A DNA stretch of 64,000 bases from Lepidodermella squamata (taxonomy: Eukaryota; Animalia; Gastrotricha), in contig JBLDXI010000024.1 of assembly GCA_047495785.1 (NCBI GenBank), positions 124,001 through 188,000 on the forward strand, written 5' to 3'. Position numbers and translations under genes: made by a program. Below, one piece after another: positions 1-64,000 of this stretch. Each line of letters opens with the position of its first letter. Within the stretch, counting starts at the first letter, position 1. Below the pieces are notes generated by a model, which saw only the letters and a list, made by a program, of their open reading frames with translations, was not told where the DNA came from and searched no databases.

Positions 1-314
1 GCCGTGCGGCCGAAAAATGGCGACCGATTAAACTGTGAAATGGTTCGATGTTTCATGTTGTTAGCCTTGTGACTTTACCGGAATGCAGCCTCTCGCTTTT
101 AATGTAAACGAAAAATGTAAATGCCCACAAGTCGATGTACTCAATTACCCAATGCAGGGGATGTATTGCATACGCCTTGGGGAATGGATTAATGAGTAGT
201 AATAAAAAATATCCCAGTATTCACCATGCGTAGTCAGCATGCCTAACAGGCTTGGCTTACTACTGCAGGATGTTCCTCTTTTTTCGGAGCGCCAATGAAC
301 AAGTGTTAACAACA

Positions 315-420
315 TGTTAACAAGTGAAAAGTGGGGTTTGGTCAATTTTCCGATATTCCCATGGAACCGCGAAAATTGCGTTAACTTGGAAACGAACGAT
401 TCTTAGGCTTTACTGAACCT
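315..420. mobile_element. Partial copy (left end) of the MITE-like family also present at 52889-53435
   Basis: tgttaacaagtgaaaagtggggtttgg...attttccgatattccc...gcgaaaattgcgttaacttggaaacgaacgattctt aligns by eye over ~100 bp with 52890-52985. Confidence 0.55.
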
Positions 421-2150
421 TAAAAAGAGGGCAGGGCTAGACCTATCCTGTTTTGCATAGTTCTTGGGCAGGCGAGCAATTTCATTTTCTGGAAATACCC
501 TTCGAAACTTTTTGAATAACTCGGAAATACAGTCATTTATATTTCCAAGTTTTAGAAATCCAGGATGCTACTACTCCCCTCATCGTGGAGATTCATCGTT
601 TCAGGTATTTGTGGAGACGATACAATAAAATGCAATAAACTAATCTCTGATATCAAGTGAGATTCCCAACTTCGATATCGATTGAGCGTGTGAGAAGTGA
701 AACGAAATTTTGAAGAAGATGGTGCATAATTTAAACTGCTTTTAGCGCGGATTTCGTAAAATTTTACCCATGACGGTGAACTTCACGGTGAAGTCCATTT
801 TCACGGCAAGCCTAATGGTTATTAATTAGTATGGTTTTGCCACCGTTCGACTCGTCGTTCTTCGATCTTATAAGCGGCATCAAGCTCTCAATTTTCTTGT
901 TCAACGGTCATGTGTAAAAAAAACTCGCATGGACTATAAAAATTCGAATGATTTATTTCATCGTCATCATCATCATTATTTTCATTTTCTACTTATAATA
1001 TTTCGACGCCCTCATCGCGCATGGCGACTGACTGCCACGCGAGGCATGGGCGAAAGATCACCAAGAATAGCTGCAAGACAAGTCCAGGCTGCCTGGTATC
1101 AATTAATAGGCGGCCAGCCGGACACGTTTCATCACCATCGAGTTGGATTTTTCAACAATAATTAAGATAACAAGATTACTAATAAAGTTACTGCAAAAGG
1201 GTCGATGGACGTGGGTCAGTTCGGCCAGTCTCTATAGCAAAAAACTGCTAATAGTACTTGTTTTTGTGTACACAATACGAACTCGCAAGTTTCACTCAGA
1301 GCTCATTCGATTCGATTGCAAACCACATGATGAGAATAACTAAAGTCTGAACCTTGGTATGAAATATATTTTCCCCAGCGACGATACATCTTCATCAGTT
1401 CAAGAGGTGTAGAAAAAAGCGGGAAAAACAGAGCGAGTAGGAATAATTATTATAATAATATGATGAATAAGAACGGAAACAGCTGTATAAACATATTAAT
1501 AAACCTTAAGTAGAGAGAGTGCGCGAACAAAATAATTCAACGTAGAGCTGGCATACCGTGTTAAAGCCGATTTTTGGAGCATTATAGCATAGCAATTTGT
1601 GCATTCATAAAAGCATTCACGATTTGTCAAAGTTAATGTACCCAATAGCGACCATGATATAACGCGATAATATAATAACAGAGTTCGGAAAAAGTTTTTT
1701 TCAATGAAGACCTTGCATAATACAATTTTCGCAGGCGGCGGCGTTGTTGTTGTTGTTATAGTTGTTTCTGTCTTAGCATCTCTAGAAATCCATCGACATG
1801 CACCGAATAGTAGCAAAGAGAGCGAAAAAATTCGAACTGAACTTGCGAATTAATCGAAAGCGGCGCGGCTGACAACAAAGACAAAAATAGCGACGGTCGT
1901 AATTGCATAAAATGACGAACGCGATCATATAATAGATAACAATGAAATGGCAGAGAACGAGATGAAGAGATAGAGAGGCGATAGCAGTAATTGCATTGTT
2001 GTCGACTGCGAGCGCGGAAAAACAACAAAACAAATCATCGCGTAGGCATCACCAGCGTACATAAATATATAATATTCGCCTATTATTTTTCGGCGTGTTT
2101 GGCCGGCAGCGAAAAGAAGAAGCCGCGCACCGGCGTGCGCGACCAAATCA

Positions 2151-5100
2151 CTACAAGGGCACATTGCTGGCCGAGGCCGCCGCGGACATGCCGTGCATCG
2201 ACGACCCGGCATACTGAACGTTGGTCTCGTTTTGGGGCGTAAAAAATATGTTGTAGTAAAACTGGATCAAGTCCTGTGAAATTAAAAAAAAATTAAATTA
2301 AATTGAAAAAAATTTGGTTTTTTTCCCTACCTCGGCTATGTATTTCTGAAGCAAAGCATGGGCCGCGACCGACCTTACGTCAGTGTGCGGGGCCATGAGA
2401 TTTGGCGCGACGACGATCGCCAGGCTCTGCAGCTCCATGCGATTTTGAGACGAGTGCTCCAGCACGTGGACGAAATGGCCGAAGAGGAAGCGCGCCGTTG
2501 AGAAGTGAACGGCCGGCAACAGGGCGAGGCACCGGCGCAGGTACGCCTCGCGCCCGGCCGGGTCGAGCGAGCGCCGCAGATCAGGCCGCGTCGCGTATTC
2601 AGTCAGTTTTTCGTACACTTCCGTCGTGATTAGCGGATCACGGAGTTCGCGGAAGAACATTTTCAACGCCCCGGTGAGAACCGCAATCTCCCACTTGTCC
2701 CACGCGATCGGCTGGCCTTGATCCACCATACACCGCAGTTTTTGAACCTGAGCCAGGTTTCCCGAGGTTCGGTACAGGCCGTCTGTATCGAGCCCGCGGC
2801 TTTCGATCTCGCCGACACAAGCCATCACAAAAGCAGGAACTTCACATCGCTCCCTTCGACATATACTGTCCAGAGACGCGCCGAATACAGTATCTATCAA
2901 AGAGAAAATTGCTAAAAATCCATCAAAAAAAATTCAAATGAATTACCTCTTATGTAGCCCTTCTTCTTCAGATCTGCAATGGTTGGCCGGCGTTTGAAGA
3001 AGCCAGTTAGCAGCTTCATCAGCGAGGTTTTCGGGGCGGAGCTCTGCTGTGATCGCGCGGCAGCAGCCGCTATCACCGACCGGTTGACTTCGTTCGAAAT
3101 TTCGTCGCTCGTCGACGCGTGCGATTCCTTCGAGTTCGGCGTCGGACTTGAAGACGAGCCAACCATCGGCGGGACGTACTTATTCAAACCGGATTGGAGT
3201 AGATGCCGCAGCCAGATCTCCGTCTGCTCCGTGCTCGGGCCTTCGATCAAATAGCCGGTGGCGACGTCGGGGAAACCGGGTGAATCGAGTGGCGGGCTCG
3301 AATTCGATGAACTAGCGGCAGCCGGCTGGGATGACGACGACGATGAGCCGCTGTTACCTGGCACAGCTAGGAACAACACGTTTTTCCGCCGCGTAAATTG
3401 CAACTTGGACGGCAGATCGTTCTGCGAGCAGACCGACCAAGGCGATGGCGACATGAGTTCCTGGTGCGGTTTCAGCAAATTACCAGCAGCCGGGGGCGGG
3501 CTCTTTGCCGCGCTTTTCTCGTCTTTGAAGAAGAACAGCCGAGGCGGTTGGGTGACGAAAACGCAGTAGTAGATTGTCCACGCCTTTTTGATACGCTTGC
3601 CATGCTCGATGATCTTCGTCCACCGGATTTGGCCGTGGTGCCGGCTCGTGTCCAGCATCGTCGGCATTTGCTGCGGGGCCCCGTTGCTGCTGCCAACGTG
3701 CAAACTCTGCGACATGACGTTTTGAGGGGCGGCAACTTGGGCCACCGCCGCCCTTCCAGTTGTCGACGTCGTGAGAGCCGGGTTTGGTTGCTGCTGTTGC
3801 TGCTGCTGTTGCTGCCCCGTCCCGAGAACCATCGACCGCCGGCCAGCGATTGCTTTCGCCTCACGAGCAAGCCGTTCGCTCAGCTCGGAAATCGGCAGCG
3901 TGGGCATCGCGTCGCTGTCCTGCTGCTGTTGCTGTTGCTGCTGCTGAGCGTTCTCGGCGTTTTGTTGTTGCGTTTCTTTCACGCTTGGCCGGTTTTTGCG
4001 ACTGCTGCTCGTCAGAATCTTGTTTCGACTCGGCGGCACAGTAGTAGCGTCGTTCTTCAATTTACCGGCCGGCTCTTGGAATGAACTGCTTTTACCGGCA
4101 TTCGACGCCGATTTGCCGCCTACAAGCACCTTACCCTCCAAATTGGAATACTGACTCATATCCAGGTGTCCGACATCTATAAATGCAATGAAACCAACAA
4201 CATGAAGACGGTGTATGGCTATTTGAAATGTAAACAAGTGAAAAAAGCAAGCCAGAACCTTGCCTAATTGAGCGTGAATAGTAAAAGCAAATAAGCATGA
4301 AATTGAGACCTTTACGCGGCTGAGAAGTACTGCCGTTGCTTGTAGTCGATGTTTCCGAGGCACTAGAAGCAACAGGCGCAGCAGCGACTGATGGCGCAGG
4401 TACGCACGGTACAACCGGCGAGGCAACGGGCGCCGACCCGCCCGACAGCGCGGCTTCGATCATTTGCCGGCGCACTTTGAGGGCCTGCAGCCCTGACCCG
4501 GCCGTGGCTATGCTGTTCGTTGTAGAAGTGGCGTTCGTTGAGGTAGACGATGATGATGCGGGTGAGTATTGCTGCGGCGGGGCCGTGACGAGCGTCGTCG
4601 GCGGATCGGCGCCGCTTTTCGTGCGAGTCCGCGCCGGGGCCGCGTGGCCGTTCGACGCCGAAGAGAACGTCGAAAGCGACTGCGTGGGCACCACCGGGAA
4701 GCTGTTCGGGCGGTTTTCGTCGGTGACTGACGGTGCCGCCGTGCTTTCGACGGGTAGCGACCGCAATTGAGCACGCGAATGATTGTTGTTGTTGTTGTTG
4801 TTGTTGACGATAGTTGATTGCGAATGATTGTTACTTAGACGATGGCGACTGGCGCTCGAAGCTGATTCAGAAAGCAAGCATGTTAAAGTAGCAAGCTCAG
4901 TACCGATACCAAAAAATCGAAACTTTCTGGCAGCTGGATTCAAGTAAAATGGCTAGTTTCTAGAAATTATTCCATTAAGAATTCGAACTTTATCTAATTA
5001 TTCATCTACATACGATTGATAACAGCGGCTGATTAAACATATGACTCATATGACTCGGAATTTGCTTCTAACTAATTACCGATTTTCATAAAGTTAAGCG

Positions 5101-5935
5101 CGAGTAATGTTAAGTTTTAAGAGATGCAGCTTAAAATTAATCCAGAAAGTTTCGATTTTTACTTTTTTGAGCAAGCATGTCATGATTCATAGCCGTATTT
5201 TAATAAGTGCTAGTGTGTTTTTTTTGTGTTACCTGGCGGAGAGCGGTATGCGCCATCGTCGAGTTCATCGTCGTCACTAGTGTAGACGCCGTCGGTCGTG
5301 GCACAAAAAAGGCTCGGTTCGAGGGCGATGGCGGTCGAAGCGTACTCGCCATACGTCACTGGTCCAGCGACCTGATCAAGCATAGCGGCGGCGTTGTCGA
5401 GATCAGCGGTGGTCAGCGATAGGCTGTTGCGGTTGTTATTCCGCGGCAGCACGTCGTCGCCTGTTTGCTCACCGGCGGGCGGATGCGCCAGGTCGTAGTC
5501 AAAGCCGTCGGACAGCCTAGCGATAAATGGAACACACACACATACACGGAGCGCCGTCAAAAGCGACGAGAGCAGGTAAACACAAACACCTTACCTGTAA
5601 AGCGCCGGCCGCAGCCTCGCCTGCGACGATGTCATCTGATGATGATGGTCGGCGATGGGCGAGGACATGGCAATGCAAAGACTCGCGTACTCGCCCGCCC
5701 CTGACGACGACGAGGCGGAGGCAACTCCTACTTGCTGCTGCTGCTGTTGTTGTCTACTCGCGGAAGCCGGGCCAGGTTTCGGTGGCTGCTGCTGCTGATG
5801 TTGTTGTTGTAATAAATAAAACGAGCTGATGACATCTGAATTGGCGTAAGTCGTCGAATCGGCCATGACTGACGGCGAGCCATTGTCGCCCGGGTGACTG
5901 CGCTGATGCGAGGAGGCCGCGTTCTTCGACGACAT
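2151..5935 (-). CDS. PH + RhoGAP domain protein, ARHGAP9/12/15/27 family; 6 exons (5935-5595, 5516-5233, 4861-4310, 4176-2947, 2893-2331, 2273-2151)
   Basis: GT-AG introns keep the frame. PH segment TKIIEHGKRIKKAW; linker FFKRRPTIADLKKKGYI|RDTVFG typical of this family; RhoGAP arginine finger GLYRTSGN, GALKMFFREL, NRM...LAIVVAPNL, ending DLIQFYYNIF. Confidence 0.9.
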
Positions 5936-6200
5936 TATGCCATTTTTGGGACAATAATAACTCCGCTGCGACTCCTTACAAGAATCAAAATAAATTACTC
6001 CTACTAAAAAAAAACAATTATATTACAAATATGTGTTTATGGAAGCACCGCAATTCAGGGGTTTCGATATATACTGACACGTAAAAAATATTTTGGGTGA
6101 AAAATTGAGATTATGAAAAATAATCATGCACAACCAGGATTTTTGTCACTTTGATCTGTTGTCTCTTTGAAGCAAGTATCAATTTGCTTGTCAGTCATTA

Positions 6201-6888
6201 TCACGCGCCGGGTTTTGGATTTAGCAGAAACGAGCACTTCTCAAAACACGGAATACCAGTCTGATAATGGTAGAGCCTTATGCCAATCATGCCGAATACA
6301 ACGGCAGCAACGCCGAGGCCGATCGACGAAAAGGCGTGAGCTGCGTTGGTCCATCGTCTGAAATCCCTCCACTGCGCGGCGAAAAAGGCCAGCCTAGCTC
6401 GCCTGGCGCAGTAGACAGCCGGCAACCCAAACACCGGATTGACGAAGCAAATCACAATGCATAAAATGTATAAACTATTGTCGAAATCTTCCAGTGCAAT
6501 TTCGCGTCGCTTGTCTTCCCTGACACTTTTCACTTCGCTCTTCTGACTGGTTTCACTAACCACAGATGCCGAGCGTTGCATAATAGGCTGAACATAGGCA
6601 ACAGGTCGGTTTCGGTCAACATCGGATATTGAACGCTCAACTTTGATATGCCTAAAAAATCATTCAAGATAGCTAATTAATGAATCCATAGAAAAAAACA
6701 ACGAACTTTGCGCCATTTTCTGTGTTCATATCTTCCATCATTATGCTCTCATCAATTTCGGCTTGAGCATCCTTCTTCGCGTGTCGTTGATATCGTTTCG
6801 TGCGTGAAATATTGCTGCTCATGCTATATAGCGAGGGAACTCTAGCGATATCAACCGTCTTCCGCCTGCCTGCATTTTCATGAGCCAT
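6201..6888 (-). CDS. CD225/dispanin (IFITM/PRRT-like) membrane protein, paralog A; exons 6888-6707, 6651-6201
   Basis: FDNSLYILCIVICFVNPVFGLPAVYCARRAR...FRRWTNAAHAFSSIG matches the CD225 pattern of two hydrophobic segments; 55-nt intron in frame. Confidence 0.75.
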
Positions 6889-7365
6889 TGATCAATTAAA
6901 TATTATGGAAGACACCTAATAAATACAAAACAACGCTGTTGAATGGCTTATCTACTAATATATTGAAATCAAATGGAATTCTTCGTTTATGGCCAAGTCG
7001 ACAGTGCACCATTTCGTAAACGAATGATAAGTCTCATTTTATAAACGTTGTTAAAATCAAGAGATTGTTATAATAATAATAAAAGAATCGAAATGCATAG
7101 TTGTTCGTATTATAAACGAGAGGTGAGAAAGCAGACAGAATAGGCACTGCGATTATGTTTTACAGCCCATCGCCCGGCTAAAGATCGTATTTTTTGTTCA
7201 GTGGCTGATGATTGCAATTGTATACATTAATAAAGATAAAACAAAATGTGCTGAAAAATAATACACAACCGAGTGTTCATATTGCAACTATACGGAGGCA
7301 GATAGTTAAACCCAGCAGAGTGCCATTTTAAAAATTAAAGACCTTCCCTATACAAATAGAAAACA

Positions 7366-8201
7366 CTATGCGCCGCCGCGATTTTTGTTCAACTCGTCCC
7401 AGAAGCCCTGCCAATTGAATTCGTTGTTCGTCAAAAACGAGCACTTGTAAAAGCATTGAATGCCCGAGTACATGTGATATAGCTTGATACCTATCATGCC
7501 AAAGGCGATTGCAGATAACCCGAAGCCGATAGACGAGAATGCATGTGCAGCCATGGTCCATCTCCTGAAAGCTTTCCAACTTGCTGCAAAAAATGATTGT
7601 TTTGCTCGATATGCACAGTAAGCAGCAATCGGTCCCATAACCGGATTGATAAAACAAGACACGATGCATAAGATAAACAAGCTATTGTCAAACTCTTCCA
7701 ATACCACCTCAGTGCTAGAACCTTGGCCTGAGGTACCCTGACCAGCATAGGCCGTAAAATCTGATGAACTCGATGAAGTAGCTTTTCGCATATCGCTTTT
7801 ATCAGGCATTGTTGGTATTCGAGCTTCACTGTTTCTACGGTTGACATCAACAGCAGATGGCGATCTATGAACTATCGGCTGCACATAAGCGACCGGTCGA
7901 TCTCTGTCTAAATCCGTCGTTGAACGCTCCGGGGAATATGTTCGGCGATTGCTACAACGCAAAGAAACGAATAGTGGAATATTACTAATAGCAATAAATC
8001 AACCAACCTGACATCGGAATTCCATTGATCTACAGCTCCCATCATTATACTTTCAGATGTGACTGGAAGGCCATTTTGATAATCAGAAGGGCGACGTTGG
8101 TATCTTTTAGTCGGCGATACGTTGCCACTTATGCTGTACAGCGATGGAACACGAGTGACCTCCGAAGATTTCTGCTTACTTTTTCGACTTGCATGAGGCA
8201 T
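7366..8201 (-). CDS. CD225/dispanin membrane protein, paralog B; exons 8201-8008, 7951-7366
   Basis: Same CD225 pattern (FDNSLFILCIVSCFINPVMGPIAAYCAYRAK); shares RVPSLYS, ESIMM and RPVAYVQPI motifs and a phase-2 intron at the equivalent position with paralog A. Confidence 0.75.
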
Positions 8202-8501
8202 TATATTTCAACATAAATTCTACAAAAACAAAAAGATCGTCATGTCGAAACCCTCAATTTATGCAAACATATTGCAGACTCTCGCTGACACCTCAAAACG
8301 ATCATTAAATTGAAAATAAAGGCAACCCAGCCCATTCGATTAACCTGAACTTCATCCTATAAGTTATTTGAGCATCAAAGTTAGCCAGCTTCAGAAAATA
8401 TTAGACAAAAGACGACATAACATTTTTTAACGAGTGAGGAAAATAAACATTTCGTATAACCGGATTCATTGAAACGTCACCAATCGATTATAGAAAGCCA
8501 T

Positions 8502-9146
8502 TCACTCGACGAAACGCTGAGACATGAAGTTTTGATTCGGTTCCTTGATGAAACCAAACTGAGAGTAGAAAGATACGAGCGGGTCTTTACATTCCAGAGA
8601 AATCTTATAGCAGTTGACGTCTTTCGCTAACTCCACCAGAAATATCAACAACACTTTGGCCAAATGCTTCCCACGATATTCTTTGTCGACAACTACATCT
8701 TCGATGCGGCCGCGGATGCCACAATCCCGAATGAATTTATACTCCAATGTGAGGCTAGCCGAACCAATAACACGACCAGTATCGTAATCTTCAAGGACGC
8801 AGACATAATAAACAGCAGGAGCTTTTGGCCCTTTCTGCATGATCGCAAATCGCTCGCCAAATCGTTCAGGGGAAATCTCACCAATAACAGTGAGCTGTTT
8901 CAGCAGTTCCAAATAGCCTTTATCGTAATCATTCCTCTCCAACGGGCGTAAAATGAGTCGACAATAGTCATCAATATTGCCGTTGGAAAATCCGTTTGCA
9001 GTTGTTACATGCAGCTTTGCCTTGTTAGCATCAAATACCTTTTCCTCTGCTTTGACAGCAGTTCCCTCCAAGATTCCAACCGGAAATAAATAGTCACCTT
9101 TCTTTTGCTCGTCAATCGACAGCAAGGATATATGAACTGAACTCAT
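8502..9146 (-). CDS. GNPNAT1: Glucosamine-6-phosphate N-acetyltransferase (GNA1), single exon
   Basis: LRPLERNDYDKGYLELLKQLT, EYKFIR, RGRIEDVVVDKEYRGK, CYKISLEC, FYSQFGF are GNA1/GNAT signatures. Confidence 0.95.
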   Translation of the reverse strand: MSSVHISLLSIDEQKKGDYLFPVGILEGTAVKAEEKVFDANKAKLHVTTANGFSNGNIDDYCRLILRPLERNDYDKGYLELLKQLTVIGEISPERFGERFAIMQKGPKAPAVYYVCVLEDYDTGRVIGSASLTLEYKFIRDCGIRGRIEDVVVDKEYRGKHLAKVLLIFLVELAKDVNCYKISLECKDPLVSFYSQFGFIKEPNQNFMSQRFVE

Positions 9147-11832
9147 CGCAGGTATAACTTGATGATGTTATAGTAGCTCTAAATATTACAAATTCAGTAG
9201 GAATTATCAGACGCTGGACATGACAGTGATTCCCAATTAGACCAAGTAGTAAAAACTACACTTTCAGGGAAAGCGGGCCGCCGCCAGTTTAAATTGAGCT
9301 ATCAATCGTAATATTGAATCAAGAATGAAGAATGAGTACACATGACTGTGTAACAATTGGCATTCCAAATCCCTAACCCAATCCCAAACAAAACTTGCCA
9401 AAAGCTAGAAATGCAGTGCGGTTTGAGGTTTGAGGTGAGAATTCAGATCCGTAACGTGTAATGCACAACCCCCTAGTTCCTTGAGCCTCTATGTTTGGCA
9501 TCAAGCATCAAGCATAAGTCCTCTGTGTGGACTCGGCCCAAGTTCTAATCATTCTTGCTTGAATTCCGGGGGCCCAAAATAAAAAATAAAATAAAAGCGA
9601 CATTTATTTAAAAATTGTAAAACTCACAAACTCGTTATTGGTAATAACTTACAAATTTATATATTATTTGAATTTATTTTCAAAGTTAAAAATATAATTT
9701 AATCGCATGTGATTGCCACAAAATTTGAAGTTTGCAGTTGTTTCCACAGTCTGGATCGAGATAACAGTTTAAAGAGTTTTAAGTTGATAACTAATCACCG
9801 TGGGACCGTTATAGGAATGTGATAAATACGCGCCTGAGCAGCCAGATACCTGGTGTGTGTTTTTTACTTTACCCGTGGGTAGCTCATCCGCAACACAGAG
9901 CTAACAAGCGACTAATTGAGACGTGGCAATTGATTCATCGAACGAGGGATTCGCCAGCTGATACACACCCATTGTTGCGCCACACCCTTTTTTATTTGAC
10001 AAAAGTGTGGGCCGACGCAACGTCTCTTGACCCTCGAAATGACCGAGTTTGGAAAGTGGTTAGTGACTGGCTTCGACTCCCAATTGCATAAACTCGATGC
10101 TTATTGCTCGATTTTATTTCCATGTGCCTCGATATCTTAATTTTTTGTGAAATTACACAGCTGCTTCGTTGATCATCTGACTTTTATTTTGAGCTCAGAC
10201 ATACGCCGGAGTATGTTCGCATCGATCACGATGCACACGTTCCCGCTTGAGGTTTGAATGATTTGGAAGCTTTCATTTGGCAGTTGGAACCAGTGCTGTG
10301 ATCGATGATGATCAATCTTACAGCACGACAGAGTCTCATATGCCCGTGCATTATCAATCGTCCTTGAGAAAGGCTGCAGTCGTTCCAAGCCTGCCAGATG
10401 TATATTTGCCATGTCAAGTGACTCAATCCCTTATTATTCAGTATCTGCATAAACTATCGTCTTCGAATCAGTCAAAACAACACGAGCGTTTCTCAAGCGA
10501 ACAAAATTTTATTTACTAAATTCTCAGAAACAATAATTCCCATATGTAAATAGCAGGTCGTCGAACTCTTTTTGTACAAAATGACTTAATAACAACCTTG
10601 GTGTTGCCAGCATAGGCAAATGCTTAAAGCAAGCAGATAAGCGGAAGAAAACTAGTTAAACGATGGAGACAGCAAGGACGTCGGAGCAATAATTGGAAGG
10701 TGAAATGGCTGCGGCAGGGAAATTCTGCCACGACCACTCCACCAGCTTAGCATTCAGATTTCAATTGCCTGTAACAAATAAACTAGAATCAGCACGAAAA
10801 CTACTTTGAAAGTAAGATCTCAATAGATATTTTATCGTAATTAGTGAATGCTAAAGTTCATTCACAGTCGGTGATCAGCAAATAATTTTTATTATATTTG
10901 AAGAACTAGAGTATAAGTAATTTCCTTATCCGAATGATAGAATTGACAACAGCCGAAGTAAAGCCACAACAAGACATCAGCATCAGAATGTATCAACAAC
11001 AAGAATTACAACCAAAGTTCGTTGTTAAAAAGAAACATAAAAAATTAGACATTGTTGCATAGTACTAAAATGTGCGAGATAAAGTATTCATCAGAGAGAA
11101 ACAACAAAGAAATTGGTCCTTTCAGTTATGCACATCCACAACAAATCCAGCAACCGATTCTTCAATTCGACAACAATTTTCGTTGAACAATGAGCTTTGT
11201 TCTCACAGTTGGATACCAGGTAAAGGTAATTTCAAAAGATTAAATTCATCATCTGAGCTGAGAATATCATAAAATTTACAGCTTTATAAAATTCGAGAAG
11301 CGCTGTTAAGTTGCGATAGCGAGGCCACGTAGCCATGATTGCCAACTAGGATATTTACAGCTGAATGCAACATGTTAACCCAACTTGTCCGTTAAAAAAA
11401 TCGGGGGACCTTGTTCATTTGAACAAGCTTTGTGACACAAAAAAATGAAATCATAAAATTAATTTCAGATTGCAAATAGAATATAAACATGAACAACGGA
11501 TGAAGGGGAAGTCTTTATAAAATCGCCGCAACGGTAGATTAATAATATTATCGATATAATAATGATAGTTTAACCGAGTGGAACCGAATTTGTTTTGAGA
11601 TGCACGCGATAGAAGAATCGAAAATGATATGACACAAGCAACCGACTGCTGGGCGGCAAGCACAGGAAATGATAATAAGGCGGGTATTACAGTGACACAC
11701 AAACACACTCATACAGCACACACTGCAGCAATAAGGCAAGCGCTAAGCGCGACGGCCGGCAGCGAAGTAGCATTTTGAAGTAATGGCACATGTTGAATGA
11801 AAATTATGCGACTTTTCGAAGCGTTTTGATTC

Positions 11833-14800
11833 TCAGATATCCGTTACTATGACTGTCCGGATGGTTGACGCGTGTGAGCTACTTCCGTTGCCGGCGCGCG
11901 CGTGATGAGACGAAGCGTCCTTGCCGTGGTCATAGGAAGAAGATGATGAATTGCTAGCGCCATTCGAGTGAGCATTTGTCGTTATGGGCACGGCACGAAA
12001 TTGCGGAAGGGGCAGGCCGGTTTTCGCCGACCCGCTTAGGCTATAATTGCTGGATGACGACGGCGTGAAAGGCTTGTGTGGCAGATCGTCAATGTGATTT
12101 GGCTCTAGCACATGTCTAGAACGGCTTGTTGGCAGGTAAGAAACAGATGCCGGCGAGTTTGAAGAAGCCGCGGCAACAGGCGATGGCGCTGCAGGTAACT
12201 TGGGAATTTTGCTGATAACAGGAATAGCGGGAACCACGATACTCTCGGGTTGCTGCTGGGTAGGAGTGTGTACTACGTCAATGTGAAGCGGCGCCACGTT
12301 TCGGCCTATCGAAGACGAGCTCGCGCTTGAAACAGCCACTGGAATGCGTGAAATGCGCAGCTTTTGCGCCTTTTCCGTGTCAGCTGCACTGTGGCCGCGG
12401 TGGCCAGCTTCTGCGGCTGCTTTTTCTTCTTTCTCCTTCTCTTTTTCTTCATTTATACGATTTTGCTCAAGCTCTTCAAGCAGCTGCGAATTCGCCTGAT
12501 TTACGGTATCGTGGTTAGCTGGAACTTGTTCCTGTTAAGAATATTAAAAAGCGTTTTTTAATTTTGCCAGGGTTAAATTATTATTAAGTCCGAAGCATGC
12601 TTTTCAGATTTAAACATAACAAGTCCCCATCTGTCTTTCGGATTAAAATGCTACTACAGTAGCTAGAACGTTCCTCTTATGTACATATTTTTATGGAAAA
12701 GCAAGCTGTATGAAAAATAAGCGGCAAGCTCAACGTAAAAGAGAGAGTGAGGACTGCTAACGAGTTACGACACACTAGCAATAGGTAATAATTACGAGAA
12801 ACGCTAGTCATGCGGAACATTAACACGCCATTCGCTATTAGTGGTTGGTAGGTAAATTGATTTACACAAATAATTTAAATGATGGTTCCCGTTGAAGGCC
12901 GCCAGTATGCGTTATAAGCAAAGCTGGAAATACACGGAATACGACAGCAATTACAGCGGGATAGTGACACCATTGTCAGGTATTACCAGTGAAGGTGCCG
13001 CAATTCCATCTTTTAATCATCATCATCATTATCAATTTTCTGCGAGCCGCAGTTGGGAAGTTCTCAGCTGATATCACATTATGCTTGCTGCAACTGTACA
13101 AGTAAGGGGCTCAACACAGTCAGACGAGGGTGGAAAGACGGGATTCTTGCTACAGTCGATGAAGAGGGAATAACAAAGCACGAATTCGTGATTAGCCAGG
13201 ATTGAAATAAGATCATAGTCAAGGTGTTAGTCTTTATGATATGATCACCTTCGTCAAAACTTATTCATCCAAGCTTTCCTGGTCATCATTATCAACACAA
13301 AATCCTCTTTAAACAATTTATATTTTAAATAGCCGAAAATAGGAGAGGAGACTAATTGTAATTGGAATAAGGCGGATGAGGAGAAGTTTTGACGTAGGTT
13401 ATTGGGTAAAATACTTTGCAATAAGGTTAACCATACCTGATGATGGTGATTAGACGCGACAAATAACGGCACCGGCGAAGTGACTGCCTGAGGAGGCGAC
13501 GATCTAAGCGAGCTGTGATAACAAAAATCATGAACACATAATCACCCAATATCGAAAATACTTGCCTTGTAGTGCTGCTAGCTGAAGGAACCGGACTTGC
13601 TGCGGCTGCCGCAGCGCCCATTCGGGGAGACGGGGAAGGTTTCGGCACGTCTTCATCCAGGTGCTTCAGCTTTGCCTGGGCTCGTTCTGATGCCTCAAGC
13701 AAACTTATTGCCGGAGGAGAGCTGGGAGGATAATTTTTCGCGGGTGAAGATTTGACCGAGACCGTCAATGGCGCGGACGCGGTAGGGGCTCCTGACGCGA
13801 TCAAATTATCAAGCCTGAGCAACGCCTGCGAAGCCTCGTTGCTCGACACGACTGGGGTGACAGAAGTAGGAACGTCAATGCTGGCCTGTGCCGTTGAAGA
13901 TCCACTCATTATAGATGGTGAACGATTATTAGGCGAATTCACACGCGGAGGACCTATAGACGATTTCTCGGGAGTCATTTTCTGCGATTCCACGCTGGAA
14001 AACGACTGATCCTGTTTAGACTTCGGTGACTTGTCCATTGTAGTATGACTTTCAACTGGCCGGGGTGACGCAGAACGTGACTTCACGGAATCGACCACGG
14101 TCAAATTTTCCGCAACAGTCGTCGCAGTGGGAGGCCGAGGTGGCGCTGCCGGGACAGCAGAAGGCACGCTTTGTTGTGCTACCCTGTTTGCAGCCAGTGC
14201 ACTTTCAGCCTCAGCTCTAGCTCTCTGTCGTTCGGCTTCCTTCGATTCTTTCGTCTTATCGTGCTCCTGCAACCACGTAAAATTAATAAAGACAAACACA
14301 GACAGAAGAAAAATTACTTGTTTATCGAAAGTCGACCGCCTCGAAAATCGTTGTGAAGGTCGCCTTTCAAACTGCACAGATCTTCGCGCGCGTCCTTGCA
14401 CAGATGCTTGAAACTCAGTCCGACCACTGTAGCGAAATCGTGAACCGAGGCGAAGAAAGCCTTGGCGTTGCCGAATGTCATGCGATACCCCTCGTAACCT
14501 AGTTCAGAATCACATTAGTTTGGCACGCGTCTCGTTTGGTGTCAAGAGATCACTAACCTGAAGAATGCATGAAACTCGACGGCGCATTTCCATAAGTGTT
14601 TGCAAGCTTTTTGAGAGTACAGCCGAAAAACGAAGGTGTGATCCTATTCAGAAGAACGCAAACAAAGCACTAATAAATAACGAGTTTATGACTCCGCACT
14701 CACCTGTGCACGACCACCAGCCGCATCGTCGCCATCTTCTACTACTACGATTGTCAGCTTCCGCCCGCTGAGTTGCAGCTTGGAAATTTTCGGCCAGAAA

Positions 14801-15916
14801 AATAAACCTATCTTCTGCTTGTTTTCGAATATCAAAATTCCATTTGGGGTGAGACCAAGCGAATATTCTTGGCCGTCACGGCCCAGTACAGTATGCATAT
14901 CAACGCCATAATCTAAAAAAATAAAATGTTAATAACTGGTAATAGAACGCCCGAGTCGATTGCTTACTATCCAAGTATTTGGCTTTCGATAAATAACGGC
15001 TTTCAGCTTGCGCTGGATTCAAGCCTCTGTAGAGAAATAAACATTAACAGCGAATTCAAACGACAGTTTTGCGTGACGTACTTGCACTTCTTGAATGCCT
15101 CTAAAATAGCTAACTCCATTTCGGCGGTCTGGTGCTCCTCGGGCACAAACCGAAACTCCGATATTGCGGCAGGCGTGTGGACAGTAGGATCGAAATCGCC
15201 AAGTTCCGCTATGAATAATAGTTTTGAAAATAACACGAACAATATCATGAGAAATAAAACTTACACTGAAGAGCCAAAGCACCCAGCTCGACGGCTGATT
15301 CAAAGGGACAGTCGATTTTCCCAATTTTAATGTCTTCTCGAATTTGCAAAAAAGCTAAATATCGCGTCAGCTCCTCCTTCATTTGATTTGTATCAGATGC
15401 ATAAAACTTCATTCGAAATCGAAACGTGTAAGGAGGTCCAACTATGCCAAAACATATAACGATTACAAGATACATTCTACTTTGATAATTGATTAATTAT
15501 CCTTACTTTTATTCTGCTTCTTCAGATATTTGGTTGGATCAAGCCAGTGATGCACAGAGTTGGCATCCGTGAATTGAAGACCGAAATAATCTTATGGGGA
15601 AAATGAATTGCATTTACACATATACAAATCGACAGTTCAATGTGGCATACCGGATTCGATAAGATCGAGGTTGTAGAACACTTTATCATGAAGCTCTTTG
15701 CCAATCGCTTTTTTCTAGATCCCACAAGTGAATGATATGAAACATAGATAACACAAATTGTCTTTATTAGCTTACCGGCACCTCGATATTCAACTCTGAA
15801 CCATCGAGAAGCTGCACTGTGCAGCTGAGAACATCTTTTTTGACGTTAGAATCGGCTTTCCCTGAAGCAGAATGCTTCTTGCGCCGGAACGTCAAGAAGC
15901 GCCAAAGCTTGGACAT
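11833..15916 (-). CDS. EPB41L5: FERM + FERM-adjacent protein, Yurt/EPB41L5/EPB41L4B-like, multi-exon, ending in a class I PDZ ligand (...IVTDI*)
   Basis: Spliced translation gives [114 protein letters not shown]; last exon 12531-11833. Confidence 0.88.
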
Positions 15917-17861
15917 CAGAAATAAAATTAGGCCTAGAAAACAAACATTCAAAATTAACGATAATACTGAGCTAGTACATTTGGAGTATGAACTGTCTAT
16001 AACTGTGGTAAAGCAAGACCGATCATAGCAAGGGTGCGGATAGGGCATAAAAACCGTAAAATAGCAGTTGATATCCTATCATCAATCTAGCAGCTCGTAA
16101 AAATGAATTCCTGCACCGTGAATGAATGGAGTTGTACACCTAGCAATCAATTTCCCGTCTTACAACTTGAGTATCAGTATTAAACATACAAACAGAGACG
16201 CGAAACTCCGCGAAGCGAGGGTTGCACAACATGGAATATCGATTTCCTCCGTGAAAAAGTTGAATGTTTACAATCATCCGACCAATCATCCGATCAATGG
16301 AGCATGGATAAAGACAACTTTAGAACGACGCGTGCGAAGGGTGGCCCTGAATTGTTTCAATTTACCAGATTTACTGCTCCCGAGCTCATAGCATCGTCGC
16401 CAAGAACTGGTGCGAGGGTTCGGTTGACAGAGGACGTTTGCTGAGCAGTCAACGCTCAACGCTCAACGTTACTAATTGCACTAAGCAATAAATGCACTAA
16501 GCACTTTCAAAATATGTCGCCTTACCGCTAAACAACAAACTCAACGGACGATGATCGATGTTAATATTCGACAGTCGACAGTCAAATGAATTTATATATT
16601 CACTGGACACGAGGCGTAGCTGATGCCATCAACGATTTTTTGTAAGGCTGGTAAGACTGGAAGACCGATTCTCAAAGTAACTAAATATCACGGGCTCAAG
16701 TCCAGAATGTTTCAACAGGACACGTCCCATGGTATTTGCGTCTGTTTACTGCTAACGCCAATCGAAATCAATCGAAAAAATCGAAAAATTGTGCAAGTTT
16801 CAAGTTGAGAAGAAATTCGAGATTTCCGTCGACTATTAACTCCAAAATCCCGCCCCTGAATAAGCGGAGAAAGCTATAGTTTATATAGTTTATATTTTTA
16901 TATTTATCACGATGAGATAGGAGATAGGACAATAAATACCTTTCGCTTGACGCAGTTGATTCCGCTCAAAAGACGATGACGCCAAACGCCAACACCCACA
17001 AAAGCGGTTGCGACCGACCCTCGATCTCCCATAAATAAATAAAACATTTAATAAATATATGTTACTTTCAGCTATCAATAAAATTAAAAATCAGTTTGCT
17101 AACATATCTTTTTTATTATATGTGAAATTTTTCTAAATATGAATAAATGAATGCGAGACATTTCACGGAAAAGGATTTGGCCAATCGCGCAGGGGTCTTG
17201 TTGTTTTACTTACCGGTGGTCATACCGCTGCCAAGACAATAACGCCGCTATCATTAAGGACCATTGGAGGAGTCATCAGCATTACCTGCCCGAACGTGCG
17301 TAGGTTCTACTATTAACGGTCTTATTAGGGCAGCTGGTATTCCGCGCCGTCGATGAGGGATGCGCGGCTCTTTTTTCTTTGACATAAAAAATGCCATCTC
17401 AATAAATAGTTATCGCGAACTGGTTTCTGTTTAGTGTCTTCTATTTGCCATGTGTGCGCACATATTAAGTGACATGATACAAGGTTTAAACTATCGTGGG
17501 TGGCTATTGTCATTTAAATAGTGTTGCTACTCAGATATTGAGTCAGAACCCAGCACCGAGCACTAGTGCGAACCGATATCCGACTGGGAATGTATGAGCC
17601 TATTTTTTGTGTTTTATTTTTATCGCATGCCATCGTATGCTTATTATTACGGCCACTGTTGAAACTAGATAGTTGAATCTGTCGACTGCGCTGCTTCAAT
17701 GCTACAAGTATTTAGTCGAGAAAGTTCAACTACATGCCAACTTGCATTGATGTATGCGCTCCTGCTCTTTTTCACAATTCCAATCCACCAAATAATTTGC
17801 TCTCTATTTTCTGGGTTTTCTTTATTTTTTTCTAGATCACTACAACCAGCGAAACTTTAAA

Positions 17862-18602
17862 ATGCATTCGAACAATTACATCAAAGAATGTGACTTCATT
17901 TTGCGAGGTAACGTCCGAGCTTCTCCGCATTGGATTTAATAATTTTCTTAATCGATTGTGTGTAGATTATATAGCCCATAGAATCATTTCAAGCCATGCT
18001 AACCATGGAAACTGTGATTTGGCGTCGTCATTATGTCGAAATGGCGCTGATATTAACATTCATCCTAAAATAATTGAGCTGGTTCGCCATCTCGCGCTTG
18101 ATTTTGAGAAGAGATATCGTGATAGCTACGGCGATCAAATTCCTGAAACGCCCCCGCATTCGGCTCTTTCTCTGGATTCTGCCGACGCTCGCTTGTCATT
18201 CGAGGCTGTTGCCAATGAACTATTTCAAGGCGGTTGGAAGTGGGCCCGAATAATTGCTTTCATTTCCTACGTGGGATTATTGGCGGAGGCCACGTTCTCA
18301 TCTGCAGCTTCTGATGATTCGGCAATCAAGGAGCGAATAGGCAAAATTATCGACTGGGCAATGGACTACTTTCAGTGCGCTGATGCCCAAACTTTTTTCT
18401 GTTCATGCAATGGATGGGTAAGACTGGAATTTCTTAGAAGATTATATTAAATCGACATTTGTTTTAGGAGGGTTTCCTAGACTGGCATGGGAGCGGAGAT
18501 GCTCGCCTCGCTGCCGCTCCTTTAAAACAAATGGCCGTTGTCGGCCTCACGGCAGCAGCTATGGTCGGCTTGAGTTTTATGGTCGGTCGCATAATTCACT
18601 AG
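17862..18602 (+). CDS. Multi-BH Bcl-2 family protein with C-terminal TM anchor; exons 17862-17907, 17966-18417, 18468-18602
   Basis: BH4-like FILRDYIAHRI; BH3-like LVRHLALDFE; BH1 ELFQGGWKWARIIAF; BH2 NGW|EGF split by the intron position conserved in Bcl-2/Bcl-xL; hydrophobic tail MAVVGLTAAAMVGLSFMVGRIIH. Confidence 0.85.
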
Positions 18603-18927
18603 CTGACTTGGGTTTTTCATACATCAATCAGTGCATATAATTGAGCTGTTTTTATATCAATTTATTGTTTGCGTTTGATAATCGCCTTCATTGTGTTTTG
18701 TAATATATTATGACGTATCTCAAGGAACTGAGCGCTTGAACATGATCTTTTATCTTCCTAATTGTTGCCTTGCCGGTTTCTCGTCTTGCTCAACAATGCA
18801 ATTAAAACGAAGCTCGCTCATTTCTTTAATTTCGATTTCATGTTTACATCTAATTTTTGTTTTCTTAGATAATTTTTATAGTTCATGGACTTACACTGAC
18901 CGCTGCTGGGAAACAAACTAATTCTCG

Positions 18928-21900
18928 ATGATGGCGGAATTACCATCCGAATGCAGCATACGCGTAGTATGCCGCGTTCGTCCGATGAATTCATCGGAGG
19001 AGAAGAACGGCAGCCAATCTATAGTAAGAGTAACCTCAGATGATTCGCTGATGTTGGCTGCCAAGACGTACAACTTCGACAAAGTTTTCAAACAAACTTG
19101 CACTCAAGAAGAGGTTTATACTGCTGTCGCGAAGCCGATCGTGGCGGATGTCCTGTCCGGCTTCAACGGCACCATCTTCGCATATGGTCAAACGTCTTCC
19201 GGTAAAACGTTTACCATGGAAGGTGAAATCGGAAGCCCGGAGAGGGAAGGCATCATTCCTCGCATCATCTCAGATATCTTCAACTATATATACCAAATGG
19301 ACGAAAATTTGGAATTTCACATCAAAGTTTCGTACTTCGAAATTTATCTCGACAAAATTCGTGATTTACTGGACATCAGCAAAACCAATCTTTCAGTACA
19401 CGAAGACAAAAACCGAGTGCCTTACGTGAAAGGCGCAACTGAACGGTTTGTCTCTTCGCCTGAGGAGGTTCTCGAGACGATCGAAGAGGGCAAAATGAAT
19501 CGACACGTTTCTGTAACCAACATGAACGAGCATTCCAGTCGCAGTCATTCAGTGCTAATGATCAATATAAAGCAGGAGAACAAAGAGACTGAGAAAAAGC
19601 TCAACGGCAAGTTGTACCTAGTCGATTTGGCCGGTTCGGAAAAGGTTAGTAAAACTGGAGCGGAAGGCAGCACGCTTGACGAGGCAAAGAACATTAACAA
19701 ATCGTTATCCGCCCTCGGTAACGTAATAGCCGCTCTAGCTGACGGAAACAAGGCGCACGTGCCTTATCGAGATTCGAAACTGACTCGTATTTTACAAGAA
19801 TCTTTGGGTGGTAACGCTCGCACCACTATTATCATTTGCTGCTCCCCGGCCTCGTATAACGAATCGGAAACCAAATCCACGCTTCTGTTTGGTGTCCGCG
19901 CCAAGACCATCAAGAACGTTGTCACTGTTAATGAGGAACTCACTGCAGATGAATGGAGGAGGCGCTACGAAAAAGAACGTGACCGGTAAGTACTCGCTGA
20001 TTTTTCTAATTATTTTCGGGAGCTGGATTACCTATTTATTATTTTAATTTTTCCACTGCCTTATTTTGCTTGTAATATTGTCACGCTCAAGTTTACTAGA
20101 TTAAAGTGTTTTTGCGTGATAATTTTGTGAAATTCTGCTTTAATTGAAACGTCGTGATAACAATGACATGTTTGTGTTTCCAGGTCTCTGCGTCTCCGCA
20201 CGCACGTATATTTATTGGAACAAGAGCTGGCGCGGTGGCGGCGTGGCGAGTCTGTCCCCGGCGATGAACAAGCGCCTTTCATCAGTCATTTGCTGGGCAG
20301 CGGTGCGGCATTAGGCGCACCTCCTGGCGGCGAATTCACCGCCCCCGCCCCGGCGACTATGACCCCGAGCTTGTCTCTGACCCAGCTCAGCTCGATTTCG
20401 AGTCAATCGCTGCCGTCGCTGACGGTGGACGAGCGGCGGCAGTACGAAGACGAGAAGCGGCGGTTGTGCGAGCAGCTCGACGACAAGGATGAAGAATTCA
20501 CCGAGGCTGTGCAACAACTCGAGAAACTGCGATCTCAAATCGCCGAGCAGGAGGAACTTCTCGTGCTTCGTCAGCGAGAATTCGACGCGCAGCAGGCCGA
20601 AATGCAGCGCATGCAGGCTGAAAACGACGCAGCTAAGGACGAGGTTAAGGAGGTACTAACCGCCCTCGAAGAACTGGCTGGTAATTACGAACAGAAATCG
20701 GCCGAGGCCGAGGCGAAGCGGCACGAAAACGAGTTGCTAGCCGAGGAGTTGACGTCGAAACTCAGCACAATAACTGCGATTGAGGCCGAGCTGGACCGGC
20801 TACGCGAGCAGTCGCTCCTGCAACGGCGGCGAATTGCCGACCTGGTTTCCGGCCTCGTTCGTGATATTACCGATGCCATGCAAATGTTGCCGTCTTCCGC
20901 CGCCTCGAAACAACAGGCACCAGCGCCTGCTCAGTCGCAGGAGGCGAATGCTGACAGACTCGAGGATGACGTGATGACGGCGAGGATGAATGTCGGTCGC
21001 ATGAAGAGCGAATTGAAGACGCTGTCGTCGAAGGTGTCGCAGATGGAGCGCGAGCACGACGACTTCAAGCGAATGGGAGACGGGCTTGCCGTCGAATCAG
21101 CCGCCCTAAGAGAAGCGGCTAAGGAGCGGCAAATTCGCGTTGAACTAGCCGAGCAGCAGCTCTCGGAAGCTGAGGCTCGCCAGTCTCAACTGGAGACTGA
21201 ACTCGAGCAAGCTAACGCGGAGTTGGCCAGACTTCGCGGCGGCAGTGCTGCGGATGCGGCTGCCCCGGCTGCAGCCTCAGCCGCGCCCTCTGAGCCCGCC
21301 CAAACCGCGGCGATCGAGCAGCTACAACGGCAACTTGGACTCGTCCGGCAAGAAGTTCGTGATAAGCAGGCGGCTTTGGAGCAGCTACGTGATTCTAACC
21401 GTCAACTGACAGCCGCCGTCGACCGGTTGCAGATGGAGCTGGAACGGGCGAGGCGGGACGACGCGGACAAGGCGGCGCAGTTGGCCGAGCTACAACTGGC
21501 GGCTGAACGGCGCGAACAGGCGCGTCAAGAGTTGCGCGGCCTTGAAGAAACGGTGAACAAGGAGCTGCAGACGCTGCACACGTTGCGGCGACTCTTCGTG
21601 CAAGACTTGCAGGCCAAGTTGAAGCGGTGGACTGCGAGTGCAAGCGCGAATGCCCAACAACCCGGCAGCGACAACCAGTCCGGCACCGATGATAAGTCGA
21701 TTATCGAGGACGAAAACGGCGCTCCGGCGGCGCCGGGAGGTGGGGGCAGTGTGATTGCTCAGAGACAGAAAATCAATTTCTTGGAGACGAATCTTGAACA
21801 AGTGAGCTATTAATTGCTTTTATTTATTTTAGTTTAATGGGTTCGATTTCTGATTTCAGCTCACCCGCGTGCACAAGCAGTTGGTTCGAGACAACGCCGA

Positions 21901-22621
21901 CCTGCGATGCGAGCTCCCTAAACTCGAAAAACGCCTTCGAACAACTATGGACCGCGTCAAAACGTGAGGATTTATTTTCATATCTCGTCTCACGAAAAAT
22001 CCTACTTAACCGATTTTTTTTGTCAAAACTGGGAATTTCCTGGAATTTGTAACCAAAATGTCGACATATTTTATTGTGGGTAATAAAGCGCAGCTGGCGC
22101 ATTTTTTGGGCGTGGCCGAGACATCTTCTCACGTGTAGGCCCACAAATTCAAACCCACGTTTAATGATCACGTTTTTCGCATTACAATGGCTTATTAGTT
22201 CTGTGATTGTGCTTCAAGAATGTGTGCTTCGAGCGGTAGAAGTTATGAAAACGAGTTGATTAATTTTGAAAGGATTGTTTTTGCTGATGAATCATCATGG
22301 TGGTAATGACCGTTTGATATCTTTAACAGATTGGAAGGAGCGCTCCGTGATGCAAAGGAGTCGGCAATGCGCGACCGCCGGCGCTACCAAATGGAGGTAG
22401 ATCGGATTAAGGAGGCTGTGCGGCAGCGCGGTCTCACTCAGCGCCGGCCGCATATTCCTCAGATTGTGAAGCCGGTCGCCCGGCCGCCGGTCGTGCTACC
22501 CGCCACGCCCGGGACTCCGGTGTCGGGCGGTGGCGCCTCGACTACCGGCACCCCCACGCCCGTCGTTCGACCCGCGGCAGCTCAAGCCAACCAGCAGCAG
22601 CAGCCGCCATCGACAAACTGA
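18928..22621 (+). CDS. KIF5: Kinesin-1 heavy chain; exons 18928-19985, 20184-21801, 21860-21963, 22330-22621
   Basis: P-loop [38 protein letters not shown]; neck [13 protein letters not shown]; tail [23 protein letters not shown] and [14 protein letters not shown]. Confidence 0.97.
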
Positions 22622-24590
22622 ACAAAACTTGCGCCGTCTTCTGGTTATAGGTGTTGCCGGTGATGCGCTTACAGTCACCTACTACAGATTACTTATAACT
22701 GTGTCATTGTGCCTATTCGACCACCTGGTATTAAAAATTCCATTAGACTCTGGCTCCCAGACAGACAGAAACTAGCATCATCTCGAACTGCGCTGAAGTT
22801 GTGACGTTTCCTGTATAACAAAATCTGCTCTCAATTTCGAAGGTTTCTTTTATCAGTCCTCCTGAAATTTTTTGACTTACTGCTTGTGGGCGGCGAGAAT
22901 TATGTTACACTAGCGTTGTATTGCTTCCATTAGACTGCTACATTATATTCATATATATATATTGGGAGATATATAGTCCAACTACGTTTTTACACAAAAT
23001 CCATTTCATTCATTCATTTAGTAGCCAAGTACGAAAAAAATGATATCGCGGAATCGCTTTTCTGTCCTAGTCATCAAGTCAGACTTGTTGGGTACTTTAT
23101 CATCATCATTACTACAATTATTATTAGTCCTCGCTGGAAAGGTGTTTCAAGTCTGTCGTCTTGTCCGAACCTGCCACAATGAACACATGATACACACATT
23201 ATGATAATTGTTGCTTCGCCACCATTTGTGCTATCCTTCGCTTATTGTTGAGTATTTTTCAAGGAAAAATGAATGACCGTTGGTTGTTATACGATATTGA
23301 TATATTGATTACTGTTTGATTCTGCACGGCGCTTATTATGAATGCTTGATGATTATTTCATCCAACCATATCTCAGCTTCTTTGAAATTTCACCGGGCTA
23401 TGCAAAGCTTAAAATGAAATTCTTCTCCATGATGCTATGGTCTTATTATCCTCTTTTATTTTTTACGGTGCTTGGTGAGGGCTGCTTGATTGATACATAG
23501 AAATCCTGGCAATAGTCACTCGTTGAAATAATTCTGGCCCGCGATTAGTGATCGAGACGCCGCTGTCGCACCTATTGTGTACGCTCATCACCGCCGTCGA
23601 GTATTGCCTTTATTTATTCGTGCGCTAATTATTCGCTGTCGTCTCGGCCTTGTCGTCGTCGTCTACTTTTGTTTTGCCTGTGTTCGAACCGCAGCAGCAG
23701 CAGCAGCAGGAACCGGAATTTGTTCGCATGTGTTTATGTTCTCTTTCGCTCTCTCTCTCTCCTTCTCTTTCCGTGTACGTTTGCGCGTGCCTTGGCATGA
23801 GTTATTACTATCATTCTATTATTATTATTCTTATTAATAACCTTATTCTTATTATACCGCTATTGTGTACAAATGAGAAAATCTTGAAGAAATTTGTATA
23901 AACAAAGAAATGAAACTATTTGCGGATTGAAAATGCTATGGTTGAATGGATCAATCGTCAAATTTATGGCAACAATTCACTTTTGGGTCACTGATGTTAT
24001 TATTCTATTGTGTGTTACTACTCTTTAAAACATGCTATCAGGTTCTTAAATATCATGTTCTGCTAACAAGGTAGCATGTTCTTTCTTTCTTTCCGAGGAT
24101 GTTGGATATGTTCGATGATAAAAAAGTAAAACTAAAGCTCGTGAAGCCTCCTTACTTGTTGTTTATTCATCACCAACATTAAAGCACAAGTTAATACGCG
24201 CAGGGCGTGCATGCTTTGCACCTGAATTTCAGCGCCGTGCCCGAGAGTGACGGACGATAACAATCTCAAGCTGGGCGTTACAATTCATCATAAACACATC
24301 GTAAAATGCGAAATTTCTAAAAAAAAGCAGTCATAGCAGTCATATAATGTATACAGGTGAATAAGCGCGTCAGTATGAACAATTAATGTTGAAATCATCA
24401 GATCGTAATCAAGCGGAATATTTTTTGAGGTGTGACAGAGTTATATTAATGCTATTTTGTACACAACAGCATTATATATATTACGCGAGAATGAGGATGC
24501 TGATGTTGGTGTAGAGCTGTTGAAGCAAAAATTGCTTGCAGATGCGCGAGCCGTTCAATTTGAGAGGTACGTAAATAGTATATTTCTGCT

Positions 24591-25447
24591 TTACGCGCGT
24601 TCAATTTCGCGAACGCTTAAATCGTCCAGAGCATTCACCTCCTACAAAATACAAAAAACAAGGTAAACAATTTGAACTCTCGGTAAGCCACTCGGTAAGA
24701 AAATACTCTAATGCAATCGTAAATTCGCAAAAATTTTTGTCAAATATTAATGCCAGTTCCTAAAATTTTTAATTTCAAAAGTTCATCCAACATAAAAAAA
24801 ATAGGTAAATTAAAATAGCCCAAAGACTTACTGCTGCAGCTTGACACAAGACACAGCCGCCTAAGCAGCACGAGAGAACGCAGTCGATGGGGAAGGATCC
24901 GTCGATGCTCTTCTTTTGCCGGACTTGCTCACGCGCCTTTGCTAGGAAATATACGTTGGCGATCGGAATGCTGCAGAAAAAAACAACATTTATTTAATTT
25001 GTGTCGCAAAATCAGAATAATTATCTAACATAAGAAACCCCCAGGGTCATTAAAAGAGAGCTACTCGAATGCCCCGAGTGACATTATTTCATATTCTTAG
25101 TAGCTTCTAGCTTCTATTGGGTATCATTCGCCAATGGAGGATTCCTCAAAATATGGAACTATCCAAGTGATTCATAAATTTTTGAGAATATAATTTCCTT
25201 ACCAAGATACGCAGCCGCATTTCAAACAACTCTCTCCGAGCTTCTCGTAGATCTTTCCTAAAAATCAAACGAAAATGAAAAAGAAGAGGAGAGCAATCAC
25301 CCCATTTACCGTATGTGAAGCAAGGAACGAACCATGTGATCAAGCAGACCTAAACAGAATTCAAACTGCTGATCACATTATCAAGGCGAATTGACGTCTT
25401 ACCTTGAGGTCTTTATGGCAGCAAAAAAGTTCATGTTTCCAACCCAT
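24591..25447 (-). CDS. PLAC8/cornifelin-family Cys-rich protein (109 aa); exons 25447-25403, 25349-25310, 25257-25203, 24970-24832, 24641-24591
   Basis: Spliced product MGWKHELFCCHKDLKVCLITWFVPCFTYGKIYEKLGESCLKCGCVSCIPIANVYFLAKAREQVRQKKSIDGSFPIDCVLSCCLGGCVLCQAAAEVNALDDLSVREIERA has the PLAC8 pattern (W...LF.C..D...C..T.F.PC...G; R..vR....I.GS...DC....C...C.LCQ...E); all intron phases are compatible. Confidence 0.88.
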
Positions 25448-27641
25448 ATTTGCTTGAATTATTTGACAATATCTTTCTAAACACTATGAACAACGTAGCA
25501 AGTAATTAATCAGCAAACAGATTCGAACATCGTGAGATTAGATAACAGGTAAAAAGCGCCATAAATATATTCTGCGTTTAAGAATAAGCTTTTCTTGGCT
25601 ATCATCTTGAGGATAATATTAAGATCAGATATCAGTATAGCGAGTAGCGAGTGGATCTAATCACCTGAGTTACGGCTTAGAGCCACGGGGTCGATTAATT
25701 TATAGATTTGGTCCACTTATAACCAGATATAGCCGAACGTTCGCCACTGGCGCTTCTGGCCCATGATCCTATAACGCAAATAGCACAGGCATACTATTTT
25801 CTCAAGTCTACTCCTGCTGATAATACTATTATTAATATTGCACATACTGCTACGGTGTAAACACAGGCCTAGCCGCTAACATAGTAAACCGGCATTGAAG
25901 AACACAGTAAGGCGAGCGGCCATAGCTATATTTAGTCAGGGGAACACGAAAGCGTGGGTATTAGGCACGGTGTGTCTGGAGGCTGGAGCCAATATGGTAT
26001 AATATGAGGCAGGTACAAAAAAACCCGTCGCGGCAGAAACGAGATAAAGAAACACCGCGACGACCAGTCGTCGCCACGGCCTCGCCGTCATGTGCTTGGA
26101 ATGCCGCGTTTGGCGCATTACATCGAGTGCGGTCGCGACAACAATCGTAAAAGAATTGCACATGCTCTACGCCGTGTTAGCTCGACTCAGAATACGATGT
26201 GCGGCTACACCTAAGCTTGGACTATGAGGCATGGAATAAAACCTTGTCGCGCAGGGCCAACATGCTGATATGCAGCTTCGTTCTACATAATATACGAAGC
26301 TGGCGCCGAATGACACCGTGAAGCATAAGTGTTGCATATTACTTATTCGGTAAAAAGAAAGGTGGTATAATGGAGAAAATGATAACGCACGTATTTAGCA
26401 TATAATCTTAATTATATTCAAATTATACCATATACTCACCGGAACATCTGCTTCTCGTAAAACGATAAATAAATTTATTATATTTATTTGAACAGAAAGG
26501 CGCAGCACTGCGTACTAATGTGGTCGACCACCAAATTGAGGCGTCATTTTTCTTGCATTAGGTCTTGTAACTTTGAAAAAATTCAGTGATCAAACATCTA
26601 AAGATTACAAAAACAAGCTGAAATGATACCCGAAACTAATGTCAGCCTCAAATAAATGTCAGGGTAGGCATTAGGCATGAAACGCACTATAGGACGCCGC
26701 GGCTTCGAAGCTTCCATAATATTTCCTCGAAAAAAAATAATGAGCCAGAAGTGTGAATATGCACACTTTTACATAGCAAAAATCAGCAAGTTGGACTTTG
26801 CACCTCATTAAAAAAAGCCACTATATTTCTGATTTTCTATGAGCCGCGGCGTCTCTTGAGGGTAGGGGTATTTCAATTTTAGGACCCTCTTTTCTGAACG
26901 TTTCTCCGTGAGCCCGTAAAATTTGGTCGCTGGGTCCAACATATAAATGCATGGTAATCTAATAATTAAAAACATGAGCGATCGTGTTTGAGTAAAGCTT
27001 ATGATTTGATGATTTGAGATTATTTGAATTCCGATCCGAATCGGACTAAAGGACCCCCTTCTCTCCCCCACCGTCGTTTTTTCGGGTTTTCTGGCCTAAA
27101 CCTCTTGAAATGGGGGCAGGGTTTGATATTTCCCATAACACCGTGCTTCGTTCGAAGCGACCCCACGCTAGGTTGTGACTCTTCAGTTTTTTGTGTTCGT
27201 ACCAATTTCGAAAAATCAAGTGAAAACTTGCTACCGGCCGGTTTGGGTTGGGTTATCCAAGAAAATGCAGCTCTGGCCATGTGTGAAGTTGGGTTAACTG
27301 TGTTACCTGTGTTACCTGTTTCCACATCTGGTAATGTGCGGCTTCACTCATTTTTATTTTAGTGGTTTCTGTTGCAAAAAGTTTGTAAAGCCGGTTTTTG
27401 TGCATTTTGCGTTCTCTTGTCTAAAATTTAGCGGTACGTCATCCACGCCAAAATCCTTAAAAAATACCTGTAAAAACGGTAAAAACTAATCGACGTATAA
27501 GTAATATCCTATACGGCTGCTTTTTTTGTATACTAGTCGAGCGAGTCGAGGCTATACGGTTATTAGAGCAACAGCGACCTCTTTCCGTCCACGTCTCTTT
27601 CTCGGGCTGCGGCTATTTTAGCGACTTGATTAGGGTTTGAG

Positions 27642-28299
27642 CAGTGGTTCTTCACTGAATGTTTACGCGACCCCTGATTGGTCATTCAAATGAAGTCGCT
27701 ACCCATCACTCTCAAAAAGTCGGAAAGTAAAAGATATTTTATGTAACATTTTGGCCAATTAATATTTGGCCTCCAAACTCCAAACTCTTAACCCGTGAAT
27801 TACTTAACCTTTGCGAGCAAAGCGAGCTTTAGCTGACGATATTTTTCCAGAATTCCTTCTCAAAATGGGCTAAAAATGCGTTAAAAGGGGATTTGAGTGT
27901 TTCTCGCCGTGAGCCGCGAGCTGGGCTAGGCCGCAAGCGATTCGTGCAGTAGAAACTTCGAAGGGGAATCTAGAGCTGCGTAATTGCCTTGCAGGCTGTT
28001 CGGGAACAAGTTGGTAATTGCGTCTGGGGCTTCTCCTTATATTGACAGATTTCAAAGTGAATCAGCGAGCAAAGCGAGAAACTTTTGAGAAAATTATGGC
28101 TATTTATCATTTGGATACGTCGAATTTTGCTGGAAATTATGTGAAATTATGTGCACAAATTATGTGAAACCCTGGACTATTTCCCTCGAAAGAGCCGTCC
28201 GGCCGCACGCAATGCAAGAGATAGGCGGACCTCTGCCGGCCGCCAAAATGGGCCTCGCCCGCCGCATGCGGCCGGAAAAACGGGGTTTGAGAACCACTG
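27642..28299. mobile_element. Possible non-autonomous hAT (Charlie-like) MITE
   Basis: 10-bp terminal inverted repeat CAGTGGTTCT (27642) / AGAACCACTG (ending 28299); internal repeated gcgagcaaagcgag; no matching 8-bp TSD, so old or composite. Confidence 0.45.
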
Positions 28300-28367
28300 C
28301 ACTAGACATTAATTAAAGTTAACTGATTTGACAAATAAAGCGACTTTTAGCGTATGTTATTTGTGTG

Positions 28368-28437
28368 AGGTCTGTGGTAGTTGGTGTAACGCTGCTTTCT
28401 CGTGCGAGAGGTCGGTGGTTCAACCCCCACTTGGCAT
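28368..28437 (+). pseudogene. tRNA-like sequence (pseudo-tRNA or tRNA-derived SINE head)
   Basis: A-box-like TGGTAGTTGG and B-box/T-arm GTGG-TTCAACC-CCAC at tRNA-like spacing; acceptor stem does not pair well. Confidence 0.3.
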
Positions 28438-29068
28438 CAAAAACGGTTGTCAGCGCGGCGGTACAATCGCAGGCCTGCTCGTCTGCGACTATACGACCTG
28501 GTCCTGTCTAGCAGCGGCACAGCCGATCGAGCTAGAACTATACGGCATCAAAGACAAGCAGTATAACAGGGAGTGGGCGTATAATTTATCTTAATTATTA
28601 TTATAACCGGTATATTAACAATAGTTTGCTGGGGTGATAACACAGAGTTAACGAAGAAGTAAATACCCGGCGTCAGTTTTAACCGAATTTTATTTTTATT
28701 TTACCGAATTTTGCGCTCGGTGACTCATTTTTCAGTGTTATAAAACGAGTTAATGAAATACATTAACATCTGATCGCGGAATATAATCATCACATCTCCT
28801 GATAAAGCGCAATAATGCATTGCGCTGAAAATTTATAGGATGTTCATAAATGATGTTGTAAATGCGCCCATTGGCCACGGACACTGTGCGATACCGCAAT
28901 ATTATCCTTCACCATTGACGCCAATTAAAATTGCGTGCTATGCTGAACCATCAACGCCCAGCAGCTTTCTGTCATCTAGGTACGTAAGGACTGAGCGCGA
29001 ACACGAATTACTTGCTTCTAAAACGATTCTCATGAATTGTAAAGCTTTATTGAAAAATCAGTGTGACC

Positions 29069-31152
29069 ATGACAATTCTTCTTTTAATCGCAATCCTGGC
29101 AATACCCCATAATGTTTTAACCATGTATTCGCACGTTGATCTCAACGCATATCTCTGCTGCGGGGGTCCTGTCGGTGATGTAGGAGACGGTGGTCCACCT
29201 GGACCGATGGGCGATATCGGGAAGACAGGCTGGCCGGGCCAAAAGGGTCAAATGGGAGAGCCAGGTAACAACAGTCAAATTTCTTCGGCCATGTCAGCAA
29301 AACAGAACGAGTGCGTCTCTTTTCCAAGGTTATCCTGGGCAGCAAGGCCCAACTGGGCCACGAGGTGTTCATGGCCACGATGGGCAGCAAGGAAAGCCAG
29401 GGTACATATCTAACTATACCAATTTTTTAGCTAGCTGACTAAAACGTTTCTTTTGATAGCTACGCTGGAAAACCAGGCGAAAAAGGCGACAAAGGTGATC
29501 GTGGGGAAGATGGTTATACAGGATTTATGGGTAAGGGATTGGTAATATTCCTAATTATATTGGTCTATTACGATTATTACGATTATTGTTGCTATATTAA
29601 CACGCTCACACTCACTATACCTAAGCGGTTAAGCATTGCCATTGTTTTAGGGGCGTATGGCGCTATGGGTCAAACTGGTCATCCAGGACCGACAGGTGAT
29701 ACAGGTCCTTCTGGTCGAGCCGGTGTTTCGTAAATTGCGCAGTTTGAAATGACACCTAAAATCTAAGCCGATTTGCTTATGCTTTCAGAGGACGTAAAGG
29801 TGACAGAGGGGAGCCTGGTCAGCCTGGCCGTAATGCTCCCGATGGTAATTATAGACGACTTTTAGTTGCATTAGTTTTATAATGAACTTCCCTAGGAATG
29901 ATGGGGGAACTCGGAATGCCGGGTCCAAGGGGACCAACTGGTTATCAAGGCGATGATGGTATAAATGATTTTTACCGATCGGCCTTCACTTGTTTATAAC
30001 ATGTTCTTTAAAATACGATTTGCAGGCCCTAAGGGTCTGAAGGGTGCATTAGGGAAAGAAGGTCGCAGCGGAGTTTATGGAATTTTTGGAAATGATGGCA
30101 CAGGTTTGTTATGCCTGGAAAGCGTCTATTATCTTACTGCTTATTTTATTATTGCAGGAGGTCTGAGTGGAAAGCAAGGCGAAAAAGGAGGTATAGTTTG
30201 ATTAGTTCCAGAGCTATGTTTAACATTATTTATTTTCCACGACCTACCAACATTAGAATGCGGAAATACTGGTTTACCTGGGGAATTTGGATTGGCTGGG
30301 AGGCCTGGACTTCCCGGAGCCAAAGGACCGAAAGGTGAATAGCCTAAATTGTTGTGACAATCTGTTTTTATCTGCTCTCTTAATTTTCAGGAGCAAAAGG
30401 ATGGGGAGGTGGCATTGGTGCGCCTGGCGATCCTGCTTTCGTCAGATGCATAGCAGCCTCTGTCAGCTTGCAGGCAAATGCAACAGTTCCCAGCAAATCA
30501 GATGCTGCTCTGACATATGTCATCGCTTTCGATAACGTACCTTCAATTATAATTGTAAAGCTCAGTAAAAAAATATTTTATTCATAGGTTGTGACAAATA
30601 TTGGAAGCGCGTATGACATGGCATCTGGATGGTTCACTGCACCAGGAAGGGGAATTTACAAAATTGCGGCGGTTGTAACAACTCGCGGCGGTCTGCAGGT
30701 CCAACCGTCGATAGTTCTGCGGCGGTATACCGAAGATGACCACTATGAATACGAGCAAATGCGAATAGTTCACCTTTACGCAACAACAGGTTTGTGTTGA
30801 ATTTTAATTCGCGCGACTCATGATGATCAAATTTTTGTTAGCGCTGTTAAATCGCGGCGACTCAGTAGCTGTTGTTGTGGATCGCCCGCGGCACTCAGCG
30901 AGCCAAACATATGCCGACGATGAAAATAACGCCCGAAATCATGCGGATAATAATTACAAACGCCATAGCATCCAGCGCTACAACCGCCAACACGCCATGC
31001 TAAGGCCAACGTCGGATGATCTGAATGAATTTCACAGCCATGACAGTGATCATCACGCAAAGAAATCACAAACAACAATGATTTTGGGCGACACCTTAAC
31101 GTCTTTTACTGTCTATTTGCTTCATCCCATGGATAGTTTGCTGATGCAGTAA
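29069..31152 (+). CDS. Secreted short-chain collagen with C-terminal C1q domain (C1q/CTRP/otolin-like), ~12 exons
   Basis: Signal peptide MTILLLIAILAIPH; CC motif; ~75 Gly-X-Y triplets spread over ten exons; C1q motifs IAFDN|VVTNIGSAYDMASGWFTAPGRGIY, LNRGDSVAV, TSFTVYLLHP. Confidence 0.88.
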
Positions 31153-31218
31153 TGTAGTAAAAGATGGAGTAGGAATTACACATGTAAATATAGCAAAATC
31201 CGCGACAAATGCCGAAGC

Positions 31219-32256
31219 TCAAAAATTTGCACCACGGTAATAAAAAGTTGCGTGATGATAGCAGCGATTTGCTGTAAAAAAAGAATAATTTAACCTCTTG
31301 GTTTAACATCATCAGAGCAAGCAACTAACCAATGTTGGAAAACAACATTTTTGGAGTCTTCTTCCTCAATGTAGACGTCTCCAAGTAAACGACATCGTGA
31401 CTCTCAGCGAATATACCGGCTTCCTAATGACGTTGGTAAAACAATAAAAATGAAACAGACATTAATTATTATCCAGGCATGCGCCTAAATACTTAGAAAA
31501 TAAAGACTGTTCCTATTATACTACGGGCCGTAAAAATTCTTCCATCAAACTAACATCAGTGGTAACTACTCTCCAACGCGATAGGTCTTTTTTATTGCCG
31601 ACCAGGTAGAGTTGCAAATGCGGAGATTTTGCTCGCTTTAATACCTCAATCCAATTCTTAGCTTTTTCGAACGATTCCTGGAATAAATCAAATTTGTTGG
31701 AGCAAGTTTTACTGATACAAGATACAAGTTCAAGAAATAATAGCTAGCTGTTTAGATAAAGCGCGTGCCAAAAGTTGCTATGCTATTTATAACTAGCTAT
31801 TATTTCTTGAACACCCTGTATGTACTTATACATACCTTTTTAGTTATATCGAAAAGCACCACGCAAGCGTCAATACATTGCCTTGCTAAGATGAATCTAG
31901 CTGCCTGATCATAGCATGCGTAACCTTGGACCTCGAATAAGTCAAATTTGACCAGCATACCATTTTCCAAAACTATTGACTGATTGTCGAAGTCAACTAG
32001 AAGAAGAAAGTACATAATGCTCTAATTTCCGACACAAAAAGCTTCGACCCGAATTCACGAAAACTGCATTTTTTTCTTGCAATGCAATTCAAATATTGTT
32101 CTCACCTCCGTAACTCGACTTGGGGCGGCTGGTGAATTTCGAATTCGGACCGAAACTGTGGATTAAACTGGTCTTCCCGGAGCCATGATCCCCTACCAAA
32201 CAAACTGACAAGTTTTTTCGTAGCCTTGAGCACGGAAGAACGGATGTTGATATCAT
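31219..32256 (-). CDS. Divergent Rab/Ras-superfamily small GTPase-like protein (~193 aa); exons 32256-32106, 31996-31836, 31677-31555, 31423-31330, 31271-31219
   Basis: G1 LVGDHGSGKTSL; CVVLFDIT; ESFEKAKNWI; G4 LVGNKKDL; G5 YLETST; intron phases consistent; start codon uncertain. Confidence 0.8.
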
Positions 32257-33561
32257 ATCTATCGTTGTAGAAGTAGTTGCACAGAATCTCGCAGTTTAAA
32301 TAGCAATGGAATGCGGTTGTGTACTCATGCATACATGTTTGGTATGATCAATACTGTCACCAAGGAGCCATTTGTTTGCGCAGATAGCTCAATAGTTACG
32401 TGAGTAGTTCTGTGCACGCGAAGCCGACCAGTCAGACCTCATAGGCGGCTACGAGGCTCTCACCTATCATCATTTGCCCAATATCGTTAATTTTCGGAAA
32501 AATAGCAGAAAAAGAACTCAATTTATAAAACTGCTGGTTTTATTCGAGTAAAAACTCTTTCAAATTAACGCAAGAATTCGAATAAGCCTCTTGCCATCAT
32601 CGATTCAGTCCGTCTGTACATATTTCTAACTAAACAAAGTTGATAACAACAAGTATTAGAAATAACGTATTCGAAAACATTCCAATGAAACAAAGAGCGA
32701 TAGGTTTTATGATGTATGATGCATATTTTGATGATTCAATCCTCTACAAAAGGGTTCTTCAATAGGGAGATTATGGATTGATAAAATATCATATATTATT
32801 GGTATTTTTCGGCGGCTACGTAAACGTAGCTGTCATAATATAGAAAAATTAATACGCGTCTGACATAAAAAGTTCATCTGTTACGTATATCTGAGCCCAA
32901 TCCTGTGAAGAAGTGTTAGCGGAAGAAGTGGCACAACCATAAAATTCTGATAGTCGCCCATTCCAGGGCTCAAAATTCTACGAATTTACGCAATAAAATC
33001 TTTGATATACGTAAAAATTTCATAAATCATTCAAAGAATGCACAACTCTGGTAAAAAGGATAAGTATTCAATGAGACATGCCGTCAAAGAGATTTCAGCC
33101 AAAGAAATATATAATATATAGTGAAAATGTTAATAACGAATATGATTTGTTCAAATAAAGTTGGATTATATAAACTCCACAACAAAGACTAAACACAACC
33201 ACAATGCGTTGTAAATGGAGTGCTCGACAGCCATTTGAAGCATTCAGAATGAGGCTAATTGCTGTAAATGTAAAATCCGAAGTCTAAAGCACTGTGTAAA
33301 ATCGCATGCTGATAATTCACAACCATGATGAAGCGTATTTTCGCCTAGGCAGTACAGCTTCCTGTCTAATGAGGAGAGCACTGCAAAGAGCAAGAATCAA
33401 CTGCTGAGAGCAGTAACAAACGGTTAGTAGACATTTGTTCAACGTAATAATCACTCAATAAAAAATTAAATGCTGTGCATTGGCATGGGATCGCAAGGCT
33501 TAGCGCTACTGCAGCGATGAATAAAGTAGTATTAATGAGGATTTCAACATATTAGAACCAT

Positions 33562-34784
33562 TTAGAGAGCTGTGTCTTTCGGATGAGCTTCAGGAGGAAT
33601 GCGATTCTGAGCGGCAAATGTAGCAGCAACCAATGGATGTACACCAGCTGCATAAGGCCCGCTAGCTGTAGGCTGACCGTAAGATACTTGGCTGTTCATT
33701 GAGCTAGGCCGAGACATTTGAGAAGCCATTAGCGCACCACTAGCACTGCCGGATGCCAATCCTTGTTGCTCATTAGAAAACCCGAGATTCTGGTACGCGT
33801 AAACTTGAGTTCGGGTGACTTGCGTGGAAGTTCCAGTAGGCGTTGCAGTACTCTAAGAGGAAATTAATGCTATATAAAAACATATCACGTGGAAAATCTG
33901 TTATTGTTACCGTGCGGTATTGATTCTGTTGATTATAACCGCCCACACTACCAGCACCAGCAGAAGGAGCCATGCCACCGCGAACTGATGGCTGGGTGGA
34001 CCATCGGCCGCCAGGTACGGCGTATCCTCCTCCGCCAGCTATCGCTGCTCGAGATGAAAGCGTATTTGACGCTACTGATGGATTGTAACTAACATTGGTT
34101 ATAGCGCGATCGGTTACAGAGCCAGATTTCAAACTTTCCAGACTTTAAAATTGAATGAATCAATGCGACAAATTGAAAAAATAATAATTAAAATTACTCG
34201 GTCTTCTCTGGTTCATAAGCAATATTCACCACTGAAACCGTTTCTGACGTTGCCGGCCTCGGCTTAAATCGAAGCTTACTGCGAAACGCGTTGCTCTTCT
34301 TCCGGGCTTCATAGAAAAACCAAATTGATATTCCATAAGCAGCGACACCGATGGCGATTAGCAGTATAGGAATAAATTCTTCTTTGTCTGACATTCCAGT
34401 TAAGCGATGAAATTTGTAGACAAATAGTAACACCAAGCCAGCAACGACAAATCCAGTAGCTATTGAAACACAGATGATGCCATTTCGAAAGGGTACACGA
34501 CCGGGGCCAAGTTTAGTTTTGTTAAGGGTTTTGTGTACTCGATGTTGATGATAATCTGAATATAACGACCTCGTCGTTACAGCAGACATTCGAGACAATT
34601 GACCCATAGAAGGCACTCTTCCACTCAGAGGTCTGGTATTACCGTATCCCAACGGGGCTTCCAACGCCGGAGGTGATGTGACGCCTCCAGGATTGGCGGA
34701 ATACCCTTGAGATGCTCCAGTAGGGGTCACAGATCCGGGATTGGAGCGATAGGGCTGCGAGGGAGAAGGAATACCGGACGTCAT
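33562..34784 (-). CDS. Uncharacterised two-TM protein with low-complexity cytoplasmic tails; exons 34784-34198, 34142-33911, 33852-33562
   Basis: Two hydrophobic helices (IICVSIATGFVVAGLVLLFVY; FIPILLIAIGVAAYGISIWFFY); 55- and 58-nt GT-AG introns join three ORF segments in frame. Confidence 0.75.
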
Positions 34785-35668
34785 CGTGCGATCAAATTTT
34801 CTACATAAAATGGTTCAACAAAATATTATCCATCATCAACCACGATAGAATGCAAGCAGAAAAAATAAAAAATTTGCTAGCTAAATCGAGAGCTGGAAAT
34901 AAAAGAAGATCTTAAAAGAAATTAAAAGCCTGTATGATAAGGTATTTATTAGCCACACAGAAAGGGGCAAGTTGCACCGGTAAGAATTTTTCTGCTCGTG
35001 AACTTACCTGTAAACACTTTGAGGTAAACAACACCGGTAAGTTGCGCTTCGGTCAACTGTCGAGGTCATTAAGAAATTATAAAATTCAGCAAGAAAAAAA
35101 ACATTTATGAGTTTATGCAATATATTCTTAAAATTAATTAAGGTAATATTGTCGCAGGTAAATGAAGTGGATGAATGAATAAGTTCCGCTCCAAGCACCC
35201 GTGACTGTCTTACGCTGCGCTTGTAGTGGCGTCATGGGCAAGTCCCTGTTTTGATAAATTGGATAACAGCGGAAATTGAGGCGGAAAATCTCAAAGATCA
35301 ACATGACGTGTTAGATTTGGATCCCAAGCTTTCACAATTTGGTCTCAATTTCAAAGAGATGTTAGACGTCATTCTTCGCCCAGGCTCGCTGGGAGAAGCG
35401 ACTTTTAGTAATAAAGTTAGGGTACATGATCATGAATAGTTTGTCCATGAACATGAAGAGTTTTCACATGATCATAGACAAATATCGCATGATTTGCCGC
35501 ATCATGATCGTGCAAGATCTGCGCCCAGCCGCATGAGATCGTGATTGCATTTCATACGGCACAAGACCTTGCGTGACCTCGGGAGGTCCTCCGAGTTCAT
35601 ACGCATGAGATGCAGATGAATACATGAGATTTCACATAATCGTATGTTGGTTCTATATCAGCATGGTA

Positions 35669-38600
35669 CAGGGTGTTCTTTTTAAAACCGAACATCCTGC
35701 CGTAGTCGCGAAAAATAAATTTGCCGGCTATTTTACGAAAATAATTTTACTAAAATAATTTTTTATCACTTTTAATAATTATTTTTAATTTTATTTTCAA
35801 TTGCGCGATGCCCTTGAATTTTAGCGCGCGTTGCCACGTCGACGCCTCGGTTTTTAAATTTTAGCGGTTAAAACGCCTGAAATCAGGGTTTTCGCGCCTG
35901 GTTCCTAAGGTAACCGGCAAGCGCGCGGCTCCTTGCCGCGCATCATTCAAGTCAGTTAAGCGAGCTTAATGTTTTAGCCGCGCCGTTTTTTCTTATTCGG
36001 TCTCAGTTTTCGCAATGTGGTATACCCAAAATCGGTGAAAAGAGCCTTAAATTGCGCTTCCTTGACGTTGAAATCCACCGCTGGAATCAAGAAGACGGCG
36101 GTGCAACGTGGTTCTCTGCTGTCTTGAGGAGTCTAATGATATAACAAGCGGCCTTGAAAACTTGTCGCTCAAGTTTCAGTCCGCGGATCAGAGAAACGCA
36201 CCCTTTTCTGGGCGAAATGCAATGCAACTAGCTGTTTCACGATGAAAAGGGCAGTGGTATCATGTAAATAAACGGAAAGCTGGGGGGAAACATGTCGAAT
36301 TTACTGGCATAGATGTTGCTGATGCGGAAGACACGTTGCCTTCCTTCATTATCCTTGATGTTCTCTCATCCTTGTGTGATACTTCGTCGTCCGCAGTGAG
36401 GCCGTAACTAACTTCTATAGACTAATTAAAGCTGATCTCAAAGGCGTTACCACCGTTATCATCAAAGCTGTCTCGTAGAACATGTTCATAATATCAAAAA
36501 GAAAAAATACAAGGTATTTTAGATTACGATGATTTAGCCGCTCAGTTTATTTCGTTTACTGCTGTTCGTAACATCAGTCATGTTCCTTACTAAGGATAGT
36601 GGTTTACAAGTCAGCGTAGCTTGGTGCTTAGTAAGGACTGTCATCCTAATAGTCATAACTATGGACACTCACTCTTCACTCTACGCCGCGTCTTTTAAGG
36701 TGCACAGGTCCATCTGAGATCAGATCCTTAGATCGCTCAGTCTGAAGTCTGAGTAAGGATGGTTGAGTAAGCCATTCCTACCAAGCATACCAGTGACACC
36801 GCGTCCTTACTTGGAAGCCATCTTGCTGAGGATGTCTTGCTTAGTAAGGACATCCTTAGTAAGGAATTCCTTATAGCAAGATTGCTTTCAAGTAAAGAGA
36901 GCGCTTAGCATCTATAAATGCATCCTTAACATCCATAGCATGGAAAATCAACATCGCTAGGCTATGAACAGCCGTTTATTTGCACCATTCAGATCAAGTT
37001 GAGTGTTTAACAAAACGTCATGTAAACTTTAACATCATTGGCAGCATCCGGCGCGCGGCGTGAGTCGTTAAGAGTGAGAATTTAGCATCATTTTCGGCGA
37101 AAATTCATTGGTATCACTGGATCCGCCGGAGATTTGAAAACAGCCGATGACTGAGACAACGCTTAGGACTGATAACCGAGATCTTATTCAGACATTGATC
37201 ACTCGTTTGCGGCGGCGCAGGGCAGCGGCGGGAATATTCCGTGGTGATGCCCGTGTCCTGTCATCAATTTCCCTGCGGTAACCGCAGTTGCGGGCGGGTG
37301 TAACTGTTTGTGAGACTGCGGTAACAAAGCAAGTTTAACACCACGCCAGTCTTTGTCTTTTATATGCATCCTTTTGATCTCTGATTCTACGCGTCCTGTA
37401 AGAACAGTCCAGCATTCTCGCATAGATTTTACGTTTCTTGTAATATTTTAGTGGTAAACTATTTGATTGATGTAACTTCAAGCGCAATAAATCACAATAA
37501 TATAACGCGCCCCACCCGCTGAATTTCCCGGAGAAATAGAAGAATAAGCGAAAACAAACGATTTCAAACCTTAGCCCTAATGCGGCCGCTGAAAAACAAT
37601 AGCAGCGGCTGAAATGTGTCAACGGGTAAAGTCTTTTGCAGAATTTTAACACGATTAAAGCTATATATTCACACAATGCCTAAAATTCATGCGTCGACGT
37701 CATATGGCCCCATAATTCACGAAGGATTGCGGCTACAACGCGTTGAAACGTCCTCTAACAAGGATGGTATGGTATCAGAAAGCCGACCCAGCGCTCGAGT
37801 TAGGGCGGCAACACCAGCATTTTTCTGCTTTATTGTCAAACTGACATCTTCTCTTAGCAAGTTCACTTATGTTGGCCAAAATTTAACCGCTAAATTATTT
37901 GCTACGACCAAAAATATCCCGAAAAACCCGAAAAAACCCGAAAAATGCATGCCAAGCCACTTAAAGCGGAAAACCGCGTTGTCCAACCTAAAAGTAATGG
38001 TAACTAAGAAATATACAGTTTATTCTACCAGAAAACCATGAGAAAGATTGTTCTTACCAGATTATTTCATGAAATGGGCTATCCTTAAGGTTGCTGATCT
38101 GACTCAATGATGACGTCTAACCAGAGTGTGTAGGGCAGACGAAAGTCGATCCTGCGCTCGAATTACGGCGGCAACACTAGCTTTTTTCTGCTTTGTCGTC
38201 ATATTGATATAGTCTCCAAGCAAAATCACCCAATTTTTTCCATATCTGACCGTTGATTATTTCCCAGCATCAATAAATGTTCCGATAAACCCGAATAACT
38301 CCATTTTAACGTCTAAATGCATCCTAAGCCGTAAAACGAGAAAAACCACGGTGACCCCCCAAAAAGACATGGTAACTAAGAAATTTACACTCTATTCTAC
38401 CAGAAAACAATGAGTAACAATGCTAATTAAGCAAAATTCATGACATGGACCATCTTGAAGATCGTTCATCTGGCCAGAGGATGAGATCTATCACAGCAGG
38501 TATGGCAGAAGGAAGTCCCTCCTGCTCACGAGTAAGTATGGCAACACCGACTTTTTCTTGTTTCATTGTCAAAGTATTTATGTCTCCTAGTGAATTCACT

Positions 38601-39418
38601 CATTTGAGCCCCTATTTGACCGCTGAATTGTTTGCTAACATTGTAAATGTTCCGAATATCCCGAAAAACTCCATTTATCGACAGAATGCATCCATAGCAG
38701 CAGCAAGTGAAAAACCGCGGTGACCCTCCAAAAAGTAACGGTAACTAAGTAGTATTTACTCTGCTTTACAAGAAAACAATGAGAGACAGTGTTTTTGACG
38801 GGTGATTTGAAGGCATAGACCTCCTTGAAGATGGTGATAATGAGATCTATGCCCTGAAAGACCGGCTGGCTGTTAGGGCAGACGTGCTAAAAATAACCAT
38901 CATCCTACAAAAACGGCTGTGGTAATCTTGTAGAGAATACATTACTGTACTTAGAAACGCTGTTTCCGCAAGGTATAACCGCACTTAGGTGAAAGTTTCC
39001 GGGGTTAAACGCTCAAGATCTGCGAAAAACGGCATAAAAATGGCTTGTTTAGGCTTAGCGCATACGTCTAATTGAGCCATATTTAGAAAAAATGACGCCG
39101 GCTGCCTTATTAAATGCTTGAAATGCTATCAGAAAAACACTAACAAAGGTGTCGTCACCGGTGATAAAATGCGGAATTACGGGGATGAACTTGCGCGCCG
39201 GGGAACTTGCGGTGCGCGGAGCGGCTACAACGCGAAAACGGGCCGCATCGCGCAGCACGCTTTTTCGTAGCAACAAAATTTTTATTTAAAAAAAATTATT
39301 AATATAACAAAATACAAATATTTTTAAAAGGAAATTTAATTTTGAGTATAAAAATTTGCGGTAGCACGCGATTTTCCAACGCGCGCGGCGGATGTTCGGT
39401 TTTAAAAAGAACACCCTG
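35669..39418. mobile_element. Non-autonomous Tc1/mariner-superfamily DNA transposon, 3750 bp
   Basis: Perfect 29-bp TIR CAGGGTGTTCTTTTTAAAACCGAACATCC at 35669-35697 and its reverse complement at 39390-39418, flanked by TA on both sides; no DDE/D transposase ORF seen. Confidence 0.88.
37765..38880. repeat. Three diverged ~360-370 bp tandem repeat units inside the transposon
   Basis: Recurring anchors ggcaacac (~37807, 38170, 38540), ggtaactaag (~38000, 38371, 38740) and agaaaac.atgag. Confidence 0.8.
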
Positions 39419-40319
39419 TACATCAGGATCTCAGCTGCATCTCACAACCCGCCTTCGCCCCTCACAGACGCCACGAATTGATATGGCTGCATGCGATTCA
39501 TCGACGTGGAAAAACGAGCGGAGATCTCGGGCGCGACAAGTTGCTTTCTCATCTGCTCCTGCGGTCAAAATTGCACAAGTCTTAAAAAACGTCAAAGCCC
39601 CCGGATCTTGACCAAATTTGTAGTCTCTGCCGCTAATTATTAATAGGTAAGGTGATGGAAAGCCGAACGAATTCGATTCGAAATTTGACATTCAGCGTGA
39701 CGATGAGCGTTCGCCGGCTTGGTCTGAATAAAGAAAATGGCAACCGGGCAATACCGTGGTCCCGGTCAACAGATCACTGCTGAAAATTTCGACGATATGG
39801 TTAAAGAACTGCCAGAAGGCGTTTATTATTTATTATTGAAGGAGCCATAACGCCCAGAAGAGGACAGCTCATGCAAGTGATCAATTGAAATTGAAAGTAA
39901 ACAACATCAGGATGCGCCGCTTCGTGCCTGCGAATCTCATTCAAGCCGGGGTGGTCCTCGTCCAGGAGGGCAAGCGAAGAAACCCGGCTCAGACGAACAC
40001 CTGTTTCTTCCTGATCAGGAGCCTAGAATTCGCGTGAAATGCGGTCAATGCCGAAAGCATTGCGCGATAGCGCTTTGACCCGGAGACAAAGAAAACCGTG
40101 AATAGCACTGAGGAAGCGACCGTTTTTGACAGTTGTTACCAAGTAGAGTGACGGATGACAAAGCTAAAAACGGCCACTCGTTAGTGGAATTCGTTGACTT
40201 TGTTAACTGATACAATCTGATTGTGGCAACAGAAGGGATACTTCTAAAACAGCCAGTCTCAGATAGGAGGGCTCCGAAGTGATCACTTCGTTCTCTATGA
40301 ACCCACCGCGCCGAATTTC

Positions 40320-40780
40320 TCGATAACAATCAACGGTACATTGTTCAGCCCACGGAAATCATGAAGACTCTGGGCTTCACCATCGACAATAAATTTACGT
40401 TCAAACAACACATCAAAGACACGAAAAGCAAGGCGCGGAAAGGCCTGTTCGCGCTCAAACCAGCAGTCAAATTCGTCGACCGCAAAACAGCTATTCTGAT
40501 GGCAAACGGCCTGATATTGAGCCATCTTAATTATGGCGACTTGACTTTGGGACAAGCAGCACCGACAACGTTGCATCGGCTCCCATCGCGCCGTTCGAAT
40601 CATATGCGGCGCTCATCCTCGTCGCCTCGGTTGGGTCAGCGTGCATCAGAAGCATGCAATTCATTGGCCACTTTCGTATGAAAATGTCTCAACGGTCAAG
40701 CCTCTGCAGCGATGCGGGCCATGTTCCAGCAGAATGAACCGAGCCAGTATGAAATGCGTCACTTTGAACCGATGTTCCAT
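40320..40780 (+). mobile_element. Degenerate 5'-truncated non-LTR retrotransposon (CR1/L2/Jockey-like) RT C-terminal remnant
   Basis: KTLGFTIDNKFTFKQHI...KARKGLFALK...LILSHLNYG resembles the LINE RT-end consensus K.LGv.iD..L.F..Hi....a...l..L...li.s.ldYg; frameshifted. Confidence 0.75.
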
Positions 40781-41528
40781 ACTCCATATTCCATTCTCAT
40801 TTTTTGCAAATTGTTTGTCAACAGTCAGCAAATAGTCAACGGTTTAGCAGAAAGTTGTTTCTTGGCGCCTCACCTCAGAAGTCACGTTGTTTTCCAATGA
40901 AGAGTAATTAATAATTTTTATATATTTACAGAAAGCACTGTGAGAGTTTATAAAGTGTCTCATTTTGCTTCACTATGTACGGCCCTGTACTGAATTTATG
41001 TCGTATTTATGATTGTAGTTTTTTCCTCTGATTAGCAGGATTCAAGATTATAGCCCAATTAATTGAGTTGCAGGTTTTATTCATTTCATCTATTGTCATT
41101 CAGTCAATGAGTTCATCAACGACCTATAAAATTGTTGCCAAGTTGAGGGTGACTGGCATAATCTGTGCGACGATGAGTGACGGCATAGCTGATTATAAGA
41201 AAAAGATAACACAAAAGGTGCTTCAGCGTAAAAAGCCGGAGAGTTCATTGATTAAAATCGCCGTTGGTAGGAAAATATGCATACATTGCATCAGATATGC
41301 AGGGTGCACTAGGTATTGCGCTGATAGAACGCACTACGTGATGATTCATCTATTGCATCAGCCACTCATTCAATATAAAAGCAGCCTATAGTATCCTCAT
41401 TCGCTTCATTTTCTCACACATCTTAGTTTAATCTTACATCTTAGTTTAAAAACTAAAACAGGCATGGAGTAGATAAACGAATAACGTTTTTTACCAGCGA
41501 TCTTTAATTGATATCATGGCGAGCTACC

Positions 41529-42931
41529 ATGAAAATGCAAAAGGGCGACATAATCACCGAACTGCTAACGAATTGGCGCTTGCCGCACGTTGCGGCTCGC
41601 ATTTTTATGCATGCGGGCTACGGTCACGCGTTCCGCAACTGCACGCTTGTGTGCAAACGCTGGAACGACTTTCTGAACAGCCGAATGTTTTTCGAGACCT
41701 TCGTCGAATCGGAATTCGGTCGTCAGAAGGCTGTAGCTTGCAGCTTGTCGCCTTTAGACCTACGCCACATACTTCGATCAAATGAAATTTTCCGATTTCA
41801 TTCAACGGCGAGCGGCGAGAAAACAACCGGAATCACATGCTACGGCGCGAAAGCTCAGGCTTTGTCGAAACAGTTGAATCATGTCTATCGAAAACTGGTC
41901 AACAATGCGAAACCACCGAAAAATTTCTGGGTCATCAATATGGAGCGAATTTTGTCTTCACCGGCTTGTGCCTCGATGATACTGCAGAAACTGAACATGC
42001 CGATGAGTCTAGTCGGGAAAATGGTCACATATGATTCCAATTTAAATTCCTGGGTTCTGCCTATGGCTTTTTTGGACGCGAATTATCGAATACTCCAGCA
42101 GGCGAAAATCCAATTCTCCGACTCGGTGAGCTTACCTTGTTACTAGTTAAAAAATTATAATAATTCTCCAATCTTGCCTAGAATGGACTTGTCTCGTGGT
42201 TGATAATCAACAAGTACCATCCAAACACTCGGTACATCGCTTTAATTTCGGAATACGTCGAATTTCAATTCGTGCTACCGAGCAAGGCGATGAAAATGCA
42301 GCATTTCAAGGCTCTACTATCGCACTCAGCTGCTGGAAATGTTTCGAAGGTCGAAGAAATCTTGGCGCATGCAGGTGAAGATGTTGTTAATTTTCGACAT
42401 CATGGGACAGGAATAACAGCTCTGCATCAAGCTGCTGTAAATGGCCACCTTGACGTAGTTGATCTGTTGCTGAATCGAGGCGCAAATGGGGTGATGAGCA
42501 TTCCAATGTCATCCTTCAGCTGCGAAGACATTCTGCCGGTTGAAGCAGCACTGCAGTACAAGCAAGAGGCAGTTGCCGAGCTTTTAGTAACCCGGGTCTA
42601 TCATTCTCCGCTGACGCTGACTCATGCTCTAGGGCGCCTGTTGGAAAAGAATTGCCACCATGCAATAGGTTTTCTTGTCGACCACGGAGCTGACGTAAAT
42701 TATGTTGCGCCAGCTGAAGATGATTTCGAAGAATCCTCATTCCTACTAACTGCGATCAAAAAGGAAGACATAGCCGGTGTAGCCGAGTTGCTGAAATACG
42801 GCGCTGATGTCGGACTGGTGACAAATGGCTGCGAAACCCCTTTCGAAATTGCCACAGCGTTAAGCCATCAATCGCCTGAAATGGCTGTGATCGCTCAGAT
42901 GATTCTGGCTGCTTCTAAAATCGGAAGATGA
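41529..42931 (+). CDS. N-terminal F-box + C-terminal ankyrin-repeat protein; exons 41529-42125, 42182-42931
   Basis: beta-TrCP-like F-box DIITELL...LPHVAARIF......RNCTLVCKRWNDFL; ankyrin repeats GITALHQAAVNGHLDVVDLLLNRGA, LVDHGADVN, LLKYGADV...GCETPFEIA; 56-nt phase-0 intron. Confidence 0.75.
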
Positions 42932-45137
42932 TGACATTTACTACATTTTAATTTGCGGTTTTTATTTGGTATTAATTGTACGTAATAAATTAAGAATTTC
43001 AACGCGAGTTTTTTTATCATTTTTGATGCCGAATTGATTTACGGCTACTGGTAGAAAGATGAGTAATCAAATAATTGACCACTGCTTCGCCTCCTTATTT
43101 CTATTTTTGATTTATTTAATTTACAACGTCTAGTCTTAAATAAAAATTTGAATGGTGCATGTTAATTTTTTTCAGCAGTCGTCTAGGGACATCATTTATA
43201 TCTCGCAAAACTGAATGCGGCAGAATTTTGATCGAAGAGGCATTTTTCGTGCATCAGATAGCAGAGGGCAGTTTTAAATTTTTACAGGAAAAAAGTGATA
43301 GCCATGCAAATCGACATATGTACGAAGTTGTTTACACGCCTCGCCGCCGCTGTTCAAGTAGGGCGCCAACTTAAAACTGACCGGACAGATCTAAATGATG
43401 ACCAGCCCGCGCGTCGGTTATATTGTGATTAGACAGCTCTTTTCCGCTCGATCGCATTTCCGCGCCTGAATCTGCTGTCACGACGACTTGGACAGCAGCG
43501 CTGCTGGTTCATTTGCCTAACGACTGCTATACACAGTTGTTTATGTGGGAAACAGCACTTCACAAATTGTGCCGCGCTTGCATATAGCGTAATAATGAGA
43601 ATCTGACCCACTTTTATAGCCAATGAAAATTAGGTTACCCGCGGCTACCAACCTCTTCAAAACATCGGTCCAATTTGTCCCGCCCGATGCTTATATGGCG
43701 GCATCAAAAATTTAGCTAGCTAGCTAACCGACTTCCAGCCATCATCGTTTCATTCAACGCGCGTTGTCATTTCGCTTGTCAAATTATCGAGTGTAATCGG
43801 CTGGTTTATATTGCTTGTACGATGTTTCAGACGAAAATAATACTTCCATCATAAATTCCTGCGCATCACATCGCACGCGTAGGAAATATAGTAAGTATTG
43901 CGCCGATTTTTACGTTTTGCCTGGCGCGTATAACCAGCACGGCAATAAATAATATCACTCATCATGTCGATGATACGTGCTTCTTTGCTTTGGGATCAAC
44001 TTTTATGCCCTCCACCATCGAAAAAACCTGATGTCGAGCTATAAAACTCGTCCGCTATATAAAAATAGCCTCTGCGTATCGAAAGCACCTTATTCGCTGG
44101 CTAGTACCTATAATTTGATTCCGAGACATCGCCCTGTATTAGCATATGGAGTGCTTCCAGTTTTTTCCCAATGCAGCCTCTCTCATTGCCATCGTCGACA
44201 GGTCGCATTATTTATGCGCAATCAACACCGCGTCTGAATTTGCTAGGTTTTCTGGTAATCGAGTTTACCAAAAGCCATCTTTTTCGAGTTTCTTTTCCTT
44301 GGCGGCTCAAATTCGAATTTCAACAACTTTGTATCATGTAACACCCAATGGCTGTAAATCCCATGGCAGGCAGTGTCGGGCTATAAAATTGCATTATCCG
44401 TGTCGGCATTGCCAAATTTTCTGTGAATCATTGAGACAAAATTAGCTGGCTTGAATGCTGCGCGACGACGAGGGAGCGCCGCACTGCGCACGTTCCGCCC
44501 GGCAACAGCTCATCGCAACAGCGGCCCCGTGGGCATTGGCAATTTGCATAAAGTCTGCGCCGTCTTGTTCGCGCGCTCTCTTGTCGTCGCTCGCGATACC
44601 ATCGACGATGCGCGCCAATAACGCTCAAATGATGGTAGCGCGATCGCGATTTCCAGCGCAAGTGGCGTTCGCTAATATACAACGACTTGATATATCTCAC
44701 GCTTCGGCAATGCAATAATATTGTTGCGTAAATTTCCATACACATGTTTATAAGTTATTATCATTATTATTTTTGCATTATGCAGAGGGATGAGAACGAA
44801 AAGCATGTCACTTGATAACGATGAGACAACAGTTTTTGTTTCGACGTATGGCAACTTTGCGATCACGCTCGGCAATAAAATGCCGCTCCCGTCGTGATCA
44901 AATGGCAGCAGATGTTCGCGCCGCCGCGGGTCACTGCGCTGCCGCAGAAATCTCTAACTCTCTCGCTGTCATTTTGCCGCTGTGATCGCGTTTCTTCTCG
45001 CGCCGAGCGCAAAAAAACACTGTGAACCGCAGTATATCGCTTGCACCGAGTAGTCAATTATGTACTGCACTCTATTGTTTTTGTCGGTTCTCTTCTAGGA
45101 TTAAAAGTGAATTGTTTAACTGGTACTTGCCACGCAG

Positions 45138-47299
45138 ATGGGCGCCAACGCTTCGTCGCCGCGACGCGCCACGCAGCGCTCGCAGACGAACGGCCGGCTC
45201 AAGGGCAGCAACAGCGGCACCATTTCGAACATATTGGACAATTCGAGCAGTAAGGTAAAGACAAATCTTGCTTTTTCCATGTAAAAAAAAATAACTTCGA
45301 GAAATCTCTTAACTAGAACATGAGTCTTTGAATTATTTAACTTTTTTTCAAAGCGTTTGATCATTTTTTTGAAATTCGAGAATTTTTATAACACTCACAA
45401 ATATTCACAAAATCTCTAAATAGGTAACGGATACGAAATTTGTTTATACGGCGGCTAATCTGGGCTCTGTATCGGCTGTTGAAGACCTTTCGAAGAGGTC
45501 GCGCCACCGCGGTCGGCGCAATGTAGCCAGCATGGCTGCGGGCGTCATGGCGAATTTTCGCAAAACAATATTGCACCAGCTGCTGTTTCGCAAGGGCCAT
45601 CACTCGGCAGTTCGACCAGGCAGTCCGTTGCAACAACCAGTTGCGATGCGACCAGTCAACCGTAGTGCATCATCGATCAGCAAGCGATCATCGCTTGTTG
45701 CAGCGCCGGTTGCTCGATTCGACGAATCTGAACCAGAGACGAGTCAGATTTTCCACGCCAGTCAACACCACCGAGCCAGGTCTACGGAAAGGCGGCGGAA
45801 CAACAACGTGGGGACTGGGACTCACCAGAAACAAGCTCCGAAAGAGCAGAGCGTGTCTCAACAGCAAACTGGGACGACGACGCATGTCAGGATCAGAATA
45901 AGTTGTTCAGACAACTTGGGCGGGTCTTTGAGGCGCTGCGATGTCGCGACGCAAACAGAACAGGAGAATAAGAGCTGTGCGAGAAGTTCGACCCGCACGC
46001 CGTCGAGCCATCGCCATCGCCAGTGTCTGGAAAAGGAGAATAACAGCCGGGCGCTGAGCATCGACAGCGGCAACTGCATGACGAAGAGCACGTCAATGGA
46101 CGGCGCCAAGGACCGTTCTTCCGTCTGTTGGTCGGCCAGCAATGCCAGCTCAGCCAGCAGTGGCGTAGACGTTGGAAGCGATGAAACGACAGCGAACTCT
46201 TTGATGACATCCTCGACTTCATCCGCTGGCGCGTCGTCGACCTCGAAAGCCGCAGTAGCACCAGCTGCGAGTGAATCGGCCAAGGGCGTGGTGACACGGC
46301 GCACGACGATCCAAGCTTCGACCGGTGAGCTGCTCGAATGCCTCGGCCAATTCGTAAAAGCGCGATTTTCGCACATTGCCGGTGTGACAAGCTCAACTGT
46401 TGTGAGCTGGCTTCGCGCCGTCGACCGTTCGCTGATTTCTCAAGGCTGGCAGGACACGCGTAAGTAAAACGAACAATTTTTAAGGCGGCATTTTTGAAAT
46501 TTTAATTCTATTTCATTTTTTTTTAGCTTTCATCAGTCCCGGCACCGTCGTGTTCGTTTACCTGCTGTTGCGCGACTCGGTGATGCCGCATCCTTCGGCG
46601 CGCCTAGGTTCGCCCACCTCTCACTCGTCGTCGTTTTACAGCGCCGGTGACGTGATGCATTTCGACCCGTCGCTAAAACCGACGCTGTTCGACCTGCATT
46701 GCCACGTCAACGCTTGCCTTTACATTGCGTACTCGTACGTCGGCATCGAAATCTCATACCCGCAACGGCCCTTCAACGTTGTCGAACCACCACCGCCCTC
46801 GATTCCGCCCACGTCGACCATCGACTTTTGGCAACGCACCCTTGATATCACCCTGGCTCTGGCCGATAAAATGCTACGCCTCAACGCCGATCCGCTGTAT
46901 TTTGCTCGCACCTTTGCCGAGTTAAAATCGCAGGGTGTGTCCACCGTTGCGACAAACACAACTACGTCAACGACGCCGAATTATGCGCAGGTCGTCAGTT
47001 ATCAGAATAACAACCCATCGCCGCCGAACAGTCTCAGCCCTCCATGCCTATCACCGAGCGCAAGTGATACTTCGTCCCCGCCTGTCGATGTCCCCTCAGC
47101 AGTTTCTCGGCAACATCGGCAACAACGAAGCAGCATCAGCAAGAACACAAACTACTCGAATCTGCCGCAAACAAAAACAACAGCATCGAACGCAATTTTC
47201 ACAAGTTCGACGGGCAATCATTGTCGGGGCGCAGTGATTACGCCAGGTCAAATGGCACGCGAACGCGTCGGCGAGCACTATTCATCGCTAGTCGTTTGA
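45138..47299 (+). CDS. CDK5R1: CDK5 regulatory subunit p35/p39; exons 45138-45254, 45424-46459, 46527-47299
   Basis: Myristoylation-type start MGANAS; IQASTGELLECLGQF, WLRAVDRSLISQGWQD|TPFISPGTVVFVYLL, CLYIAYSYVGIEISYP, MLRLNADPLYFARTFAELK. Confidence 0.92.
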
Positions 47300-48028
47300 C
47301 CTGTGCGATATTACCCAAAAGAAAACAACACGCTCCGATCTCTTCACGTGTGATCCGCAAGATTTGCAAAACATTATTCTCATCTTTGCTTATATACTAA
47401 TTGTGCTAGTAGAGTAAATTCCTGACTTGACGGTGATCTTGATATGACCCAAAAACGTAGTGCCGATTTGCGTAATGTTTTTCCTGCGAAAAGAGCAGCT
47501 TTTATTGCTTGTCATTTATGTTGCGTTTTTACTCTCTAGTCCCCCCACTCATCTCATCGTGTGTTTGTATTCATTTGATGATTTTATTTCTGCGGCGATC
47601 GAAAATGAAGAGGTCAAAAGACGGCGAAGATCCTCGATAGTGCTTTCGACTTGCGATATTTCTCCAAGATAAACGTGTAAAAATTAAATTAGAAAAATTC
47701 GGTTTTATATCAGATAAAAAGTCGACTCGCAATCCCAATGATGAATACAGATGACTGGCCCAAAATAACGACGTACATTTTGGACAATCATTTCTCGCTT
47801 TTATTTGTACATAATTTATTAAAATCAATTATACGTGAAGCTATATTTAGTATAATATTATACAAGGCGTCAATTATGCAAAACGATGACATACTGATGT
47901 AAATAATATAATGTCGAAAAATTATTCACAGAGAGATCAAAGTAATAAAATTAAACGTCGATTCGATATTTTTGGCTTGGCTTTAGGGGTTATTGTGATT
48001 CCGGGAAGGTATTTTATACAATGAAATA

Positions 48029-50569
48029 TCAAACAATGGTCGGACTGCCGTAGCTGGCGTTTGGCGTATTTTCTGTCGCAGTGTAGCTCGTAGACGGCTC
48101 TTCGTCGCTCTTGGCTAGAAATTCGGTTTCAACTATAGGGCGGATGCGTGGGCGATGATGCTTGGGAGGCTCGGGTAATTCGCATACACAATCGCTATGG
48201 GTCGTCAACTCCGGTGTGGATCTGGACAGTGAGAAACGCTTCGAATTATTGAGCCCACATTTAGCGCCACGGTGCGGCACTGCTAACAACCCTATCCTTG
48301 GGGTATTGTTGACAAGAGCAAAGTCATCCGCCGTGCTTGTCGCGACGGAATTGACAGATCGCCGCGGTGAAGACTGGTCGAAGAAAAGCAGTGAAAGGCG
48401 TCGATTGAAATTGATGAATGGCTTGAAGATGACTGAAGACTTGCGCCGGCGTGACTTCTGCTGCGGCGATTTCTGCTGTGGCGATGGCGATCGGCGGAGG
48501 CTGTTGTTTATCGCTGTGATAGCCTCTTCAGTTACATAGCTGGTAAGCGGGACAAAAGAGGGTCGTTGAAGCGTGATAACCGGCGCTGTCTTTTTCGGTG
48601 ACACTGGTGGTATCATGTCAGCATTCGAGTTGTTTTGAGTAAGCCTGCCGTGGCTGCTTCGCTCGGCACTGGTTCTTTTCCAACCAGTTGTTTCATCACA
48701 GCTAGCTCGCTGGTTCGCCTGTGCATTCGCAATAAATCTGCCTGGCAGCCATTTCCTCATTTTCCACAAGAGAAATCGCCGTACCGCTCGCATTCTTATC
48801 GTGTAGACGATTGGGTCGATGAGAGGGTACAGCATTAACAGGGTGTTCAGAGCATTGTTCATTAACATGGTAAATAGGTAGCTATCGTTGGTCCTCATGT
48901 AACCGATTCGCATCAACACGACCATGCCAACTTCGAATAACACGAAAGGAACGCGGCACAGCAGAAACGCGCCCAGCAGAAGCAGGGTGGTCATAACCAG
49001 CTTATGCGCGTTCCAATCTTCTTCCACTCGAGCCCGAACCATGTGCCTCAGCGTTTGATAGTAGATCGGTATCAGGCCCAAAAAGACAATAACTGTCAGC
49101 CCAATGACGATGAGTTCGAACCTAAAATCGGAAATTTAAAAATTCCGCCTTAAAATATGTTAGTTTTATACCATAAAGTTTCGCTAGCGTAGTAGCTGCA
49201 CCAGCTGACGAGGTAAACTTCGTCGTTGTGAAGGAAGCGGTCAAAGTAAGCGGCGATGGTTTCACTGTCGTTCGAGATGAACAGTTTCATGAAGTGGGCA
49301 ACAGCAGCTTCGCTGTCCCACGAACCCGAGGCATTGCCCGATGAAAGACCTGCCAACAGTGTCTCATTGATTTCACGCGAGTCCGTCATCAGTTGGACAC
49401 CCTGGTCCGGGTAGTAGTCGGCTACATTGCCGCCCTGGGACAACCCGCTTGCATCAATAAACATAGGCTCAACAGGTTGGTTAAATCGTATGCGGCTAGT
49501 TGGTGTTGGCGAAAAAGGGAATGCAATCACAGCCTAGAAAAAATTTTGCTATTATATTTTGATGTGATTTAAGATGATCTCACCGTATCGTCACCATTTG
49601 AGGGTAGCATCATAGGATAGTCCTCGCTTGAGCTGCTTCGCATCAGTAGTAGCTTCGATAAACCACTGGCAGGTAAGTTCAACCGTTCGACATTGTCTGC
49701 TATCGGCATTAAGGTGGTCGGCGCTGTCGTCTCACGCCTGACGCTTTGAGGGGTTCGCATTAACAGAGCCATAATATCTGGCACATCAGCAGTATCAGAG
49801 GCGTAACGGCTCGGTGCATCTGGTATAACATCGTTTTTTCGAACGCTAGCGTCGTAAGCGAGAAATAGGATCAAAGTGTCGGCTAGGGCTGATAGCATAG
49901 AGACTAGCCAGACGGCGGCGACCGCTGCTTTGATGTGGCTAGATTTTCCCATGATTTGTTGGTAGCGAAGAGGATGCACGATTCCGATGTAGTGGTCCAC
50001 GGACATGCCGAATAGCGAGAATAGATTACTGAGCATGCTTGCGATGCTGAAATCCAATTCAAGGGTAGAACAATTTGATTGGAAAGCTAAACTAATTTAC
50101 TTTAAGCTTCGAAGGAAAGAACTTGCACATTTCTCGAGAACCATTGAATGTGTATGACTCGCAATAGCCTGTTGGGCGAAATTAAGCAGGCAGACAAAAG
50201 CTGTAAAAATGTTTGTAGCACTGAAAAATGGGAAAAATGAGGGCGTTATTTCAGGCGATTTTCTTCTACCAACCTAAGATTTATCAGGAACATTCGATAG
50301 CCATTCAAGTCGAGTTTGACTCGACGAATAGCGTAGATGAAAGCGAAATTGGCGACTATCGCAAGCAGGGCGATTATGCCGTCGATGATAATCCACATTC
50401 CTTTTGGGTTTTCGAATATAACGCTGTTCGGCGGCGGATGCGGAGATTGGTTCATGGACGGCAGTAACAGAGAATCTGAACCGTTAATGTTGGTCGAGTT
50501 GAACGCATCCGCCGAGGCTCGTTCTGCCGACGATAACCAATCGGTCGCAACCGCAGGCGTGCTGGTCAT
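48029..50569 (-). CDS. Class A (rhodopsin-like) GPCR, paralog A, multi-exon
   Basis: Seven TMs after splicing: AIVANF, FLINLSATN, SVDHYIGIVHPLRY, AVWLVS, WCSY, FLLCRVP, IDPIVYTIRM. Confidence 0.88.
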
Positions 50570-51530
50570 AACTTGTTAAACTCTCGAAAATTTAATCAAA
50601 TGAAGGCGATCAATCTCACACGTAGCCAACACCCCTCAGCACATTATTCATAGGCTGGCTTATTCATGAGAAATTCTATTATACCTACGCAAGTTATTTT
50701 TGATGGAAAAAGACAATTACTGAAGGATTTCTTTCGTTCCGGCCAGCAGTAAAATCGAAGGCGTCTGGGAAACGAGATCTCAGCCGCTGAAAACTGAAAA
50801 TAAAATACTCATCACGGCTGAGAGGCAAATAATTACATAAGGATAAATTAATGAAGAGCGAATGATACGCGGCGATCACGCAGTCGATTGATTTGAGTAA
50901 TCATCGATTGCAGCGGGTTGCTCGAAACCCGTTCCTCAAATAGGGTCATCAGGCACTAGAGCGCGGCGCCAGGCCGCTTCCGTTGACGTATTATAAATAA
51001 TGTGGAAAATCGAAAATCTAGACCGCCGCGCAACTTTCAGGTCATCGTTTAAAATGGCTGTGATTCAAAACGCCGATAACTCAATTTTTTGTCGCATTAT
51101 ACGGCATCATTATATATATACCCGATTTCAGAACGCTGAAGAAGAAGTTGAAATTGATGCATTCGTTAGCAATCATAAAAACGAAAATTATTCGTAAAGC
51201 TAGGCTTTTATCCATCTGAAAATAGCGATCCGCTGCATGGCACAGTTTTTCACATTCGAAGTGAAATTTTCATCACCGGCGTTCACTCTTCTATGTCAAG
51301 CTTGCATGAAAAAGACAAATTATTTTTAAATTCCGTTAAAATTTATTTTTACAAAATATTTTAAAGGTGTAAAATGTCCAAACATTATGATTGCAGTCCG
51401 GTATAAACAGAAAAAAAATGAAATATTTATAGACAAAATATGACTCTGAATAAGACTTGAAGTGTGTAACCAGCTTTTTGTCATGGAATAAAATGTATGA
51501 AAAAAAAATATATCGAATGATTATCACCAA

Positions 51531-54500
51531 TCAATGTGACTGGCCAAGTGACATGTGCAAGACCTTGGTTTCGAGTTCGAACAACTTTTTGGTATGCAAT
51601 GCCAACTTGCTCAAGATCAAGCTGTTGCTAACCGGATGTTGGCGCGACGTCACGCCGTTGTGGTTGCTATTGCTAATCACGCTAGGGGCCATGCAGGCGC
51701 AACTTCCAGGTCTACCATCGCTTTTACCGCAATCGCAAGCGCAGTCGTCGATAGCCGCGGACACCGATGGCTGAAACGCGGCGATAGGCTGGAAAAACGG
51801 CGCCGCGGTTGCCATGTCGCTCGCTGGCGCGTGTTTCAAAATCCGAAGCCTTCGAACCTTCATCAACAACCGATTGAACAAAGATCCGCGGCTATTTGAG
51901 CTGGTTTCTGCGGGGTTTTCAGGCAGAAACAGCGAGTCGCAGGGTATGAAAACTTCATTCAGACTTTCTCGACTCGAAAAACTCGCCGCAGATGAAGTTG
52001 CATGGCTTTCACTCGTAGGCGTGTCCTCCTTTCTGCCGGTTTGACTCTCGACCGCAGAGGCAGCTCGGGTTAAATAGCTGTGAAGCTTGGAGAAAAGTAA
52101 CTCAGGGTTAGTCTCATGACCTTCATCCCAACTTTGCGTGGTCGGCCGAGGGGAGTCCTGCCCGGATAGCTCGGTGACAATCGTCACAGTAGTCGTCGAT
52201 TGCGGAAAACCAACTGCTGGCTCTTCCGCCAAAACGCTGCCGATATCATCGAGGGTGTGAAAATGGGTCAACGGAATCGCAGATTCCTTGTCATGGTTTT
52301 TAATATAGCTCGCTTTGCCGCTGCCATGCGATGCAATGGTGCGCCGGAAACCGTTTGCTGTAGTCGACTCGCGAAAAGACGAGTTGCGCCCGTCGTTGAT
52401 CCAGGCGCGATGGTGCGTGTAGTGCTGTTTGTTTGAATTGTTGACTCCTAGTGAAAGCCGGCGGTGTTGCATCATGCGGGTGAGGAAAGGAACCTGACTG
52501 CCATTCGAGTCGATGCTGTTAGCAGCTGATAGTTTCATAGGAAAAGACCGGTTAAACGGCAGCCACCGCGATAGCCCCGAAGTTGTTGTCGACGTGGTTG
52601 AGAGCAGCCGACCGTGCTGGGTAGTTGCAACAGCGCCGCCCATACCCGAAGGGCCACTGATGCTGCCGCGAGCCAGGGCGTACGTGAAGGTGGAGAACCG
52701 CTTAGCGACTGTCGAGTCGGGAATTTCGCCGTCCCAGCAATACCACGCCACGGACGGACAGCATTTACCGTATCGCCAAGCCAGGTATCGCTGCACAGCC
52801 CTCATTCTAAAAACACAAAGAAATTTTCAAAAAAACCTTGAAAAAAGCTAGGTGGCAGTATAATTCAGAATAAAGATAAGGAAAATTACTGCTAACAAGT
52901 GAAAAGTGGGGACTTGGCGTATTTTCTGTATTTTTCCAACAACGTGCAAAAGTGTGTTGACTTGGAGAGGGACGATTTTTGGATTCTTAAATGTTCTTAC
53001 TCAGTTTTTCTTTAGGATTTTGAATTTTCAAATTCAGACCAATCCACATTAAAAGACGTCAGACCCCAAAGTTTCGCCGAAATGGCTCATCAAGTTAGGT
53101 TGAAGTGGAAGCACTAGCTTGATTTGAAATTTTTTGAATATCTAGCATGATTCCTCTATTCAAGATAAATTTTGAGTGCGCGCGAGAAAATATTAGGAAT
53201 TTATTGCGCGAAAAATTATTAATTGATACAATAATAAAACTAAATTTTTAAGCGGGCATTTTTTGAAATTAGCAATTTTCACCCGTAAAATTCGAAGCCC
53301 ATTTTCTCTGTAACTACGATGACTATCAACCTCTTTTTGATTTCGTCCGACTCCTTGTTCATTGATCTTGAAAGCGGCATCAAAAACTCACGAAGGCGAA
53401 AATTTTGCCGAAACCCACTTTTCACTCGTTAACAGCCTTTGGGTCTGAATATTTGTAAATTGAATCGTCATTGAACTACATTGAACTTCCGATTCTTTCC
53501 TTTTTCTTAGCCGATACTGATGACCCCACGACTCAAGGAATTTATCATTTTAGATCTGGTATAGGCATGATAATTAAATTTTCAAGATTCTGGGGAAGCC
53601 CAGACATCCATATATTGGAAAACTGAGGAACCCTAAATTAGCGCGTCACCTTGGCACACTCGCTGTCTGTTGCCAATTGAGTTGATTTGATAATGAGTCT
53701 AATTTTTATCCAACAATTTGAAACTGTCACTTTGCCACGCATTAAATTATCCAAAATGTCAGAGTGTACAGATTTTACCTAAAAGCGGACATTAGGACCG
53801 CTCAAATTTGAGATATATATCTATCGCCTGGACGTGATTATAGCAAGAAGTAAAAAACCTTAATACCTTATGGTGTAGATTATGGGATCGAGAAGCGGGA
53901 AAAACATAAGCATGCTGTTTAGAACATTATTGACGTCCATCATCCGCAAATGGCTGCCGTTGGTTCGCATGTAACCGAGGCGCATCAGCACAACCATGAG
54001 AACTTCGAACAAAACGAAGGGCACACGGCATAGCAGGAAGGCGCCGAGTAGCAGCAAAGTTGTCACTATCAACTTGCGCGTATTGACGCCGCGAGTATCG
54101 CTGCGCATGCGCACGACTTGGCGCAGCACGCGGCAGTAGATCGGGATCAAAATTAGGAAAGTCAGTACGGTCAGGCCGATGACGAACAACTCGAACCACA
54201 GCTTTTCAGCTGCATGGTACGAGCACCAGCCGAGCATGTGCGGCTCAGAGTCTTTCTTGATGATTTTCTTGATGAAATCCTCCAAGATGGATGAATCATT
54301 CGGCAGGACGCTGCAAAAATATAATGATCATTATTAATCAAATTAGGCCGAACGTGGTGTTCAAAAACAAAAATAGACTACAAAGAAAATGATCACCCAT
54401 AAAGCAAGAGAAAGGTCAAGCTTTTTAACAGAAAAAAGTCTTATTTTTTTCGGAAGTTGACAAGCGATGGCAGCGAGCAAAACGCGAAATAAAATGTTTA

Positions 54501-56348
54501 AACCTTTGCGTGAAATTCTTAGTCAACGTCTTATTTAAAGGTTGTGCTTTTCGCTTGCGAATGCTCGAAAAATTATAAAAATTACAGAACTCTGCGATTT
54601 ATTCGTAATTGTATGACTTACTAATTCATGATCTCCTCAACCGGGTCAAAGTATTGCAGATCGTCCTCGTTATTCGGCGCGTAATCGCCGGTGCTGACCC
54701 CAGGGACGTCGGGGAAAGTGACGTGGGTTGACTCGGTGCTACCGCCCTTGAAGGTACCTGCGAACGGCGTGGGTCGAACATCCTCTAGCGAAGTCGGGTA
54801 GTCGCTCTCGTTGAGTATGTCCAGCACGGACATGACGCGATCTTTCAACATATAGCCAGGGCTAACAGTTGTGTTCACCCTCGGCAATGTTGTATCGGTG
54901 AAGTCGTAGACAGGAGCGGCAACAGTCGATTCAGTAGCGCCATATCTATCGTAGATAGAGGCGCCGACAGTTGATTCAGTTACGTCATGCATGTAATCCG
55001 TATAATCGCCCAGAAATTCTGACCCATTCCAGCGTCCCAAAGCGTCCCACAGTGCCGGCGTTGGCGACGGCGAGGCTATGAGCGAGGACGCTGGTGTCGA
55101 CGGGGAAAGACTCAATAAGCCTAAGGAAGATGTTGCAGCCGATGTGGTTGCGATATGGCGCATATTTGATAGAATCCCGCCGCCTCTTTCGTTGAAATTC
55201 CAATCATGACCGAAGTAATAGAAACCGAATAGAATGAGACTGTCGACAAGGGCAGACAGCAGCGAAACCAGCCAAATCATGAAAATTGCCAAATTGACCA
55301 CGCGAGCATTTCCCATGATTTGCTGATATCGAAGTGGGTAGAACACGCCGATATAATGGTCCACAGACATTCCAAACAAACTGAGAAGGTTACTCAAAAG
55401 ACCGGCAATACTTGAAATTTAAAAAAAATTTGAAATTTTAAAATAAGATGTCCCAAAAATTACTTTAAGCTTCGCAAGAAATTTGTCCCACACTTTTGAA
55501 TGAGCAATGACTGTGTAGCGTTCGAAAGTACTTGATGTGAAAAGTTGGCGAGGCAAATCAAAGCCGTGAAGATATCGGTAACGCTAAGATTTATCAGGAA
55601 ATATCTGTAGCCCTTGAGATCCAGCTTAATATTGCGAATAGCGCCGATAAATATTAAATTAGCTAAGATAGCCAGCAGTGAAATAATGACATCAGCTAGA
55701 ATCCAGGCTCCTTTCGGGCTCTCGAAGAAGAACGCGCCATCTGTTCGAGGCGTAGCTAGAGCTGTTTGGATAGCTTCGAGCGCGCGATCGGCCATTTGCG
55801 GATTTTTGCCCGACCCGCGTCGTCCGGGCATGGTGTATAGCGACGGGATTGTGACAAAAGTCGAATTACCAACGCCTGGCATCATCTGGCGCATCATATA
55901 CTGCATGACAATGGCCCGGGAAATATTTTCAACCTCGGCCAATTCGCTGTTGGAAATGCGAAAATCGTGGCGCATGACGTCACTTCGAGAGAAAACCATG
56001 TCTGAGCTGTTGCTTGCCAAACGTGTGAGATGCTATATGTCGAAAAATTATTATATTAGAAACGTTACGCCTACAACTCGCATGTATAGCTATGCTAATT
56101 TACGATAAGTATATGTAGTAGTCAAAAATAGCCCCGCTCACCTCTTGATCCCCAGCATCTGCCGCAGTGTCATCTGAGGAATTGTTTCTTTGCGTGATGT
56201 TCCTTTCATCGTAGATAAGTAGCCGGGGCGATGTCGTGATGTTCTCGGCTTCTTCGTCTATAAACATCGGCTGAGTAGTCGGACCTATCGATTGCTGATG
56301 CGCCAACCTCAGCATAGCAAGGAGGCAGAGAAATATCGAAAAGATCAT
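51531..56348 (-). CDS. Class A GPCR, paralog B, with signal peptide and long C-tail, multi-exon
   Basis: Signal-like MIFSIFLCLLAMLRLA; FLINLSVTD, SVDHYIGVFYPLRY, WCSY, FLLCRVP, LDPIIYTIR|MRAV. Confidence 0.88.
52889..53435. mobile_element. MITE-like insertion in the large last intron of GPCR B
   Basis: Imperfect ~29-bp TIRs ctgctaacaagtgaaaagtggggacttggc / gccgaaacccacttttcactcgttaacag; second partial copy at ~315-420. Confidence 0.65.
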
Positions 56349-57849
56349 TTCCTATAATCTAATCATGAAGAAAGTGTTACTAATAGCGGACTAACTAAAC
56401 ATAGGATTGCCAATTTAAAATTTCTGAAGTTGAAATATCACCTGCGAGGCGAGATAAAAATAAATATAAGGTGGATGCGCGTGACTTTTCAACTTTGTAC
56501 AAAAAATTTGTTCCACGACCACGTTATCGAATCTATTACGCAAAATTGGATTGATTTCGGCGTTGGGCAGGGTCGACTGCGCAAAAATTTGCGTTAACTA
56601 TTTTAAATAGTAGTCAAAATATAGCGTAAACACGCCGTGCTTCAATAGAAAAAACGTTAGCTTGAAAACTGAGGCGCGAGGGAATAACCCGCGTGTTTTT
56701 TGGTCACATGAATAAGTAAAAGTGCGAAAGTTGCCATACGCTAAAGCAAATAGTTCTATATACTTCATATAGTGTTATTTTTTAATAAATTTAAACGATA
56801 TATAGGATTTTCAGCTAGAGACGGTAAATAAATGAGCGAGAGTTTTTTTCTACATAGACTAAGTATTAGGAAGGGAGTAGTAGTAGTAGTAGTACATACA
56901 GGTGAAAGCTTTTAGGGAAGTTGTGGCGGCTAAAAAACGCGACTAAACACGCGCAGCAGGTGTTGTTTGCAATAGCAGTGATGGATGTCCGCATTAAAAC
57001 GTGCCTTTGTACGAATCACGGCGAGGGATTCAGCGACAACTGACAACAAACTGCGGCTATTTTTAAACGCAGTCGATGATATGATCGATGAGGATTCGCA
57101 TTATCACGTCTAGCCTGAGAGCAGTTGACAAATTGCCCTATATTTCGAAACGGCTATCACTTTTTATGCCCACTTTAGCGTTTTAGCAGAACGATCATTA
57201 CGTGAATCTTGAGCGAATTGAAACGCATGACTGATCGTCGTGTGTTTCATAGAAACTGTGAAATCTCATTAAAAATGTCGATAATATAAGAAAAAATCAT
57301 AACTGCCAGCAATAACCTACACTCCGCTTTTGGACTTATCCAGCTCAATTATGAGGAAATGCAACGAATCCTGAATCTTAGGGGTAGGTGGGTTTAGCAA
57401 GATTTTATAAAAATAATTGGATTTTCATAAAACGAGTTCGCAAATAAAAATCCCGATGAATAAGGAAAACCTTTTTAATGGAAACTTATGATAGGATTAA
57501 ATAGTCGTCAGTTCACCCCCCAAACGCCCCTCACAGTCTAAAATTGTAACAAAGAATCTTGAAACTTAGGAGTTTGCACTCGACTTCCGATCAACTGCGA
57601 AATTAAAAAAAATCCAGGTGTTGAACTCAGCAGTCCGGCATCCGGCTTGGTGGCAGAGTTGACTCCCGTCCAAACCTGAAACACAAAGTAACATGAACCA
57701 GTTACTTTGCAGAGAAGAGAATGTTCTTAAGCTGGATCACATCACTCAAAAAATTTTATTCATCGAAGAGGAGCCAACATTCATCTTTCCATACAAAAAT
57801 AGCTCGCGGAAATAAGAGCTCGTTTTACTATTACAACACAAGTTCAAAA

Positions 57850-60800
57850 TTATAGTGCACTCTCTTCAACGTCTGTTCCTCCTGGATGCATTTTCGTTTC
57901 TATCGGCAAATCACAGCCGTTCAACGCAAACAGCAAGCGCGTGTGATTTTCGACTTTGCTTAAAATATAACTAGCTGAGATCGACGATTTTCGCAGGTTA
58001 TCTCTCGCGCCCGGGTTCAGTAACAGGGCGGAGGGAGGCAAGCCTTGCGCTGAAAACTCGCTGCTGCACAGCGACAGAGAACTATCGTCCTCGCACTGGT
58101 GAATACCAGCCTGGTAGCCTCGCCGGGGCAGAAATTCCGGCGCCTCCATTTCGTCGACGGACGACCATGACAGCGAGATTTTTTTGAGGAAACGCCACTG
58201 AGACGAGTCACCGGGCGGGTTCGCGCCCAAAACAAATCCGCTGTTGCTTCGCCGGCTGTTGACGTCGATGGTCGGGCTGAAAATCGACGCGTCAAACTGC
58301 TCGAGCGGGCTCTTGCGGTGCGCTGTTGGCGGCGGCGGGTACTGCCGCTCGACCGGGCCCGGTTCGAACCAGTTATTCTGCAAATCTAGCAGCCGCTTCT
58401 CAACAGGACTCCGCCATGAGAAGTCTTCAAACGAAATGCGTCTAGCTGAACTTCGCCGGGACGATGACGCGCTCACCATGGGCGTTGAGGGCCGGTGGTT
58501 CGCGCTCATTTCCGACGAAGTTATGAGCGATAGGCCAAGGCCTGAGTCTTGCACGTGAATACTGCCGTTCCTTCGCACTTTGTAAGCAAACCCGTTCGAC
58601 ATATCTGGCACTGTGTCATTCTCGTTTTCGCCATTGGCCGAGTTCAGCAACGGGAAATTATCCGCCGTGAGATTTCGGGTGTCGCGTCGCCCGCAAAGGG
58701 GTGATCTAGTGGTGCTGGGTCGGAAGGGCGCGAAAAACTGGCTATCGTTCGGGGTTCGACCTTGCAGATCTGAAGGTTGCGATGTGGAGAAATTGGTCGT
58801 CCCCAAGGCAGGATAGGAGGCCGGCATGCGCTTGCAGCACCGCAGAACCCGGTTGTAGACCTTCCGCAACCGACTTCGCACTACTCTCAAACGAAAAGCG
58901 TAAATCTGCAAAAAAAAACAGCGATTGAAAACCGAAAAAAACAGCATTCAAAAATTACCACAGGGTCGAGTAAAGGATGTAGGATTAAGGTGGTATTAAG
59001 CACCTTGTTTACAATCATGAGCCTTTGATGGGTGTCAACTTTCAATAGCTGAATTTGATCCGTGCGAATAAGCAGCACCATAACCTTGAAATTTCAGACA
59101 GGCATAGAACATTTTGTGAAAAGCTATTGATTTAACGAACCGCTTCAAAAGTGATAAATGGAATCCAACAGAAGAAAAATGCACCGAGTAGAATGACAGT
59201 AGTCACGACCAGTTTTCCTGTTTTGTGAGACAGGCCCTTTTCGTCGCGTTTCGACCAAACCTCTCGGAATATTCGCCCGTAAATCATGAGAAGACCGATA
59301 AAAACTAGCAGGGTCAAAAAAACTGAGCGAAAAAGAGAAAATTCACACCTGGGTACAAAATAATGACCGGGCCTATCTTACCAACAGCAAATTCCATCAA
59401 TTGCTTGTTAAGGCTATAATAAGAGCACCAATCCATGAAGCGACTGCCATCCTACTCGAAAAAAGACTGAAATAACACATGAAACTTTTTGGCTAGAATT
59501 TACCGTGTCCGCATCGAAATCTTGACTAGGCATCAAAGGATCAAGTAAAGAATCACTATCAGGCCCGGAATTTCTGAAAAATTTATTTTGAAAAAATTTA
59601 AATTTATTTTGAATTGTTGAACGAACAATTTTTCCGCGATTTGAGATGAATTTAGATTGCCAGTCGCGTAACCATTGAGAATTTCCTCCATTTCCTTGAG
59701 TAATTTTCCACCGCTGCTATCTTTCTCTTTAGAAGAACTAGAACTATCGACATCGGGCGCTAGACTGGTCGGCTCTTCCATGGGCACCGCTGTCGAAATG
59801 ATCAGCTCCGGCGGGACGACGAAAATTTTGTCATCCGTGAACGCGTCCAAATTGTCCCACTCTAGCTGCTGGCTCGCATTGCCACCAGCCGCCGCAGGTG
59901 ACCCGAACAAAATGTCGAATAAAAGTTTATTAAGGTGGTTATCCACCTTGAGCGAGCCGTTCAACGCCGGGCCGCCCGACGTTGGGCTGCCCCACAGCGG
60001 AACGGGCGATCGAGTTTGCGTTGGCATAGCCGAAAAGTGAGCAATCGTGATGAAGAGATCGAAAAAGCCGAAAATGATAGATAGCAGCCAAGAAAGCGCA
60101 ACTGTAACCCAGATGACTTTCGTGGTCATGAACTGGTGGTAGCGCAGCGAGTAGAACACGCCGATGTAGTGGTCCACGGACATGCCGGCGAGGTTCAACA
60201 GCGCCGACATGTAGGCGGCAATCGTGAACGAGCGCACTATAGTTCGGCCGCACCGGTCGATGAACGCGCTCGACTGCGTGTTGGGCAGAAATTCGGCGAT
60301 CGGCGTGAACAGCGTCGTCGTGCCGATGAGCAGATCGGCGAAGGCCAGCGACAGCAAGAAGCCGCGGTAGCCTTCCAGCATCGACTGCGAATGGGCGCGC
60401 TTCACGGCGTACAGCACGAAGATGTTGAAGAAGATGGCCATGAGCGCCACGGCAAAGTCGATGATCAAAAGCTGAAACAATTTTCAAGTAACTATTACCA
60501 AGTGTTATCGTTATATACTTACCGACTTGTTGATGATTTCCTCCATGCGAAATAGAGATCGGCCATCAATGGAAACGTTCGACGAAGCGGTGGCGACTAT
60601 TGCTGTAATGTAAGGCAAAGGCAAATCGATAATTACGCTTGGCGGCGACTCATCATCACAACTCCAGAATAACAAAAATTAGACAAATGGCGCGGGCTCT
60701 CAAAGGATCGATCAAGACCAAAGCCCTGGAAAATACTGCCGTCCTCCAATCAAATTTAAAATTCAATTACAATTTCATCCACGGCATAGTGTTGTTGAAA

Positions 60801-61076
60801 GCGAGAAATAATAATTTCTTCTTCATCATCTAGAAGGTGCATTATTCAACACTATACAATTATTATGCTTAAATCGAATCGTAATGCGACCGTTTAAAAG
60901 ATAGCGGAAACCCTACCCACAAATAAATCGATTTTTCGCAATTTCGAGAAATGCAATCTCGACGCTTACTTACCGCTGATAGTTGTAATTGTGGAGAGTG
61001 CCAATGGAGAAGCTACAAGCGCGTTTGCGCCGGCAATCGAAGACTCGTTCAGTACCAGCCGGTCCATCATCATCAT
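57850..61076 (-). CDS. Class A GPCR, paralog C, multi-exon (first exon 61076-60974 inferred)
   Basis: AIFFNIFV, LSLAFADLL, SVDHYIGVFYSLRY, WCSY, FFFCWIP, LDPV|IYAFRL; first exon MMMMDRLVLNESS... joins in phase 1. Confidence 0.85.
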
Positions 61077-61882
61077 TATCAGCAGCAGCAGCAGCAGCAG
61101 CAATCCTACGGACCAGCGCAGAAAAAATTATCCGTGATCACGCGACGCAAAGACATCACTCGCTATGCATTTTTTCACTCGGCGGAGTCATCAGTGAATT
61201 AGGTAGTATACCTTCAACGAAAAAAATATAACATCGAGTATTATAAAGCACAGTTGAATGGCTTCAGTGAAATAGGGTGATAGGATAGGAGGTTCGGTTA
61301 GCAATGAAGTGAGCGAAGACATATCAAGTTACAACTGCTGCGATAGCAACAGAGCGACAAATGAGCCATTACTCACAGCCCTGGGAGTGTAAGCTGCAAG
61401 TACAATACAAGCCAGCATGTGTGGCTGTTGACTTGGCTTGGAAAATGCCGTCTCGTTAGCTTCCACGAGTGTAGCGTTAGTGAGCAGTTTTATTGCTAAA
61501 TACAAATATAGCGACATGAAGTATGAAGTTTTCTGCGGACGGTGCGAATGCGTTGTTAATTTTGTATTAATAAAATCGCCACAGTAGAGTTATCAAGCAA
61601 AATCGTGGATTTACTCTCACCGACGTAATGCATCAACAAAGTACTTGTTATATTCTCAACTCCACTCACTTAGAATCGAACATGACAGCTTTGTTATACA
61701 AGAGGATGTACGCCGGGTAGAAATCTCGTAATTGACATTTGAAATCCAAACATCTTTTCCGTAATTCGAATCGATAATCATTATGAAACAGAATAGCGCA
61801 AAACACAATTCGGGTGGTTTCCAGCCTTTATTTTGTTATAAGCAGCCACAACAATTTTTTTTGCACACTAAAGCTAGCACAT

Positions 61883-63548
61883 TCATTTGCGTTTGCTGAA
61901 AATCTTCAAGGTGGTATCTGCAGATGCGCTCAGCAAATAATCGTCCACCGTCCAGCAAACATCCATGATTTTGTCGTCGTGACCACTCATGTCGAACAAC
62001 GGCACTTTCGGGCTGGAAAATTTAGTTTCAAGGTGGATTAATTCTGAAATATTCAAGGTTACCTTCGAGTATCCCACAACTTCATGACATTGTCGTATGA
62101 GCCAGAAATGAATAAGTGCTCGGCTGATTTGGACCAATCAACAGAAGAAACCCAGGTAGAATGTGAAGTGAAAGTGGATTTCACTACCAGTCCCTCTAGA
62201 ATGACGAAAAATTAGCAAAAAATTATTTGGTAAATATTCGAAAAATATACCATCTGATCGAGGGTCGTATAGTCGGATGTGGCGATCAGTTGAGGTAGTC
62301 AAAAGGCACTGGTTCATAGGAGAATATGACACGGACATGAAAGCCCTTACTCCTGGCTGAAAATGGAAAAAAATTAAATTAATATTAAGGAGGAATTTTT
62401 AAAACAAACAATTTTTCGATTTTCGCGACCAGCCTCCAGATCCCAGAAGACGAGAGCATGATCGAACCCAACAGTGACCAATTCCGAGTCATTCATCCAA
62501 GCCAGATCTGAGATACCCTCGTTGTGTCCAGATAGGGTGACCAGAGGTACAACTCGCTTCACCGCTGAATCGTTGCTATCATCTTCCTTCGTTTTACGCA
62601 TCTTTCTCTTGTGACCCTTCGACTTCTTCGCCCCTCCGTTATCGTCACTGATCGCCAATTCTTCGTCATCGGCGTTGTCTTTATTTTCGCTCACATTCGA
62701 GTCATTTCCAGATGATGGGTTTAGGTTCAAATCCCAGATTTTGAGCATAGTATCCCAACTTCCTGAGGCGAATCGCTGTAGATTTGGGCTAACTGCCACG
62801 CAATCGACACTGCCAGCATGACCCCGTCCGAGAACTGCGGGATGCAGCTGCCAGTCATCGTCCCGAGACGACGCCGGAATGGCCCGGGTCATCATCACGG
62901 TCTGATCGTGAGCACCACTGACCGCCAATATTTCGTTATCCACTTGAACTAACGCAACGGATTTCACGGGAGCAGTATGGCACTGGACTGAGGCAACCAT
63001 ACCGTCGTTCATGCTCCACAAATTGATTGAACCATCATAACAACCCGTAAGCATTCTGTCAAGACAAGGATCGATAATTTCTAGGCACAACTTATGATAT
63101 TTCGACTTACATTGTATCCTTATCCAGCTTAATAGAAGCAACGGATGAAACCCAATCAGGGTGAGGGCATGAGATACATGGTTCAGGAGCAGATTCTTTA
63201 GTGAAATATTCCAACTCAAGAACTGATTCCTGTAATAGAAAAATGTATTCAGAATCTTTGAATAATTAGTCCTATATTCACCTGTGGCAACTTTTTAGCC
63301 TCGATGAGCTTTTCCAGCGTAGATTTCAACACGTCTTCTCCGCATCGAAAATCAAATGAAACAGCCTCTTCCGCAGCGTCTTCATCCGCTTCTTTCAGGA
63401 CTGTGTTGATCAATTCAGACAAATCCTCCGCGGTTGAGGTCACGCTGAGAGAGTAAACAGTGGACGGAATGGCAAACTCCGCTTGCCGTGTGGTAAAACG
63501 AACTTGCACCGATTGCTCATCGACATCGTCACTCAATTTTTCACCCAT
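61883..63548 (-). CDS. WDR12: Ribosome biogenesis protein WDR12/Ytm1 (NLE/UBL + WD40), multi-exon
   Basis: VQVRFTT..., SFDF..GEDVLKSTL, LTGCYDG, GRGHAGSVDCV, SGSWDTMLKIW, PLVTLSGHNEGIS, DRHIRLYDPR, PLFDMSGHDDKI. Confidence 0.93.
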
Positions 63549-63604
63549 TGTTGCAAAAAATAAAACACCTATGCAGTGACAAATTGAATTAAAGTGAAGT
63601 CGAG

Positions 63605-64000
63605 TTATTTCCAAGTTATGCTGCATATCGAGCAACGGACGCCTTCTAAAATTTCCAACTCATTTTCAACAACAAAACGATGTGGATCATTCGGATGGGT
63701 TGTCTTCAAATATTCCGAGAATTCCAATACGGATCCTCCAGTGCCGAAATAGTAATACTTGGCGGCTAAATAAGCCACGCCGTTTGGTTTGAGGCATCTA
63801 GCCAAAAGTGACTTCAGCTTGAAATAAGAGCTCGGGACGTAGATTGTTTCACTCATGATTATGACGTCATATTTTTCAGAAACGAATCCATCTGATTCAG
63901 TCAACTTTCCCCAGTCGCCATAGAAAAATTTCGATTTCCGAAGCAATGCCTCGCCATTCACGGCCACGTTAGGTATCGTCCAGCTTTCAATGACCTCCTT
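63605..64000 (-). CDS. METTL18: Histidine protein methyltransferase METTL18/Hpm1, 3' part (runs off the window)
   Basis: TIPNV, FFYGDW, KYDVIIMSETIY, YLAAKYYYFGTGGSV are characteristic of METTL18. Confidence 0.85.
   Translation of the reverse strand, partial: KEVIESWTIPNVAVNGEALLRKSKFFYGDWGKLTESDGFVSEKYDVIIMSETIYVPSSYFKLKSLLARCLKPNGVAYLAAKYYYFGTGGSVLEFSEYLKTTHPNDPHRFVVENELEILEGVRCSICSITWK

Follow-up and report, generated by a model that had tools for sequence, protein, structure and literature searches.

In the tunicates Ciona intestinalis and Oikopleura dioica, operons are mostly dicistronic and contain housekeeping genes, with distance cut-offs of <100 bp in Ciona and 60 bp in Oikopleura, and a single spliced-leader (SL) class serves operonic and monocistronic genes alike (PMC7986045). 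Flatworms possess polycistrons in which same-strand pairs lie <=300 bp apart and the downstream gene is SL trans-spliced at UUNYAG, as exemplified by cytochrome b-c1 subunit 7 and enolase in trematodes (PMC12582326). Flatworms have been proposed as the sister group of gastrotrichs (PMC6468455). In the operons of C. elegans, the intercistronic distance is ~100 bp (PMC7986045).

The gene pair considered here lies in a 64,000-nt stretch of DNA from the gastrotrich Lepidodermella squamata, hereafter the window, whose GC content is ~44%; that of the L. squamata genome is 43% (PMC11660948). Both genes occupy the minus strand, where the sequence runs from the stop codon of METTL18 through 56 nt to the ATG of WDR12. 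This unusually tight pair was correctly observed and, judged from its sequence, is a reasonable operon candidate. Its interpretation as a dicistron resolved by SL trans-splicing is plausible, with a likelihood that we place a little below even.

Identity and structure of the two genes

A METTL18-type (Hpm1-like) protein-histidine methyltransferase gene is represented by its 3' part, which spans 63605..64000 on the minus strand; the gene continues past the window edge. Its open reading frame ends with the codons TGG AAA TAA, the stop lying at 63607-63605. The identity was read from the C-terminal 131 aa that fall within the window, the catalytic N-terminal part being located beyond the edge. 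This fragment matches Pfam Methyltransf_16 (PF10294, E 5e-6), and its sole PDB match is human METTL18 (4RFQ, E 3.8e-12), in which residues 19-99 of the query align with residues 180-263 of the 292 in the chain, at an equal distance from the C-terminus in both proteins. A Methyltransf_16-type fold, together with METTL18 as the nearest characterised relative, supports assignment to METTL18/Hpm1.

The WDR12 coding region (61883..63548, minus strand) encodes 466 aa in six exons, at 63548-63282, 63229-63111, 63055-62410, 62356-62251, 62195-62063, and 62012-61883, with the start ATG at 63548-63546 and the stop TGA at 61885-61883. The model draws on RNA contig joints, translation, exon chaining, the NLE and WD40 domains, and PDB matches. 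Sequencing runs were examined as assembled contigs; X1 and X3 are taken as RNA because their contigs are spliced, and X2 is genomic DNA. Five GT..AG joints are present in spliced contigs of both RNA runs, and an independent exon-chaining script reproduced the six-exon model exactly. Exon 1 encodes the Pfam NLE domain (E 3.7e-15, residues 14-82) and exon 3 encodes Pfam WD40 repeats (E 7.5e-22), while the best natural PDB matches, collinear with the predicted protein, are human WDR12 in 8FKY_SP and 6N31 (E 1e-27). The order of domains, NLE at the N-terminus and then a WD40 propeller, and a best match to WDR12 rather than NLE1 argue for assignment to WDR12/Ytm1.

The 3' end of WDR12 is also defined by RNA. 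Its 3' UTR of ~67 nt (61815..61882, minus strand) contains a canonical AATAAA at 61832-61827 and extends to the poly(A) site, 61816/61815, which is marked by a 21-T loose end before 61815 in an X3 contig, 11-12 nt past the AATAAA. A further X3 RNA contig of depth ~9 covers 61474-61680, 135-340 nt beyond the poly(A) site, a stretch devoid of X1 depth. Read-through, an isoform with an extended 3' UTR, or a short transcript that has escaped annotation could each account for it. Between WDR12 and the next receptor gene lies a CAT/CAG-type trinucleotide repeat (61062-61110), one frame of which reads as a run of His/Gln. On the minus strand, two receptor genes of the rhodopsin type (Pfam 7tm_1) are arranged in tandem at 54621-55999 and 57850-61011. 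At 60151-60183, contigs of X1 and X2 depart from the window sequence, with loose ends of 75-255 nt and a joint that goes back 2183, which suggests a paralogue or a structural variant.

Searches of sequence collections returned little. The WD40-exon reading frame had only matches of 30-34% identity in protein collections, the frame of WDR12 exon 1 had none there, and a complete single-exon frame (the first exon of a CDK5 activator gene) had none among encoding contigs; thus, the source organism is absent from those collections. A metagenome scan for synteny in relatives likewise yielded no close relative, the best match having 28% identity.

The gene names and coordinates proposed by the first-pass annotation, which had been made from the letters alone, proved correct when set against Pfam, PDB, and the RNA-supported gene model. 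METTL18/Hpm1 modifies RPL3, and WDR12 is a subunit of the PeBoW complex. The functional link between the neighbours would therefore stand as far as gene identity goes, but selection for clustering cannot be shown by one post-hoc pair.

The 56-nt gap and its candidate splice acceptor

The intergenic gap (CTCGACTTCACTTTAATTCAATTTGTCACTGCATAGGTGTTTTATTTTTTGCAACA) occupies 63549..63604 on the minus strand. Both the same-strand spacing of 56 nt and the absence of AATAAA within it, two observations from which the operon had been proposed, were confirmed, the former from the stop at 63607-63605 and the ATG at 63548-63546. The nearest resemblance to a poly(A) signal, and the sole one near the METTL18 3' end, is an AATAAC that overlies the METTL18 stop codon (63604..63609, minus strand) and may have a role in 3' end formation; by contrast, WDR12 has a canonical AATAAA. 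The gap also contains two Inr-like motifs of the type TCA(N)T / YYANWYY, TTCACTTT and TTCAATTT, which may allow a transcription start inside it.

Two haplotypes of the gap are present in the DNA run X2. In minus-strand letters, one haplotype has gained CACT, a 4-nt duplication, between 63575 and 63574, as well as TT between 63555 and 63554. Both indels are heterozygous and occur on one X2 contig at about half depth, for a net gain of 6 nt, so the gap appears to be loosely constrained. The TAG at 63571-63569 is retained in both haplotypes, with spacings that shift by 4 and 2 nt. The WDR12 frame is likewise open in both haplotypes upstream through the gap, as far as an in-frame ATG at 63626 within the METTL18 coding sequence. 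An N-terminal extension of WDR12 from this ATG was rejected on the grounds that the two haplotypes would encode different residues and that an open frame of 26 codons arises by chance with a probability of ~0.29; the open frame at 63626-63549 is probably meaningless. Fusion of METTL18 to WDR12, whether through read-through or through a 72-nt intron that starts at the GT at 63640, was also discarded, as the two reading frames do not agree and translation across the junction meets a stop.

The candidate trans-splice acceptor is the TAG at 63569..63571 on the minus strand, which includes the only AG of the gap. Its AG (63570-63569) stands in the context TTGTCACTGCATAG|GTG, 20 nt ahead of the WDR12 ATG, and the leader junction would be expected just before 63568. 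If this site were used, WDR12 would keep a predicted gene-encoded 5' UTR of 20 nt (GTGTTTTATTTTTTGCAACA, 63549..63568, minus strand). A U-rich run is also found in the gap, positioned after this AG.

To place this site among known acceptors, a scoring matrix built from 12 true (RNA-supported) cis acceptors was used. The TAG acceptor scored 2.86 bits, within the range of the true sites (-1.3 to 10.3, each left out of the matrix when scored); 10.6% of the 6885 AGs of the window score at least as high, and 33% of random intergenic positions have an equally good acceptor no more than 60 nt away. AGs are not abundant in the gap, with one present against ~2.96 expected in 55 positions. The hexamer itself, GCATAG, has a pyrimidine at -3 and no UU at -6/-5, and TTNYAG is found in 9/12 of the cis acceptors. 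On its letters, then, the site is no better than chance, being compatible with use and offering no evidence of use. The first-pass description of a 3' splice acceptor holds for the presence of the AG and its distance of 20 nt from the ATG.

That description had also stated that the acceptor has no obvious donor partner, and here it was upheld. Among the 12 RNA-supported introns, 11 measure 50-59 nt and the remaining one, a 5' intron of the neighbouring receptor gene, measures 371 nt. No GT occurs 45-60 nt upstream of the AG at 63570-63569, the size class of introns in this organism, and no joint into 63568/63569 occurs in the RNA contigs listed.

Acceptor-like sequences are, furthermore, enriched ahead of start codons in the window. 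For 12 predicted starts, the highest-scoring acceptor in the 60 nt on the 5' side has a median score of 4.7 bits, compared with 0.8 at random intergenic positions (Mann-Whitney p=0.001), which fits the frequent use of acceptors just 5' of predicted starts, whether by trans-splicing or by introns in 5' UTRs. The upstream acceptor of WDR12 itself (2.9) falls below that median. Individual strong acceptors include TTTGTGTTTTTAG, located one base ahead of the ATG (52805; positions 52805-52820) of a predicted 424-aa gene that has no Pfam match, as well as TTTTCTTAG and TTTTTATAG, located 46-60 nt before the ATG of a kinesin gene.

Transcript evidence and competing explanations

Both genes are expressed in X1, and the transcripts of both are spliced. 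METTL18 is represented by an X1 RNA contig at 63699-64000 with a depth of ~47, and the contig that covers the 5' end of WDR12 stops at 63527 with a depth of 165. By depth arithmetic, this 165-deep contig explains nearly all of the depth in 63401-63600, and the METTL18 depth (~45) explains that in 63601-63800 only if its coverage ends at ~63600-63640. A METTL18 coverage that stops near 63600-63640, with no run-on into WDR12 at that depth, fits two separate mature mRNAs. Apparent contig depth, which is a poor measure, is ~150-390 for WDR12 and ~45 for METTL18, a difference of 3-8 times that hints at separate control.

The listed RNA contigs of X1 and X3 give no coverage of ~63528-63600. They include no contig that bridges the gap, contigs being prone to drop rare precursors, and no leader-like loose end at 63568, cDNA termini being commonly lost in fragment libraries. 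The X1 loose end at 63527 continues as AACGCAGAGTACATGGGG followed by AACCATCTG. We take AACGCAGAGTACATGGGG to resemble the 3' portion of a SMART template-switch oligo, in the orientation opposite to that expected of a genuine 5' end, and the loose end was accordingly treated as a library-adapter chimera. The 9-10 letters after the adapter may come from the 5' terminus of a further abundant cDNA and might belong to a leader; when the 9 letters of this chimera (GAACCATCTG / AACCATCTG) were tried as the start of a leader, no copy was found in the window. A search of the whole window with Rfam at the gathering score gave no SL RNA gene or other match, and a lax threshold over 56000-64000 returned only a weak snoRNA-like sR53 (E 0.3).

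About a dozen genes could be delimited in the window from long open reading frames, Pfam domains, and the chaining of exons across short introns, and the 56 nt between METTL18 and WDR12 is the tightest same-strand gap that can be delimited there. The same-strand gap between the Bcl-2-like gene and the kinesin gene measures 478 nt, that from the WDR12 poly(A) site to the earliest exon seen in the receptor gene that follows measures ~800 nt, and predicted same-strand pairs have gaps of 209-960 nt. That the other same-strand gaps are far longer argues against a genome so compact that promoters would as a rule lie within neighbouring genes. In the first of these pairs, the Bcl-2-family reading frame occupies 17890-18450, and the kinesin gene follows on the same strand with its motor domain from 18928 (window positions 17890-22621).

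These observations bear on several ways in which the pair could be expressed. The two genes might be independent and simply packed closely, with no trans-splicing involved: WDR12 transcription would start in the gap or in the last METTL18 codons, METTL18 would be polyadenylated through a non-canonical signal, and the AG would be there by chance. The presence of one AG in 56 nt, fewer than chance would give (2.96), an acceptor score matched in 33% of random intergenic windows, the two YYANWYY Inr-like motifs, haplotype indels indicating a loosely constrained gap, and the lack of a leader at 63568 in the contigs listed are all in keeping with this arrangement. It would, however, oblige 56 nt to contain a 3' UTR, a poly(A) site, a core promoter, and a 5' UTR in a window whose other gaps are much longer, and it leaves aside the enrichment of acceptor motifs ahead of start codons; we consider it unlikely, while granting it appreciable weight. 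A promoter of WDR12 within the 3' coding part of METTL18, with SL trans-splicing at the TAG (63571-63569) removing an outron from the transcript, would dispense with the operon while retaining the acceptor. Many monocistronic genes are trans-spliced in animals that use SLs (PMC7986045; PMC12582326), the WDR12 contig depth is several-fold higher than that of METTL18, and trimming would remove upstream ATGs, such as the in-frame one at 63626, that would be a handicap in a long 5' UTR left untrimmed. Against it, the analysis identified no promoter element, gaps between the other genes of the window are at least 200 nt, and the contigs listed contain no leader at 63568; this arrangement is, in our judgement, slightly less likely still.

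The AG at 63570-63569 could instead be the acceptor of a cis intron, with a non-coding first exon of WDR12 located upstream of METTL18 or within it beyond the window edge, so that the genes would be nested or overlapping. The 371-nt 5' intron of the neighbouring receptor gene indicates that longer 5' introns do occur, but the contigs listed contain no joint into 63568, there is no fitting GT at 45-60 nt, and the GT at 63640 would define a 72-nt intron that starts in the METTL18 coding sequence and whose product runs out of frame into a stop. This explanation is very improbable.

The operon reading is favoured by a spacing of 56 nt, which falls under the distance limits applied to operons in tunicates and flatworms, by its being the tightest gap delimited in the window, by the occurrence of AATAAA at WDR12 but not at METTL18, and by the enrichment of acceptors 5' of starts. 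A YAG located 20 nt before the ATG, with neither a cis donor nor a cis joint in the contigs listed, favours it as well. The weak GCATAG acceptor, the higher depth of WDR12, and the Inr-like motifs in the gap count against it and keep the rival explanations alive. The SL-resolved operon put forward in the first-pass annotation has therefore been sustained in part: gene identities, the 56-nt spacing, the lack of a canonical poly(A) signal, and the lack of a cis donor agree with it, and no leader, dicistronic RNA, or defined transcript 5' end appears in the contigs listed.

Under the SL-operon reading, METTL18 and WDR12 would be the last two genes of a small operon whose upstream extent lies outside the window. 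A single promoter upstream of METTL18 would drive their co-transcription into a joint precursor RNA. The METTL18 mRNA would be cleaved and polyadenylated between a few and ~35 nt past its stop codon, possibly guided by the AATAAC, and the WDR12 mRNA would acquire its capped 5' end through SL trans-splicing at the TAG (63571-63569), which would leave it with 20 nt of gene-encoded 5' UTR.

Significance and comparison with known systems

The resolution of operons by SL trans-splicing is itself a well-known mechanism; if the present reading is true, its novelty would reside in a lineage that has no published record of it. A search of the literature on gastrotrichs together with spliced leaders or trans-splicing found no paper linking them, only an unrelated review, and introns, operons, and trans-splicing all go unmentioned in the paper on the L. 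squamata genome (PMC11660948). That the pair is a true SL-resolved operon coupling two 60S-biogenesis factors, in a phylum whose searchable literature has no mention of either SL trans-splicing or operons, is a possibility that we hold tentatively. If confirmed, the locus would be an example of operons resolved by SL trans-splicing in the little-studied gastrotrich lineage, with implications for the number of times that operons and SL trans-splicing have evolved among animals and for the question whether gastrotrichs and flatworms have them in common. For genome annotation, tight pairs such as METTL18-WDR12 tend to be fused into a single gene model.

The operons of tunicates resemble this locus in the 56-nt gap, the two-gene layout, and the predicted 20-nt 5' UTR. 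In Ciona, poly(A) and trans-splice sites usually abut, at a median distance of 1 bp (PMC7986045), a feature against which the METTL18 poly(A) site can be set only as a predicted position. The flatworm polycistrons share the short same-strand spacing, but they differ in the acceptor, which at this locus is GCATAG, with a pyrimidine at -3 and no UU at -6/-5. In C. elegans, a specialised SL2 is used together with a U-rich element located between the poly(A) site and the acceptor; in the gastrotrich gap, by contrast, the U-rich run comes after the AG, and the animal is not known to have a specialised SL. The SL2 operons of that nematode, in which same-strand genes are co-transcribed and 3' end formation of the upstream gene is coupled to trans-splicing of the downstream one (PMC7986045), offer a lesser likeness to the METTL18-WDR12 pair than do the operons of tunicates and the polycistrons of flatworms.
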